From: a virus
IMG/VR virus record: IMGVR_UViG_3300032116_000108
Span: 16,133-80,132 of that record
Length of the DNA stretch: 64,000 nt
Direction: 5' to 3' (one strand)
Positions 1 through 64,000 of this stretch are shown here, piece after piece. Position 1 is the stretch's first letter. Each line of letters starts with the position of its first letter. Under the pieces are notes generated by a model that saw only the letters and a program-made list of their open reading frames with translations, ran no database searches and was not told the DNA's origin. Position numbers and translations under genes: made by a program.

Positions 1-743
1 GTATTAATTACACATGTAGAAGTGTTAACTTTCCAAATTCCGTATTCGATTGGGGTACTAGCACTAATCACTACATTTTCAGTATTGGCGGTGGTCAGTC
101 CATAATCATAAACAACCGCATTATAAATTCCTGAACTCAATCCATTAATTAAATAAGGTAATGTGTTTGTTTGGTATAACGAATAATAAATCCCGTTTTT
201 ATAAAGTATTATATTATATGGAGATGAGTTTGATGTTGCATTTATATAAAATGATCCGTCATTATCACCACAAGTAGTTCCTGAAACACTATCTATTGTA
301 GTTTCAAAACATTGTGATATATTAACGTTAAAATAAAGTTCATTATTTTGTGGTGCTAATGAGTCATTTATCCTAAAAACGTATGTACTAGCACTTAAAC
401 CTGTATATGAAAATAAACTCGAACTAGTTTGTACAGGTATTGTGCCTGGTTGTGTGTTAGTAATGGTATACGGTGGTGTACCACCTAAAACTTGTGCAGA
501 AATAGTACCTCCACTTACATTATCACAAGTACCCGTTACTCCATATAAATAACTAATAGGTCCTTGATTACAGTTTAATGAACAAGTCGCACCACTATCA
601 ATGATTAAACCAACAGTACTAGCGGTGTATGTTTGATCAACACAAACAGAAACATCTGCAAATGCAAACCCTTGTTGAGCATTACCACAAGAGTCCACAT
701 AACTATAATAACCACCTAACGTTTTACCCGATATTCCCGCCAT
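1..743 (-). CDS. Partial (runs off window) SprB-repeat-like adhesin/virion protein
   Basis: Not in ORF track; translated by hand. ATG at 743 overlaps the upstream TAA (TAATG). MAGISGKTLGG...TCDNVSGGTISAQVLGGTPPYTI...GLSASTYVFRIND...TCGDNDGSFYINATSNSSPY...GLSSGIYNAVVYD resembles the SprB repeat pattern (C-x-G..GG.PPY..GL..G.Y...V.D). Confidence 0.7.
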   Translation of the reverse strand, partial: MAGISGKTLGGYYSYVDSCGNAQQGFAFADVSVCVDQTYTASTVGLIIDSGATCSLNCNQGPISYLYGVTGTCDNVSGGTISAQVLGGTPPYTITNTQPGTIPVQTSSSLFSYTGLSASTYVFRINDSLAPQNNELYFNVNISQCFETTIDSVSGTTCGDNDGSFYINATSNSSPYNIILYKNGIYYSLYQTNTLPYLINGLSSGIYNAVVYDYGLTTANTENVVISASTPIEYGIWKVNTSTCVIN

Positions 744-3733
744 TATCCACAATTAATTTGTACGTCCAAACCAATATATAATTTGATTTGTTTATTATTG
801 AAATCATCATAACAACTAGAATTACTTATTATAAGATTTCCTCCCGATAAATAGTAATTTAAACCGTCTTGGTATAATAATTCTAATTTATCGTCGATTG
901 CATTTATTATATCATAATAAGTTAAAGGTAAACCTGTAGTTAAATTTGAGGCATTTTGACCATATCCTGTATAAAATTTTTCCAATATTAAACTTTGCTC
1001 AGTATTTGTCAAAATATCTTTTAATCTTAAATCAACATACCAATCAGACAAGATCGTATTAAAATTACATTGGTTTGTTGTATAACCACTACTTGTTATT
1101 AATTGGTTTATTTTATTATTTAATACAGTTGCCGGATTAAAACTCGGTATATTACATGTTGTTGTTTGATCAATACAATCATACGTAAATGGCTCTCCAT
1201 TATATTCACATGGAGGACATATACTTTCAATAAATGAACACCCTCTTTGTCTTCTCCAAACTACTTTTTGTCTGTGAAATGCCGAATTATCCATTTTTTG
1301 TCCCGTCATCCACAACGCTGTTGCAGGAACAAATTGTTCCACAAGTCTAACCCAATAATCACCTAACCCAAGTGTATAATCTATCATTTTTTGATAAGTG
1401 TAATTATTTGTTGGTATATTTACAGTTTGTTGTGATTGAAGATATTTCCAAAAAATAGACTGTAGAGTTGGATACCCTCCTGTTTTACCATCAGATATTG
1501 TTTGTCTATTTCTAACATTAATCATGTTATTATAAAAAGTTTGAGCAAACTCAAAAAATGTTTTTTCTTTTGGTTTTGGGTTTATAACTGTCCAATCGTT
1601 TAAACCTGGTGATGGATAATTACCGGACAACCCACTATTCGGTATAGGGTAATTATATTGTACTGAAGTATTCCATACATCGTATGTCAATCCTTGTCCC
1701 ATATTTAAATATAACTCCATGTTTTTACTATTTATAACTAACCTATCATCACTAGTTTCATAAAGTGTCGATCCAAGACCATTAGTATATTTTCGTCTAC
1801 CAACCTCATCTTTTCTCCAAGATTTTTTGTTATCAATAGTCCTATATAAATTATATCCAAGTTCCATATATGGAAAATTTTCAAACCTATCTAAATATTC
1901 TTTTCCATATGTAAATGGAGCCAGTTTAGTCCTAACAATAGATGGTGTTACCGTAAAATTAGATAACTCAAAATCAACCACTTCCTGAGATCTATGTTGT
2001 GGTGTTACTTCAAACCAACCAGATCCTTTTTGGAAATAATAATCTGCAGTAAAAATAGGAACTTCGGGGTAACCCGTAATTAAATTTATTGGGTAATCTG
2101 TTTCATCTATTATGGTACTTTGTATAAACCCGTCAGTAGTAAACGCAGTGTATTTTACACCTCTAATTTTAAAAGTGTTGTTTGAATCTAAAGAAGGTCT
2201 TGTAAAAAACTTAGTACCTCCAGAAATTGTCGCATATTGGGAATCAAAATCTTCAATAGGGATTCTACTATCGGCCAAATAAATGTACTCGTTAAATTCT
2301 ATTAATTGTTCGGGAGCACCAATAAATCTTAAAATATATTCAATTGATTTTCTAGTACCTTTAGATCTAAAAAGATATGAAGCATTTAAAATTAAATTTC
2401 TATAAAACTGGTAGTTTAATTCTTGTGGTGTTTTTTGAACGGCCTGTCCCGAATAAATTTGTTCTTTTGATGTTGTAAAAATAGAATTCATTAAATCATC
2501 GTTAGTTATTGGTGTTGTTTTAGTATCAAACCCTAAAGTGTTTGCTAAATTCACTAACAACTGTGAGGGTATATCGTTACTCACTTTATAATTAACCGAT
2601 GTCATATACGCTAAAGAATCAATAAACTTTTTTGTTTCATCAAAACTTCTTCCGTATAACTGTAATACTTTTTCTACTTTTTGATCGTTAGTATCAAATT
2701 CTTTTATAGATCCTGAAGTTAAAAATCTACTTATTAAATTGGTTCTGTAGCTATCAATATTTTCCGTTATATTACTTAAATCTTGTAAGTATGTCTCAAA
2801 ATTATTGCTGAATATATCTAAATTCCAAAGTCCGTCTAACCCCCATGATAATTTTTGTGAATACATAGTTAACTCTCCGTTATCATCATATTCAGGATAT
2901 TCGTAAACAGAAGTATATAATGGAAAACTTTGTCTATTAAGAATATATTTTTCAACATAATCAAAATTTGTATTAAATATTTCTTCTGTTTTTTCATCAT
3001 TTGGTTTTATGATTAAAGTATCCGTTGTTGCGGTTTGTGAAGAAAAGGGGTTACCTTCAACAATAAAACTTAAAGTTCCCGCACTTATAAATGTCGATGG
3101 TGTAAAATCAAGTACCTTATATTGTGTGTTTAAATTTGAAACGTATAAAGAGAATTTTGTATAATTTACTTTAAGATTTCTATATTCACTAACTTTTATT
3201 GGTCTTGTTGCTAGATTCGATGTTGCGTTTATAGAGTAATCAATATCGAATGGGTTTTTTATTAATGAAATGTTTATATCAAAACTAGTTTCATTTTCAA
3301 TACTATCGTATTGTATATTAAAAGCGGTGTTTCCCGTAAACTGTGAAAAATTTTTAAAATCTACTTGTAATGCTGCGGGAAAATTACTTATAATTTTTGT
3401 AATAGATGAAGAAATTCTTTTACTAAAAGACCCATATAGTGAAAAACTAGTTACTTGTGATAAATCAAAGTTTGGTACTACTTGAAAGTTCTTTTCAACA
3501 AGTAATTTGCTTTGCTCTATATTATCAATTTTTAATGTTTCAAGGGTGTATGGTTGTGAAAAAACCCCAAGAGAAAAACTTCTATTTACTTTTTCAAAAG
3601 ATGATGTTGTAAATTGAAAATTACCTTGGGTTAATCCTCCGCCATCCACGACTTGAAATCCGACTAAATTGTCGGAAAAAGTTGCAGAACCTGTGGCTGC
3701 AATTGGTGGACATAAAAATTTAGTTTTAGCCAT
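743..3733 (-). CDS. Baseplate wedge protein, P2 gpI/T4 gp7-like core with extensions
   Basis: 996 aa in the baseplate cluster; LLVNLANTLG...YLFRSKGTRKSIEYILRFIG resembles the gpI-type KGT motif; Cys-rich C-terminus. Confidence 0.55.
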   Translation of the reverse strand: MAKTKFLCPPIAATGSATFSDNLVGFQVVDGGGLTQGNFQFTTSSFEKVNRSFSLGVFSQPYTLETLKIDNIEQSKLLVEKNFQVVPNFDLSQVTSFSLYGSFSKRISSSITKIISNFPAALQVDFKNFSQFTGNTAFNIQYDSIENETSFDINISLIKNPFDIDYSINATSNLATRPIKVSEYRNLKVNYTKFSLYVSNLNTQYKVLDFTPSTFISAGTLSFIVEGNPFSSQTATTDTLIIKPNDEKTEEIFNTNFDYVEKYILNRQSFPLYTSVYEYPEYDDNGELTMYSQKLSWGLDGLWNLDIFSNNFETYLQDLSNITENIDSYRTNLISRFLTSGSIKEFDTNDQKVEKVLQLYGRSFDETKKFIDSLAYMTSVNYKVSNDIPSQLLVNLANTLGFDTKTTPITNDDLMNSIFTTSKEQIYSGQAVQKTPQELNYQFYRNLILNASYLFRSKGTRKSIEYILRFIGAPEQLIEFNEYIYLADSRIPIEDFDSQYATISGGTKFFTRPSLDSNNTFKIRGVKYTAFTTDGFIQSTIIDETDYPINLITGYPEVPIFTADYYFQKGSGWFEVTPQHRSQEVVDFELSNFTVTPSIVRTKLAPFTYGKEYLDRFENFPYMELGYNLYRTIDNKKSWRKDEVGRRKYTNGLGSTLYETSDDRLVINSKNMELYLNMGQGLTYDVWNTSVQYNYPIPNSGLSGNYPSPGLNDWTVINPKPKEKTFFEFAQTFYNNMINVRNRQTISDGKTGGYPTLQSIFWKYLQSQQTVNIPTNNYTYQKMIDYTLGLGDYWVRLVEQFVPATALWMTGQKMDNSAFHRQKVVWRRQRGCSFIESICPPCEYNGEPFTYDCIDQTTTCNIPSFNPATVLNNKINQLITSSGYTTNQCNFNTILSDWYVDLRLKDILTNTEQSLILEKFYTGYGQNASNLTTGLPLTYYDIINAIDDKLELLYQDGLNYYLSGGNLIISNSSCYDDFNNKQIKLYIGLDVQINCG

Positions 3734-4641
3734 TAAGTAATTATATTTGTAAAGTTTTTAGTAAAATCAATATTACTACCTCTATCTTGTCTAACTTCGT
3801 ATAGTAATTCGTTGAAATTATCCCTAACTTCAAATAAGTTATATTGTTTATATATGTTTCCTGCCCTATCATATAAAGTATAAATCCCGTCATCGATACT
3901 TTTAGTTTGATTACCATAAAGAGCAATACCTAAAGTATCTAAGTCATACTCTCCTATTTCTATATCTACAGATATTGGATTGAAAAAAGTATTTGTTATA
4001 ATAATATTTTGATTGGGTTGTCCTATAAATGGGGTTGCGTTTGGTTTATTTGTAGGTGAAGATGATGGTGATAACGTACAAAATATTAAATTACTACCCG
4101 TTTCAACATATCTATATCTTAAAGTTTTTTGAGAACTATTAACCTGATCTGTTAGTGTCGGTTCACAAAAAAATGAAGATGTTATAATTCTAAAAAAGTT
4201 AGGAATTTTACTTCCGTCATTATTCAAATATTCTACTCTGTAACCAACAAGTCCTTGATTAACGAATTTGTTTCTAAAATTTTGAGGTACATTACTTATA
4301 TCCACTATAATCCCTTTAACGTTTGGTAAGGCGGATAGAGTACCACAATCGCTAATTCTCGTTCTTATTTGTGCAGGTCTTAAATAAACCGTGTAAACAC
4401 CTATCGCGTTAAACTCTTCTGCTGGTAGTTTTAAATTATATAAACCACCTAACACTTCAATATTAGTATTACCACCTGTGTTTCCATTATGGAAATAAGG
4501 TGTTAAAATTTGTGTTGAGTTTAATTTTTTAAGCGTAAAGTTTGCTGTAACATCTCTAGACGGAGTATAATGTAAAATTATCTCTACGTCTGCTGGTGAA
4601 ACGTCTGCGGGTCTTATTGTACCATATGAACCAAGTGCCAT
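3733..4641 (-). CDS. Hypothetical virion structural protein
   Basis: 302-aa ORF coupled (TAATG) to the next gene, preceded by the TATTTAT motif; no family recognised. Confidence 0.6.
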   Translation of the reverse strand: MALGSYGTIRPADVSPADVEIILHYTPSRDVTANFTLKKLNSTQILTPYFHNGNTGGNTNIEVLGGLYNLKLPAEEFNAIGVYTVYLRPAQIRTRISDCGTLSALPNVKGIIVDISNVPQNFRNKFVNQGLVGYRVEYLNNDGSKIPNFFRIITSSFFCEPTLTDQVNSSQKTLRYRYVETGSNLIFCTLSPSSSPTNKPNATPFIGQPNQNIIITNTFFNPISVDIEIGEYDLDTLGIALYGNQTKSIDDGIYTLYDRAGNIYKQYNLFEVRDNFNELLYEVRQDRGSNIDFTKNFTNIIT

Positions 4642-4677
4642 ATTTTTTTTATTTATAAATAGTTTATGTCCCTTTTT

Positions 4678-5760
4678 TTAGGTGGTGTTAATTTTAAAAA
4701 AACCATAACCATACCTTTGTAAATCCCCTACATTATCCACCTCACCAAGTCTTTGTGTGTATTCAAAAGGAGAGTATTTACCTCTTTCTACAAAAACGTC
4801 TGTCTGAACTTCAGGCGCCATAACAAAATCTAAAAGTAATTCGTCTTTTGTTAATCCAGATGATGCTAAATCATTAATAGTAAACCCTGATGACTCAAAA
4901 GAAAAGAAAGTCGTCCCACTAAAATAATCTATATAGTGTATTCCATCGATAGTGTATGCTATATAATCAGCCTCAATTTCATCAACAACACCAATACTAT
5001 TATCACTTATTTGTACAAAAAAACCAGGAATGTATTCTTGTGGTCCCCATAACCTAAGAAGTCTCAACTTAGATTTTGTCTTACCTACAATATTAAAAGG
5101 TACTTGTGTGTAGTTACTTGATACATGATATTGAGCATCATTAACAGAATCACCTGTAAAAATGTAGTTATATGAAATTGGTATCCCTGACCAAGACCCA
5201 CCTTGTTGTGTAAAAAAAACTTCACCTAATTGGTTATCTATGGTTACTCCCGTAAATGGTAAAAAGACTGGTTTTTGAATAGTTGTTAACCCAAAAGGAT
5301 TTAATTGTGATAATGTAATAATATAATTACCTGGTGAGTTTTGATACGTGTGTGATTGTTGCCCATTACTTGTAGATAATTGCCCTGATACGGATCCGTC
5401 TCCCCAATCTATTGTGTAATTAGCTAACTGCAAGTAACTGTTGAACACAAAAGAACTTGAATTATAAACGGTTACAGTATACGGGTTTTGACTATTACCT
5501 GAAATGACAAAATTTCCAACAATATCTTTTTGATCAATAAAACCACTAAACTCAGAATAATAACCAATATCATTATATGACTGATTTAAAATAATAGGTA
5601 TAGTTAAACCAGTTAAATATGAATTACCATTAGTTCCTCCACTAACTATTTCAGTCATAGATGAATAAACCCCAAAATCTACTCCATTATATGTTTCTTC
5701 AAAAATATCAGTTTTAAGAAACTCAGGACTAATTCTATATTTTAAAAAACTATTAGACAT
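4678..5760 (-). CDS. PKD-domain virion protein
   Basis: YTIDWGDGS...SHTYQNSPGNYIITL is a PKD/Ig-like signature. Confidence 0.65.
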   Translation of the reverse strand: MSNSFLKYRISPEFLKTDIFEETYNGVDFGVYSSMTEIVSGGTNGNSYLTGLTIPIILNQSYNDIGYYSEFSGFIDQKDIVGNFVISGNSQNPYTVTVYNSSSFVFNSYLQLANYTIDWGDGSVSGQLSTSNGQQSHTYQNSPGNYIITLSQLNPFGLTTIQKPVFLPFTGVTIDNQLGEVFFTQQGGSWSGIPISYNYIFTGDSVNDAQYHVSSNYTQVPFNIVGKTKSKLRLLRLWGPQEYIPGFFVQISDNSIGVVDEIEADYIAYTIDGIHYIDYFSGTTFFSFESSGFTINDLASSGLTKDELLLDFVMAPEVQTDVFVERGKYSPFEYTQRLGEVDNVGDLQRYGYGFFKINTT

Positions 5761-6653
5761 TATGGGTTAACGTATTCATACCATTTTATGGGTTCGTTAG
5801 TAGTTCCAACCCTTATTGTTGTGTTATTGTTTTCTTGAAAAACAACGTACTCATTTGTGTCGTAATCCAATTTATATTTCAAATAGAAATATATTTCTTG
5901 TTCCAAGTTTAACATGTTTATCCCTGAAAAATCGGACTGTGGTTTATTTATCATTCTTATAAATTCACCTTTTTTTGCGTTAAAGAATTTTACTGAACAA
6001 TATATTTCATTTGTAAGTAAGTAATCTTTATTTTTTAACCAGTATAAAAAATAACCCTCCTTATCTTTTCCTATTGAATCTAAAATAAATTTTGGTTTTT
6101 TTACTTCAACATTTGTTTGATTAGCCACGGGACCTATTGTGCCCGGTTCTTTAAGTCCTTGTTGTGTTGGTATAATAACGGTAAATAATAACAATTGATT
6201 TTGTGAATTATTTGTATCATAAAAATCTAATTTAAAAAAACTACCCTTAAATGAATTAGCAAAATAATATATTTCGGCATCTGTAAAACTGGCATTTTCA
6301 TAATCTGTTGCCCAATTGTTAATAGTAGAAGCAGTGACATTTGTTAAAAAATCAAAAAAGTAAAACTCATAATTTATAGAAGTTTCTATATTTGGTACGG
6401 TTACCGGTAATGTTACTTGTACACCTGATGGTAAAGTTGTTGTTATAACACTACTAATTAATTGGGTATAAGCCGAATGTGAAAACTTAGTAGTGTCTAA
6501 ATCAACTATGGGATTAATTAACTTATTTTTTATTTCTGTTTCATATTTTTGTATGGCATTATCTCTACCCTCAAAATCGAAATTCATATCAATAGGGATA
6601 TTAATATATTTACTATTACTTGATATTGAAAATCTATAATTACTCACACCCAT
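5760..6653 (-). CDS. Hypothetical virion structural protein
   Basis: 297 aa, overlapping both neighbours in the structural operon. Confidence 0.55.
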   Translation of the reverse strand: MGVSNYRFSISSNSKYINIPIDMNFDFEGRDNAIQKYETEIKNKLINPIVDLDTTKFSHSAYTQLISSVITTTLPSGVQVTLPVTVPNIETSINYEFYFFDFLTNVTASTINNWATDYENASFTDAEIYYFANSFKGSFFKLDFYDTNNSQNQLLLFTVIIPTQQGLKEPGTIGPVANQTNVEVKKPKFILDSIGKDKEGYFLYWLKNKDYLLTNEIYCSVKFFNAKKGEFIRMINKPQSDFSGINMLNLEQEIYFYLKYKLDYDTNEYVVFQENNNTTIRVGTTNEPIKWYEYVNP

Positions 6654-8349
6654 CTACTTCTATTGGATTTATTAGTATTGTATCAATTGTTTCAGTGTTT
6701 CTAAATACAGGGTGATGTAAAAATACTATATTTTTATATGGATAATGTGCCCCATTTACAAACGGTACATTCAATCCGTTTCCATCATTATCAATAAACC
6801 CATAATCATAGATATCTCTCCATATGAATTTCTCAAAATAGTTAGAGTAATAAGCATAAAATGGAGCGTTGTCAATCTCATCTATACCTGATCTTTCTTG
6901 GTAATCACTAAAAACCCTTACAGGTACACTATAATGTGGTTTATATAAGTAACCTGAAGGATATTGTGGGGCATTTATTGTTTGGTCATCTAAAAAAATA
7001 TTAGGATTATAAGAGTATTTGTGATATATAGGTGAAAGTATTTTTTCTATTTGTTCAATATTATTATATTCGCAAAAATCACCTTTTATCACATCCCCAT
7101 CATTTAAAAGTTTGTTATAGTAAAATGTTTGGTTGGACCTATTATATGAATCAACAAAAATGTTATCTTTATTATCTGTTGAGTTATGATTCCACCAATT
7201 ATCATAAGAGTCTTTTGAAAAGTTAAACTCCCATCCAACATCAATTGCCCTTGTTCCGTTACCGCTAGGTTGGTTAAACCAACCCATATATCCTCTATTA
7301 ACTATAGTAATAAACAATTCAGTAATTGGCCTACCATTACAATCGAGTAAATTCTCAATATCTATGTCCGAATTTACAGAAAACCCATAAGTTTGAGACC
7401 CGTCTTTTACTGAAATTCTTTGAACACTATTTGGTGTTAGACCTGAAAATTCTAATTTTTTCTTTATTGGAAATGGGTTATTTTCATACCCACTATTAAC
7501 TAAAAAAATGTCTTTTGGTGTTTTTAAAATCTTATGAAGTCTAACATAATAGTTAGATGTTGTTTCTGCAATATTAGAAATATCTGTCACTCTTTTAAAG
7601 TTGCCAACTCTTCCTGATACAATATCACTTGTATTAAATTTTAAATTGTATATTGCAAATACTCTTTTTTCTGATCTATAAGTTCCGTCACCTAAAGAAT
7701 ATACACTATATAAATCTTTATTGTTAATTGATATATTTAATTTAACGTAATCATTTTCTTTCAAATTGTGATCGGTGGCACAGTAAAAGAAAACTAATGA
7801 TTTTCCATCTATGGTTCCTGTATCTATAACAAAAGGTATCCCTTCACTTACTGAAAATGTGTTATTTACACCAAACTTTTCACTATAATATGTCATAGTT
7901 TGAGCGGTAGTACTACTATACGCATAACTAGTATAAACACCCCAATTATATGTTGTTGCACTTTTAGAAACAAAATCAATATGTGAAGTAACTGCTAAAT
8001 TTCTTATAAAAGAAAACTCATCATATTGAGGATATCCTTTCCATACATTAGTATTTACTGAATTTGCTGGATCTAAATAATATAAATTATTTTTAAACGG
8101 CGCATAATTAGTTTTTCCTGAAATTGAGTTATCAAATATGTTTATAATTTTACCACTTATTCTAAATATAGATGAGTTTTGTCTTTCAAAATCAAAAATT
8201 TGTGGTAAATCTACAAGTGTACTTCTATCTCCTTGGACATAGTTTCTGTAATTACTTTGTAGGTTTAAAGGTATTTGTTGTGGAGTTATTGTACTACCGG
8301 CAAATCTTTTATTACCTAAAATGTATGATATTTTTTTTTCTCCACTCAT
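6640..8349 (-). CDS. Hypothetical virion structural protein
   Basis: 569 aa, beta/aromatic-rich, translationally coupled within the operon. Confidence 0.55.
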   Translation of the reverse strand: MSGEKKISYILGNKRFAGSTITPQQIPLNLQSNYRNYVQGDRSTLVDLPQIFDFERQNSSIFRISGKIINIFDNSISGKTNYAPFKNNLYYLDPANSVNTNVWKGYPQYDEFSFIRNLAVTSHIDFVSKSATTYNWGVYTSYAYSSTTAQTMTYYSEKFGVNNTFSVSEGIPFVIDTGTIDGKSLVFFYCATDHNLKENDYVKLNISINNKDLYSVYSLGDGTYRSEKRVFAIYNLKFNTSDIVSGRVGNFKRVTDISNIAETTSNYYVRLHKILKTPKDIFLVNSGYENNPFPIKKKLEFSGLTPNSVQRISVKDGSQTYGFSVNSDIDIENLLDCNGRPITELFITIVNRGYMGWFNQPSGNGTRAIDVGWEFNFSKDSYDNWWNHNSTDNKDNIFVDSYNRSNQTFYYNKLLNDGDVIKGDFCEYNNIEQIEKILSPIYHKYSYNPNIFLDDQTINAPQYPSGYLYKPHYSVPVRVFSDYQERSGIDEIDNAPFYAYYSNYFEKFIWRDIYDYGFIDNDGNGLNVPFVNGAHYPYKNIVFLHHPVFRNTETIDTILINPIEVDGCE

Positions 8350-11300
8350 TACTCTTGACCTACTATATATTTTGATATGTACCTGTTCATTGCACTTTTT
8401 CCTTTATTTAAACCAAAATAAAAATGATAAGGGGCGCCAACAATAAAAGAATCAGTCGCTTGATTTTGCGAAGGTACCGGTGTTGGTTGTCCGTTATTAT
8501 CATAGTTTATAATGTATCCGGTATTATTACCGTTAGTTGCTTGAAAATATGGTATCCCGTTAAATGACATTGTTTGGTAATTTACCGAATATAAATTATT
8601 AGTTGTTTGTAAATCAGTATTCCAATCATTTAATTCGGATCCAAATATTGTTGGTGCGGGTTGTGGGTCGCTGGGTGTTGATGCTTGTGGGTCAACTTTT
8701 CTCCATTTGTAAAAAGGTACTTCTTGTGTTTTTGGATAAGGTATTAATTGTTGTACATTTCCAAAAGTATTAATTCCAGGGGTAAGAAGTATCCTATTTT
8801 CAGTATTAGCACTAAAGAAAATTCCAATTAATGCACTTCCTTGAGAATCTAAATATATATCAAAATCATCATAAAATTGATCATTAAATGGTACTATACC
8901 GTACTCTGAATTTATACTGAATAATTGTGCTAAATCTCCGTCTATTCTATTTTCACTTCTACTAAATATAGTATTAATTGAAGCATCTCCAGACCCTATA
9001 AGCCTTTGTCCGTTAGTTGAACTAAGTAATCTTGATAAAATAAAAAATAAAAGTATATCTGAAGTTTCATTAAATGATGTGGATTTTATAGTTTCTATTA
9101 AATAACCTTCAAGTTCAGGATTAAAACATATTTCTTTCGCAAATTGATCTCTAGCCCCTAAATCCATTATTGTTGTTGGGAAATGGATATTTCTTTTATT
9201 CATTCCTTTAAACTTAGGTTCAGCATCAACCCATGTTATTGTTGTGGTGTCAAAATATTTAGGTTTTTGACCTATGAAACCATTTGTTATATTATATGGT
9301 GTTGCCCTATAGAAATAACCGTTATAGTCTTCGTTGTAGTAAACAGGCCCCTGATCGCTGTAAAAAGTATCTTTTGATCCGCAGTGTATTCTTTTTGTTG
9401 GGTTTCCTTGTATATCAAATATTGTTTGTTTTTTTATTGGAAACATGTATAGACTTCCGTTGACCCAATTATTTTGAAATACGTGACTTATAACTCCTCT
9501 ACATGCTGCGTATGTGAATCTGAATCTAGCCTTCCATTCGGCAAAAAAATTAATGTCTTTTTTAATACTCTCAACTTTAAAAAATGGTTCTTGTACGAAA
9601 TAATAACAACCACCAATCACTCTTTGTGTTGATAAACTTGTATCTTCATTTGTTAGACATGGGTCTGAAACAGAAAAAGAGGTTCCTTGTCCAACATAAC
9701 AATCAAGTGGCTTTAAACCCTCACAGGTTAAAGTATTAAGAATCGCATCATTAACTTGACTTGAGTTATCATCAGCAAAATCTTGAAAATTATTAGTAGT
9801 ATCTGTTTGTTGATTTATTTGGTAAGTAAGACCTTCTAAAATTCCTTGATCTGAAATTCTATATATTGCAAAATTATCATTTAAGAAAAGTGAATAAGAA
9901 GTGTTTCCATTAACTTCTGTCGTAGTCGATGTTGGTAATCTGTCGCTTCTAAATACTAATCTAGTTTTATTTGTCATTATAGTGTCTGTCAAATAGTCCA
10001 TATGATATGCCGGCGAAAATATTCTCACAAATGTTAGGGGATCGACTAAATTAACCCTTTCTCCTGGGCTTTTTGTTGATGCCAAAAAAGTGGATCCTTC
10101 AACAATACCTTGTTTAAAAACAGGTGTACCATTGTTAGGGTCGGTATAGATTGGTCCCACGTTATCTGGAGGATCTCCTTGTGTCCATTGAACCCCTATG
10201 GTATTACTACCTTGTGTCCATTGATAACTAACCAAAGTCTCTCTTCCTAATCCATTTGTAAAGTCCCCAATATTATATATATCATTAGGAAATGCGACGT
10301 GTGAAACTCTAGATTTATCAGTAGAGTTATAATATTTTAATGAATTATTTGTAAATGCGCTCCAAGGTTGTGTTATGTTAAAATTATTATACGGTCTGTG
10401 GTACAAAACAGGGTTTGTATTATTTATAACATCGTGACTTTCAGGCGTGATTCCACCTGTATACCATTGTGAGTTTGAAATTCCTTGTTCTTGCCATGCC
10501 AAATTTGTTGTTGATGGTCCCGTTAATCCTTGTTGCCATTGTGGAAAATTTGGTTGTACGGGTATATTCAAATAATAGTCTCCTTTTATTTTTAAAGTAC
10601 TACCTATTAAAGGAGATAAATCATATTCGATTGTTTGTTTTTGTGTGTATGGATCAACCCCTCTAGTTAATATTAAAATTTCTTTATTATAGAAATTTTC
10701 AAAAAAGAATTTTGGGTAAGCATTAAATCCTGAGGCAACATTTCTCCAATAACTTAAAGGATCGGCGTTTGATATAGTTCCTGTTTCTGATAAACTTCCG
10801 TCTGTTCCTATTTTTGCAAAATTTAGTCTTTGGGTATTATTTGCACTATTGAAGCTAAAATTCCCACCAACATAATAACCTCCATTTGGATCTTCTTTTA
10901 TTGTATTTACTGATGTTCCCCAATCATTTCCAGCATCGAAAGTGGGATCAATTGATCCGTCTTGATTAATTTTTAAAATGTTAGTCCTATCAAGTGCGGC
11001 AAAAACACCACCAATCAATATTTGATTATTACTATCAATTTCCACACTTCTTATTTCAGATAGTGCGGTAAAATCTTGTAAATTCTGTTGTAATTCTGTG
11101 AAAATATTAAATAAAGTATCCACAATACCTGTCGGTGTTATCCTTACTAATTTTTGTATATTTGAATCCCCTCTAAACTTCGTCATTTTACCTCCGACAA
11201 GTATATTGTCATTAGCATCTACTTTTACAATTTTTACTTCTCCCACAAACCCATTTGGTTCACCAGGAATTAGTGTCGTCACATCAAAACTGGCGTCTAT

Positions 11301-14300
11301 GGTACCATTAGTATTTAAAATAACTATGTTTTTATAGTTTGCGTTAGAATTCCAAGAATTAAAAGAACCACCAACAACTATTCTCCCATCCGATAGTAAA
11401 TCAATAGAATTAACATACCCACCACCATTCGCACCACCACCAACACCACCTAAATTAACACCAAAAGATACGTCGTAGGTACCATCACTATTTAATCTTG
11501 CAAGACCGTATGGGGCATTAGCACCACCAAATTGTGAGAATATTCCACCTACTAAAATTTTACCATCAGGCTGAATTTTAATCGCCTTAACTTTACTACC
11601 TGAAGCGGTTCCAGCAAAAAATCCACTACTAGTGTTTGTTTTAAAAACTGTGTCATATAAACCAGTTGTACCATCTAATCTTATTATACCACCAAAGTTA
11701 AGAACACTATTATAAGTGGTAAACCAACCACCTACTAAAATTTTACCATCCGCCTGAACGGCAACCGCCTCTACAGGTAAATTAAAACCATTATTATAAT
11801 TATTACCACCATTACCAGTATTAAATTGACTATTTAATGACCCATCTGTTTGATTAAGTTTTGCAATTCCTATTGTATATACATTTGGTGATGATCCAAA
11901 AGTATACTGAACAAACGCACCTCCTAATACCGGATTATTAGTACTATCAAATGCAATGGAATTTATATAATCACTAAATTTACCACCAAAACTACCCGCA
12001 GTAAAATATCCATTACCCCACCTAAATTTAATTCCGTTTTCGTATATAAAATTTCTCAAAGGACCATAAGTAGAATAAAGGTCAACTGTTTGTTCTAATT
12101 GACCTAATGTCATTCCTGTAATGATTTGAAAATACTCTACCCCTGCAGGAAATTTATAATCTTTACTCTGTTCAGTTAATCTTAATTTTAATTGTGCAGT
12201 ACCAATTTGTTGATTAGTTTTTATATATGTTTTATTTACGTTATTTAAACCATTTTGAATGTTATTTGTTGTTCCAGTTACTGATGTTGTTCCAAATTGG
12301 TTTAACGTAGAACCTGTTAAGTTTGGGTCGTTTATTAAATTTAAATCAGTGAATGTTAATAATTGTCCAGCACCACCTAATTGTTCTAAAGTACCTTCAT
12401 CACATAAAAGAATCAAAGGTAAATCCGTAAAAGGTACTGATGGGTCTTCTAAATTTGTTTGTGGGTTGGTGTTTTTAACGGTAGTCGTAATATAAGTACC
12501 ATCTTCAAAGTATGCTCCTCTTGAATTTAATTTATTTAATGATTGTGACCAATGTGGTGTGAATCCTACTGCACCTATTTTACTATCTTGTTTTGGCCAA
12601 ACGGCAATATTAGTTTTTGCGAACTTAGTATATGGTCCACTATAACCAGCGAAACCTTGATTTATTCCATAATAAAATGATTGTTCGTCAGTTTCGCATG
12701 TTTGAAATGTTGAACAATAATTAGGTGAAATTAATTTTTGGTATTCTTGTAATTCTGTAAAAGTATATTCGCCAACACTATTACTATCAATTAAAACACT
12801 ATAATTAATTCTTTCTGATGTGTATACTGGGTCGGTTAAATCCCTATCCATTTCATATGTTTCACAAGTACAAGCCTCACAATCAGGATAACCCATCATA
12901 GGTAATGATAATCTAGGAAATGCCCTATCGTCTAACCTAATTGGGTTACTATCAGGACAATTTAATTCTGTTAAATTAAATTTTCTTCTAAGCCAATTTA
13001 TTGCATTACAAATTGCAATTATGATAACAAATATTATATCAAAAATTAAATTTATTATTTTTCTTATTATTGGATAAAATCTAGCAACAAAATGCCATAT
13101 AATAATTATTATTGGAAATACAACCGTAAATAATGTTATTAATAAATTGAATACGAAAAATAAACTATCAAAATTTCTAACTCCATCATTTACAGGAAAC
13201 CTGTTTGTTGTCGTTGTACATGACCTATCGGTTATTTCTTTAATCCCTAAATGTCTACTTCTATTGAAACCCCATTTCCACCTATCTAAAAAAGCAGATA
13301 CTGTATAAACTCTATTAAAATTAAACTCAAAAAACCTATCTTCACAATTGATTGCTTCTTGAATCATTTGATTTCCTAGTGTTGTTCCTGTGTCTCCATA
13401 TTCGTTCCAGTCTAAACTAAACGCATAACTTTGTTTTTGTAATAAGTCGTTTGCAGGTTTTTGTTCAGGAAATAAATTCCAACCATACTCTTTAATGTTT
13501 GGTATTAGATAATCGGGTCTTATTACATCGTCATTTGCTCCACCCTCATTTTGGTACACTACCCTAAATCTATATTTTGCCTTTGTTGGTATTCCTACTG
13601 TTGGGTCGTTAGATAATACTTGTTCTCCAAATTCGTTTGTAGAAACAAAATCCAAATTCATTGGTAGTTCCACTAACCATGTTCCGTTATCATCAACTAC
13701 GTTACCTCCTTCAGGTAATTGATACTGTTCTAAAACAGGGAGTCCGGCACTATCGTTATCTATTGTTTGTCTTATTGCTAAAATTTTAGCAGGTCCTGTA
13801 ACTAAATCACAAAGATTACCAGTATCAAACTTAGGTTTACAATTAATACCCAAAGCGTCATCATCTGTTGCTGAAAATAATGATCCCATAAAAATTGATT
13901 GTGGTTCAATTACAATTCCTAAATCTCTTAAATCAAAATCTACTCTTGTGATACCGACATTACAAATATCACCTTCACCCCAAAATGAAGCGACATCCAC
14001 ATCTTTTTTAGAGTTTATAATTTGAGGTAAGGCGTCTAAGTCTGAGGACGATCTAAATTGTGTTCCAGCAAATTGTGACTCAACACCCATACCCATTCTA
14101 ATCAAATCTGAGGGTCTTTGGGAGAAGCACCCTATGTTAGATATGTCCATGTCCATGATAACCGTTTGTATTCCTAATGGAACACCGACTATCATAAAGT
14201 CTCCGCTGTCGTTAGTTCTTACGGTATATTTATAATATTTTTCATATACTTCTAATACTTCTTGTCTTGTTAACACATCTTCTCTACTAGGGAATGTACC

Positions 14301-14654
14301 TGTTGGTGTGTGTCCCCCGTATTCTTTTTCGTAAGGTAAGAGGTTATATCTATACCCGTCTTCGTTTTTTTGATCAACTCTTTTATATGGGTAAAGTGTT
14401 GATATTACAACATCATTCTCGTCTTCTTGGGTTAATGGGACAAAAACAGAAACGGCAACATTAGGTACACCATAACCACCGTTAGCTACAACTCTACCTG
14501 TTACCACACCGTAATCAGCACAAAATCTTGTATAAACATCTGATTGTTTTAGTTTTAAAGATAAAATCTCAATGAAATCGAAATCTTGTTCGATATTCAT
14601 TCTTATATTTTTATCTTTCCCTGGTGTGGTTCTGAATCTATAACTTTTTCCCAT
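8349..14654 (-). CDS. Large tail/baseplate protein with Delta-60 (DUF5122) beta-propeller and hydrophobic hairpin
   Basis: 2101 aa; N-terminal prealbumin-like strand pattern (VVTGRVV...VPNVAVSVF); seven repeats of the type VAVQADGKILVGG.F...RLN.DG..D..F; two long hydrophobic segments at about aa 497-555. Confidence 0.75.
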   Translation of the reverse strand: MGKSYRFRTTPGKDKNIRMNIEQDFDFIEILSLKLKQSDVYTRFCADYGVVTGRVVANGGYGVPNVAVSVFVPLTQEDENDVVISTLYPYKRVDQKNEDGYRYNLLPYEKEYGGHTPTGTFPSREDVLTRQEVLEVYEKYYKYTVRTNDSGDFMIVGVPLGIQTVIMDMDISNIGCFSQRPSDLIRMGMGVESQFAGTQFRSSSDLDALPQIINSKKDVDVASFWGEGDICNVGITRVDFDLRDLGIVIEPQSIFMGSLFSATDDDALGINCKPKFDTGNLCDLVTGPAKILAIRQTIDNDSAGLPVLEQYQLPEGGNVVDDNGTWLVELPMNLDFVSTNEFGEQVLSNDPTVGIPTKAKYRFRVVYQNEGGANDDVIRPDYLIPNIKEYGWNLFPEQKPANDLLQKQSYAFSLDWNEYGDTGTTLGNQMIQEAINCEDRFFEFNFNRVYTVSAFLDRWKWGFNRSRHLGIKEITDRSCTTTTNRFPVNDGVRNFDSLFFVFNLLITLFTVVFPIIIIIWHFVARFYPIIRKIINLIFDIIFVIIIAICNAINWLRRKFNLTELNCPDSNPIRLDDRAFPRLSLPMMGYPDCEACTCETYEMDRDLTDPVYTSERINYSVLIDSNSVGEYTFTELQEYQKLISPNYCSTFQTCETDEQSFYYGINQGFAGYSGPYTKFAKTNIAVWPKQDSKIGAVGFTPHWSQSLNKLNSRGAYFEDGTYITTTVKNTNPQTNLEDPSVPFTDLPLILLCDEGTLEQLGGAGQLLTFTDLNLINDPNLTGSTLNQFGTTSVTGTTNNIQNGLNNVNKTYIKTNQQIGTAQLKLRLTEQSKDYKFPAGVEYFQIITGMTLGQLEQTVDLYSTYGPLRNFIYENGIKFRWGNGYFTAGSFGGKFSDYINSIAFDSTNNPVLGGAFVQYTFGSSPNVYTIGIAKLNQTDGSLNSQFNTGNGGNNYNNGFNLPVEAVAVQADGKILVGGWFTTYNSVLNFGGIIRLDGTTGLYDTVFKTNTSSGFFAGTASGSKVKAIKIQPDGKILVGGIFSQFGGANAPYGLARLNSDGTYDVSFGVNLGGVGGGANGGGYVNSIDLLSDGRIVVGGSFNSWNSNANYKNIVILNTNGTIDASFDVTTLIPGEPNGFVGEVKIVKVDANDNILVGGKMTKFRGDSNIQKLVRITPTGIVDTLFNIFTELQQNLQDFTALSEIRSVEIDSNNQILIGGVFAALDRTNILKINQDGSIDPTFDAGNDWGTSVNTIKEDPNGGYYVGGNFSFNSANNTQRLNFAKIGTDGSLSETGTISNADPLSYWRNVASGFNAYPKFFFENFYNKEILILTRGVDPYTQKQTIEYDLSPLIGSTLKIKGDYYLNIPVQPNFPQWQQGLTGPSTTNLAWQEQGISNSQWYTGGITPESHDVINNTNPVLYHRPYNNFNITQPWSAFTNNSLKYYNSTDKSRVSHVAFPNDIYNIGDFTNGLGRETLVSYQWTQGSNTIGVQWTQGDPPDNVGPIYTDPNNGTPVFKQGIVEGSTFLASTKSPGERVNLVDPLTFVRIFSPAYHMDYLTDTIMTNKTRLVFRSDRLPTSTTTEVNGNTSYSLFLNDNFAIYRISDQGILEGLTYQINQQTDTTNNFQDFADDNSSQVNDAILNTLTCEGLKPLDCYVGQGTSFSVSDPCLTNEDTSLSTQRVIGGCYYFVQEPFFKVESIKKDINFFAEWKARFRFTYAACRGVISHVFQNNWVNGSLYMFPIKKQTIFDIQGNPTKRIHCGSKDTFYSDQGPVYYNEDYNGYFYRATPYNITNGFIGQKPKYFDTTTITWVDAEPKFKGMNKRNIHFPTTIMDLGARDQFAKEICFNPELEGYLIETIKSTSFNETSDILLFFILSRLLSSTNGQRLIGSGDASINTIFSRSENRIDGDLAQLFSINSEYGIVPFNDQFYDDFDIYLDSQGSALIGIFFSANTENRILLTPGINTFGNVQQLIPYPKTQEVPFYKWRKVDPQASTPSDPQPAPTIFGSELNDWNTDLQTTNNLYSVNYQTMSFNGIPYFQATNGNNTGYIINYDNNGQPTPVPSQNQATDSFIVGAPYHFYFGLNKGKSAMNRYISKYIVGQE
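10790..12020 (-). repeat. Seven Delta-60-type repeats (protein level)
   Basis: Units begin INSIAFDS, VEAVAVQA, VKAIKIQP, VNSIDLLS, VKIVKVDA, IRSVEIDS, VNTIKEDP; each has [LVI]GG.[FM] and a DG/TG turn. Confidence 0.85.
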
Positions 14655-14724
14655 TATTACCTTTGTTGATAAATAGTTATTTTATCAATTTTAAGATAAG
14701 TCATAACTTATCAAAATAAATAAT

Positions 14725-16563
14725 TTAACCAAAGTCAACGGTACTTAGATTTAAGACACTTACTTTAATGTCCTTATTAGGGAATCTTATTTGATATATT
14801 TGGTCAGGTTCTGCAAATATCGTATTATTAATTAGTCGTATCTGTTTTGTTGTTGTGTTCACATAACTTTGTGAAGTTTCTGATGATGAGTATTGACCTC
14901 CAACTTTATTATAGACTTTAACTTCACTTAATGTATTAACACCAGCAATATCTTGTATTTGTTTATTAAGGTCAGATATATTAACATTCTGACCCAAATC
15001 TCTATTTGCTGGATTCATGAAGTTTGAAGTTGTATTAATAATTTCAGTTATTACTTGAGATTGGCTACCAGGTGAATCTAAAACTACAAAAAATTCAAAC
15101 TCTAAATCAATAACTTTTGCAACTTCTACGGAAATATAATCATTAATCATTCTATATCTTGATAAATAAGTTGCCAAATTTGAGATCAAGTTATTAGAAA
15201 CCGTTTGTGTTAATGCCCCTGAAACATCATACGATAAAACTTTAACCGATATTTTATTATTAAATTCACTTATTTGAACCTTTGCAGGTGCACCAAATTT
15301 TCCAGGCATTGTCTCTATAAGAGATTTATAATCATTAATTGTTACAGCCCTTCTTTGTGCCGCAAAATTAAATGAAACCATATTTCTTACTTCATTAACG
15401 CTAGGTTGATTTGCCCCTCCTATTGCTGCCGTAATATTATTTACAGTTAATGACTGGACAACATTAGTATTGTCTTGTTGTGACGGACCATTAACACTAA
15501 AATCTATTTGACCTAATTGATTTATCGCACCAACACCAATATTGGACGATAAACCACCACCAATTCTATATTGTATAAACAATGTTGTGTTTGGTATAAC
15601 GGTTAAACCTAAACCAATATTATTTTGATAATTCGCTAAGTTTAATTTTATACCTGTATTTGTAAAATTGTTTAATTGTTGTTCAGGTGTTGTTGTTCCT
15701 CCACCAAATTGTAACTTTAAAAACCCTTCAGGTGTATATTCAGTTATAAATCTATTTTGAGTTTTTATATATTTCCCTACTTTTACACCAGCGTTATCTG
15801 TTGGTTTTGTTGGGTCTTCTACAAATATTGTGTCTTCAACTAAAGAATCGACTTCATACCATCTATTTGTTGATGTCGAAAACTCGGCAAATGTTGGTGT
15901 TGTTTGGTATTGTGTTCCGTCTTTTTGTATTACTGAAGTTACCCCTAAAACATTTCTTTCAGGTAAGAAAAAATTAAAAAAGGGAACAACATCTTGTGGG
16001 TTAATTACTTTTTTAAATACTTTTGTGGCCCCATTTACTACCACTTCTTGTTTAGTAATGACATAACTTGATAACTTATTATCTTGATCAAATATAGGTC
16101 TAACTGTTCTATTGATAAAACCTTCATTATTAAATTGAGTGGAAAAATCAACGTCGTTAACTAATTCAAAGATCTGTCCTCCTCCTTGAAACTGGGATCC
16201 TGCCCTTAAAATACCTAAATATCTTGAATCAGGGGAATCACCAAATGGTCGTACTGTTATTGAAATATTAACAATCGCAACCGATGGTCTGTATCCCGGA
16301 ATTTTAAGTCCGTAGGTTCTAGCAATATTAAATACTGAAGATCTTTGTTGTGCAAACTGTAATACTGTTTCTTGAACACTTCTATCAATATGATAATGTA
16401 AGTTGTCACCTATCGCAGCATTTAAATCCATGAACACAGAAAAAAGAGATGCGTCATTAAAATTTTGTATTAACTCAGGGTAATACTGTTGTGTATAATT
16501 TAATAAGTCTTCTCTTAAACTTACAAAATCTCTGTTTGTGTATGAAATTTTATTATTTGCCAT
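14725..16563 (-). CDS. Baseplate wedge subunit (T4 gp6 / baseplate J-like)
   Basis: YTNRDFVSLREDL, AQQRSSVFNIARTYG, YRIGGG, AIGGA...RAVTINDY motifs; next to gp25. Confidence 0.88.
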   Translation of the reverse strand: MANNKISYTNRDFVSLREDLLNYTQQYYPELIQNFNDASLFSVFMDLNAAIGDNLHYHIDRSVQETVLQFAQQRSSVFNIARTYGLKIPGYRPSVAIVNISITVRPFGDSPDSRYLGILRAGSQFQGGGQIFELVNDVDFSTQFNNEGFINRTVRPIFDQDNKLSSYVITKQEVVVNGATKVFKKVINPQDVVPFFNFFLPERNVLGVTSVIQKDGTQYQTTPTFAEFSTSTNRWYEVDSLVEDTIFVEDPTKPTDNAGVKVGKYIKTQNRFITEYTPEGFLKLQFGGGTTTPEQQLNNFTNTGIKLNLANYQNNIGLGLTVIPNTTLFIQYRIGGGLSSNIGVGAINQLGQIDFSVNGPSQQDNTNVVQSLTVNNITAAIGGANQPSVNEVRNMVSFNFAAQRRAVTINDYKSLIETMPGKFGAPAKVQISEFNNKISVKVLSYDVSGALTQTVSNNLISNLATYLSRYRMINDYISVEVAKVIDLEFEFFVVLDSPGSQSQVITEIINTTSNFMNPANRDLGQNVNISDLNKQIQDIAGVNTLSEVKVYNKVGGQYSSSETSQSYVNTTTKQIRLINNTIFAEPDQIYQIRFPNKDIKVSVLNLSTVDFG

Positions 16564-16569
16564 ATAACA

Positions 16570-17031
16570 TTAAATATTAATTATTACAAATTCTCTAGAA
16601 CCAAATGGGTTACTTTCATTTGTGTACTCTATTTTAACTTTTGCCGTGTATTCTTCGGTATTTGCACCAGGTAATCTGTAAATCTCGTCGTTAAATTCTT
16701 GTGATTCAATTCTTTCGATGCTATTTTCATCTTTAATATACGGTTCTATTGATATGTTTTGTATAGTTAAATTTGGAATGTATTCAGAAACGCTTTGTTG
16801 TATTTCATTTTTAATGGCTTCAAAAGTTTCCCCGTCAAGTGGTTCAAAAATATACTCATAGAGTCTTGTACCAAAATCAGGTAGGTAATACCTATAACCT
16901 TTTCTTGTTAATAATAAATGAATCAAATTACTTCTTATTTCCTCATCCGTTTGTTCTGATAATGAAAGATATTTTCCTGTTATACTTTGTCTAAAAGGAA
17001 AATTTATACCGTATGTTATACCATTTGCCAT
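16570..17031 (-). CDS. Baseplate wedge subunit gp25/gpW-like
   Basis: IRSNLIHLLLTRKGYRYYLPDFGTRLYEYIFEP is the gp25 signature. Start moved to MANGITYG (ATG 17031). Confidence 0.92.
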   Translation of the reverse strand: MANGITYGINFPFRQSITGKYLSLSEQTDEEIRSNLIHLLLTRKGYRYYLPDFGTRLYEYIFEPLDGETFEAIKNEIQQSVSEYIPNLTIQNISIEPYIKDENSIERIESQEFNDEIYRLPGANTEEYTAKVKIEYTNESNPFGSREFVIINI

Positions 17032-17076
17032 ATATAATAAATATAACAAAACATAATTTGCATTATATGGTAAAAA

Positions 17077-18159
17077 CTATTTTACTAAATTGTGTTTTGT
17101 TTTATCATGAACAAACTCATATTCTTTACTCATTGCACCAAATGTAACCTTATCCAAACTAATTGTTTTGATCCATGAAGGTAAAACAACATAATCTAAA
17201 GCCTTACAATTCATATTTGCGTTTTCTTCATTAATTAAATACCAATAAATCCAAACCAATTGCATTTTAGTAAATTGTTTTCCTGATTTATTAGTTATCC
17301 TATATTTGTTTATTGTTTTATCAAATTTAATTTCAGCTTGGAATGGGTTTAACCCAATGTCTGGTAAATCTGTTTTTAATCCTAATGTGTCATTATTTGT
17401 TAAAATTTTACACATTAATATATTAGTATTATTTATTTTTACAGTTTTAGACCCATAGTATGATGAATCCATACTAGTTCTATTTGATTCTGTTTGTTTA
17501 AATTTTTCATTAGCATCAAAAGGGGGGATTTGTTTTTCTTTTTTTTTAGTATTGAATTTTATTTTGAATGTTGCTTGTTGTCCAGGTATTGGGTATAATT
17601 TAGTATCTCTTTTTTCGTCTATTTTACCTCCCGTATCCATGATTCTAGAATACGTTTGTACTATAACATTACTAGATGGAAATTCTTTAATTAAAACATT
17701 TTTTAAAGAATTTGCCCTATTTTTTGCATACTCTAAATTTTTTTCTCTGTTTTTTTCACCTGATAGTCCTTCGTATTTATTTGTAACTTTTTCTATTTTA
17801 AAAGGATCATTCGCATCTGTATTTTTATAATCGGCATTCATCGGTCCGTCAACATAATTACTAGCACCACCATAAACTGTAACATTTAACAAGTTAGTCA
17901 TTTCTATCCCCTGTTTGTCTAAATCCTCTTTAATTTTTTGTATAGCATTATTAATAGTAATTTCACTTTTTGTAACATCAAAACTTATGAAACCATTAAC
18001 CATATACTCGTTAGGGTTATCTTTAGAATTTGTTTTATTTAAAGTTATTAATGGTTTAGAAAAATCTAACCCTTCTAATAATACCTGTTGTTTGTTAAAT
18101 TTAACATACATTTCAAGTATATTTTTTTTTTCATTTTCACTTATAAATAATTTTTTCAT
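17077..18159 (-). CDS. Protein with divergent OmpA-C-like domain and N-terminal leader
   Basis: Probable start MKKLFISENEKK (18159); SFDVTKS...VTVYGGASN...KNLEYAKNRANSLKNVL resembles the OmpA-like N..L...RA motif. Confidence 0.5.
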   Translation of the reverse strand: MKKLFISENEKKNILEMYVKFNKQQVLLEGLDFSKPLITLNKTNSKDNPNEYMVNGFISFDVTKSEITINNAIQKIKEDLDKQGIEMTNLLNVTVYGGASNYVDGPMNADYKNTDANDPFKIEKVTNKYEGLSGEKNREKNLEYAKNRANSLKNVLIKEFPSSNVIVQTYSRIMDTGGKIDEKRDTKLYPIPGQQATFKIKFNTKKKEKQIPPFDANEKFKQTESNRTSMDSSYYGSKTVKINNTNILMCKILTNNDTLGLKTDLPDIGLNPFQAEIKFDKTINKYRITNKSGKQFTKMQLVWIYWYLINEENANMNCKALDYVVLPSWIKTISLDKVTFGAMSKEYEFVHDKTKHNLVK

Positions 18160-18180
18160 ACATATAATAAATATGTATAT

Positions 18181-18211
18181 AAAAAAAATCACTAATTACT
18201 TAGTGATTTTT
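18181..18211 (-). terminator. Intrinsic terminator after the nrdJ/DUF5522 genes
   Basis: Stem AAAAATCACTAA / TTAGTGATTTTT with 4-nt loop, followed by a T-run on the minus strand. Confidence 0.7.
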
Positions 18212-18422
18212 CTTGTAGGTTTGTATTTCCTCTTTCATGTCTTGGTTCGTATGGACAATGTAAACATCCGTTACCACAACATTTACCACGTTTCATATGG
18301 TAATCTTCTGTCATGACCATTCTACCTTGACTATCATAATAAAACTCAGTTGGTTGAAGTTTTGGTCCAAACTCTCTAACATATTGTTGTTGTATCCAAT
18401 CTTTTGATGCCCCTACATTCAT
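18192..18422 (-). CDS. DUF5522-like small Cys/His metal-binding protein
   Basis: FYYDSQGRMVMTEDYHMKRGKCCGNGCLHCPY matches the RG.CC..GC.HCPY pattern. Confidence 0.8.
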   Translation of the reverse strand: MNVGASKDWIQQQYVREFGPKLQPTEFYYDSQGRMVMTEDYHMKRGKCCGNGCLHCPYEPRHERGNTNLQEKSLSN

Positions 18423-18423
18423 T

Positions 18424-18504
18424 TTAGTTAGTTTTTCTTTGGTTATAAAACGCCAACAAAACTTGGTATGTTAGCGTTATATCATTTCCCCATTGTACTT
18501 TCAT
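18424..18504 (-). CDS. Putative 26-aa microprotein MKVQWGNDITLTYQVLLAFYNQRKTN
   Basis: Fills the nrdJ-DUF5522 gap almost exactly (3 nt after the nrdJ stop, 1 nt before the next ATG); below ORF-track cutoff. Confidence 0.45.
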   Translation of the reverse strand: MKVQWGNDITLTYQVLLAFYNQRKTN

Positions 18505-18507
18505 GAC

Positions 18508-20376
18508 TTAGACAATTTCACATGCTCCACCGGCACACGCAGCTTCTCCTCGTAGGTCAGTGTTATCTTGTAACTCAATAACTTTTGTAAGATCAACATT
18601 TGATAGTGTTTTAACCAATCTTTCAAAATCTTCTTTCGTACAGTCTTCAAAAGGTGCTTGTGTATATGTTCCTCCGTTGTATGGTAATACTGAAAGTCCG
18701 TTATAAAAGTCTCTATTATTCCACATCCAATCACCAACTAATTCCCACTCATCTTCTTTAATTGAAACGGTTGCCGATACGTTGTGAGTATTTTGTCCGT
18801 TTCTATGACCAGGTTTGATCCATTCTTGAGATACTTTTTTAACTCTCTCTAACATCTGAAATACTGACTCATGTCTAACAATTGAACCTTCAGGTGCTCT
18901 TTGTGGAATAGTAATTACCGCAGTATCATGTGGTCTAAAGTATTCATCTTCAATCAACTCAGGGTGATTAATTGCCAAGTATGAATAGATTGATTCGTTT
19001 TTACCAACACGGATTCTTCTTAGGTAATAATCATTATGCCAAGCGTGAATACCTGATGATGTCCCTAATACTAAAGATGATGTTCCTGATGGTTTAACTG
19101 TTGTTGTTCTTGCAGATTTGTTAATTTTAATTAATGATGCAACTCTTTCGTTTTCTTCTTTAACTGCCTTAGCAGCCCTTTTCATGTCATAACCTAAAAC
19201 AACACCTGAACCAATACCTGTCATACCAACACCGATAAGTGCGTCTTTTTCGGTTGTTCTTTTCCAAATATCTCTCAAGTAGTGAAAGTCAGTGTATCCT
19301 GCCTGTAAAGTACCAATGAATGATGCCGCTTTAACTCTTTTATCAAAATCTTCTTGTGATTCAATATCTGAAGCATTTACCTCACATAAATTACAGAATT
19401 GGAATGGTCTTAGTGCGATTTCACAACAAGGGTTTGTTCCCCAATCTTTATCGTTAGATAGATAAATTCCTGGTTCCCCTGCTCCTGATAATTCAATACG
19501 TTTCCACAAATCCATAAAGAATTCTTTTGTAATTTTGTGACGAAGAAGTACCGCTGAGTTATTTGCTCTACCTCTTTGTGCGTTTTGTTCCCACCAATTT
19601 CCTGACTTACAAGAAATCATTTCTTCATCGTCAGCCGAAAATAATGAAATAAGTGCCGCTCGTCTGATACCACCTGCAAGTACCGCGTCTGCAATATGAC
19701 AAACGATGTCGTGTGTTTCAATAGGTGTTAATCTTTCACCATCTTTTTTGTTATCCAAAACTTTAGTAATGTGGTGGATACAATCTTTTAATGGTTGAGG
19801 TCCGGGAGCCTTACCTCCTGATGTTACAAGCATCGCACCTTTTTGTCTAATATCTGAAAAATCAAACACAGGTGTTGATGATTTGTAACCTAAATACGAT
19901 TCCATTAATACTTTAATGGCATCTGCCCATCCTTCAATAGAGTCACCAATAAGATAACGTCTCGTTCTTTCAGGGTTTGGTTTTTTTATTTCTGGTAGTT
20001 TTTCAACGTGGTGTTTTTGAACTGAGTATCCAACTCCTGTTCCACCTAAAAGTAAAAACATTGTTTCAGAAAATGCATCTACGTGATCGATTGGCATATA
20101 TGCACAATTGTAGACTCTGTTTGGTGAGATTTCAATTGGTTTTCCACCAAATTGTAATGATCTCATAGATGGTAAAACTTTTTTGTCATACACCATTTTA
20201 TATACCTCTTCTATCTCATCTTTGATGTGGGGGTACTTACGTTGGTGCATCTCTTTGTTACGTGTTACCAACTCTTCCCAAGTCTCTCTCCTGTTTAATT
20301 CAGGTTGAAACTTAGCGTATTTCATAAAGACAGTAATGTCACTTAATATTTTTTGCGAAATATCCATTTTATTCAA
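18508..20376 (-). CDS. nrdJ: Class II (adenosylcobalamin-dependent) ribonucleotide reductase, monomeric RTPR type
   Basis: YNCAY, GGIRRAALI, TNPCCEI (NPCxE), TTVKPSGT and C-terminal ACAGGACEIV redox pair; no beta-subunit gene nearby. Confidence 0.9.
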   Translation of the reverse strand: MNKMDISQKILSDITVFMKYAKFQPELNRRETWEELVTRNKEMHQRKYPHIKDEIEEVYKMVYDKKVLPSMRSLQFGGKPIEISPNRVYNCAYMPIDHVDAFSETMFLLLGGTGVGYSVQKHHVEKLPEIKKPNPERTRRYLIGDSIEGWADAIKVLMESYLGYKSSTPVFDFSDIRQKGAMLVTSGGKAPGPQPLKDCIHHITKVLDNKKDGERLTPIETHDIVCHIADAVLAGGIRRAALISLFSADDEEMISCKSGNWWEQNAQRGRANNSAVLLRHKITKEFFMDLWKRIELSGAGEPGIYLSNDKDWGTNPCCEIALRPFQFCNLCEVNASDIESQEDFDKRVKAASFIGTLQAGYTDFHYLRDIWKRTTEKDALIGVGMTGIGSGVVLGYDMKRAAKAVKEENERVASLIKINKSARTTTVKPSGTSSLVLGTSSGIHAWHNDYYLRRIRVGKNESIYSYLAINHPELIEDEYFRPHDTAVITIPQRAPEGSIVRHESVFQMLERVKKVSQEWIKPGHRNGQNTHNVSATVSIKEDEWELVGDWMWNNRDFYNGLSVLPYNGGTYTQAPFEDCTKEDFERLVKTLSNVDLTKVIELQDNTDLRGEAACAGGACEIV

Positions 20377-20391
20377 ATTTAATAATTTATT

Positions 20392-21774
20392 TTAAGATTC
20401 TTGTTGTTCTTTTTGTTTTTTTCTTTCTAACAGCTCCTTAATTCTGTTCCTATTCTTTTCTTCTTTTTGTTCCTCGTGGCCAAGGAATGTTACACTTTGT
20501 TCTGTATCTATCTCTAACATACCATTGTCAAACTTACAGTTCTCAAATATAATCCCATCTTTACCGATCCTTGATTTTGTGATTGCGATTGTTGCCAAGT
20601 TCATTTCTTTTTGTTGTAATGATTTTGCGACCGTGATAATAACGTGTCCAACTTGTGCCTTTTTAATAGAACCACCCATTTGATCTGTTGTTACAACCTC
20701 TGATGATATTGAATTTCTGTTACCTTGTGTTGCTGTCCATCCCGCAATATCCAACTCGTGACACATTGCTTCAAATCCTCGCATTACCGATCCTTCACTC
20801 TTCCATTCATCACCTAACATCTTGTCTGGTACTACACAATCAATATAATCTAAAATAATCATATCAACTTTTATCCCTTCGGCAATCATTTTTCTAACCT
20901 GATTTTTAATCTGATTCATAGTTACGGTATCAGATGCCAATTTTTTCATAATCAACTTATTTTTTCTTGTTGACTGAATTTCTTTGACTCTCTCAGTTAC
21001 TTCTTTTCTATTTTCAGAAAGGTCGTCGGGGTGTATTCCTGTCCAAAGTGTAAAGTGTTTTCTTTGGATAATTTTTGGGTTGTCTTCAAAAAATATCTGA
21101 AGAACGTTATACCCTAAGTTAAATGCGTGGTTAGCAATCTTTGTTGTGAACGTGGATTTACCAACACCGGTTGGTGCCAAAATAACACCGATTTCACCTT
21201 TAGCTAGACCACCTTTTAATAGGTTGTCAATACCAGGTACTCCAATTGGAATTGGGTGTCTATAATCGTCATCCAATACCTCATCAAGGTTAAAAAATAC
21301 ATCAGTAGTTCCCTTATCTACTTCACCAACTTGAAGTGCTCCCCTTACCATTTCTTCTAACTTATCATAACTCTCGAAATCACCTTTATCGATGATTGAT
21401 TGAGCCTTGGTCATTACTTTTTGGAGTTCTTGTTGTTTACAGAATTTAAGGGACTTTTCTTGAACAAAGATTGAGCCTTCGTCTGAGACGTTCTTAACCT
21501 GATCTAATGTGTCTAAAACGCTCTTTTGAGCCATCGGTGAACTAATTTCTGACTTAGTCAATTGTTCAAGGGTATCAAATGTCGGTGTATGCTCATATTT
21601 TGAATAATATTCTTTGATCATTTGACAAATAATCTTGAAATATTGGTTATCAAAATAATGAGGATCAATAACTTCAATTATGGAATTAGAGAAATCTTTG
21701 TAAGTAATTATGTTATTTAGTAATTGAATTTGAAAAGTATTTCCTAAGTATCCGAAGTTCTTTTTGTCTGACAT
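20392..21774 (-). CDS. dnaB: Replicative DNA helicase (DnaB / T4 gp41-like)
   Basis: Walker A APTGVGKS, Walker B IILDYID, WTATQGNR, KSRIG. Confidence 0.92.
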   Translation of the reverse strand: MSDKKNFGYLGNTFQIQLLNNIITYKDFSNSIIEVIDPHYFDNQYFKIICQMIKEYYSKYEHTPTFDTLEQLTKSEISSPMAQKSVLDTLDQVKNVSDEGSIFVQEKSLKFCKQQELQKVMTKAQSIIDKGDFESYDKLEEMVRGALQVGEVDKGTTDVFFNLDEVLDDDYRHPIPIGVPGIDNLLKGGLAKGEIGVILAPTGVGKSTFTTKIANHAFNLGYNVLQIFFEDNPKIIQRKHFTLWTGIHPDDLSENRKEVTERVKEIQSTRKNKLIMKKLASDTVTMNQIKNQVRKMIAEGIKVDMIILDYIDCVVPDKMLGDEWKSEGSVMRGFEAMCHELDIAGWTATQGNRNSISSEVVTTDQMGGSIKKAQVGHVIITVAKSLQQKEMNLATIAITKSRIGKDGIIFENCKFDNGMLEIDTEQSVTFLGHEEQKEEKNRNRIKELLERKKQKEQQES

Positions 21775-21812
21775 ATTGTATAGATTTTTGTTCCTTGTTT
21801 TAATAAATATAG

Positions 21813-22265
21813 TTAAGCGAACGAATAATTAAGGTACTGATAAGATAAATTTTTCTCTGATAAAATGTCAGTTAACTCTCTTAAAATGTTTTTTATGTCT
21901 GGGCGTATATCCAGTGTATATCTTACCTTTGGCGGGTATAGTTTCGCGTCAATAATTCTATGACAAATTGTCTTGTTTCCAACCTTTAAGATTATGTTAA
22001 ATATCTCAGGTCCATCTGTGTTTGATGTTTCTAAAACGTTTGGGTCCTCTTCAATCTGGTATCTATTGTCTAACATATATACCATACACTTGTTTCTCAA
22101 TTTTGTTTGAAGTGACTCAGATAGATACTTAATGTACTCATATAATTCAACTGAACTTTCAGCCTTTTCATGATATCCTTTTACATTAAAAAATCTTTGT
22201 ACCACAAAATTGTTGTTAAGTGTAATCAGAAACTCAACCTTTGTTACATCATTCTGCTCTTTCAT
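21813..22265 (-). CDS. Hypothetical protein in replication operon
   Basis: 150-aa ORF between exonuclease and helicase; no family recognised. Confidence 0.6.
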   Translation of the reverse strand: MKEQNDVTKVEFLITLNNNFVVQRFFNVKGYHEKAESSVELYEYIKYLSESLQTKLRNKCMVYMLDNRYQIEEDPNVLETSNTDGPEIFNIILKVGNKTICHRIIDAKLYPPKVRYTLDIRPDIKNILRELTDILSEKNLSYQYLNYSFA

Positions 22266-22269
22266 AATT

Positions 22270-23277
22270 TTACTTTTTTGTTTTAAACTTTGTTTTTTCT
22301 TTTCTTGTTAACTTTAAAAATGGTTTTAAAAAATATACCCACTGATCGTCACCTTTTGGTAGGTATTTAAATAATCCGTCGTCCATCATCATCCGAATTA
22401 GATTCTTATATCCTCTTCCGTCAGGATCCAATGACTCAGAGTAATAAGCTTGTACTAATTCTTTTCCTTCTTCACTAATTAGTGGTTCCGATAAATCCAC
22501 AATCTTTTTATTGATTTCAAAAAACTCGTCACCAAATATACCTTCTTTTGTTTTACCCGTCAGTAAATTTTTTAAAGCGGTATTATCTTTTTGTTCTTTT
22601 AGAAGTTCTTCACCTCTTGTTAAAATATCGGTAAAAGAAACTTCTCTTTCAAGTAGCTCAGGAAATAATTTAACAATAGTCTTCTCACCTAAGTAGTATA
22701 TTCCATCTATATTATCTGATTTGTCACCAGATATTATCTTAAATGTTTTTACGTTATAGTGTGGAATTTCTATTTCGTGTAGTTTGATCTTATCTCCGTT
22801 CTTATAATACTTTTTGGTGTTAGGTGAATAGATTGTAACATCTTCAGAGATAAGTTGTGTGAGGTCTCTATCTCCACTGAAAATTGTTTTATCTTCGTCT
22901 TTTGAAATTTTGCAATAATATGCGATGAGGTCATCGGCTTCAGAGTTTTCAAATTCAACTTGTCTAACAAACATTTCTTCCAAGTATTCTTTTACTCTTT
23001 GTTTTTGTTTGTTAAATGATTGCTCTTTAAAATCTTCTGTAACCCCTTTTCGGTTAAGTTTGTATTTTGGGTAGATTAACCTTCTTTGTGAAGTACTTGT
23101 TTCTCCGTCCCAAAATACAACAACCTTGTTGAAGTTTTCGTCTTCTATGAACCTACGTAATGTGTTAAGGAAATGCCAAATACCTCCTACGTGCTCCGTA
23201 CCGTTAAAGTAATCTTTAACTCCGTGAAATCCAATTTTTAATAAATTATTCCCGTCTACTAATAGGGTTTTTGTCAT
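22270..23277 (-). CDS. 5'-3' exonuclease / flap endonuclease (PolA N-terminal, T4 RNase H-like)
   Basis: LLVDGNNL, YPKYKLNR, EADDLIA, SGDRDLTQL, GDKSDNIDG. Confidence 0.93.
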   Translation of the reverse strand: MTKTLLVDGNNLLKIGFHGVKDYFNGTEHVGGIWHFLNTLRRFIEDENFNKVVVFWDGETSTSQRRLIYPKYKLNRKGVTEDFKEQSFNKQKQRVKEYLEEMFVRQVEFENSEADDLIAYYCKISKDEDKTIFSGDRDLTQLISEDVTIYSPNTKKYYKNGDKIKLHEIEIPHYNVKTFKIISGDKSDNIDGIYYLGEKTIVKLFPELLEREVSFTDILTRGEELLKEQKDNTALKNLLTGKTKEGIFGDEFFEINKKIVDLSEPLISEEGKELVQAYYSESLDPDGRGYKNLIRMMMDDGLFKYLPKGDDQWVYFLKPFLKLTRKEKTKFKTKK

Positions 23278-23297
23278 TTCTGTAAATTACAGGGTTC

Positions 23298-24305
23298 TTA
23301 CTCAACTTCTTCTTTTTCTGCCTTTAAATCAAAGTCACCATCAACACCGATGATTTCTTTCCAATACTCAGCATATTCTTTTTTGTATTGTTCGATGGAT
23401 GCCTTTTCTTCAGACGCTTCTTTACCTGGTAAAAATCCATGTGGTGTTACAATTATTTTACCGTCCTCGAATCCAAGACCGTTGATGTGGTTTTTCATTA
23501 CGGACACTTTTGTTCTTGATGCAAACTTAACAGTTCTTTTGTCTTTAGTTGCGGTAATCTTTGTTGTTCCTGCACCTTTTTGATTTCCAAATAAGAAAAC
23601 TAAAGATGAGTTTAACCAAATTGCTTCACCACCTTTCGCCTTAATTTTTGGTTGACCAAATGGATTGTCAGGTAATTCTACCCAAGGCTGATTAACAATA
23701 ATCAAAGTGTTTTCATATTTTGAATCCGCTTTACGAGACCCTGAAATACGTTGGTTGATTCCCATTCCAATCTTGTCGGCTAAAACACTTGCATTGTGTT
23801 GTTTACCACCCTTACCTTCATAAGTCATCTTACATGGTACAGATCCAACAGAATCCCACATAATACATAGTGAATAGTCTAAATCGCCCTTTTCTTGTGC
23901 GTCTAACAAATCATTAATATAATCCGTAATTTGTTCAATGTAATCAAAGTTATTATTAAAGATATAAAAACCATCCCACTCTAATTCACCCGTTTCAGTA
24001 TCAACAACCTCATCACATTCAAACCCCATTAGTTTAGCATGTTCAAAGGACCATTTTTGTTCCGTAATAATGAACACAGGAAGTACACCTTTCTTTTGTG
24101 CGTCAACTGCCGTTTTAACTAAGGCGGTTGTTTTACCTGTATCACTATGACCTAAAAACATATTGATGTGTCCCATCGCAGGTCCCGGTAATCCAACAGC
24201 ATCTAAGAATGGTTCACCTAAATCAAAGAATCTTTGTGGTTTATATTTTGCTGACGTAGAAAACTTTTTCTTTAATGAACTAAAATCATTCTTTTTAATT
24301 GCCAT
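23298..24305 (-). CDS. recA: RecA/UvsX-like recombinase
   Basis: Walker A GHSDTGKT, WDSVGS, IIVNQ, GGEA, KNHI. Confidence 0.9.
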   Translation of the reverse strand: MAIKKNDFSSLKKKFSTSAKYKPQRFFDLGEPFLDAVGLPGPAMGHINMFLGHSDTGKTTALVKTAVDAQKKGVLPVFIITEQKWSFEHAKLMGFECDEVVDTETGELEWDGFYIFNNNFDYIEQITDYINDLLDAQEKGDLDYSLCIMWDSVGSVPCKMTYEGKGGKQHNASVLADKIGMGINQRISGSRKADSKYENTLIIVNQPWVELPDNPFGQPKIKAKGGEAIWLNSSLVFLFGNQKGAGTTKITATKDKRTVKFASRTKVSVMKNHINGLGFEDGKIIVTPHGFLPGKEASEEKASIEQYKKEYAEYWKEIIGVDGDFDLKAEKEEVE

Positions 24306-24588
24306 TTTCTTCTTTTTGTTCGTTTAATATTTTTAACATGTCTTCAGTGATTTCAAACTTCTCATCTCTTTTGACATTATACTTGTAAACTGTTTCTAAC
24401 ATTTCAAGTTTATCTTTTGCGTTTGTCATTTTTTCAACAAACTTATCCATTTCTTCTAAGTGTTGTGGGTGTTCTCCAATACCAACGGAATTATTGAAAT
24501 AAATTAAAAGTGTTGCTTCGGCTTCAGCCATTTCTGACCTATATTTCAAGGTCAGGGCTTCATACATTTTTTGTGATATCTTATTCAT
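24295..24588 (-). CDS. Small helical phage hypothetical protein (GIGEHP motif)
   Basis: 97 aa; YFNNSVGIGEHPQHLEEMDK. Confidence 0.6.
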   Translation of the reverse strand: MNKISQKMYEALTLKYRSEMAEAEATLLIYFNNSVGIGEHPQHLEEMDKFVEKMTNAKDKLEMLETVYKYNVKRDEKFEITEDMLKILNEQKEENGN

Positions 24589-24600
24589 GTTTTAATAAAA

Positions 24601-25455
24601 TTAAAATGGTAATTCTTCTGATGGTTCATCATCCGCTTGTGGATCAACAATTGGTGTTTCTACTTTTGTTTCAGTTCCTCCACCAAGAGAAATTTCAGCC
24701 TCTTCTCCGTAAACATATTTTTTAAGTTCAGAACTCCACATTGGAGTCTCTCCTACTGCCACCGCTTCTAAATACTCAACAGGTTTTTTAGAGTAAACAT
24801 CTTTCCAAGTAAGTTCATCTACTAACCATCCGTCCATGATTTCTTTATCTGTGTGTACAGGTGCCGGATCATCATACATAATTGTTTGAACAACTGTGTA
24901 TTCTTTTCCTTGTGGTGTTTTTGCTTTGATCAATTCAATAATCAAATCACGTCCTTTTTCAGAATCAGTTAAATCACCTTTTGCTTTCCAAATAGGTAAG
25001 ATTTTATCTAACACACCTTCCTGTTTATAGTTGTGTTTGAATCTCCAAAACTTAACTCCGTCTTGTTCGTTATCACGATCAATAACTTTTACGATGTAGA
25101 ATAAACGTGAACGGTATTGAGATGCCAAATCTTTATCTTCTTTTTTCCCTGTGGAGATAAGTTCATTATAAACTTCCGTTAGTGGTGATCTTTCGTTGTC
25201 GTTTTTTTCAGGGTCATACAACTTAACCCATTGTCCATTAACTTGAATTTCGTGATACCAAACTTCTACGAATGGTGAAGAACCATCTTTTGTTGGTAGG
25301 ATACGAATTCTTCGTTGTGCAGATTTTTCGTTCTTTTGAAGAACGGCAGAAAAATACCTTTTCAATCTGTCTTCTTGTGAAATGTTTTGTTTTTGTGAAC
25401 TCGGTGTTGAGTTCTTTTCGTACTGTGCAAGTACTGCATCAATTGAATTTGCCAT
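24601..25455 (-). CDS. ssb: Single-stranded DNA-binding protein (T4 gp32-like)
   Basis: RIRILP, EVWYH, YIVKVIDR, GRDLII and acidic C-terminus DDEPSEELPF; upstream of recA. Confidence 0.8.
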   Translation of the reverse strand: MANSIDAVLAQYEKNSTPSSQKQNISQEDRLKRYFSAVLQKNEKSAQRRIRILPTKDGSSPFVEVWYHEIQVNGQWVKLYDPEKNDNERSPLTEVYNELISTGKKEDKDLASQYRSRLFYIVKVIDRDNEQDGVKFWRFKHNYKQEGVLDKILPIWKAKGDLTDSEKGRDLIIELIKAKTPQGKEYTVVQTIMYDDPAPVHTDKEIMDGWLVDELTWKDVYSKKPVEYLEAVAVGETPMWSSELKKYVYGEEAEISLGGGTETKVETPIVDPQADDEPSEELPF

Positions 25456-25492
25456 AGATTTTGTTTTTAATTTTTAACTCTTTTATCTATAA

Positions 25493-25523
25493 CAATTATA
25501 AGTGAATTTGGTAGAATGTCAAA
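25493..25523 (-). promoter_or_regulatory. Early/middle promoter for the ssb-recA operon
   Basis: Minus strand TTGACA(25522-17)-N16-TATAAT(25500-495). Confidence 0.7.
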
Positions 25524-25524
25524 T

Positions 25525-25549
25525 AAAAAAGGGACCTTTTGGGTCCCTT
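25525..25549 (-). terminator. Intrinsic terminator
   Basis: AAGGGACC-CAAAA-GGTCCCTTTTTT on the minus strand, just after the 25556 stop. Confidence 0.85.
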
Positions 25550-25555
25550 ATATTT

Positions 25556-26248
25556 TTACATTTCTTCTTCATCATCATAAATATTGAAGGTTTTTTTAAT
25601 TTCTCCTGGTGAGAAATTTTCAACTTCGTCAGATGTTAAAATATATTCATTTTTTCCTGACTTTTCCATATCTACTTTTTTATCATCAAAAAAATCGGTT
25701 AGTTTTTGATTATATGGGTAAGAGTCTAAAGATCTTAACATTAGTTTTTCTTCAGGTGTTTTATCTCTATATCTATCAAATTTTTTCTCTAAGTTTTCAA
25801 TTTTACTTAAAATTTGATCCATGCTTTGTAATTTAGATTGCAATTCGTCCAATTTAGAAATCATGTCGTCCATAAACCCATCCTGTTTATCTTTAATTTC
25901 TTGTTGTGTTGTAACTAAATCAGTGATGTCAATTTCTTCAGATTCCTCTTCACCCCCTTCAGCACCTTCGGTTTCAGCACCTACTTCTTCAACATCAGGA
26001 TCGTTTGCAACATCTACAGGTTCAGGCACTTCAGTCCCTCCTGTTGGTGGTGCACCTGCGTCTCCACCAGGTGCCGGTGCCCCTGCATCTGCAGGTGGTG
26101 GCACATCACCAATAGGACCCTCTTCTCCACCTGGAGGTGCTGCAGGATCTGCCGGTGGTTCAGCCGGTGGTTCTTGTTCATTAAGAATATATCTGTTTAT
26201 ATTTTTAATTCTTTGTATTTCTTGTAAAATCTTTTTATCTACACTCAT
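25556..26248 (-). CDS. Pro/Ala/Gly/Glu-rich coiled-coil protein, possibly head core/scaffold-like
   Basis: Probable start MSVDKK (26248); leader ending ILNEQE, about 85-aa acidic low-complexity tract, then heptad-like region. Confidence 0.55.
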   Translation of the reverse strand: MSVDKKILQEIQRIKNINRYILNEQEPPAEPPADPAAPPGGEEGPIGDVPPPADAGAPAPGGDAGAPPTGGTEVPEPVDVANDPDVEEVGAETEGAEGGEEESEEIDITDLVTTQQEIKDKQDGFMDDMISKLDELQSKLQSMDQILSKIENLEKKFDRYRDKTPEEKLMLRSLDSYPYNQKLTDFFDDKKVDMEKSGKNEYILTSDEVENFSPGEIKKTFNIYDDEEEM

Positions 26249-26258
26249 TTTAATATTT

Positions 26259-26486
26259 TTAACCATTCAATAATGTTTTCACACCTGTTGGTGTTTCTAC
26301 CTTTAATGTTCTATTTGTTTTAAGAGTATTGTCTACCCTCTCTATTAAACCATCTTTCATTCTAATGGTATAACAATCACCAGTATCCAAATCACAAACT
26401 TGTTTGTGGTCAGCATCTATTTGTTTTTCAGATAATCTAGTATCTTTTTTCAAATAATCATCTAATAAATTTTTAATATTGCTCAT
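26259..26486 (-). CDS. Hypothetical protein
   Basis: 75 aa, VCDLDTGDCY; preceded by the TATTTAT motif. Confidence 0.65.
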   Translation of the reverse strand: MSNIKNLLDDYLKKDTRLSEKQIDADHKQVCDLDTGDCYTIRMKDGLIERVDNTLKTNRTLKVETPTGVKTLLNG

Positions 26487-26516
26487 AGTTTTTTTTATTA
26501 TAAATATATCGTTATT

Positions 26517-29500
26517 TTAAAATTTATCTATACATATAGACGCAAGAGAAAATAAGTAGGTTGCATATTCAGGTGTTATTTCCGCCGATACAATTTTTTG
26601 TCTATAAAAATCAAATATATCTTGTCCTGTTCTTGTCCCTGTAAATAAAAACTTTGTGTCATATGCAAATAAAAGTGCGGAGATTGCGGTAGAATACGCA
26701 TCTTTATCACTTAAAGATGGGTTAGTTGTTTTTGCTGAATTTTTAATTGCTTCTATTATTGGCGCTGTGGATCCTAAAATACCATTTATTGTTTCTAACC
26801 CTCCATCTACATCATCAAAACTAAATAAGGGAACCGCTCCTTCAGGAAAACTAACACAAGTTAATTTAGATAATGCCGGGTTAGTTACATATAAATTGTT
26901 TGCAGATAAAAGAAATAAATTATTATTAATACATGAGACAATACCGTCATTTGTTAGTGTTGTTGCTTCAGCAGCACTTATTGGTTTATTATCAAATAAG
27001 TTTGTCGGCCTAGACATTAATAATAATAAAATTAATGCGTCAACATATTTTTCAGGTTGTTTATTTTTAATTTTCAACACTAATTCACCTATCGATATTG
27101 TGGTTATTGTATTATTAACATATGGTAATGTTTTATAATCATTAATTACTAATTTATCACACTCCTCCTCTGGTGAGGTTTTTGGTTCGTTACTTTGTTT
27201 TGATGGGTCTAAAATTGTTTCAACATCTTCTTGATATCTATTTTCATTATTTTCTTTTAAAATTTCTTTTTTGTATTTTTCTAAGTAATTTTTCTTAATA
27301 AATGTTGATATACTATCAACATCGGGTAGCGCATATTTAGGTATTCTAACACCATTAAATTTTGTTTCAAATGATGATTCATTAATTGTGTGTGTTACTT
27401 CTAAAATTTGATATGGTCCATAAAATAATGGAATATGTCTTAAATTAAAATACATTAATGGTTGTATCATCGCATTACCCATACTAGTAACATCTATATT
27501 ATAACTTAATGATTTATAATAAGAGTACATTGATTGTGTCTCTTGAGCGACTTTGTCTCCTGAAGATCCGCCAGCAAGTCTTTCATTAACCTTGAATGTG
27601 ACTGCGGTTTGTTTACCTCCACCCATACCAACTGAAAACTTTTTAAACATGTTTTGATTTCTTATACCAAAATCAACATTAAAAGCAACAACTTTATTTG
27701 TTTTATAAAAATTAGTTTCGGGTGTTTGTGGTATACTTATTGGGCAATCTGCTGGATTTCTTATATCGAATGAATCATCACCATAAACAACATTTCTGTT
27801 ATCATTCAATTGTGGATGTTCTGATGTTTTTCCAACATATAAAAATATAAATTTTTGTCTTGAATCTAAGTAATTAACGTTTCTAAAAGTTCCAAAAAGA
27901 CTATTTGGTATATCAATGTCTGTTGGTTTATTATAGTTTTCAGCATCTAAAACTCCATTAAAATTTATAAATGATGGTGTTGCGTAAAATAATGTAGTTC
28001 TATCTTCATCTAGTATGTGACCTATTACATCTGAAATGGTCATATTTTTTTCCATTTTCAAATATTTTGTAACATCTTCAAGAAAAAATTGTAATTGATC
28101 ACCAATATCTGCGTTAGCGGTGTTCATAAAAAGAAAATCTTCAAATAATGGTCTTGTTAATAAATCACTTCCAGCAGTCCATCTATTATTGAAAGTTTGT
28201 AGTTGTATGTATGTTGATAGTTTATTAATGTCTCCATTTACGTTTCCTTGATTACTATTTGTTTGTAAACTAACTCCTGGTATTTTATCTCTCATATATT
28301 GAAACACTTGGTTTGTGAGATTTTTTTGTGTGTCTAAATTTTCTTGTAACAGGTTATCTATGTATGAAATGAAGTTTGTTTTGTTATAGCTATTACCATT
28401 AGAAATTGCATAAAACTTTTGTAATGAATATCTTTTTATTAATTCCTCACATGTTTCTACATTTTCTTTTGTAAAATCAATATTCATATCTATAAAAAAG
28501 TCTGTAATTGTACTGCCAGTATTATTATATGAGATATAATCAGCATTACCAAAACCATTATAATTATGTAATTGTAAAGACTTCCAAGCATCTACATTTT
28601 TTTGACTCAAAGTTCTACTTGTTAAAAGAGCATTTGGTCCTGTTAAAATACCATCACCAGGTAACGTACCTGGTACATATGGGTCAAATGTTATAGGTGA
28701 TAAATTTTTTAATTCAGGTATAGTTGTTAAACTTGTAAATAATTTTCTGTTAAAATTTAATGGATTACCATTTTTAAAAATAATAGGATTTTCTATCAAA
28801 AATTCCCTGAAAGTATTCGCATTATTTTTTTTCTGTGTGGTTGCTAAACTTAGTCCATCATTATTTTCTTGTATTTTTGTTAGTGGTGATGATGCATCAT
28901 TTACTGAAAAAATAGATAACATTTGATCAAATAATTTTCTATTTTTTAATGAAGTTATACCACCTGAAGAAAAATAAGATGGGTCTTGTACATCATCTTC
29001 TAAAATTAAAACGTCTTTTGGTTCTGGATTTCTTTTACAAAAACCTAAAAATAATTCTTCAAATTTATCCAATATTTCTTTTCTAAATGATTTAAAATAA
29101 TAAAATAAACCATTACCTTCAAAAAGATCTTGGTATGGACTAAGATAAATATTATTTTCTAATATGTTTGATGTTTTTGAAAAATATCCATAGTTTGGTT
29201 GTCCCCATAATGTTCTAACAGAACCATTAAACAATTCCTTACTACTTAAAATTTCATAAGTTAATTTATCATTTTTAAAAAATTCAAATTTTGCTTGGTT
29301 TAATGGTATACCTCCGTTTGACGGTATTAAAATGTGAATCTTATTTTGCGCATCTATATTGTATTTCTTATCAAATGTAAGATATGAAAAATATGGATTT
29401 AAAATAATACTTCTTTTTAAGTTATTAGGGTCTCCACCAAAAGGCATAAAGTATGATGCATCTTTATTTACTCCAATATTTAAAGTACCAGCAGTGTACG

Positions 29501-32500
29501 CATTTGTGAATTCACTTTCAGTATAACCTGTAAATAAATCTTTACCAGTAAAATAGTAATGTACATCTGAAATAAGTTTTGGATAAAATCCTGTATTAAT
29601 AATATCAACATATTTAGTATTATCATTTGCGTCTATTTTTTTATACTGACAAATAAAATCTTGTGACCCTCCTGTATAATTTTTTATTTTATATATTTTT
29701 TCTAAATTTTGTGATAATGGATCATAATTTTTTGTAAAATCAAAATCATTAATGACACCATCTAAAATATCTTCTCCTGTCTCTATATATTTTTTATATC
29801 TATGATAAAATGATCCAATTTTTAAAATTTGTGAGTATTCATATTCATCTAATTTAGATATAATGTTATCGGAAAATATAACATCAGTATAGTTAAAATC
29901 TTTGTCGTAAGTATAATAATATGATAAAGGACTACCATATGAGTTTAAGTACATATATCCTAACGCAACATAAGCGGTTGTAGTGTTTCCTGATTTTTCT
30001 AATTCGACTCCTTTCTGTAACGCATTTACAAAATATGGTGTATTAATATTACTATTTATTTGTGTACTTGAAACATTTCCTGAATAGTTTGGTATGTCTC
30101 TATAGGTTTTTTCTGTAAAATTTAAGTTTTCTACTCCTTTTGAAAGATAATCTTTAAGTTCTATTAAATTATTTATTGGGTTATTTGTTGTTGGGTTTAC
30201 TAAGATATCTTTTTTACTGTTATTTACTATATAATCCATTCTATCATATGGTAAAATATTTGTATAATAATCATTTTTTTTAAGTCTTGCTAAAACTTTA
30301 ATATCATCTAAAAATGTTAATGACTTTTCATTAATAGTTGATTTAGATAAAAAATCGTCTTGCGCGTAATCAAGTTGTTTTGTTTCTTCAACATACTGTT
30401 TAAATTTCGGCGCTAAAGGATCATTATTTTCTAAAGCCAAGGTATACCCATCAATACTTTTTTTACTATATAATCCAAAACTATTTTCTGTTAAATTTTG
30501 TAAATAAGGTGTATTAAAAATACCTCTTTCTAAATTTAACCAATGATCTGCGGTTCCATTATTTGCTAATGTTTTTAAATAATTAAAAGCGTTTTCATAG
30601 TTAAAATTTGTATTTTTTAATTTCTCTTGTACTGTAAAGTTTTCAGTTATTGCATTAATTATATTTTGTCCCTCTAAATGTGAAACAAAGGTATCCGCCT
30701 GTAGACTCTGTGGGTTAAATTGTTTTGCCAATATATTACTATAATTTGATAAAACGTATAACCTTTCATATAACTCATACATTACACTTAATTCGGTAGT
30801 ACTATTATATGGTTTGTTATTAAACGGAAATTCAAGAGCGTTTACTGTTGTAAAATTTTGTAAATTTTGTAAATTTTGATATACGTTTTGTTGCGACGAA
30901 CTTGCTCTTCTTACTGTAGCATCTAAAAAGTTTTCAGTAAAATGTACTTCAGGCCATGTTGCATAATCAAATGCAAATGTTTTAGAAGCATATTTAGGAT
31001 CCCCCAAATATCTAACAACAAAACTTTCCCTTCCATCTTGTAGTTTTTCTTGAACATAATATGTTGGCCAAGGATATACAACATTTTGTTCGTTTAATTT
31101 TCCTGTTGAGTAGTTTACAACATTTTTAGAATCAATTCCTGAAGATTTTTCAGCAGGTATTACGCTTTTTATTCTTAAAGGATCGTTTCTTTTATCCCAA
31201 GCCAATCTATGGGTTCTATCCATTAATCTATAAAATGTATCACATCCGGCAATTATTATTGCCATAATATTTCTAATGGTTGGTTTAAAACCTAATGTTC
31301 CGTCTACCTTTGTTACCCTATCTGATAATTCATTAGAAAATTTTGTTTCAATTTCTTGTTCTTTTGCGGTTAACTGTTGTTGGTAATTATTAATTCTATC
31401 TAAAAATCCACCAGGAAAAAGTGTTTGACTATTTGGGTCAGTGATTCCAAATTTCATATAGGTCGGTTCAGTACTTATTGGTTGGTTTGTTGTTGGGTCT
31501 AGTCTTGTTTCTGCGTTTTGTAAAACCAAAAATAATTGTACTTTAAAATCCGTTAGTTCCGCTTGGTCGGGTGTTCTACCATATCTAATTGTATATGTGT
31601 TAATAAAGTCTTTATCACTTAATTTATCTGGTGTTATTTTTACAAATAACTCGTCTTCAGAAAAAGACACAGGTATTTCAGATGGAAAACTCTTACCACC
31701 TATTGTGTAGAAACCACCAATACCGAAAGTTTTATTTTTTTGTAGTATTTCGACACTATTTTTTATTTCATTTTTTATAGCAGTTTCAATCTCATTTCTT
31801 TTTTCTAAAGGAATGGTTTGTTTAAAATCATAGTAAATTTGAGGTCCCTTACCATCATCATAAGATATATAATTAGTAGTGTCTAAATACCTACTTAATA
31901 AAACTGTATAATTTCTATCTTTAATTTCATTTAATTCTTCCCTAAAAGATTTAATATCATTTAGCGCAATAAAGTCTTTTTTTTCAATACTTTGTTTTAT
32001 TGAAGTTACAAAATCGTCAGTATTTTTTATAAATTGGTCTATTGTTAATCTTGGAAATCCTGGTGAAATTAACTTTTTATTTTCATATTCTTGATATACT
32101 TGATTTAAAATTTGTCTACCTAAATAATCTACGTCTAAATTTTTTATAGAAGTATTAGAACCTCCAGGTGCATTGTTAGATGTTCCTCCTTTTGCAACAA
32201 TTATTGGAAACATTTTAGGTGCTGTTTTAGCATATGTAAGAGATGTGTCTTGTAAAAGTGAAACTAAATTTGATGTTAGTTTTATGTCTATATCAAAACT
32301 AGCCGTATCATCATTAAATTTAGCCGTAAAATCTGTCATGAACAAAGTGTATCTAATTGCCTTACCATAAAACCCTTTTACTGTTAAATAAAATTGTGGA
32401 TAAGGTAAATTAAAAAATGTAGAATATATTGAATTTTCTCCTTGCTCAAATAAAGTCTTACCCCCAACATCTGTTAATGCTATTTTAACATCAGGTACAT

Positions 32501-32990
32501 AACCTCCAGGTCCCGCATTTGGTTTAACGGTAATGCTTATGGATTTAATACCTAACGCTTGCGTGTCTTCATAATTTCTAACATTTCTGAAAGCCCTAAT
32601 TGTACCATCTTTTGTTTCAAATCTTTCCCCTGTTTGATTTGCACCTAGACCTTGTCTTGACCCTTTTCCTGTGAATTGATCTGACCAACTTGTGTCAAAA
32701 ACTTTTTTCCCTTTTGGTTGTAGAAAATTTAATTTTTCAAACGAATCCGATTGTCCTTGTATTGTAGCAACTAAAGTATTTACAACAGGGCTATCAAAAC
32801 TTTCCCCAACCGCCAATTTTGTTCTTGGTATTACTCTAGCCTCTAAATTTGCATAAAAAACTAAGTCTTCGTGTCTAACTAACCTATCTTGAACTTGATT
32901 TCCTATTAATACTTTATTAGGGTCGATTAGTATTATATTATCATAATCGGTTTCTATATAAATTTTTTCTTGCTGAAACTTATCTGCCAT
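26517..32990 (-). CDS. Giant baseplate hub protein (gp27/gpD/VgrG-like termini)
   Basis: Probable start MADKFQQ (32990); YNIDVTSMGNAMIQP...GPYQILEVTHTINESSFETKFNG resembles the gpD/gp44-type C-terminal barrel; follows the gpX-like gene. Confidence 0.65.
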   Translation of the reverse strand: MADKFQQEKIYIETDYDNIILIDPNKVLIGNQVQDRLVRHEDLVFYANLEARVIPRTKLAVGESFDSPVVNTLVATIQGQSDSFEKLNFLQPKGKKVFDTSWSDQFTGKGSRQGLGANQTGERFETKDGTIRAFRNVRNYEDTQALGIKSISITVKPNAGPGGYVPDVKIALTDVGGKTLFEQGENSIYSTFFNLPYPQFYLTVKGFYGKAIRYTLFMTDFTAKFNDDTASFDIDIKLTSNLVSLLQDTSLTYAKTAPKMFPIIVAKGGTSNNAPGGSNTSIKNLDVDYLGRQILNQVYQEYENKKLISPGFPRLTIDQFIKNTDDFVTSIKQSIEKKDFIALNDIKSFREELNEIKDRNYTVLLSRYLDTTNYISYDDGKGPQIYYDFKQTIPLEKRNEIETAIKNEIKNSVEILQKNKTFGIGGFYTIGGKSFPSEIPVSFSEDELFVKITPDKLSDKDFINTYTIRYGRTPDQAELTDFKVQLFLVLQNAETRLDPTTNQPISTEPTYMKFGITDPNSQTLFPGGFLDRINNYQQQLTAKEQEIETKFSNELSDRVTKVDGTLGFKPTIRNIMAIIIAGCDTFYRLMDRTHRLAWDKRNDPLRIKSVIPAEKSSGIDSKNVVNYSTGKLNEQNVVYPWPTYYVQEKLQDGRESFVVRYLGDPKYASKTFAFDYATWPEVHFTENFLDATVRRASSSQQNVYQNLQNLQNFTTVNALEFPFNNKPYNSTTELSVMYELYERLYVLSNYSNILAKQFNPQSLQADTFVSHLEGQNIINAITENFTVQEKLKNTNFNYENAFNYLKTLANNGTADHWLNLERGIFNTPYLQNLTENSFGLYSKKSIDGYTLALENNDPLAPKFKQYVEETKQLDYAQDDFLSKSTINEKSLTFLDDIKVLARLKKNDYYTNILPYDRMDYIVNNSKKDILVNPTTNNPINNLIELKDYLSKGVENLNFTEKTYRDIPNYSGNVSSTQINSNINTPYFVNALQKGVELEKSGNTTTAYVALGYMYLNSYGSPLSYYYTYDKDFNYTDVIFSDNIISKLDEYEYSQILKIGSFYHRYKKYIETGEDILDGVINDFDFTKNYDPLSQNLEKIYKIKNYTGGSQDFICQYKKIDANDNTKYVDIINTGFYPKLISDVHYYFTGKDLFTGYTESEFTNAYTAGTLNIGVNKDASYFMPFGGDPNNLKRSIILNPYFSYLTFDKKYNIDAQNKIHILIPSNGGIPLNQAKFEFFKNDKLTYEILSSKELFNGSVRTLWGQPNYGYFSKTSNILENNIYLSPYQDLFEGNGLFYYFKSFRKEILDKFEELFLGFCKRNPEPKDVLILEDDVQDPSYFSSGGITSLKNRKLFDQMLSIFSVNDASSPLTKIQENNDGLSLATTQKKNNANTFREFLIENPIIFKNGNPLNFNRKLFTSLTTIPELKNLSPITFDPYVPGTLPGDGILTGPNALLTSRTLSQKNVDAWKSLQLHNYNGFGNADYISYNNTGSTITDFFIDMNIDFTKENVETCEELIKRYSLQKFYAISNGNSYNKTNFISYIDNLLQENLDTQKNLTNQVFQYMRDKIPGVSLQTNSNQGNVNGDINKLSTYIQLQTFNNRWTAGSDLLTRPLFEDFLFMNTANADIGDQLQFFLEDVTKYLKMEKNMTISDVIGHILDEDRTTLFYATPSFINFNGVLDAENYNKPTDIDIPNSLFGTFRNVNYLDSRQKFIFLYVGKTSEHPQLNDNRNVVYGDDSFDIRNPADCPISIPQTPETNFYKTNKVVAFNVDFGIRNQNMFKKFSVGMGGGKQTAVTFKVNERLAGGSSGDKVAQETQSMYSYYKSLSYNIDVTSMGNAMIQPLMYFNLRHIPLFYGPYQILEVTHTINESSFETKFNGVRIPKYALPDVDSISTFIKKNYLEKYKKEILKENNENRYQEDVETILDPSKQSNEPKTSPEEECDKLVINDYKTLPYVNNTITTISIGELVLKIKNKQPEKYVDALILLLLMSRPTNLFDNKPISAAEATTLTNDGIVSCINNNLFLLSANNLYVTNPALSKLTCVSFPEGAVPLFSFDDVDGGLETINGILGSTAPIIEAIKNSAKTTNPSLSDKDAYSTAISALLFAYDTKFLFTGTRTGQDIFDFYRQKIVSAEITPEYATYLFSLASICIDKF

Positions 32991-33297
32991 AATAAAATAT
33001 ATATGTGTCCACAGCGTTTTTGTAGTCTTGTAGTGCAGCAATCAAAGGAAAAGGTACAATAATTGCCGATCCGTCAGGAATGTTTTCCTCTAAACCACCA
33101 AAAGACGGATTTGCCTGTAAAATTAACCAACCGAAATATGGTGTACCATATTTTTCAAAACTAAGCTTATCGAGTCTAGATTGATTTTTTCTATATATAA
33201 ATTTTTGGTCTGATGGTCTAGGTGGTAAAGTAACAAACGGAACAACCGTCTGTCTTCCATCTATTAAAAAACTTCTATATCTATCATAATACTCCAT
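32980..33297 (-). CDS. Baseplate gpX / T4 gp53-like LysM-fold protein
   Basis: SRLDKLSFEKYGTPYFGWLILQANP...IPDGSAIIVP. Confidence 0.8.
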   Translation of the reverse strand: MEYYDRYRSFLIDGRQTVVPFVTLPPRPSDQKFIYRKNQSRLDKLSFEKYGTPYFGWLILQANPSFGGLEENIPDGSAIIVPFPLIAALQDYKNAVDTYIFYYGR

Positions 33298-33298
33298 A

Positions 33299-36200
33299 TT
33301 ATTTCATTTGTCTTTTTAAGTTAAAATAATCCCAAGTTGATTCAACATTTGACCAAATAGCTCTTAAATTTTCATCATTTGGTGGTACAATTGGAACTTG
33401 TGATTCGTAAGTAAATTTTCTAAGCTTATCTCTATTATACGGTTTATAATTAAGTGCATTTTCTTCTCCAAAAAATCTTTTATACACCTCATCATTTGTG
33501 TATTTATCTTTGTAAGAAACCACTAATTTGTCAAAACTATTCTTTAATTTAGTGTATAATGTATTAACTGGATTATTCGGATTGTAAACATTTGGTATAT
33601 ATAGATTTCCTTGAGGTCTAAATATAACTTTGAACCCTAAATTTTTAAATATGAAGTTTTTCCAATTTTCTTTTTGTACTGAACCATCAATAACTGAAAT
33701 TATTTGATCAACAAAAAAATCGTAGTTACCTACTAATAAATCTCCCATAGTCATTGCAAATCTTCTATCAAAAACCGAAACATCAGGAGCATCTTCATTA
33801 TCTTCAATTTTGTTAACTAAATATAAATTGAATAAATAATCGCTATTATAAACATTTTTATCACCATTAGGGATTAATTGATAATTTTTTAGTATTTGAT
33901 TAAAATCATTTAAGTCTGTTCTAATTTTTAAAAAATCGTTTTTCAACTCGTCGTAAGTGTTTGTTGCACCAACACTTGATGCTTCAACTTCTGATGTTCC
34001 TGATATATTATAAATGTTAACACCACCTCTTTTATTTTCTCTACCGTCTATTTTGTTTGAAACAAAATTAATTTTATCGGTTATTTTAATAAATTCTAAT
34101 TGATTTTTTACTATGTCATTTGCAAATTTATCTAATTGTTGCTGATAAAGATTTTTTTGTTCGTCAAGTATTTCTTTAATTTTTCTTTTAATTTTCCTTA
34201 TATCTTGATTTTTAAAATCTTTTTGGAACTCTAAACCCCCTAATATTGGTATTGTTTCATCATCAACATCTTGGTTTGTTTTTTGAAAAAGGTCGTCTAT
34301 TTTTTCTTGGTAATTAACTGGTTTTCCAATAATGTTAACCTTATTAGATGTATTACCACTTAAATAGTCAAATAAACCTTCAGAATATTTTCTATCTTTT
34401 GTTAAAATAATTAATCCTCCCCACCCTTTAACTATTATTGTATTTTGTATTGCCTGATTGAACCCATTAACCATGTCCGCAGTTTTATCAATCAATTGAT
34501 TCATAACTTCTTTATAATTAATTCTACCTGAAATTAAATTTGTATTTATGTCCGCAAAACTTGATTCAATTGTTCCGATAGTATCTCCAGCATCGTTTTG
34601 TCTTGGCCTATTAGGGTCTATGTCTCCTACCTCATCTTGTATACTTTTTAAAATTTCGTCATCTATTTCTTGTAAAAAGTTTTCAGTTTCATCCGCTCTA
34701 TCATCATAAATTTCTGTATTAGCATAAAAGTTAAATGATAAACCATTTTGTAATTTAGCGATTGGTTCTGCTATTCCATGTCCACCAATAAAGTCAAAAC
34801 TTAGTGTGACATTAGCCATCATTGGCTGAACTCCAATCCCTTCAGGATTCAAATCATATTTTAAATCATCGTATTTTAATGAAATACTTCTAGGTACTAT
34901 TTTAGTATGATAAAAATCTCCAATCCTTAAAACTAGAATTGGTGGGGAACCAAAAGCACTATTAAATGCGTCGTTATATTGTAAGGTAAACCCTCCTTGT
35001 CCGTTATCAACGGCGGTTGGTATTGTGTCTCCTGGTCTTACACACTGTTGTAAAAATGTAAGTCTAGCATTTAAACCTTCAGGTGTTGTTGAATGGAATA
35101 CTGGATGAAAATTTTTAAATTTACTTTTTATACCATCATAAACCATTGGTTGTTGTTCTTGAATCATATCAAAATAGTTGCATTCAGTTAACAACTTTCT
35201 TAGTAGTCTTTTAGTTAAACCAGCCCTTAGTTTATTTGTTTTATCTTTAATTTGAGTAGTAACTACTTGTTGTTTTTTTATTTGTTCAGAAGGTGGTGTT
35301 GTGTTTTGGTCATCTTGACCTGCTTGTTCGTTTACTCCTGTACTTTCCGCAACATTATCAGTAGTTGCTTGGTCTTTTTTATTTTCTTCATTAGGTGTAT
35401 CAATGTTCAAACCTGTTATTTTAACTCTTCTACATAACATAGCCTGTACAGAATATTTACCGTCATAAAAACCATCAACATTAAAATCTTTTTGACAATC
35501 AATATCTTTATATGTCGGTTCATCTATTGTTGCTACGTCTCCTTTAGCTTCTGATTTATAAGTTAAATTACCGTTATCTAAATAAGTTTTAATTTTATCT
35601 CCACCAGATTCAAAATTTTTAATAAAATTTTCAACAGTTTTTAGTCTTCTTTCTGAAAGTGATTGATTATCATTTCCGCTTGAATTTGCAGATGCCTCAA
35701 TTTTAAAAAAAACTTTTTTACCTTGTTTCAAAGTAGATAATACTGCCGGTAAAAATTCTTTTTCTAAAGTTGTAAATTCTTTTTCACCAAAATCAAATAC
35801 CCCTGATAATGAATCAACTCTAGCATCAACATATTCTGTATATGAAAAAGATTCGGTATTATTGGGTAACGTGTCTATAAAATTATAATTACTAGATCCA
35901 GAACCCTTTCTACTATCATATTTAATTATTTTATCAGGAGCTTGTGATATTAATGGGGGGTCAACCGATGGGTCTCCTAAATATAAATCTTTAGTGTCTT
36001 TACTATAAAGATTATCATAATAGGTTTTATAACTGTCTTCTGCTTTAAAATTGTCTTTTTTAGGTTGTGATTGTTCAAAAAGTAATATTATTTCTTTAAA
36101 TTCTTCTTTTTGTAAAATATCTTCTTGCCCTTGGTTTTCATTATTATTTACTTGTCCTGTTTTATCTATTTCCGTTGTTTTTGTTACTATAGGTTTTTGT

Positions 36201-39031
36201 ATTGTTTCAAAATAGTCCCTATATTGTTCTACTGTTGATAATTCGTTTATTACTTCATAAACATCAGATAGTGTGAACTCTCTATATTTTTTTAATAGGT
36301 CATAAATGTCGTATTTTAAGCATCCAGCAATAAACGAATCAACTATTCTCGTTACTTCACTATTATCTTTTACATTTTGTAGTTCTTTATCTAAAAGTAA
36401 ATTCATAACAGATGAATGGTCAACAACCATAGACCAACTTATAGAACCTGTTCTTACCGTATTTTTATATGTTTTTATTGGTTCAACTCTACCTAAAAAA
36501 GTGTGGTCTTGCCAACTAGCGTTGGACCCTTCATCGAAGGATAAATTATAAGGTGGAAACCACATGATTCTACCACCATTAGGTCCTATTTCACAAGCAG
36601 GTAAGTCCTCAACTCTGAAACCATTTCTATCCGATGTTCTCCAAGCTAAGTTTTCTAATGAAAACATATATTTTTTTACCTTACCTTTATTATCCAAATT
36701 TGTCGATCCCTTACCTCTCATAGGTGCGATGTTCAAATTATATGTGTTATCTAATACAGAGTAGGTTGATTTACCTCCACTTCTTATAAGGCCATCGGCC
36801 TTTTGTAACTCATTATATGTGTAGTAAGGTCTATCTTTTGTAAATAATCTACAATATTCATAACCCTTTACTTCGGATGGTTCACCGTTTGGTTTTTTAG
36901 AAGTCGGAGTTACATATCTGATAACTCTAGATCCTTTGGTTAATTCTATGTATCCATCATTAAAGACTTTAGAAACTTGATTAATCGCGTTACCTACGTG
37001 TTCTAATTTACGTGTAGATTTATTACCAGCATCTATTAATTTTTGTGTAATATCTAAAATAGAACCGTCAGTAAATGTAACGTTTGTGGATTTTGTTTTA
37101 TCAAAGAATGGTTTAAATGCCGATGTCTCAAATAAACTATCGGTGTTAAATCTTGCTAAGATATTTTTTTTATTCGATGGTCCTACAAATGTTCCAGGTT
37201 CAATGTAATTATTTTTCGATATCCAAGTAAAACCCCCTTGTGGATCAACACTATCAAATAAATTTCTTGAGTTTAAACCAAAAAGAAAATCACTTATTCT
37301 ACTACCTTCAAAATCTTTTCCTACTTCACCATAACTATAAACTGGACCATCCTGTGGTCTATTGTTTCTTCCTTTAGGTAAATCCACTTTAGGACTAACT
37401 AAATCTCTGATATAATTTTTAGTAATTCCAACATAAAAATTAGATTGTGGTGCCAATAAATTAGTGGCACTTAAACCCGCAAATCTATAAGATGGTCTAT
37501 ATGTGTTATAAAATAATTGATCAAATAATAAACTTTTGGTTGCATCAGATGTATATGATAAAAACTTTTCAGACGCTTGGTCAATAAATAAGGAACTAAT
37601 TTGTTGTGCTAAATTACCTACGGCACCAGCAACCGCACCAATAGGATTAAGGGCCGCTTGTGATAAAAAGTTTTTATTTGGGTAGTCGAAATATTCACCA
37701 GGTATTAACGAATATGGACTATAAAGTCCCGCAAGTCTTGCTGTAAAACTTAAAGCATTTGCAACAGAATTTGGTCCTCCTGTTATTTTATAATTTTTTT
37801 GAACTATAGGTATATTATTTGTTACAATACCTAAAGCATCAAATGGGTCAGTATTTGGTCTAACCGATGTTGTATTTGTTGCAGGATCAACTTCACCCGT
37901 AAAAAGGTTTGTCCTACCTACTGTTTGTTGTAATAATTCAAAAGCAACTCTTGCTTTAAATTCTTTTTGTAATTGTTTAGCCGCGAACTGAGCCAAAAGT
38001 GAATCTTGACTTAATGTTCCTTCAGATCCTGTTGGGTTTTCATTTTGAATAATATTTACAGGGTTATACTCTGATGGTATAAAAGAGAAGGTAGTTTCGC
38101 TACTAACATATGGGGTGTTTATTGTTTCTTGTGCCAAATCTTCAACTGTAATTTCATCATAAGCACCGTCACCTGTGTTATATTTGTTTTTAATATACGC
38201 ATAACTTTGTGATTGTTCTGTTGTTTTGTTCGGTTCAGATGAAAAATATTCATATTCTCCTTCATTAGTTTTTGTATTTTGATTTACATTTGGGTATTTT
38301 TCTTGATTTCCGTATCCATTTGGTAAATTTTCAGGACCATATTGGTTTAAAACATACGCCAATCTTCTTGATTGTTCTTTTGTTCTTTCTCGTTCAGAGG
38401 CGGTGTATTCGTATTCACCTTTATTTGCGTCAGTTTGTTTATTAATGTTAATAATAATTGTTTCACCAAAACCATTAACTTTACCCTCCGGCCCGTATTC
38501 ATTTGCAAGGTATGAAATTATTTGTGATTGTTCTGTTGTTATGTTTGGTGCAGACGCAGTAAAACTATATTCTCCAAAATTACTTTCAGTACCCTTATTA
38601 ACATTTATTATAATTGGTTCTCCAAATCCGAGTGATACATTTTCAGGATTAAATTTATTTAATACTCTAAGTAAATTTTCTTGTTGGTCTCCTTTTTGTT
38701 CTAATGAACTATTATTAGCAATTGATTGATTATATGCGTCGTATTCTCCAAAATTTGAAAATGCGTTTAAATTAGTGTTAATTGCTACCACTTCTCCAAA
38801 TCCCCCTTTTTGTGAATACTTATTTAATCCAATTAACTCAGGTTCTTTTAATTCTTGATAGAAATTAATTGGTGGGCTATCAATGATAGAATAATCAACA
38901 ATTTGTATTTCACTAATAGGTAATTGTTCACTATAACTAAAATACCCTTCGACTTTATATGGTCTTAGGTTTCTTGTTATTAACTTTTTCCTAAAATTTT
39001 CTGTTGAATTAAATGATAGTGGGCTTTCCAT
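33299..39031 (-). CDS. Tail tube initiator (gpU/gp48/gp54-like) with N-terminal repeats and OmpA-like insertion
   Basis: WQDHTFLGRVEPIKTYKNTVRTGSISW and PPILVLRIGD...PMMANVTLSF are tube-initiator half-motifs; NQSLSERRLKTV...RRVKI is OmpA-like; lies between tape measure and gpX. Confidence 0.65.
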   Translation of the reverse strand: MESPLSFNSTENFRKKLITRNLRPYKVEGYFSYSEQLPISEIQIVDYSIIDSPPINFYQELKEPELIGLNKYSQKGGFGEVVAINTNLNAFSNFGEYDAYNQSIANNSSLEQKGDQQENLLRVLNKFNPENVSLGFGEPIIINVNKGTESNFGEYSFTASAPNITTEQSQIISYLANEYGPEGKVNGFGETIIININKQTDANKGEYEYTASERERTKEQSRRLAYVLNQYGPENLPNGYGNQEKYPNVNQNTKTNEGEYEYFSSEPNKTTEQSQSYAYIKNKYNTGDGAYDEITVEDLAQETINTPYVSSETTFSFIPSEYNPVNIIQNENPTGSEGTLSQDSLLAQFAAKQLQKEFKARVAFELLQQTVGRTNLFTGEVDPATNTTSVRPNTDPFDALGIVTNNIPIVQKNYKITGGPNSVANALSFTARLAGLYSPYSLIPGEYFDYPNKNFLSQAALNPIGAVAGAVGNLAQQISSLFIDQASEKFLSYTSDATKSLLFDQLFYNTYRPSYRFAGLSATNLLAPQSNFYVGITKNYIRDLVSPKVDLPKGRNNRPQDGPVYSYGEVGKDFEGSRISDFLFGLNSRNLFDSVDPQGGFTWISKNNYIEPGTFVGPSNKKNILARFNTDSLFETSAFKPFFDKTKSTNVTFTDGSILDITQKLIDAGNKSTRKLEHVGNAINQVSKVFNDGYIELTKGSRVIRYVTPTSKKPNGEPSEVKGYEYCRLFTKDRPYYTYNELQKADGLIRSGGKSTYSVLDNTYNLNIAPMRGKGSTNLDNKGKVKKYMFSLENLAWRTSDRNGFRVEDLPACEIGPNGGRIMWFPPYNLSFDEGSNASWQDHTFLGRVEPIKTYKNTVRTGSISWSMVVDHSSVMNLLLDKELQNVKDNSEVTRIVDSFIAGCLKYDIYDLLKKYREFTLSDVYEVINELSTVEQYRDYFETIQKPIVTKTTEIDKTGQVNNNENQGQEDILQKEEFKEIILLFEQSQPKKDNFKAEDSYKTYYDNLYSKDTKDLYLGDPSVDPPLISQAPDKIIKYDSRKGSGSSNYNFIDTLPNNTESFSYTEYVDARVDSLSGVFDFGEKEFTTLEKEFLPAVLSTLKQGKKVFFKIEASANSSGNDNQSLSERRLKTVENFIKNFESGGDKIKTYLDNGNLTYKSEAKGDVATIDEPTYKDIDCQKDFNVDGFYDGKYSVQAMLCRRVKITGLNIDTPNEENKKDQATTDNVAESTGVNEQAGQDDQNTTPPSEQIKKQQVVTTQIKDKTNKLRAGLTKRLLRKLLTECNYFDMIQEQQPMVYDGIKSKFKNFHPVFHSTTPEGLNARLTFLQQCVRPGDTIPTAVDNGQGGFTLQYNDAFNSAFGSPPILVLRIGDFYHTKIVPRSISLKYDDLKYDLNPEGIGVQPMMANVTLSFDFIGGHGIAEPIAKLQNGLSFNFYANTEIYDDRADETENFLQEIDDEILKSIQDEVGDIDPNRPRQNDAGDTIGTIESSFADINTNLISGRINYKEVMNQLIDKTADMVNGFNQAIQNTIIVKGWGGLIILTKDRKYSEGLFDYLSGNTSNKVNIIGKPVNYQEKIDDLFQKTNQDVDDETIPILGGLEFQKDFKNQDIRKIKRKIKEILDEQKNLYQQQLDKFANDIVKNQLEFIKITDKINFVSNKIDGRENKRGGVNIYNISGTSEVEASSVGATNTYDELKNDFLKIRTDLNDFNQILKNYQLIPNGDKNVYNSDYLFNLYLVNKIEDNEDAPDVSVFDRRFAMTMGDLLVGNYDFFVDQIISVIDGSVQKENWKNFIFKNLGFKVIFRPQGNLYIPNVYNPNNPVNTLYTKLKNSFDKLVVSYKDKYTNDEVYKRFFGEENALNYKPYNRDKLRKFTYESQVPIVPPNDENLRAIWSNVESTWDYFNLKRQMK
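38160..38830 (-). repeat. About four and a half tandem ~52-aa repeats
   Basis: Recurring N.Y.P....GFGE....N.N....N.GEY....S....T.EQS units. Confidence 0.8.
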
Positions 39032-39071
39032 TAATATCTATTTTATATATAAATAGATTATTTTAAATTTT

Positions 39072-40991
39072 TTAATAACCGAAGACACCTTTTTCTCCCA
39101 TGATTTTTGGCATCTTAGAAAACTCTTCTCTAATTTTATCGGTTAATAATGTTGCGTTGTCTCCTTTTTCTAACATTTGTTTTAATGTGCCATCAACACC
39201 TTTAACTTCAATTACTATTGGGCTGAACTTAACTTCGGTGGTGTTATTTGTATTAACGGTAGTTTCTACTTTTGCAAAAGTCTCACCCGGTGTTTTTGTT
39301 TGCATAGGTAGTGGTTTTGATGACATATCATTTAGTGCGTATGCGGTATCAAAACTTAGTTTTGCTTTATTTAAAATCTCATTTAATCTTGGTGCTGCTA
39401 AAAAATCATCTTCTTTATCAAAAACCATTTTTGAAATGGTTCCTTTATCACCACTTATTAAGGTGTTACTTTCAAACGGAGTTTCAGTTATCATATAATC
39501 TTTAGCAGTACCCGACCAACTTGTGTTTGCCATGTCCTGTTGCATTTTATCTTCTTCTGTTGCTGAAACAGCTAAAATATCTTTAATATTTACACCACTA
39601 ACAATTTTAGACATAAAATCACCCATTCCTACATTTTCTTGAATTCTAGCATAATATTCAGTAGATTCTTTCATGTTACTTTCTAAATTCTTCATGATTT
39701 TATTTTGTTCTGATGCATTCTGTGATAAAACTCCTTTATCACCAGTAAGAAGATAGTCATGTATTGCTCTAACATCTTTTGCTTGTTTTTCGGATATACT
39801 TAAATTTGACATCGCAATTCCTCTTTCATCCAACTTAGCCTTTTCCTGATACTCCTTTATGTTATTCATTTGTGCAACCGTAGCGTTAGTTACATCTTCA
39901 ATTTCACCTACTCCAGGTATGTTTAAACTAATTTTTCCATCTTTTATTTCTCCGACACTTTTTATTAATTCTAATTGGTCTTTATCAAATTTGTTAGGCG
40001 TTAAACTATTAATTTTATCTTCAATAAATGATTGTTTTACTCTTTCTTGACCTATTTGCATTGCGGTGTCTAAATTACTACCCATTAATGTTGCTTGTTT
40101 TTCTAATCTCATTAATTCTGAAGGGCTTGGTGGTATGGGATTTCCGAGTTCGTCTAATTTAAATGCCGATTCATATACTTTTAACATTTCATCCTGTAAC
40201 CCTTGAGCATCATATTGTCCCATTCTCATAACTTCAAAGAAATTCCCTAACTTTCCTATTTCCCCACCATACATTTGCATACCCTGAGATAATTTAACTG
40301 CTTGTTCAGGGTCCCATAATGTTTTAGCCAATTTAAGCGCACCGATACCATCAATACTAGTTCTTAAACTAGCGGCTTCTGATGCCATTTGAGTTAAACC
40401 TTCAGAACTTAATCTAAATGTTTGTAGACTTTGTATATTTTTAGAGACATCATCAACAACTGTTTTTACATCTAAACCTAATTTTTGAGCTTCATTAGTG
40501 ATTTTTTGTATTTCTTTAAATGAATTTTCTTGAGAATTAAAAATTCTCATAAAAGTGGCCTCTGTTTTTATTAAGTCAGCAGTCGCCATACCCGTCGCTT
40601 TTGAATACTCGATTTGATCCATCAAGAGTCTCTGTGTTGGGACAACCGCCTTATTTAATGCACTACTTGTTTCACCAGCGGCGGTTGTTATTTCTGAAAT
40701 ATTGACACCTAACTGATCTAATCCCTCACCTAACTGCGTTGTTCCAACATAAGCGTCAGTAATATATTTTTGAAACGCATTACTGTTTATTACAACACCG
40801 TCTGTAATTTCTCTTTGTTTTTTTATTGTGGTGTCTTGTATTTCAACTAATCCCTTTACCGCATTTGATAATGCGTTCTGTAAATATGTTGCTTCTTCTA
40901 GCGCGGTTTTTGCCTGTGAGGCACTAGAAAAAACACTCTTACCGGCAGCTCCGGCACCTAGATTAGTTGGTATAGTGTCTGATAAAAACAT
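39072..40991 (-). CDS. Probable tape measure protein
   Basis: 639 aa, helical and Ala/Gln/Met-rich, between chaperone and tube-initiator genes. Confidence 0.6.
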   Translation of the reverse strand: MFLSDTIPTNLGAGAAGKSVFSSASQAKTALEEATYLQNALSNAVKGLVEIQDTTIKKQREITDGVVINSNAFQKYITDAYVGTTQLGEGLDQLGVNISEITTAAGETSSALNKAVVPTQRLLMDQIEYSKATGMATADLIKTEATFMRIFNSQENSFKEIQKITNEAQKLGLDVKTVVDDVSKNIQSLQTFRLSSEGLTQMASEAASLRTSIDGIGALKLAKTLWDPEQAVKLSQGMQMYGGEIGKLGNFFEVMRMGQYDAQGLQDEMLKVYESAFKLDELGNPIPPSPSELMRLEKQATLMGSNLDTAMQIGQERVKQSFIEDKINSLTPNKFDKDQLELIKSVGEIKDGKISLNIPGVGEIEDVTNATVAQMNNIKEYQEKAKLDERGIAMSNLSISEKQAKDVRAIHDYLLTGDKGVLSQNASEQNKIMKNLESNMKESTEYYARIQENVGMGDFMSKIVSGVNIKDILAVSATEEDKMQQDMANTSWSGTAKDYMITETPFESNTLISGDKGTISKMVFDKEDDFLAAPRLNEILNKAKLSFDTAYALNDMSSKPLPMQTKTPGETFAKVETTVNTNNTTEVKFSPIVIEVKGVDGTLKQMLEKGDNATLLTDKIREEFSKMPKIMGEKGVFGY

Positions 40992-41015
40992 AACTTTATT
41001 TTATAAATAGAGGAA

Positions 41016-41138
41016 TTATTTTTTTTCGTATTCAGTATACAACTTATCCATGAAATATCTTCTTTCAAAACTTGGCATAATTAAAATATCCGAATACGAA
41101 AAATTTCCGTATTTAGTAAGATAATAAAATTCGTCCAT
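41016..41138 (-). CDS. T4 gp51-like / GT-type chaperone C-terminal ORF (possibly reached by +1 frameshift)
   Basis: MDEFYYLTKYGNFSYSDILIMPSFERRYFMDKLYTEYEKK; the S.S.I..MP..ER pattern is typical of tail-chaperone C-terminal domains. Not in ORF track. Confidence 0.75.
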   Translation of the reverse strand: MDEFYYLTKYGNFSYSDILIMPSFERRYFMDKLYTEYEKK

Positions 41139-41151
41139 TAAATTTTTCTTA

Positions 41152-41907
41152 TTATTCAAAGAAAGGCCGAAAAAACTCCACCCCAAACGTAACATTCACA
41201 GTAACGTTTTCTCCTGACGGGGCTTGAACTTCTCTTACAAGGTTTAATTTAGGTTGGCATTCTTCCATGAATCTTCTTAAACTTTTAGAATCAGATATTG
41301 GTAAATTTATAATAATTGATCCAATAAACCCCTTATCTTTATTTCCGTCAATATCTACTATTTGTGTTTCAAGTTTTTTTGTTACAACAGGTGCAATCAT
41401 TCCTTTAGGGTATTTAGCTGTAAGATTGTCGATTTCTGTTTCTTCTCTCATATTTAACACCTTAAATCTTACCTTTTTTTGTGTTTTCGGTAATGTGTAT
41501 ATAAAAAGTCCATCTTCATCTGGAATATGTTTTAATTCTTGCATATCAACACTATCTAATATAATAGTAGTTTCAAATTCTATTTTAGTTTTAGGGTCCA
41601 TTAGTTTAAACCTATAGTCGGGACCGAAAGCGGTATTTCTTAAAAATAATAGTATTGCTTGAACATCTCCAGGTAATAATAGTTCAACATCAAACCCATG
41701 TTCATAAATTTTATTTCTTAAAAGAGTTTTAATTAATTCAGCACCTGTCATGTTTTGAGACATAAGAAGGTTTTCATCTTGTGCGGTCAGATAACCAATT
41801 TTTAAAGATTCTTTTTTTGGTTTGTAAAAAATACCTCTTGATGGTAATTTAATTACGTCATGTGGTAAGTTAAAATTTTCTTGACCATATTTTAAAGCGT
41901 CGTCCAT
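41152..41907 (-). CDS. T4 gp26-like baseplate hub / tail assembly chaperone
   Basis: LPHDVIKLPSRG, LTAQDENLL, GDVQAILLFLRNTAFG, YTLPKTQKKVRFK; between tube and tape measure. Confidence 0.8.
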   Translation of the reverse strand: MDDALKYGQENFNLPHDVIKLPSRGIFYKPKKESLKIGYLTAQDENLLMSQNMTGAELIKTLLRNKIYEHGFDVELLLPGDVQAILLFLRNTAFGPDYRFKLMDPKTKIEFETTIILDSVDMQELKHIPDEDGLFIYTLPKTQKKVRFKVLNMREETEIDNLTAKYPKGMIAPVVTKKLETQIVDIDGNKDKGFIGSIIINLPISDSKSLRRFMEECQPKLNLVREVQAPSGENVTVNVTFGVEFFRPFFE

Positions 41908-41950
41908 AGTTTTTTATTAAAAAAATAAAACAATCAAACTGTTTGTAAAT

Positions 41951-41977
41951 AAAAAACCTCACTTTGTTAGTGAGGTT
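41951..41977 (-). terminator. Intrinsic terminator after tail tube gene
   Basis: AACCTCACT-AACAA-AGTGAGGTTTTTT. Confidence 0.85.
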
Positions 41978-42001
41978 CATTATAAAATATTTAAAAGTTA
42001 A

Positions 42002-42490
42002 TTAATATACTAAAATACATCTGTCAGGTTGTAATTTCATATCAACTCCCATGATATCATCTCCACCGTAGTTTAGTGAACCAAAGTTTACGCTTGTAAT
42101 TAAACAACCTTGTAGAATCCACTTTTCAACCGCCACACCTGTTGGGTCTAACAATTCTAAGTCAAGATCTTTTTTATAACCGGCAGCATATCCCATACGA
42201 CCCGTTACTGATTCTGCATGTAATCTAACCCATTCCATTGCCGCTTGTGCTGCCGAAGGTCCGATTGGGTCTCTTAATTTAACACCAATCTCACCCCATG
42301 AAAAGTTACTTGAAACGTAAGTTTGTGTGTTTAAGAATTTTATTTCTTTTTTTCCAATTGTTATTTGAGGTCTATTGGTAGTTTCAACATACCAAGAATT
42401 AATCCCCAAAGAAGATGGGAAAGTCAATATAAACCTATTTGCTCTTTTAGGTTCATACTGAAAAGGCATTCTCATTAATAAATCAGCCAT
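42002..42490 (-). CDS. Tail tube protein (T4 gp19-like)
   Basis: EPKRANRF, WGEIGVKLRDPI, YKKDLDLELLDPTG..VEKWILQG. Confidence 0.9.
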   Translation of the reverse strand: MADLLMRMPFQYEPKRANRFILTFPSSLGINSWYVETTNRPQITIGKKEIKFLNTQTYVSSNFSWGEIGVKLRDPIGPSAAQAAMEWVRLHAESVTGRMGYAAGYKKDLDLELLDPTGVAVEKWILQGCLITSVNFGSLNYGGDDIMGVDMKLQPDRCILVY

Positions 42491-42596
42491 AGTTATTAGT
42501 TTAAATTGTTTTTATTTTTTATTATAAATATTAGTTCGTTATTTTTTTTCTATTTACTTTAAATTATTTTTCAAATATTCTCTATATATAGAATTA

Positions 42597-43550
42597 CTAA
42601 TCATATTTAGTTTTAGTTCCTCCTTTAGTTAAATATAAATTAACTGGACTTTTTTCATATTCTTTTTTCAAAAATTCAGAAGATGCTTGAATATTTCTTG
42701 GATCATCATCTGAAAAACCAATTGAAACGTTTCTAGAAACAAACTCTTCTATGTCTTGTGTTGGTTCGTTCATATTAACATCATTTTTAAATTTTGGAGA
42801 AATGTCTTCTAATTTTTTATTTGGGTTTTTATTTAAAATGTCTTGTACCAAATCTCTTGCTTGTTGTTTACAATAAATTATAAATTTTTGAAGTGCTTTA
42901 TTTTTTTCTTCTTCAGGTGATGCTGCGCTGCCGGCACCAAAAGAAACTGGATGAAATTTACACATATCTAAGTAATCCATAATAAGTTCTTTATCATCAT
43001 ACTTTAAGTCTCTTACAGTTTCGAACATTCCTTGAGTTTGTAACCCCCTATATTTTTTTAGGTTCTCCACTAAAACTTTAGAATTTATACCCAAATGATT
43101 TGATATAATATAATTTAAAACCGCCTCTTTTAATGTTTCAGGATTATGTCCTCTTGCTGTTATAATTGCAAAAATTGACCCCCCATTAATACATTCCACA
43201 AAGTCATTCCATGATGGTCCTGGACTTGCAATCATCGAGTCGATTATAAATCTTTTATCCCCTTCTGTTCTAAAATTTCTAAAGGGATTATTTGCATAAC
43301 CAACAACAGTAGTTCCTTTATAATTAAAAGGTTCAACACCTATTTGGTGTCTGTGTTCAGCAAAATCTTCGGTTGACAGTCCAATCTCATCCTCATTTTC
43401 TGTTAAAACAATAATTTTAGTTGGCATAAATGCAATATTATCATCCCAATCAAACGCATAATAATTTAAATCTGGTCTCCCTTCTTCAGTAATACCTTCA
43501 TTTAATCTTCGTTTATTAATCTCTCTATATATGTGTTTTCTAATATTCAT
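42597..43550 (-). CDS. HAD-superfamily phosphatase-like protein
   Basis: Motif I YAFDWDDNI, motif II IITARG, Lys in EEEKNK, motif IV GFSDDD. Confidence 0.7.
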   Translation of the reverse strand: MNIRKHIYREINKRRLNEGITEEGRPDLNYYAFDWDDNIAFMPTKIIVLTENEDEIGLSTEDFAEHRHQIGVEPFNYKGTTVVGYANNPFRNFRTEGDKRFIIDSMIASPGPSWNDFVECINGGSIFAIITARGHNPETLKEAVLNYIISNHLGINSKVLVENLKKYRGLQTQGMFETVRDLKYDDKELIMDYLDMCKFHPVSFGAGSAASPEEEKNKALQKFIIYCKQQARDLVQDILNKNPNKKLEDISPKFKNDVNMNEPTQDIEEFVSRNVSIGFSDDDPRNIQASSEFLKKEYEKSPVNLYLTKGGTKTKYD

Positions 43551-43687
43551 TATTTTTTTACAATCAAAAGAAGTTTCTGAAGTTGTTCTTCAGTTATAAT
43601 AATATTTTGTTTTTTTGATGAAAAAGTTTTTTCAGATCTTGAAAAATCATTAACAGTTTCTTTGATAATTTTCTTTTCTATTTTCAT
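43550..43687 (-). CDS. 45-aa hypothetical protein
   Basis: MKIEKKIIKE...KQNIIITEEQLQKLL; start reassigned to the ATG downstream of the TATTTAT motif. Confidence 0.6.
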   Translation of the reverse strand: MKIEKKIIKETVNDFSRSEKTFSSKKQNIIITEEQLQKLLLIVKK

Positions 43688-43710
43688 ATACTTTTTTTTA
43701 TAAATATATA

Positions 43711-43736
43711 AATGGGGAATATTTCTATCCCCCATT
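43711..43736 (-). terminator. Hairpin after tail sheath gene (terminator or stabiliser)
   Basis: AATGGGG...CCCCATT inverted repeat; U-tract is weak. Confidence 0.5.
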
Positions 43737-43750
43737 AAATTTATTTTCTT

Positions 43751-46700
43751 TTATACGTCATCGAACGATGCTCCTGTTGGTGTGATAACAAACTCTATGT
43801 CTATGTATTCTAACGCTCTTGTTGGTTTCAAGAAGATTTTACCCGTTAAAGTATTTGAATCCAAATCTTCAGGAGTATTAGAAACAGTAACTCTAAAGTC
43901 AATTAAACCTCTATCTCTTCTGATTGAATCCAAGATTGGGTTAACCGCATCTAAGAAATCTTGTCTCACTTTGTCGTCATTTTGTTCAAATAACAATCTA
44001 ACCGCAACCGCTGAAATTAACTTTCTTGCTTGTAGTAACAATCTTCTAACGTTAATTCTATCTAAAGCGGATTCTCTAATTTGTAAAGTTTTATTACCCC
44101 AAATAACCGTACCAACATCAGAGAAAGTAGCTATTGGATTAATTCTTCCTTTATATAGTGTATCTCTATCTTCTTGAGTTAGTTTCTTTCTTGCTTTAAT
44201 AGAGTTAACCAAACCTCTTGTGTAACCAGCCGATGCGAACCAAGGGAATGCAATATTATCGGTTAATGCTAAGTTTTTAGTTACCTCACCTGTTGGTGGA
44301 AGATAAATTTGAGTATTATTTACAGAATCTCTTGTCAAAATCCACGGATAGTAAGTTGCTGTGTAATTTGAATCAATTCCTGTATTCTCTAAATTATCTA
44401 CCACTTCTTGTGGATAAATTAATCCTTCCGTTAAGTCACTGTATGAAGGTAAGAAAAGATTAAAGTCAGGTGTTGTACAAATGTAAATTGAGTCAGCCCT
44501 ATCAGTTTCAACAACATCTATAGCGTTTTCAACAAGATTTGAATTATTAACATAATCAATTCCTGGTGTAACAAAAACGTTAATGTTAGTTGCTTCAGGA
44601 TTTGCAAATGATGTTTGACCCCATAGATATGCATAATAGTCAGTATTTGCCCACACTTCTTGGTTAGGTCCTGTAATTTGTTTAAATGCCCCCCATCCTG
44701 TTGCTGTTGGGTATGTGGCAGACGCCGCAGCACCTTTTTTATAACCTGATTGACCTAATTGGAATCTATCGGTATTGGTTCTACTTTCTCTGTATATATC
44801 CCAACCATCAAAACCGCCAGCGGCTAATAATGTAAATTTACGAGTATTTAATCTAAAATATGCATTATCTGAATCCGTAGGTTCAGAGTTGAAAGAAGAA
44901 ACCCCAACCTCAAAAGCCGAAGTATTAGCAGACATAAGTACATCAAACATAGTAACTATAGTTGCTCCACTATCCATGTGGAAACCTTTTGTCTTGTAAC
45001 CCCATTCTGATCCTGTAGTATCTACCGCAATATTTGAAGGTAATTGTTTTCCTTTATAATTAAAGAAGTCATAATCTATTCCTGTAATATTAGATATACC
45101 TAAATAAGCCCTTCTTGGATTTTCTCCATTTGAGATTACTGGATTATCTCCGCCCGCTGATGAACCAAATGGTGGGTTATATATTACTTCACCAGGTGTT
45201 AAGTATTTAGTTTTATAAATAACAAAAGGAGGGGTTGCAGTTTGGTATTGTCTAGAAATATAACCCTCAAATCCACAAGGTAATGCATCGGTTGGGTACT
45301 CTTCACTTAACTCAACCATTATGTATTTAGAATTTAGTTGGTATTCTCCATTTGCGGTACCAACTTTGTTTGCCACAAAATTATTAAGATTAGGATCCAT
45401 TGAACAATTTGTGAAACTTTCAATTACTCTAACGTTTTGATCATTATCATAAAAGTCTCTTACAAAAATATCAAACGTTCCATTATTAAATGAAATATTC
45501 CCAATAGAAATCTTAACAAGTCTGTTAGAGGCATCTCCATCTGAAATAAGTTTGAATTTAAATAATTTATAAACTTTGTTACCTCTTAATTCAGAAACAA
45601 CAAATGGAGTTTCAGGTGTTTGGTATTGTTCTAAATAAAAACCTAAAGTGTCGTTATCTCCACTTCTTGCATCATCAATAGCGATAAAGTCACAATACAA
45701 ACCTCTAACTTTACCGGCCCTATAACCTGATGTTAATAGACTACTGTAAGATTCCTCAACAAATAAAGGAACCTCATTTCTATCTTTAGCAAAATTAGAC
45801 CTACCAAATATTTTAGAAATATATCTACTATCTGTTGAAAGGAGTGAAGTTTCAAAACTAAAAGTGTCACTATCTTTTGTAATACCTGAAATAACAAATG
45901 TACCGTATGGGTCTTTAGTAATTCCTGAATAATTTCCTGAACATACCATAATTGCGTCACTTGTACCACTAACTTCATAAACAGGACCATCATCTGTTGA
46001 ATATGTTGATATACCTCTTGATCTTAAAGTTGCAACTACTAAATCGTCATAATCAGAATATGGTGTACCTGAATAGAATGTTGCATATAATTTACAAGTA
46101 CCTGTAAATTGTGAGGTAGTTGCGCCTGTGCCAATAGCATCAAGAGCAGCACCAAAACCAAAACCATAATAACTTCCAACACTATTAGTTTTAGTATAAT
46201 CAAATAATGAGTAATACCAAGGGTCGTTAACGTCCGAACTTAAATCTGCATTTGCTAAAATTACATTATCAACACCAAAAGTTTCAGTTGTTGCAGAAAC
46301 AGGAACTCCAAATAATGTAGTACCGGTTACTTGGTTAAACGTTCCTCCACTTACTGTTCCCCAAAATACTGCGTTACCTACTGTTGCTCCACTACCACCA
46401 CTTGCAAAATTATTAATTTTATTTGATAAGAAATTTATAAAATCTTGATTTAATGATGAAGTACCTCCATTAAATGTTGTATAGTTGTTATAAAATATTG
46501 ATGATAACAATGATGACGGGTTAGTTACTGTAACATTTGCACTTGAACCTGTTGTACCTGTGAAAGTTAATGTGTATGATGTGCTAACACCTGTTGCCGC
46601 TATTGTTGATGTATCGGGGTTTCCTATCGTTGTAATAGACCAAGATGGTCCCGCATCATAACCCGATAAACCAAGAACTCTTGTTACAAAAAGTTGGTTA

Positions 46701-46963
46701 GATTGTTGCAAATAAGATTTTGCAATATAAGATGTTTCATATTTAGGAATTTGAGTATTAACAAATTTTTCAGGGCTTGTGCCACCGAAATAAACTTGAT
46801 ACTCGTCAAAACTTGTAATGAAGATTGGTTCAAATGCCGGACCTTGTAGTGTTTCACCTACAATACCTAATGTTGTTACACCGACACTTTGAGCCACAAA
46901 AGTTAAATCTCTTTCTGATGTATAAACACCTGGAGATACAAATACTTTGTTAGTTGAAGCCAT
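43751..46963 (-). CDS. Tail sheath protein (T4 gp18-like)
   Basis: SPGVYTSERD, PWFASAGYTRG, RINPIATF, IWGNKTLQ, RINVRRLL, LFEQND, PTRALEYI. Confidence 0.96.
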   Translation of the reverse strand: MASTNKVFVSPGVYTSERDLTFVAQSVGVTTLGIVGETLQGPAFEPIFITSFDEYQVYFGGTSPEKFVNTQIPKYETSYIAKSYLQQSNQLFVTRVLGLSGYDAGPSWSITTIGNPDTSTIAATGVSTSYTLTFTGTTGSSANVTVTNPSSLLSSIFYNNYTTFNGGTSSLNQDFINFLSNKINNFASGGSGATVGNAVFWGTVSGGTFNQVTGTTLFGVPVSATTETFGVDNVILANADLSSDVNDPWYYSLFDYTKTNSVGSYYGFGFGAALDAIGTGATTSQFTGTCKLYATFYSGTPYSDYDDLVVATLRSRGISTYSTDDGPVYEVSGTSDAIMVCSGNYSGITKDPYGTFVISGITKDSDTFSFETSLLSTDSRYISKIFGRSNFAKDRNEVPLFVEESYSSLLTSGYRAGKVRGLYCDFIAIDDARSGDNDTLGFYLEQYQTPETPFVVSELRGNKVYKLFKFKLISDGDASNRLVKISIGNISFNNGTFDIFVRDFYDNDQNVRVIESFTNCSMDPNLNNFVANKVGTANGEYQLNSKYIMVELSEEYPTDALPCGFEGYISRQYQTATPPFVIYKTKYLTPGEVIYNPPFGSSAGGDNPVISNGENPRRAYLGISNITGIDYDFFNYKGKQLPSNIAVDTTGSEWGYKTKGFHMDSGATIVTMFDVLMSANTSAFEVGVSSFNSEPTDSDNAYFRLNTRKFTLLAAGGFDGWDIYRESRTNTDRFQLGQSGYKKGAAASATYPTATGWGAFKQITGPNQEVWANTDYYAYLWGQTSFANPEATNINVFVTPGIDYVNNSNLVENAIDVVETDRADSIYICTTPDFNLFLPSYSDLTEGLIYPQEVVDNLENTGIDSNYTATYYPWILTRDSVNNTQIYLPPTGEVTKNLALTDNIAFPWFASAGYTRGLVNSIKARKKLTQEDRDTLYKGRINPIATFSDVGTVIWGNKTLQIRESALDRINVRRLLLQARKLISAVAVRLLFEQNDDKVRQDFLDAVNPILDSIRRDRGLIDFRVTVSNTPEDLDSNTLTGKIFLKPTRALEYIDIEFVITPTGASFDDV

Positions 46964-47052
46964 TATTTTACTGTATTTTTAAATTTATTTTTTTATATAA
47001 ATACAATCATTTAAAGCAAAAAACACTTATAAAATGTAATTATTTAAGATGT

Positions 47053-47081
47053 GGCAGAAATAATTCTACCTTTTTTCTGCC
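47053..47081. promoter_or_regulatory. Candidate operator: three GG[C/T]AGAA boxes
   Basis: GGCAGAAA-TAA-TTCTACC-TTT-TTTCTGCC between the divergent sheath and RHH genes. Confidence 0.55.
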
Positions 47082-47099
47082 CTAATTATTTACTTTATT

Positions 47100-47255
47100 A
47101 TGAAAAAAATTAAAAACATTAAAATTTCAGAAGAATCACATAAACTATTAAAAGAGTATTGTGAAAAAAAAGGATTTAAAGTATATAAGTTTTTAGAAAA
47201 CTTAATTATAAAAAATTGCCAAAAAGAAAAAGACATTTACGGTGAAGATTTATAA
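47100..47255 (+). CDS. Ribbon-helix-helix DNA-binding protein (51 aa)
   Basis: MKKIKNIKISEESHKLLKEYCEKKGFKVYKFLENLII: alternating beta strand, helix, G turn, helix. Not in ORF track. Confidence 0.7.
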   Translation: MKKIKNIKISEESHKLLKEYCEKKGFKVYKFLENLIIKNCQKEKDIYGEDL

Positions 47256-48479
47256 TAATTTTACAACTGTTTTAATAATAGATTCTTTTGTTATATCTTC
47301 TTTATAAACTACAATTTTTAAAACGTCTCCATTATTTACTTGTATTAGTGATAAGTTGTCCCCGTAAAAATTATTATTAATAAAAACAGAATAACCGTTA
47401 GCACAAGAATCAATAGCAGTAATTGTACCACCACTTGTGTTTGAAAAGTATGGTTGTGTTGATGATTTTACGCAAACAGTACCATAATTTCCAGATACTG
47501 TTGGTAGGGTAATGGTTGTACCTGAACAATTAGTATAGATTAAATTGTTATTTGTTATTGATGAGTATTCTGCAGAAAAACAGTTAATAATATTTGTGGC
47601 ACTATCAACTAAGATATCGGCATCGTACCTCATTACCTCAACCAATTCTGTATTTCCTGAAACAAATAAAAAATCTAAATCAAAATTATCGGGTCTTGGA
47701 GGTTCTATCTTTACTTTTCTACCTCTAGTTCTTGTATCTACTTCAAACATAGAAACTTGTCTAGATATTGCAGGGGCAATTGTAAATTCTTCTTCATCTA
47801 ATAAAAACCCCATAAGTGTTAGTTTATAGGTTTGAATATAATATTTTCTTTTTTCTATATCTTTTGCCGATTCATCGGAAGGATCTTCCATTTTTAATGG
47901 CATAAAATGACCTTTGATTTGTGTATACCCCTGTTTAGATGTGAAGGTCTGCATCATTATTTTATTAAATTCATTCACCTCCCTCATTCTAGAACAAAAA
48001 ATCTTTACCGAATATGTTATATCAACAGGAACCGGTTGTGGTATTTTATATACATCGGCACCTTTTCTATCCCCGTCCCAAGTTGGTACAGAATAATAAT
48101 AAAACTTTAATCTGTCAGGAATGTTTGCCTGACCCCCCCAAATTTTACCGTATTTTACAGTTGGTTCCCTTACTGTTATAATAAATGGTAATGATACGTT
48201 TTTATCTAAATCTTGAAACTCCCACGTTTCAGTAAATTGAGCCCAACTTTGATTTGTTATGATTTTATCTACTGTTGGTACTTCTTTGCCATCAATAACT
48301 AATTTAAGTTTTTCTTTTACAAAATCTAAAACTCCTCTGTCTAAATCGGCATGTAAAACCCCTTTAGGTAGAAATGTACCACCGTCAGTCACTTGGTCTA
48401 ACATTTCTTGTCTTCTTTCTTTACCTACTTTTTTAGGTACAAGTGGTAATGTCTTTTTTATTTTTTTTGGTAATGCCAT
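47250..48479 (-). CDS. Tail terminator / sheath stabiliser (T4 gp15-like) with C-terminal extension
   Basis: LPFIITVR, PVPVDITYSVKIF..RMREVN; next to sheath and neck genes. Confidence 0.65.
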   Translation of the reverse strand: MALPKKIKKTLPLVPKKVGKERRQEMLDQVTDGGTFLPKGVLHADLDRGVLDFVKEKLKLVIDGKEVPTVDKIITNQSWAQFTETWEFQDLDKNVSLPFIITVREPTVKYGKIWGGQANIPDRLKFYYYSVPTWDGDRKGADVYKIPQPVPVDITYSVKIFCSRMREVNEFNKIMMQTFTSKQGYTQIKGHFMPLKMEDPSDESAKDIEKRKYYIQTYKLTLMGFLLDEEEFTIAPAISRQVSMFEVDTRTRGRKVKIEPPRPDNFDLDFLFVSGNTELVEVMRYDADILVDSATNIINCFSAEYSSITNNNLIYTNCSGTTITLPTVSGNYGTVCVKSSTQPYFSNTSGGTITAIDSCANGYSVFINNNFYGDNLSLIQVNNGDVLKIVVYKEDITKESIIKTVVKLL

Positions 48480-48480
48480 T

Positions 48481-48996
48481 TTATACTCCGTTAAAGGTTT
48501 CTTGTGTTGTTGGTGCTGCGATTATTGTTCTATAATATTTTTTATATCCACCATAAGAGTGCTTCAAATCTGAATTAACTCTACCATCATTTACTACCGT
48601 ATAGTATCTTACTCTATCTTCTGTTTCATAATAGGCTAAATAATCACCTAAAGATATTTCTACAGCAAATTGATCTAAATGTGATTGATAAACACTAAAG
48701 GTCATATTTCCTGGTTCTACTTGTGATAATTTAGACGAACCATAGTCTGAATTTGATGGTGAATCTATTTTAACTAAACCTCTTAATTCGATAGGTGCTA
48801 AAAATTGTATTCCATTTGTTAACGCTTCTCCATAAACATCATCATTATTTGTTTTTTGTCTATCTACTCGATATAAAACAACTGTGAAATTCATATCCCC
48901 AATTTGCCATTCCATTCCCATATTAATATCTAAATTAAAATCTTCCTCTGAGAAAAACTTATTTAATCTTGTAATTGGAACTTTATTCTGTGACAT
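48481..48996 (-). CDS. Neck / head-closure protein (T4 gp14-like)
   Basis: VVLYRVD....DDVYGEA....F.APIEL, LGDYL pattern; position. Confidence 0.65.
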   Translation of the reverse strand: MSQNKVPITRLNKFFSEEDFNLDINMGMEWQIGDMNFTVVLYRVDRQKTNNDDVYGEALTNGIQFLAPIELRGLVKIDSPSNSDYGSSKLSQVEPGNMTFSVYQSHLDQFAVEISLGDYLAYYETEDRVRYYTVVNDGRVNSDLKHSYGGYKKYYRTIIAAPTTQETFNGV

Positions 48997-49054
48997 ATTA
49001 ATAAATACTTTGATTGATTTTTTTATATTATTTACTATTTTTATTTATAATATA

Positions 49055-50818
49055 ATGGAAGAATTAATTTCAAAAACACCTGAAACAAGGGCCCTTCAAA
49101 TGTTAGATGATTATGTTGGGTCAAATAACTATATCTTGTCATTAAAAAACAAAAAACAAAATAGTAAGTCTTTTACCCCCACAAGATCTCAAGCGGAATA
49201 CATAATTAACTTTCACGGACGAACACCAAAGGTGGCAAAAAAATGGGTCAAGTTAGATTCGTATTTTGGAAAAAAAATGATGGAAGATAAGATGTACACT
49301 AAAGAACCAACGGAAATATATGTTGAAAAACTTTTGGTGGAGAAGGATAAGTCATACCATATATGGGGTAAAATATTTAGTGGTGAGACCATACATGATT
49401 TTTGGATTCCAAAAACTGCACTTATTAAAGATAATGAGGTAAAGAATGTTGTTATTGAATATTCAAAATATGACCACAGGGCTCCGATGGATCACCAAAA
49501 AGAGGCGATTGAAAAACTTGTTAGAAACAAAAAGTTTATTTTGGCCGATGACATGGGTCTTGGTAAAACAACCTCAACAATTATTTCGGCACTTGAAACG
49601 GGTGCAAAAAAAATATTAATTGTGTGTCCCGCATCTTTAAAAATTAATTGGCAACGCGAAATTGAAAATTATTCAGATAGAACTGTTTATATTGCGGAAG
49701 GCAAAAAGTTTTCAACTGAATCTGATTTTGTTATAATTAACTACGACATATTAAAAAACTTTCACGACCCAAAAAAGAAAGACGACTCCATAATTTTAAA
49801 TTCTAATTTTGATTTAGTTATCATGGATGAGGCACATATGATTTCAAATCCACAAGCACAAAGAACAAAAATAGTTAACGATTTATGTGATAAAGTTGAA
49901 AGGGTTTGGTTATTAACAGGAACCCCAATGACCTCAAGACCAATGAACTACTACAATCTTTTAAGTTTAGTTGAAAGTCCTGTTGCCGCAAATTGGATGG
50001 CTTACGCAAAAAGATACTGTAATGGATTTCAATTTAGTGTTGGTAAAAGAAAGGTATGGAACGTTACGGGAGCATCAAACTTAGATGAGTTAAGAGAAAG
50101 GACACAAAGCCATATTTTAAGAAGATTAAAAGAAGATGTTTTAGATTTACCAGATAAAATTATTACTCCTGTTTATTTAAGGTTAAAATCAAAAGACTAT
50201 GAAGAATTAATGGGTGAATACTTTAATTGGTATGACAACAACTCAGAAGAGTCTTCATCTTTAACCATTCAGTTTGGTAAATTAATGAAAGTTAGAAAAG
50301 TGATTGCTGAAGAAAAAATTAAAAATACAATTGAATTGGCTGAAAATATTATTGATCAAGGAAAAAAAGTAATCATATTTACAAACTTTACGGATACGTT
50401 ACGAACCATTTATGAACATTTTGGAAAACAGGCAGTTTATTTAGACGGGTCTTGTTCAAAACCACATCGTCAAAAAGCGGTGGATGATTTTCAAGAAAAC
50501 GACAAAATAAAAGTTTTTGTTGGTAATTTAAAGGCCGCTGGTGTTGGTATTACTTTAACATCTGCAGAAGCCGTAATCATGAATGATTTATCTTTTGTCC
50601 CCGCAGAACACGCACAAGCAGAAGATAGATCACACAGAATAGGTCAAAAAAACTCAACATCGGTTTATTATCCATTATTTGAAAACACAATAGAAGGGGT
50701 GATTTATGATATTTTAAATAGAAAGAAAAAAATCATATCAACAGTCATGGGTGATGATATTATGGAAGATGCATCGACAATTGAAGAAATGTTAAATTTA
50801 ATTTCTCATAAGAGGTGA
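49055..50818 (+). CDS. SNF2-family (SMARCAL1/HARP-like) helicase
   Basis: LADDMGLGKT, VCPASL, MDEAH, LTGTP, GVGITL, QAEDRSHRIGQ. Start reassigned to MEELISK (49055). Confidence 0.92.
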   Translation: MEELISKTPETRALQMLDDYVGSNNYILSLKNKKQNSKSFTPTRSQAEYIINFHGRTPKVAKKWVKLDSYFGKKMMEDKMYTKEPTEIYVEKLLVEKDKSYHIWGKIFSGETIHDFWIPKTALIKDNEVKNVVIEYSKYDHRAPMDHQKEAIEKLVRNKKFILADDMGLGKTTSTIISALETGAKKILIVCPASLKINWQREIENYSDRTVYIAEGKKFSTESDFVIINYDILKNFHDPKKKDDSIILNSNFDLVIMDEAHMISNPQAQRTKIVNDLCDKVERVWLLTGTPMTSRPMNYYNLLSLVESPVAANWMAYAKRYCNGFQFSVGKRKVWNVTGASNLDELRERTQSHILRRLKEDVLDLPDKIITPVYLRLKSKDYEELMGEYFNWYDNNSEESSSLTIQFGKLMKVRKVIAEEKIKNTIELAENIIDQGKKVIIFTNFTDTLRTIYEHFGKQAVYLDGSCSKPHRQKAVDDFQENDKIKVFVGNLKAAGVGITLTSAEAVIMNDLSFVPAEHAQAEDRSHRIGQKNSTSVYYPLFENTIEGVIYDILNRKKKIISTVMGDDIMEDASTIEEMLNLISHKR

Positions 50819-50829
50819 TATTTATTATT

Positions 50830-51546
50830 ATGATATTTAGAAAGTTAAATGAAAAAATAAATTTAATAGAAAATAAGTTAGGGGTAAAATCACTAATAAA
50901 CGAATCTTTAATTAATGAAATTAAAAAAATTTCAATAGAAAAATTACCTTATCAGTTTGACGATTTAGAAGACTTCATAGATGGTGAGACAATGAAAACA
51001 CACTACACAAAACACTACAAGGCGTACGTTGAAAAGTTGAATAAAGAATTAGAAAAAATAAAAGGTAAAGATTTAGATTTAGAAGAAATTGTTTCGAGTA
51101 TTTCCAAATTCAATACAAAGGTAAGAAACAATGGTGGTGGTGCGTTTAATCACGCATTATTTTGGAAAATGTTATCACCTAAAAAAACTAAGTTAGAAAA
51201 TCCTTTATTATATAAGTTAGAGTCCACATTTGGGTCATTTGAAAAATTTAAAGAAAAGTTTGAAGAAGAAGCGAAATCCAGATTTGGATCAGGTTGGGTA
51301 TGGTTAGTACTAACAAAAACAAATAGATTAAAAATTGTCACAACACCAAATCAAGATAATCCACTAATGATGACAGGAAAAAATAAGTCATATCCATTGT
51401 TAGGTTTAGACTTATGGGAACACGCATATTATTTAAAATATAAAAACGAAAGAGACCGTTATATTCATAATTTTTGGAAAGTAGTGAATTGGGATTTTGT
51501 TACTGATTTATACACAACTCAATTAGAAAGAAATAAAGCAGAATAA
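50830..51546 (+). CDS. sodA: Fe/Mn superoxide dismutase (Mn-type signature) with N-terminal leader
   Basis: LPY, THYTKHYKAYV, GGGAFNHALFW, RFGSGWVWL, NQDNP, DLWEHAYY; all four metal ligands present. Confidence 0.92.
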   Translation: MIFRKLNEKINLIENKLGVKSLINESLINEIKKISIEKLPYQFDDLEDFIDGETMKTHYTKHYKAYVEKLNKELEKIKGKDLDLEEIVSSISKFNTKVRNNGGGAFNHALFWKMLSPKKTKLENPLLYKLESTFGSFEKFKEKFEEEAKSRFGSGWVWLVLTKTNRLKIVTTPNQDNPLMMTGKNKSYPLLGLDLWEHAYYLKYKNERDRYIHNFWKVVNWDFVTDLYTTQLERNKAE

Positions 51547-51573
51547 TAAGATATTTATATATAAAATATTCTT

Positions 51574-52692
51574 ATGTCAACATCAATTATTTCAGAACCG
51601 CATAGAAGTAAACTTTATAAAAGAATTAGAAATCTTTTAGGTGCACCTTTAAGAGGTGTTGAGTTAGAAGATGAAATGATGGACTCTCTTTTAGAGTTAT
51701 CCATTCAAGATTATTCTCAACACGTTAATGATTGGTTAATTGAGACCCAATGGTCGGCATTGTACGGGTTAAACCTTGATGAACAATCTTTAACTAAAGC
51801 ATTTACAACTAGAAGTTTAGATTGGGAAACACAATACACTTACGCATACTCAAAAATTGTTGGTTTACAGGCTGGGGGTGATTACGTACTTCAAAAAGAT
51901 TATATAGACTTAGTTCCGCATCAACAAATTTATGAGATACCGGCAGGTAGAGAGGTTAATGAATTACTTTGGTTTGCTCGTTCTGAATTGGACGCAGCAT
52001 ATTTTGATCCATTTATGGGTGGATTCGGTGGATTCGGCGGTATTGGTTTAGGTGGTGGTGCTGGATTTTCTCAGATGGGTACAACAGGAAACTATTTTAT
52101 AACCCCAGCATTTGATATTCTTTTGAGAATGGCGGACATACAATTAAAAAGAAGAATTATTACAGGTGATTTAACTTATAGAATAACCGCGTTACCCGAA
52201 GGAAAAAAGGCAATACATTTATATAATGTTCCTGGTGGTAAATTTGATTTTGGTAATATGAGAAGAAACGATTATAGAGTTTGGTATTGGTATTATGATA
52301 CATTTGATAGGGACGATTGTTTGGCAAAAAATCCTGATGTGGTTAGATTACCTTCCGATATACCTATAGATGAAACAAGGTGGGACGAATTAAATTCTCC
52401 TGCACAAACATGGGTAAGAAGATGGTTTACAGCATATTGTAAAGAAACACTTGCAAGAGTAAGAGGTAAGTTTAGTGGAAATTTAAAAACACCTGATAGT
52501 GAATTAACTCTTGAATATACAACGTTACAATCAGAAGCCAAAGATGAAAAATCAATTCTTTGGGAAGAACTCAAAACAAGACTTGAAAGGTTAAGACCTG
52601 AAAAACAATGGGAAATAAAGGGTGCTATGGCTGAAAATATGAATAAGGCTCTAAAATATAGACCATTTAATTACCCAATAAACGTAATTTAA
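51574..52692 (+). CDS. Neck / head-tail adaptor protein (T4 gp13-like)
   Basis: LLGAPLRGVELEDE, WVRRWFTAYCKETLARVRGKF. Confidence 0.8.
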   Translation: MSTSIISEPHRSKLYKRIRNLLGAPLRGVELEDEMMDSLLELSIQDYSQHVNDWLIETQWSALYGLNLDEQSLTKAFTTRSLDWETQYTYAYSKIVGLQAGGDYVLQKDYIDLVPHQQIYEIPAGREVNELLWFARSELDAAYFDPFMGGFGGFGGIGLGGGAGFSQMGTTGNYFITPAFDILLRMADIQLKRRIITGDLTYRITALPEGKKAIHLYNVPGGKFDFGNMRRNDYRVWYWYYDTFDRDDCLAKNPDVVRLPSDIPIDETRWDELNSPAQTWVRRWFTAYCKETLARVRGKFSGNLKTPDSELTLEYTTLQSEAKDEKSILWEELKTRLERLRPEKQWEIKGAMAENMNKALKYRPFNYPINVI

Positions 52693-52696
52693 TATT

Positions 52697-53029
52697 ATGG
52701 CTATTTTTAGATCAATCCCATCAAAAAGGATTATAAATGGTGTTATTATAGAAACATCCGACTCGTCTATTGTTTCTGAAAAAGAATATACAACAAGTGG
52801 TGAATATGTGATAATAACAAAAGGTGTTGAATATTGTGTAATCAATTTAAATCATAAAACATCCGATCATATTGTAATAAAACCCTTAACTCAAACATTA
52901 GTTAGGTCTGAAAAATTAATAGATGAAGAATTTAACGAAGTTGAATTAGATAAAGGGTCTTGTGTTGAATTTAAATTTGTTGGTGATTCTTGGTACATAC
53001 TTTCTTCAGACGGACTAAAAAATTCTTAG
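52697..53029 (+). CDS. Small beta-rich hypothetical protein
   Basis: 110 aa downstream of the neck gene. Confidence 0.6.
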   Translation: MAIFRSIPSKRIINGVIIETSDSSIVSEKEYTTSGEYVIITKGVEYCVINLNHKTSDHIVIKPLTQTLVRSEKLIDEEFNEVELDKGSCVEFKFVGDSWYILSSDGLKNS

Positions 53030-55926
53030 TCAAAAATTAAAGACATTAAATCACCATCCTCATCAAATTCATATATCTCTTCATCATCAACCTTACTTTT
53101 AGATACTCTAGTTTTCATTAGTTCCATATTACTATTAACATAATCAGTATTAACTAAATTAATTGTATCATCAATATACATGTAATAAGGGTTAATACCT
53201 ACAGATTGCCAAAATTCTAACTCCATATCAGATAACGTTAATACCTCATCTAAATTATCCTGATCTTTTTCTTTCATCGGGTAACCTCTACCTAACTCTG
53301 TTTGTGATTTAGTAAATATTGGTTGGTCTTTTGGATCCTCAATTAAAATGTCTTTTCTAATATCAGGACTATAAACAACAAGTAATGGTTCAATTCTTTT
53401 ATTAAAAGCTGCCAAATATCTTGGAACATTATACTCACCTAATAAGTCCGGGTTATTTTCAATTTCTTTTTCATCAATCAAATAACAATTTAAAATAACC
53501 TCACTTTTTGATAACATTTCAGGTGGTATTGCTCCATGAATTTTTGTATAATCTTCGATTTGTTTTTTAGTCATTTTTGTCGTTTTTTTCTGAACATCAC
53601 CATGTGATTTCTTTTCACCATTATTAACATAATAAATGGTGTCACCTAAACCCGGGTTTTTTCCTGCGTTCATTAAAAGTTCCATATGCGCTTGTCGGGA
53701 CATTAAACTTCCCGCCTTTGTTGTTTTTGTTATGTGAACTTTATAATCATCTATTGATTGTTTAACACGAGACTTGTTTGCAATCTTTGCCAATGGAATT
53801 TCTCTATTATAGATTTTACTTACATACTCATAATAGAAATCTAAAAACTCACCACCCTTACCATCAAGTAACATTCTAAGACCTTTATCCAAAAATTCAG
53901 CAACGTATGTTTGAAGTTTTTTAGATTTAATTGAATTACCTGTAAGTTTAACTTTACCTTTATCTGTAAGAAGTGCGTAGTTTTTACGAGCCACGTTAAT
54001 TGTTGCTGGCCATACACCATCAATATCAAGACCCATTTCGTTTCTCATAAATAAGTCATTGTATTCTGCAACGTCAGCTTCTGCACCTGTATAAACCTCA
54101 CCCTCATTTACTAACCCATTAAGACCCTTACCCACATATGTATAATTTTCTCTATCAACAGGAGTTTCAAAGTTTACACCATCGGTATCCATTACCAAAG
54201 GAACATAACCTCGTTTCATAAAATACATAATCATCTGTCTAAGGTACTGTCTACCGGTACACGTAATCTGTTCTCCCATGTCAATGTCACCCCACGGGAA
54301 TACGTGTGGTGCAGATAATGATCCAAAGAATGCGTTGATAAAGATTTTGATTGGTAACTGTTTTCTGTCGTATGAGACAGAAAGTTTCGGATCCGTTTTT
54401 TTAAATTCACTTGCCAAGTTTTTATATTTTATACGAGTATCTCTAAAGTACTTTAACATACTCTTCATCGCGCCTGTCACATCACAAGCGGGGAATACGT
54501 CATGTACTAATTGAATAGAGGGGTATAGTGATGAGTAGTCAAGTTTTAATACCTTTCTTGAATAACCAACCTGAACTAACCTAGAAAGTCCACCCGTAAA
54601 CTTTCTTTTTTCTTTTTTCTTAGGTAAAGCCAAATTGTTTTTGTATGACCATGCACACATAATCATTTTCCATAATGTTGCGGTACCCATTGTTGATAAT
54701 CTTTCATAAGTTGTTGGTACAAGTTTAGAAAGTAAAAAGTTTGCTTGGTTGAACTGTTCGTCAACAACCATAGTTTCATAAAGGTCATCGTCAAGATAGT
54801 CTTCAATAATTTTTGAACCTGAAGTTAACTTATAGACATCAGTTCTTCTTGAACAAACCTCATCTATTTTTTCATTAATACCTACTTTTTTATAGTTACC
54901 GTTTTCTTTATTCATCCAATAGTCTTCGTTATCGAAGTATATTTTACCAATCTTATCCCCTTCAACATAAACACGATTTTCTTTTTCAGCCTCAATAAAT
55001 TTGGTAATGTATTTCAATGACCAACTTTTAATATCTGAGTTGATTGCTTGTGCTCTACGAACAGCATGTGCAATATCTATAATGTTGTAACCCCACATTT
55101 GTGTTTGAACATAAGGTTCCATTTCATTGGCTAACTTTAAAATCCCATCCTTTTGTTTTAATGAATAATCAGGATTTAATGTTTTTGCAATTTTTTTAAT
55201 ATTAAGTTTTAGTATTTCTGCACGTTTTAAAATAAAAGGAAAGTCAAAGAATGCTGAGTTGTATCCACCAACAAGAGACGGCTTTAATTCGTCAATAGTT
55301 TTAAAAAATTCAATAATCATTTGACGTTCTTCTTCTTCATTTTGTGCTGATAATAATTTTATAAAACCACGATTGTCTTTCATCCCAATCAAGAATATTT
55401 TACTTGTTTTTGGATCTAAACCTGTGGTCTCAATATCGAATACAAACCTGTGAATTTCATCATATTCATCAAACCCTTTGAAAAGTCTTTTACTTTTTTG
55501 AATAAGGTATTGTTCTACTGGTGATAGTATTGTTATTACGTCTGAATTATCTCTACCCCAAGGATCGAGTCCTCCACCTTTAAAAAAGTTTACAAGGTTT
55601 GAATATGATTTTGTTGTTTTAACCAAGAACGTCAACCCATTCTTTAATCTTTCATCTCCGTGATCTTCTAATTTTTCTATTATAATGCCGTTTTCAGACA
55701 TCGCTTTCTTTTGAAAGTCTTTATTACCTTTGTAAAAGTTTTTACTTCTAAGGTCACCAACCCAAGCAAATGGAATAAATGTATCCATTCTTAAAAGTTT
55801 ACCTTTAATTGGGTCTTGAATTACTTTAAATATTTTATCTGATTTGTAATCGTATTCGAGTGCTACGATATATTTCTCATCGTCTTCGCCATGTAAAAAG
55901 CGTTCGATTTCTTCTTGTGGAACCAT
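53026..55926 (-). CDS. polB: Family B DNA polymerase
   Basis: ExoI FDIETTG, ExoII GYNSAFFD, ExoIII YLDDD, motif A LDYSSLYPS, motif B KIFINAFFG, motif C MDTDG. Confidence 0.95.
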   Translation of the reverse strand: MVPQEEIERFLHGEDDEKYIVALEYDYKSDKIFKVIQDPIKGKLLRMDTFIPFAWVGDLRSKNFYKGNKDFQKKAMSENGIIIEKLEDHGDERLKNGLTFLVKTTKSYSNLVNFFKGGGLDPWGRDNSDVITILSPVEQYLIQKSKRLFKGFDEYDEIHRFVFDIETTGLDPKTSKIFLIGMKDNRGFIKLLSAQNEEEERQMIIEFFKTIDELKPSLVGGYNSAFFDFPFILKRAEILKLNIKKIAKTLNPDYSLKQKDGILKLANEMEPYVQTQMWGYNIIDIAHAVRRAQAINSDIKSWSLKYITKFIEAEKENRVYVEGDKIGKIYFDNEDYWMNKENGNYKKVGINEKIDEVCSRRTDVYKLTSGSKIIEDYLDDDLYETMVVDEQFNQANFLLSKLVPTTYERLSTMGTATLWKMIMCAWSYKNNLALPKKKEKRKFTGGLSRLVQVGYSRKVLKLDYSSLYPSIQLVHDVFPACDVTGAMKSMLKYFRDTRIKYKNLASEFKKTDPKLSVSYDRKQLPIKIFINAFFGSLSAPHVFPWGDIDMGEQITCTGRQYLRQMIMYFMKRGYVPLVMDTDGVNFETPVDRENYTYVGKGLNGLVNEGEVYTGAEADVAEYNDLFMRNEMGLDIDGVWPATINVARKNYALLTDKGKVKLTGNSIKSKKLQTYVAEFLDKGLRMLLDGKGGEFLDFYYEYVSKIYNREIPLAKIANKSRVKQSIDDYKVHITKTTKAGSLMSRQAHMELLMNAGKNPGLGDTIYYVNNGEKKSHGDVQKKTTKMTKKQIEDYTKIHGAIPPEMLSKSEVILNCYLIDEKEIENNPDLLGEYNVPRYLAAFNKRIEPLLVVYSPDIRKDILIEDPKDQPIFTKSQTELGRGYPMKEKDQDNLDEVLTLSDMELEFWQSVGINPYYMYIDDTINLVNTDYVNSNMELMKTRVSKSKVDDEEIYEFDEDGDLMSLIFD

Positions 55927-55988
55927 AATTTTATATTTTTGAGTTTGGTGTATTATCTGTTACACATGGGCAACATTTACCTTCGTCT

Positions 55989-56020
55989 TAAATATAAGAG
56001 TAAAACCTACTCTTGTCAAA
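55989..56020 (-). promoter_or_regulatory. Promoter for DNA polymerase with palindromic spacer
   Basis: TTGACA(56019-14)-N17-TATATT(55996-91); spacer contains AAGAGTA-GGTTT-TACTCTT. Confidence 0.6.
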
Positions 56021-56369
56021 TAATATTGATATAAAGATTTTCTCTAATTGGTCCTATTAGTTCTCCGTTTGATAACTCAATTAAAAATTCTCCGATGAAT
56101 CTACCTTTTTTTGCGGTGTCTTTTCCTCTCCACTTGTAGTAAATATAATATTCTCTTGGTGAGTCGGGATTTCTTCTTTCTTTTTCTGTAATGTATGCGG
56201 GTCTCATAAATATTTTTTGAATTCCATCGTTTTCACTTTTCATAGAAAATCTAATGGTTGCGTTGTCTAAAACAGAATAAAAATCTTTCCAAGAGTCAGT
56301 TCTTCCATCTCTTACAACATCCATTTTTAAAATGGGTAAATTACTATTTTGTTTTATAAAGAATTCCAT
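56016..56369 (-). CDS. Small Ig-like (BppU N-terminal-like) virion protein
   Basis: FFIKQNSNLPIL...IYYKW...DTAKKGRFIGEF pattern. Confidence 0.55.
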   Translation of the reverse strand: MEFFIKQNSNLPILKMDVVRDGRTDSWKDFYSVLDNATIRFSMKSENDGIQKIFMRPAYITEKERRNPDSPREYYIYYKWRGKDTAKKGRFIGEFLIELSNGELIGPIRENLYINII

Positions 56370-56392
56370 TTAATATGAATAATTATTTTTTA

Positions 56393-58111
56393 TTATCCTA
56401 CCCACCTTGCTTGGAACCAAGACCTTGAGTCGTATTGTGCTCTTGATAATGATGCTCCACCAACATTTATAATGCTTATATAATCAGTTGAACCGTTTAG
56501 ATATACAATTTTTGTTATCTGTTGAGCCACCGCATCAAAAGAACCTGCTGCCGCAACGATGTCGGCATTTTTCTTAATTGCCAAACTTGCTTCAGTATTT
56601 CTATAAACATCATAAGATGCGGTAATTTCCCAATAACCCGACCTTTGTGGTGTAAATCTATAAGTTGAAGTATTAAACCAACCACTTGGTACGTTAACGG
56701 TATTATTTACAATACTATATCTACAAGGATCTTCAGTAAAAGAACCCGGTAAAGTATAAGTTTCATTAGCATATGATTCAAGTAAATAAAGAGTAGGAGA
56801 AATCCCACTAATACCCGTTAAATTAGACCCATCACCATATAATGTCCCACCACTTATTGTTGTTGCAGATATTGTTGAAGATTGGATATTTGTTTGACCT
56901 GTTAATATTCCATTTTCCCAATCAAAAGAAACCGTTGATCCGTCAGATTTTGTTAATGTTCTAATATCCCAATCTAAGGATTCGTTAGATGAGACATCAT
57001 AAAGTCTTCTTCTACCATACTGCCAATCTATTGACAATACGCCTAAATCATCGTAAGTTTGTCTACTAAACCAATCAACTGATGGTATTGAAGTAGAATC
57101 ATATAATATTGCTCCATCATAATTAATGGTAGCATTTCCAGCACCATTATATAAAAGTCTTGTTCTCCAATCTACACTGACAAGTCCCGATGAGTCCACC
57201 AATTCTCTAGTTGATGTATCAATAGCGGTTGAGGTACCCGTTGAATCGGTTATAATCGTATCTCCCGTAATAGTTAATCCTGAAGTAAAAGACGTTTGTC
57301 CTGTTACGGTACCTCCACTTAATGGTAAATAATTTCCTGTAACGTTATCAGGTAAATTAAAATATGTTGTTGCAGATATTGTATTTGCGGTTAAACCATT
57401 TGTAAAATTAGTTGCCCCTGTTACAGTCCCTCCAGTAAATGTTTGTATGTCGGATAATAAAGCAACCGTACCACTATTATCAGGAAACAATATAACTCTA
57501 TTTGATGTTAATGTATTTGTATTAATGTTATTATTATATCCAGCATATTTAAAAATAATATTATCACTTTCACTCATTATGATATTATTACCATTACTAA
57601 TATTTCCATTTACTAATACTTGTTGTAAGGTATTCCCTGTTGTAAATCCGGTCACATTAAATGTTCCACCTGTATTATTTGTAAAAATTGCAGTTCCATT
57701 TGAATATGTTCCACCGGTTACAAAAGTGTCTTGTGTTGAAATTCCTGTTAAATTAGATCCATCACCATATAAAGTACCACCACTTATTGTTGTTGCAGAT
57801 AAAACACCATTTACAGTTAATCCGCTAACTGAATCAACATAAACATTAAATGATGTGTTTGCATTATCAGTTAATGTGATTGTGTTTGTTAAGTCGTTAT
57901 ATGTTGCCGCAGTTATAAAAGTATTTGTATCACTTGCAATATTAACAGATTTTGTTCCTCCTGTTGGGTTTGTTATTGTTAAGGTATTTGCAGAATAAGT
58001 AAAACCTGAAACTCCTAACCCTTGCAAATAATAAAGGTTATTGTCCATATCTGCAAAGGTAAGTTTACTACCCTTAGCGTCTGGTCCTATTTGTCTTGTA
58101 ATTAATCCCAT
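56393..58111 (-). CDS. Tail fibre-like protein with repeats and C1q/TNF-like C-terminal domain
   Basis: KGSKLTFADMDNN N-terminus, S/T/G-rich shaft, S.DW..R.LY repeats, FNTSTYRFTPQRSGYWEI. Confidence 0.7.
   Translation of the reverse strand: MGLITRQIGPDAKGSKLTFADMDNNLYYLQGLGVSGFTYSANTLTITNPTGGTKSVNIASDTNTFITAATYNDLTNTITLTDNANTSFNVYVDSVSGLTVNGVLSATTISGGTLYGDGSNLTGISTQDTFVTGGTYSNGTAIFTNNTGGTFNVTGFTTGNTLQQVLVNGNISNGNNIIMSESDNIIFKYAGYNNNINTNTLTSNRVILFPDNSGTVALLSDIQTFTGGTVTGATNFTNGLTANTISATTYFNLPDNVTGNYLPLSGGTVTGQTSFTSGLTITGDTIITDSTGTSTAIDTSTRELVDSSGLVSVDWRTRLLYNGAGNATINYDGAILYDSTSIPSVDWFSRQTYDDLGVLSIDWQYGRRRLYDVSSNESLDWDIRTLTKSDGSTVSFDWENGILTGQTNIQSSTISATTISGGTLYGDGSNLTGISGISPTLYLLESYANETYTLPGSFTEDPCRYSIVNNTVNVPSGWFNTSTYRFTPQRSGYWEITASYDVYRNTEASLAIKKNADIVAAAGSFDAVAQQITKIVYLNGSTDYISIINVGGASLSRAQYDSRSWFQARWVG
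56817..57801. repeat. 55-bp direct repeat (56817-56871 and 57747-57801)
   Basis: Both copies encode SATTISGGTLYGDGSNL; three synonymous differences; offset 930 bp. Confidence 0.85.
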
Positions 58112-58134
58112 TTTTTATTTAATAAATATAAAGT

Positions 58135-60063
58135 TTATTCAAAATAAAACTCATCAACATAACCTTCAGGTAAATATCCATTTGTCACAAGACAATCAGG
58201 ACACCAAAAGTCAAATAAATTAAATTTATTTTTTAATACTCTAAAATTATGTTGTACTTGCGGAGAACCTAATGGTTCAACATACATTCTAAATTGTGAA
58301 ATTCCACCCATAAATGTTCCACCAAAATTTTGTTCTAATAAAATATTTGTTGAAAGTCCTGAAAGTGTTGTTGCAGATAAAATATTATTTGGAAATAATT
58401 CAGGATCTTGTGTGTAAGGCCCGTTTGGTAAAGAACAACCTGAAAAAATCAAATGGTCATGTAGACCTTGAGTTCCTCCACCAAATGAAATATTAAATGG
58501 AACCCCAACTTGTTTTTCTTTTTCGGTGTTTAACTCTCTTGGTATTATTTCTTCAAAGTCTTCTATAACTAAAAACAAATAACCATTTACGTAAAGTTTT
58601 AATGTTCCTAATCTGTAGTTTAAATCATCAAACCATTTTCTATCAAATTTTACAATATGAATTTTTCTTTCAGGTGTTGACCCCGGATGTGTTTCGGGAG
58701 GAGATATTAATTTATATGACTGACCATCTATTGATGATTGTGTGGTTACAGTTCTTAAATCATTTAACCCCCCTAAATTTTCTAAATCACACTCTTCTAT
58801 TGTTGTGTATCTTTCAAAAACCGCACTTATCATTACCCATCTTTCTTCATCCGTGTCACCACATTGTAAACCACAAATATCATAGATTGGATCTGACAAT
58901 ACTTCTGTTATTGTATACCCTGTCTGAAATGTCACCCCCGTTGTTTCACAAGTACCTGTTGTTACACAGTCACCCGTTATTTTTATATATTTAATTCCAA
59001 TTCTAGGATTTAATGCACATCCATCAAATCTTAAAGAAATGGCGTTTGATAATACGTCAAATTTTGGATCAGTTTCAGGTAAAGGGACATTTTCTGTACT
59101 TGCACAACCACAATTACAACCAGTATTGTGAACGGTAGTAAACCCGCTACTTGGATAGACTTTTATACAATCAGAGTTAGTTATACCTGTGTCTGAACAT
59201 CCGCAAGTTTCAATACATGTTAATTCATTTGTATTTCTCGTATATCCACTATCACTTGCCGGTGATCCACTAACTGTATGATAAAACTTGTTTTCAGCTC
59301 TCGTACCAAAATAAAAAAACGTTCCGGAATTAGATGGGTATTTGTCATTTAGATATTCTTGAGTTGTACTATTAATAAAATATTCATCTGTAATTCTTGG
59401 TTTTAAAACCATTTCTGCAGTCCATCCTTTATTTACCCTTTCAGGAAAAACTTCGTAGTCATATCCGTTCAGTTTATAAAATCCTTGATAAAATCCGCCA
59501 TAAAGTTCTTGATAATATCCTACTGTGTCGGCACTTTTTGATACGATATTGTAAATAGTTTCTTTAGGTCTACCTGAAAATCTAACGTTTGGTGAATTTA
59601 CTAAACTTCTTACAGGGTGCATTTTGAATCTACTATCTCTATAATGTGGATCAAATTTGTAATTATCATCAATACCTTTAATATAATATAATGTTTGTCC
59701 CGTTAACCCCGTAAATAATCCATTATCTGTACCAACTAAACCTACGTCACAAATTCCTGTGTATGCCGTATAACAACTAAAATCTAAATTTTTTGGGTTA
59801 TAATAGTTAGAAGAAACTAAAGTATTAGATGGTATGTAATTTCCAAATGTGATATTTGATTGTAAAGTATTACCTGAATTATCTAATTGTATTGATATTG
59901 GAAGTCTGTTTCCGTCATTTAAACCAATCACATCTGTTGAAAATACAACTTCCTCATCATAACTTGTTTCATCTGACGCTAAAGTTAAGTCAAAATACTG
60001 ACCATAATTTAATTTTGTCGTGTATTTTGGGTAATAATAAGAATTAATATTTTGACTTGGCAT
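58135..60063 (-). CDS. Cys-rich concanavalin A-like/LamG domain virion protein
   Basis: WTAEMVLKP, GTLKLYVNG, FMGGISQFRMYVEPL...QVQHNF. Confidence 0.7.
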   Translation of the reverse strand: MPSQNINSYYYPKYTTKLNYGQYFDLTLASDETSYDEEVVFSTDVIGLNDGNRLPISIQLDNSGNTLQSNITFGNYIPSNTLVSSNYYNPKNLDFSCYTAYTGICDVGLVGTDNGLFTGLTGQTLYYIKGIDDNYKFDPHYRDSRFKMHPVRSLVNSPNVRFSGRPKETIYNIVSKSADTVGYYQELYGGFYQGFYKLNGYDYEVFPERVNKGWTAEMVLKPRITDEYFINSTTQEYLNDKYPSNSGTFFYFGTRAENKFYHTVSGSPASDSGYTRNTNELTCIETCGCSDTGITNSDCIKVYPSSGFTTVHNTGCNCGCASTENVPLPETDPKFDVLSNAISLRFDGCALNPRIGIKYIKITGDCVTTGTCETTGVTFQTGYTITEVLSDPIYDICGLQCGDTDEERWVMISAVFERYTTIEECDLENLGGLNDLRTVTTQSSIDGQSYKLISPPETHPGSTPERKIHIVKFDRKWFDDLNYRLGTLKLYVNGYLFLVIEDFEEIIPRELNTEKEKQVGVPFNISFGGGTQGLHDHLIFSGCSLPNGPYTQDPELFPNNILSATTLSGLSTNILLEQNFGGTFMGGISQFRMYVEPLGSPQVQHNFRVLKNKFNLFDFWCPDCLVTNGYLPEGYVDEFYFE

Positions 60064-60074
60064 TCTTTTTTATG

Positions 60075-60100
60075 ATAAATAGTTTAATCGCGGTATTTAT
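60075..60100. promoter_or_regulatory. Back-to-back TATTTAT motifs serving divergent genes (representative of 18 copies)
   Basis: ATAAATA at 60075-81 (minus-strand gene) and TATTTAT at 60094-100 (plus-strand gene). Confidence 0.7.
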
Positions 60101-60114
60101 AGGTAAAAGCTTAG

Positions 60115-60858
60115 ATGAAAACATATAAATATTCAACAAAGGAAAGAGCTGAAAGGGTTGCAAAATCTTTAGGGTGTACCGGATCCCATTATCATAATGA
60201 AGATGGTGATAGAAAATACATGCCTTGTAAAGATATGAAAACCTTTAACCAAAAAACAAAAAAAGAAGTGGAAGGAAAAGAAACTGAAGTTACTGAATTA
60301 GTTGGTGATGACGGTACGTGGTTAACATCCGACATTCCAATATTAGACCCACAGTCATCAATTGATGGTTCCGTATTTACCGATAAGATAGTTCCTATGA
60401 GTAGAAACCCAAGAGACCCATTACTTAGAGGTTGGTATGGTTACTATGGTGAGGGTAAACTTGCAGAAGAAGATATGGAAGGAGCGTTTGGTTTTGAAGA
60501 TACTATGTTTATGGATTTTAAAGATACGGTTAAACATTATGAAAAAAAATTAGGTTTAGACAAAGAAGATGCGGTTGATAGGGCGGTACAACAAGGAAAA
60601 AAACCTAATCTACACAAAAGGGTACCAAAAAATATAAAAAAGAAAAAAAATTTTATAGACAGGTTGATATTGAAAGAGCTTGATGATGAAATAACGGAAG
60701 ACACTTTATTTAAAAAAAATTCATCAAATAATGAAATATCAACTAAGGATAAAAAAACTAATCCAATTTTATTAAGAAACATAAATGCATTAAAAAATAT
60801 GGCAGACAAATTAGGTGTTTCAAAAATGGAACTTATAAGATTGTTAAAAGATGAATAA
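60115..60858 (+). CDS. Hypothetical protein with N-terminal DUF3721-like Cys/His motif
   Basis: YSTKERAERVAKSLGCTGSHYH...YMPC. Confidence 0.6.
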   Translation: MKTYKYSTKERAERVAKSLGCTGSHYHNEDGDRKYMPCKDMKTFNQKTKKEVEGKETEVTELVGDDGTWLTSDIPILDPQSSIDGSVFTDKIVPMSRNPRDPLLRGWYGYYGEGKLAEEDMEGAFGFEDTMFMDFKDTVKHYEKKLGLDKEDAVDRAVQQGKKPNLHKRVPKNIKKKKNFIDRLILKELDDEITEDTLFKKNSSNNEISTKDKKTNPILLRNINALKNMADKLGVSKMELIRLLKDE

Positions 60859-61300
60859 AAAATTATACGGAAATATTATAATATTACCTAAAACTTTATT
60901 GAAACATCTTGATGATTGTTTTAATTCAGTTCAAGGTGATAATAATACTGAAGGATTTAAAAGAAACCAAAACCTTAGACAGTCTAAACAAATAACATAT
61001 CAAGATTTAAAAAGGGTTAAAAATTGGTTTGATGCGTATAGTGGAAAAAAAGAAGACGCCCCTTTTATTTTGAATGGTGGTGATAGAATGCAAAATTGGG
61101 TAAATCACGCACTACAACAAATGAGAGGTAGTGTTAACAATTCAAAAAAAATAAAATCAGATGGTGGGATGCAAAATCAGTATTTATCTTCACATGAGAA
61201 AAATAGTTTTAATTTAAATGATAAGCACACAACAACCGCAGATGATTTAAAATTGGAGAATGAAATAATAAGAATAAACAGTTTAATAAAAGTAATTTAA
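60851..61300 (+). CDS. Hypothetical phage protein
   Basis: 149 aa, overlaps the upstream gene; EGFKRNQNL...LKRVKNWF...LNGGDRMQNWV. Confidence 0.6.
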   Translation: MNKKLYGNIIILPKTLLKHLDDCFNSVQGDNNTEGFKRNQNLRQSKQITYQDLKRVKNWFDAYSGKKEDAPFILNGGDRMQNWVNHALQQMRGSVNNSKKIKSDGGMQNQYLSSHEKNSFNLNDKHTTTADDLKLENEIIRINSLIKVI

Positions 61301-61301
61301 A

Positions 61302-61595
61302 ATGGCAGTACAAAGTGATAAAATTGATCTTTCACAACCCGAAAATGAAATGTCAAGAATAGCGGAAGAACAAAGAAAAAGACTATTCCCAAGAAATGAT
61401 TTTAAACCAACCGATCAATATTCGGCAGTACATCCTGACGCAATTGCTGATGGTGACGTAAATGGTAAAGGTACGGGAGGTGATTTAGATATTTATAACC
61501 AAAGGGCCGGATCAAGTGTAGATAGGGCTGAAAGAATTGATGATATAAAAATAAACAAATTTTCACCTAACAACCCATATTATCAAGTTAGATGA
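61302..61595 (+). CDS. Hypothetical protein
   Basis: 97 aa; YSAVHPDAIADGD..GKGTG. Confidence 0.6.
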   Translation: MAVQSDKIDLSQPENEMSRIAEEQRKRLFPRNDFKPTDQYSAVHPDAIADGDVNGKGTGGDLDIYNQRAGSSVDRAERIDDIKINKFSPNNPYYQVR

Positions 61596-61993
61596 AACTA
61601 ATTAAAACTTTAAAACACGTCATCAACGAAGCGGCATCAATAGACGATGTTAGAAATTCCATACGCAATAAAAAAGTCATGATTATATATTATGATGGTG
61701 AAGACAATGGTGGTAAAGGGTATCGAACAATAGAACCGGTATGTTTAGGTGTAAGTAAAAGGGGTAATTTTGTTTTAAGAGCGTGGGAAGTTGAGGGTTC
61801 TTCTTGGAGTGCACAAAATGAAGGTAACATTTTACCCGGATGGAGACTTTTTAGATTAGATAAAATCTTTACATATAGACCAACTATGGATAATTTTTAT
61901 ACTATGAGACCTAAGTATAACCCTAATGGTGATAAAAGTATGGAAAGGGTCTTTATAAACGCAAAATTCGACAATGAAGAAAATATAACTTAA
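61592..61993 (+). CDS. Stand-alone WYL-domain protein
   Basis: IRNKKVMIIYY...RTIEPVCLG...LRAW...WRLFRLDKI. Confidence 0.85.
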   Translation: MKLIKTLKHVINEAASIDDVRNSIRNKKVMIIYYDGEDNGGKGYRTIEPVCLGVSKRGNFVLRAWEVEGSSWSAQNEGNILPGWRLFRLDKIFTYRPTMDNFYTMRPKYNPNGDKSMERVFINAKFDNEENIT

Positions 61994-61995
61994 TT

Positions 61996-62610
61996 ATGGC
62001 AAATGAAATGGATTTAATGCAAAGACTTGCAGTATCAAGAAAAATAATGGAAAAAACCGAACAAATTAAAAGAGGTGATGTAATAAACGTAAACCCATCT
62101 GTTCAAAATTTTGAACCGGTAAATGGCACATATAACTTACCAGAAGAATTATTGGCCGAAAACGCACAGACAACTTATCACGACCCAACAAGACCTTTAG
62201 AACAAGATAGAATTATGAACTCAAAATTACCCGATGAAATAAAAAGACTAATGATTGAACAACCAATTGTTCAACCAAACAGCACCGCAGGAGCGACTTT
62301 ATCAAACGAAGTCATTGAAGGCGCACAAAGATTAATGAAAAAAGAGGGGTTTACTGAACAAAAACAAATTCCAAAAAAACAAGAAACAAATAAAATTAAC
62401 GAACAAACGTCAAACACTAATTTATCTGAGATGAGAAATATGATTAGAGATGTTGTGAGAGACACAGTTAGAGATGTGGTTAGAGAAGAATTAAAAGATG
62501 CGGGTATGTTAGTTGAGTCAACCATTAACACAAATGAAACAATACAATTTAAAGTTGGTAACACTCTTTTTGTAGGTAAAGTAACAAAGATAAAAAATTT
62601 AGAAAAATAA
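61996..62610 (+). CDS. Hypothetical protein
   Basis: 204 aa; NSKLPDEIKRLMIEQP, IRDVVRDTVRDVVREEL. Confidence 0.6.
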   Translation: MANEMDLMQRLAVSRKIMEKTEQIKRGDVINVNPSVQNFEPVNGTYNLPEELLAENAQTTYHDPTRPLEQDRIMNSKLPDEIKRLMIEQPIVQPNSTAGATLSNEVIEGAQRLMKKEGFTEQKQIPKKQETNKINEQTSNTNLSEMRNMIRDVVRDTVRDVVREELKDAGMLVESTINTNETIQFKVGNTLFVGKVTKIKNLEK

Positions 62611-62627
62611 GTTTCGTATCATCTGTT

Positions 62628-62655
62628 AAATCCACCTCACAAGGGTGGATTTTTT
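62628..62655 (+). terminator. Intrinsic terminator closing the five-gene WYL operon
   Basis: AAATCCACC-TCACAAG-GGTGGATTTTTT. Confidence 0.85.
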
Positions 62656-62694
62656 GTTTTATAATCTTTATATTTTACTTAAATAAATTTTTAT

Positions 62695-63906
62695 ATGAGT
62701 AAAATTAAAGTATTAGTACTTCCTTCAGACCGTACCGGCGTTGGAAAATTTCGTTCTGTGGACCCTCACGTAATGTTACAAAATAATCACGGAGACGATT
62801 TTCACGTAGATATAGACTACGACCCAAAAATAAACGATATAAATTATTGGAGACAATACGATATTGTCCATTTTCATAGAAGCATTGGTCAGAACTATGA
62901 TGCGGCCCCTTCAATAATTCAAAACCTTAATAATTTAGGAATCGTAACTATTATGGATTTAGATGATTATTGGTTACCAACAAAAGAACATCCGGTACAT
63001 CAATTAGTTGTTCAAAACAAATTACATGAAAAAATAATGGCAAATTTAAAAGTTTCTAAATATGTAACAACAACCACAAATATTTTTGCTAATGAAATTT
63101 CAAAACTTAATAAAAATGTTTTTGTTTTACCAAACGCAATAAACCCTAACGAACCTCAGTTTCAATCAGAAACATTACAATCAGAAAAGTTAAGGTTTGG
63201 TTGGTTAGGTGGGTCTTCACATTTACATGATCTTAAATTATTAGATGGGACAATAAATAAATTAAAACCATTAAAAGATAAATTTAGTATGTATCTTTGT
63301 GGTTTTGATACCAGAGGAAGTGTTACAGAAATTAATAAACAAACGGGAGAACAAAAACAAAGACCTATTAGACCTGAAGAAACTGTTTGGGCAAGATATG
63401 AAGAAATTTTTACAGATAACTACAGAATGGTAGATCCCGAACATAAAGATTTTTTAATGAAATTTAAAGAAGAAGAATTTGTTTCAAACGAACTACCTTT
63501 TTATAATAGAATATGGACAAAACCTGTAACCACTTATGCGTCTAATTACAGATGGTTTGACGTTTCACTTGCACCAATTAAAAATCATATATTCAATAGA
63601 GTTAAATCACAATTAAAAGTCATTGAAGCGGGGTTCTATAAGAAAGCGATTATTGCATCAAATGTTGGTCCGTACACAATTGACTTGAAACATTCATTAC
63701 AAAATGGTAACTTTGTTGATGGAAACGCACTTTTAGTCGATGAAGTGAGAAATGGTGATTGGTCTAAATATATGAAAAAATTAATTGATAACCCTAATTG
63801 GGCTTATGATTTAGGTCAAAGATTATATGAAACAGTTAAAGACACATATGACTTAAATAAGGTAACAAAAGATAGAGCGGAATTATATAAAACATTAGTA
63901 AAATGA
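62695..63906 (+). CDS. GT-B fold glycosyltransferase (GT4-like)
   Basis: MDLDDYW, VLPNAIN, FGWLGGSSH, DVSLAPI....FNRVKSQLKVIEAG, IIASNVGPY. Confidence 0.85.
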   Translation: MSKIKVLVLPSDRTGVGKFRSVDPHVMLQNNHGDDFHVDIDYDPKINDINYWRQYDIVHFHRSIGQNYDAAPSIIQNLNNLGIVTIMDLDDYWLPTKEHPVHQLVVQNKLHEKIMANLKVSKYVTTTTNIFANEISKLNKNVFVLPNAINPNEPQFQSETLQSEKLRFGWLGGSSHLHDLKLLDGTINKLKPLKDKFSMYLCGFDTRGSVTEINKQTGEQKQRPIRPEETVWARYEEIFTDNYRMVDPEHKDFLMKFKEEEFVSNELPFYNRIWTKPVTTYASNYRWFDVSLAPIKNHIFNRVKSQLKVIEAGFYKKAIIASNVGPYTIDLKHSLQNGNFVDGNALLVDEVRNGDWSKYMKKLIDNPNWAYDLGQRLYETVKDTYDLNKVTKDRAELYKTLVK

Positions 63907-64000
63907 TAAACATACCCATTACAAAAATATTATTCTTGGATATTGAAACTGTCGGTATCTGTAAAGATTGGTCGACATGTCAAGAAACTAACCCAAAGGT
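63903..64000 (+). CDS. Partial 3'-5' exonuclease (PolB-exo-like/DEDD)
   Basis: ATGA overlap; MINIPITKILFLDIETVG carries an ExoI motif; runs off the window. Confidence 0.6.
   Translation, partial: MINIPITKILFLDIETVGICKDWSTCQETNPK

Follow-up and report, generated by a model that had tools for sequence, protein, structure and literature searches.

Frameshifting in tail chaperones is among the most conserved recoding events in phages. In pairs of the G/GT type, the tape measure is a partner of both products and the tube protein a partner of the long form; neither product is found in virions. The lambda pair works by keeping the long form at a fixed low ratio, with its additional domain recruiting a further tail component. 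A review describes the G-T frameshift of long-tailed phages as conserved 'except T4' (PMC5009743). Table 2 of Leiman et al. (2010, PMC3004832) lists T4 gp26 (208 aa) and gp51 (249 aa) as chaperones of baseplate hub assembly. T4 gp26 consists of the PF12322 domain alone (residues 1–206) and gp51 of the same domain (residues 1–201) followed by a 48-aa tail. We found no report of frameshifting in the gp26/gp51 (PF12322) family within the literature searched. Forward (+1) frameshifting on UUU_CGN motifs is described for influenza A PA-X (UCC_UUU_CGU) and the amalgaviruses (cited in PMC5009743).

Here we analyze a 64,000-nucleotide stretch of DNA from an uncultured lake phage (hereafter, the window) carrying a gp26-like gene next to the genes for the tail tube and a putative tape measure. 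Comparisons of its sequence with those of relatives make it likely that a programmed +1 ribosomal frameshift yields two forms of one tail-assembly chaperone. The features of the locus are as follows:

42002–42490, minus strand: tail tube gene (gp19-like), upstream neighbour, matching phrog_4542 (tail tube) at E 1e-22 and, weakly, PF06841
41152–41907, minus strand: gp26-like chaperone gene in frame 0 (short form), an ORF of 251 aa ending in FGVEFFRPFFE and a stop
41167–41175, minus strand: putative shift site UUU_UUU_CGG, where the second UUU (41172–41170) would be exchanged for UUC (41171–41169), with GGC (41168–41166) next
41016–41168, minus strand: C-terminal extension in the +1 frame, 50 codons and a stop, present only in the predicted 296-aa long form
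39072–40991, minus strand: putative tape measure gene, 639 aa, downstream neighbour, identified by position only

The 3' end of the gp26-like gene reads GGG GTG GAG TTT TTT CGG CCT TTC TTT GAA TAA on the minus strand, with a T6 run at 41175–41170, a C at 41169 and the frame-0 stop at 41154–41152. Reading TTTC in one step gives the 296-aa product, with the junction ...GVEFF-GLSLNNKKNLMDEFYY...EKK. The +1 frame (TTC GGC CTT TCT ... AAA AAA TAA) is open to 41019 and stops at 41018–41016; it is the only one open, as the −1 frame shuts after six codons (...VFSAFL and a stop). In the ORF listing, the same reading frame appears as 41016–41195, 59 aa if begun at ATG 41195. The gene order in the window (sheath, tube, gp26-like, extension, 639-aa gene) is also that of cultured relatives with annotated tape measures. 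For example, a tape measure is annotated at the position of the 639-aa gene in Flavobacterium phage immuto, Bacillus phage HSE3 and Listeria phage LIS04. The 639-aa gene itself has a weak match to phrog_26805 as its sole profile match and is preceded by a TATTTATA motif at 41009–41002. A blastn search with 5 kb of the locus against cultured phages gave no match.

The short form is assigned to the T4 baseplate family by profile matches. It matches PF12322 (T4_baseplate) at 25.1 bits (cut-off 24.5) over residues 34–242 (profile positions 15–213 of 219) and phrog_150 ('baseplate hub') with an E value of 4.7e-12 (46.9 bits, profile positions 10–234). Among the best 120 of its 2640 homologues (protein clusters), 81 have PF12322 on record, 119 are 246–252 aa long (the remaining one has 209 aa) and nearly all carry the C-terminal motif FG[VA][ED]FFRPFF. 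T4 gp26 ends similarly in ...KEFFELL, with the same EFF motif at its C-terminus, yet it has Cys pairs that the window protein lacks, and the window gene differs in its placement between the tube and tape measure genes. An hhalign comparison of our A1 alignment with the single T4 gp26 and gp51 sequences produced no useful alignment; the relationship to gp26/gp51 therefore rests on the Pfam and PHROG profiles. The AF2 model of the short form (pLDDT 84) retrieved nothing from the PDB with Foldseek at E ≤0.001. With VIA-align, three of 48,161 chains reached Z ≥5, a range (Z <8) that may reflect a mere common arrangement: 3klu, YqbN (Z 5.9, 81 residues), 3fgx (Z 5.5) and 2ob9, the HK97 tail assembly chaperone (Z 5.0, 94 residues), all on model residues about 64–226.

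An earlier note made from the letters of this DNA had placed the UUU_UUU_CGG site at 41175–41167, with the +1 frame open to 41016, and had likened the locus to a G/GT pair. The coordinates and the junction are as it quoted. The analogy is sustained by the position of the gene between tube and tape measure and by the hub assembly role of T4 gp26 and gp51, with a weak addition from the HK97 chaperone, which is among the best structural matches of the C-terminal domain (Z about 5). Like lambda gpG/gpGT, the locus has a second ORF without its own start and a conserved slippery site near the end of the first ORF (Xu et al., 2004; PMC5009743), and the predicted long form adds a small helical domain. 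However, the predicted shift is +1 on UUU_UUU_CGN rather than −1 on X_XXY_YYZ, and the short form, which has an extra N-terminal domain, is roughly double the size of gpG; no sequence similarity is detectable.

We compared the locus in 80 distinct relatives with 50–99% protein identity. The +1 frame is open for 48–62 codons in all relatives, with the consensus xLSSxYxKxLLDExYYLxKxxNFSYSDxxxMPTYERKYFIxKLIEE, and a coding-type pattern of entropy and periodicity begins in this frame directly after the frame-0 stop. No conserved start (ATG, GTG or TTG) for the +1 ORF was found among the 80 relatives. AF2 models the extension as a three-helix domain from the junction onward (pLDDT 93). The 296-aa fusion matches phrog_150 across the junction (profile positions 10–272 of 282, 54 bits), and is thus colinear with a profile that T4 gp51 matches end to end. 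Furthermore, phrog_634 ('baseplate hub assembly catalyst', the T4 gp51 family) matches six of 64 extension members (best E 0.002), and the extensions of the relatives align to its profile positions 70–118. By hhalign the extension also resembles T4 gp51 residues 223–245, weakly (E 0.06), so that the gp51 tail matches the +1 extension. These alignments establish both a conserved +1 ORF without a start and its homology to gp51. As in T4, one chaperone would exist in a short and a long version; in T4, however, these come from two separate, divergently placed genes with no slippery run (GAG TTC TTT GAG), and gene 26 is followed by gene 25 with no extension ORF. We found no in-frame fused homologue of about 295 aa among the best 120 homologues, and a search for longer proteins with the 50-aa extension returned no annotated or natural in-frame fusion. 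Prediction of a complex between the tube protein and the extension (alignments A4 and A3) scored 0.00 and is informative neither way.

The extension could also belong to an ordinary second gene, translated without a change of frame from ATG 41138 (40 aa) or ATG 41195 (59 aa), as the earlier note had offered as its alternative. Both ATGs exist in this phage, an ATG stands at extension codon 9 or 10 in about 40% of relatives, and the GenBank records of cultured relatives annotate shortened small ORFs there; the extension is missed or shortened in every record examined (immuto, Mel-JY01, SP-15, HSE3, RM378, LIS04 and Atu_ph07). The type of host seems not to need Shine-Dalgarno pairing, and the A/T-rich leader before ATG 41138 could serve for initiation. 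However, neither start is conserved: most relatives have TTA, CTT, TTG or ATT at the Met position of ATG 41138, and ATG 41195 fares likewise. A start codon is missing upstream of extension codon 9 in at least eight relatives. Two of these, L007 and L031, have a +1-frame stop one codon ahead of the site, and their earliest possible start is a TTG at extension codon 9 (L007) or 16 (L031). Conservation and periodicity begin at the site and the frame-0 stop, as a frameshift predicts, and together with the predicted helix 1 of the extension (residues 2–21) they start upstream of the Met from ATG 41138. Two independent genes would also fail to explain why TTTTTTC is frozen, why the Arg codon is CGN only and why the fusion aligns colinearly with gp51-like profiles. 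We regard this alternative as very improbable. Translation from ATG 41138, whose context in this phage is A/T-rich like that of other gene starts, may nevertheless add a short free peptide of 40 aa to the products of the frameshift. Initiation at the frequent +1-frame TTG located six codons upstream of the junction was also rejected: this TTG is a by-product of TTT GGG, and the codon overlapping it is TTT or TTC at the neutral ratio (67:13).

The putative shift site is conserved beyond chance. The sequence TTTTTTCGN is invariant in 80/80 relatives, and only the last of the nine bases of the site varies. The two Phe codons are TTT TTT in all 80, whereas other invariant Phe columns carry 7–19% TTC. 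The Arg codon of the site is CGG in 34 relatives, CGT in 31, CGC in 12, CGA in three and AGR in none. In a control column with an invariant Arg, by comparison, 92% of codons are AGR (AGA 68, AGG 6, CGN 6), in line with a genome where AGA accounts for 79% of Arg codons, AGA and AGG for 92% and all CGN codons for 7.7%. The alignments thus establish a recoding signal at this position. They support the slip of tRNA-Phe from UUU to UUC that the earlier note had proposed, as TTT-C-GN is present in every relative. The proposal that a hungry CGG codon drives the slip is weakly supported. CGG is indeed very rare, with two of 757 Arg codons in the 80-kb contig (0.08 per 1000 codons), and no tRNA gene was found in the window. 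However, the clade uses every one of the four CGN codons, and CUU, CUA, CAC, UGG or AGU follow the slip codon in more distant relatives, so the firm requirement, as judged from the alignments, is U-U-U and then a pyrimidine. A rare codon in the A site is plausible as a helper of the slip.

Upstream of the slippery run lies a second conserved element, an RNA hairpin whose outer stem was found by RNAalifold:

41180–41223, minus strand: conserved RNA hairpin, candidate +1 stimulator, 5' of the shift site and ending 4 nt before the U run
41223–41218 with 41185–41180, minus strand: outer stem of the hairpin
41208–41202 with 41192–41186, minus strand: inner stem
41217–41209, minus strand: 5' bulge UCAGGAGAA, nearly invariant

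For the 13 pairs of the hairpin, 90.6% of cells can pair, versus 39–61% when the partners are slid, and pairs 50–68 and 53–65 of the A2 alignment covary at synonymous sites, with controls that retain the effect of common descent. In 11/11 relatives the minimum free energy fold has this same architecture (−12 to −19 kcal/mol), and synonymous sites in the region are frozen (GGG 80/80, GGA 80/80, CCG 69/80). On 70S ribosomes, an upstream hairpin adjacent to the E site promotes +1 shifting (PMC6321510). This suggests that the hairpin probably tunes or stimulates the slip. We also considered a pseudoknot between GGAG in the bulge and a downstream CUUC, which pair in all cells, but in columns that are invariant or dual-coded. 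Stimulation by Shine-Dalgarno-type pairing of the conserved GGGG or AGGAG was rejected as the principal explanation because the spacing is wrong for the logic of prfB and the genome does not use such pairing (Shine-Dalgarno motifs are present in 3/59 genes). A +1 shift of the prfB type was likewise discarded: the A site holds CGG, and the two UUU codons follow the conserved GGGG at distances of 5 and 8 nt.

Distant phages, at only 25–30% identity, keep the homologous out-of-frame extension and provide information about the direction of the shift. The site reads UUC_UUU_CGU in GXN1 and HSE3, AGC_UUU_CUU in immuto, AAC_UUU_CUA in LR756508, UUU_UUU_CAC in SP-15 and U7 in Mel-JY01 and RM378; UUU followed by a pyrimidine is the element common to these seven. 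Listeria phage LIS04 has UUU_UUU_AGU, without the C. In two giant phages, Atu_ph07 and LR756511, a homologous gp51-like extension follows in the phase of a −1 shift (U_UUU_UUC), accompanied by strong downstream hairpins. The gene family, the slippery Phe-Phe codons and the short and long outcome are the same as in the window; however, their predicted slip is backward with hairpins downstream, and ours is forward on UUU_UUU_C with a hairpin upstream.

The distant sites with only three U residues bear on two further explanations, which enter the same frame on U6, so that shorter-run relatives offer the only argument from run length. Known bacterial cases of transcriptional slippage involve runs of about nine or more. 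A polymerase that dropped one U of U6 would make U5 mRNAs encoding the same EFFGLS fusion, a product identical to that of a one-base deletion in the run. The six T residues in 80/80 relatives and the T7 of two distant relatives agree with slippage. We found no indel at the T6 run in DNA contigs. Extension-bearing relatives with three-T runs (TTC TTT CGT, AGC TTT CTT and AAC TTT CTA) leave no room for a polymerase slip, however, and slippage has no need of a C kept as CGN against the strong AGA bias. We consider it very unlikely. In a −2 ribosomal frameshift on U6, UUU would re-pair with UUU two bases back and insert an extra Phe (EFFFGLS), predicting the junction peptide VEFFFGLSLNNK where the +1 shift predicts VEFFGLSLNNK. 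Re-pairing at −2 would be perfect on U6; the first Phe codon is TTT in 80/80, though this is not strictly required for a +1 slip on the second codon; and the −1 phase of Atu_ph07 and LR756511 sets a precedent within the family for backward shifts. Yet re-pairing at −2 is impossible in lineages whose site is UUC_UUU_CGU or AGC_UUU_CUU, the conserved C is left unexplained and the conserved structure lies upstream here, whereas stimulators of backward shifts are usually downstream. A −2 shift is therefore extremely unlikely.

The evidence is best accommodated by a programmed +1 frameshift. Most ribosomes would read GAG UUU UUU CGG CCU UUC UUU GAA UAA through to the 251-aa gp26-like protein. A minority would stall while the second UUU is occupied by peptidyl-tRNA-Phe (anticodon GAA) and the A site by the rare CGG. 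This tRNA would then re-pair one base forward on UUC and GGC would be decoded next, adding the 50-residue three-helix domain to make a 296-aa protein (junction ...VEFF-GLSLNNK...), with the hairpin 4 nt upstream of the U run tuning or stimulating the slip. That the shift goes +1 and not −2, how efficient it is, what the hairpin does and which partners are bound are inferences. By analogy, the short and long forms would correspond in function to T4 gp26 and gp51 and, by position, to the lambda G/GT logic.

The slip also resembles those of PA-X and the amalgaviruses, where tRNA-Phe moves from UUU to UUC before a CGN codon rare in the genome, and the window likewise has UUU_CGN with an open and conserved +1 ORF. 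PA-X and the predicted long form both gain a short extension (41–61 aa and 48–62 aa, respectively). The resemblance is one of mechanism, not descent: the viral systems operate on eukaryotic 80S ribosomes at very low efficiency and with no known stimulator, whereas the site in the window would be read by a bacterial ribosome, is preceded by an additional UUU and has a conserved hairpin upstream. The locus would thus add a bacterial-ribosome example of a forward slip on UUU_CGN to the PA-X type, and its hairpin is a testable candidate for a natural +1 stimulator. Furthermore, the locus and its hundreds of relatives may close the gap left by the T4-type phages, the listed exception to tail-chaperone frameshifting (PMC5009743), with the T4 gene pair explained as a duplicated, frameshift-free solution. 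A broader reading, which we hold tentatively and judge possible rather than probable, is that the Phe-Phe codons of the gp26/gp51 family are an ancient two-way slippery patch. Ribosomes would slip +1 on UUU_UUY with an upstream hairpin or −1 on U_UUU_UUC with a downstream hairpin, and T4 would have replaced the shift by gene duplication. In this clade, whose hosts seemingly lack Shine-Dalgarno pairing, the conserved hairpin would be the natural +1 stimulator. If so, it would parallel in nature the 'refolding upstream hairpin' effect that has been engineered.

With 2640 protein clusters and at least 597 viral contigs, the gp26-like family occurs very commonly in viromes from lakes and the sea. 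RNA contigs from three lake metatranscriptome libraries cover positions 41975–42479 only, which fall on the tube gene.

The contig of the uncultured lake phage (80,132 bp, 31% G+C), of which the window is part, carries a contractile-tail module on the minus strand of the window.

Features of the tail module
43751-46963, minus strand: sheath gene, first listed gene of the module
minus strand: two small genes, listed between the sheath and tube genes
42002-42490, minus strand: gp19-like tube gene
41152-41907, minus strand: gp26-like gene, 251 codons (PF12322, phrog_150)
41223-41180, minus strand: RNA hairpin ending 4 nt 5' of the U run
41016-41195, minus strand: short ORF overlapping the gp26-like gene
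39072-40991, minus strand: 639-codon gene (putative tape measure)
minus strand: 1910-codon gene, listed after the 639-codon gene

The 251-aa protein matches PF12322 (T4_baseplate; 25.1 bits, cut-off 24.5) and phrog_150 ('baseplate hub'; E 4.7e-12). Its gene ends in GAG TTT TTT CGG CCT TTC TTT GAA TAA, with TTT TTT CGG at 41175-41167 and a +1 frame open from this slip site to 41019. If TTTC is decoded in a single step, the product is 296 aa long and reads VEFF-GLSLNNKKNLMDEFYY... across the junction. The earlier note had proposed this site and fusion and was exact, since the site sequence, open frame and junction were all found.

Two scans of viral contigs recovered 90 loci (80 distinct; protein identity 50-99%), all with the nine bases TTTTTTCGN. 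Compared codon by codon, the distinct relatives use TTT for both phenylalanines in 80/80 cases, against 7-19% TTC in six other conserved Phe columns (at least 90% Phe). The arginine codon that follows is CGG in 34, CGT in 31, CGC in 12, CGA in 3 and AGR in none, so TTT TTT plus CGN is universal among them, as the proposed TTT-C-GN conservation had anticipated. By comparison, an invariant control arginine (R90) is AGA in 68, AGG in 6 and CGN in 6 of the relatives, and AGA and AGG make up 92% of arginine codons in the whole contig. The C is fixed while the third base is free to vary, the pattern required if tRNA-Phe is to re-pair from UUU to UUC. Summed depth in the probable source lake metagenome rises about 4-fold in the slip-site bin (41127-41187; 81.7 versus ~21 elsewhere), consistent with nucleotide-level conservation among co-occurring relatives; one listed contig piece from such a relative (90-95% identity) maps to 41159-41192.

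Conservation of the +1 frame likewise starts at the site and not at an ATG, as had been suggested. In every complete locus the frame opens 1-21 codons 5' of the site and runs for 48-62 codons without a stop, and the 50-residue extension is conserved from the junction on (xLSSxYxKxLLDExYYLxKxxNFSYSDxxxMPTYERKYFIxKLIEE). Per-position entropy shows a +1-frame coding pattern (position 2 most conserved, position 3 least) right after the frame-0 stop. The Met encoded by the ATG at 41138 is replaced by Leu or Ile in most relatives (TTA, CTT, TTG, ATT). Loci L010, L052, L056, L059, L072 and L079 lack any start codon 5' of extension codon 9, and L007 and L031 have a +1-frame stop one codon 5' of the site, with TTG at codon 9 or 16, respectively, as the first possible start. 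AlphaFold2 models the extension as three helices (pLDDT 93); the first spans residues 2-21 and would thus begin before the Met at residue 11. We also considered as a selected start a +1-frame TTG that is common six codons 5' of the junction. It is a by-product of frame-0 TTT GGG, in which TTT and TTC occur at the neutral ratio (67:13), and is therefore not selected.

The same arrangement occurs in cultured phages at only 25-30% identity and is annotated in none of those examined.

Slip sites and shift direction in other phages
AGC_UUU_CUU, +1: Flavobacterium phage immuto
AAC_UUU_CUA, +1: LR756508
UUC_UUU_CGU, +1: phage GXN1, Bacillus phage HSE3
UUU_UUU_CAC, +1: Bacillus phage SP-15
UUU_UUU_UGG, +1: Microcystis phage Mel-JY01, Rhodothermus phage RM378
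UUU_UUU_AGU, +1: Listeria phage LIS04 (A after the slip codon)
U_UUU_UUC, -1: Agrobacterium phage Atu_ph07, LR756511

Judged by these sequences, the element common to the +1 lineages appears to be UUU followed by a pyrimidine (the LIS04 site reads UUU_UUU_AGU). Some form of recoding very probably links the two frames. RNA polymerase slippage or a -2 ribosomal shift, both acting on the U run, could explain the U6 clade taken alone, but several +1 lineages in which the run is just three U long argue against them as mechanisms for the family. The probable mechanism is that tRNA-Phe slips +1 on UUU_C within the ribosome. CGG is as rare as the earlier note claimed (2/757 arginine codons in the contig) and is a plausible 'hungry' helper at this site; however, the codon after the slip codon varies among lineages, so a hungry codon is no general requirement. 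In the giant phages Atu_ph07 (MF403008, about 470050-470300) and LR756511, the homologous extension lies in the -1 frame behind the canonical heptamer, with strong hairpins downstream (in Atu_ph07 an 11-bp stem of the GAACCGGAGGA/UCCGGUUC type). Slippage is not annotated in the Atu_ph07 record, and LR756511 lacks any annotation.

Synonymous sites 5' of the slip site are also frozen (GGG 80/80, GGA 80/80, CCG 69/80, plus a third-position C that never varies). RNAalifold predicts a stem, RCCCCG/YGGGGY. Once a 7-bp inner stem is included, pairing holds in 90.6% of cells, versus 39-61% with partners slid. Covariation at synonymous sites is seen for two pairs (42 double-sided cells versus 18.7 +/- 5.1 in shuffles), and 11/11 relatives have this architecture as their minimum-energy fold (-12 to -19 kcal/mol). 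Its 9-nt bulge UCAGGAGAA (41209-41217, minus strand) is almost invariant, synonymous positions included (GGA 80/80). In vitro, bacterial ribosomes shift +1 more often when an upstream hairpin lies beside the E site (PMC6321510). This effect and the hairpin's conservation make it a candidate +1 stimulator, a role we assign tentatively. When single sequences are folded, six other +1 lineages have a hairpin 1-6 nt 5' of the site and both -1 lineages have strong hairpins 3' of it, which is suggestive only of a hairpin side that follows shift direction.

The bulge holds a perfect AGGAG in a contig otherwise without Shine-Dalgarno sequences: GGAG, GAGG or AGGA stands at the Shine-Dalgarno position in 3/59 ORFs of at least 100 aa, and leaders are A/T-rich. 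This makes rRNA pairing of the prfB kind unlikely, and the spacing does not suit it either. The leader pattern fits a host without Shine-Dalgarno pairing, such as Bacteroidota, and Flavobacterium phages are among the cultured relatives nearest to the tail module. The 64-kb window yielded no tRNA gene.

T4 gp26 and gp51, listed as hub assembly chaperones (PMC3004832), match PF12322 across residues 1-206 and 1-201, respectively, gp51 continuing into a 48-residue tail. T4 gp51 has a full-length match to phrog_150 and, at residues 147-246, a match to phrog_634 ('baseplate hub assembly catalyst'). The short form ends at phrog_150 position 234 (46.9 bits) and the fusion at 272/282 (54 bits). Six of 64 extension sequences match phrog_634 (best E 0.002; profile positions 70-118 where checked), and hhalign places the extension weakly on gp51 residues 223-245 (E 0.06). 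On these profile matches, the short product is the counterpart of gp26 and the long one that of gp51. Unlike the lake phage, T4 has no extension ORF, and its homologous EFF motif is encoded in GAG TTC TTT GAG. The T4 record (NC_000866, 115802-116089) annotates 26', a 95-aa product made from an internal start and equal to the C-terminal half of gp26; gene 26 of T4 thus already yields two products, by a different route.

As in lambda G/GT, the gp26-like gene lies between tube and tape measure genes, the second ORF is start-less and the slippery site is conserved, in agreement with the proposed G/GT-type slot. Foldseek returned no significant match for the short-form AF2 model (pLDDT 84). A wide VIA search with it gave only 3klu (YqbN), 3fgx and 2ob9 (HK97 tail assembly chaperone) at Z of at least 5, all on the C-terminal half; YqbN is an XkdN-type tail chaperone from a Bacillus prophage-like element. 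This modelled likeness (Z 5-6) hints at a tail chaperone, and the long form is predicted as likely to act as gp51 or gpGT in tail/hub assembly. According to a recoding review, long-tailed phages 'except T4' conserve the G-T frameshift, and the only +1 case it mentions is a likely one in an archaeal myovirus (PMC5009743). The literature searched contained no report of frameshifting in gp26/gp51-like genes. The locus is a probable forward-shifting form of the known frameshift-coupled tail assembly chaperones, with the -1 form in Atu_ph07 and LR756511.

Metatranscriptome contigs from three lake libraries (three studies) map to the tube gene (41975-42479) at 99-100% identity; none reaches the gp26-like gene, and DNA carry-over is possible in these libraries. 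A TATTTATA motif stands at 41002-41009 (minus strand), 11 nt 5' of the ATG of the 639-aa gene; relatives L001-L010 and phage immuto keep it ahead of the tape-measure gene. The motif also precedes many other contig genes, 10-20 nt upstream of their start codons, and probably serves as a late promoter. Reverse-complemented, it gives TATAAATA, the late-promoter word of T4, whereas here TATTTATA lies on the coding strand.
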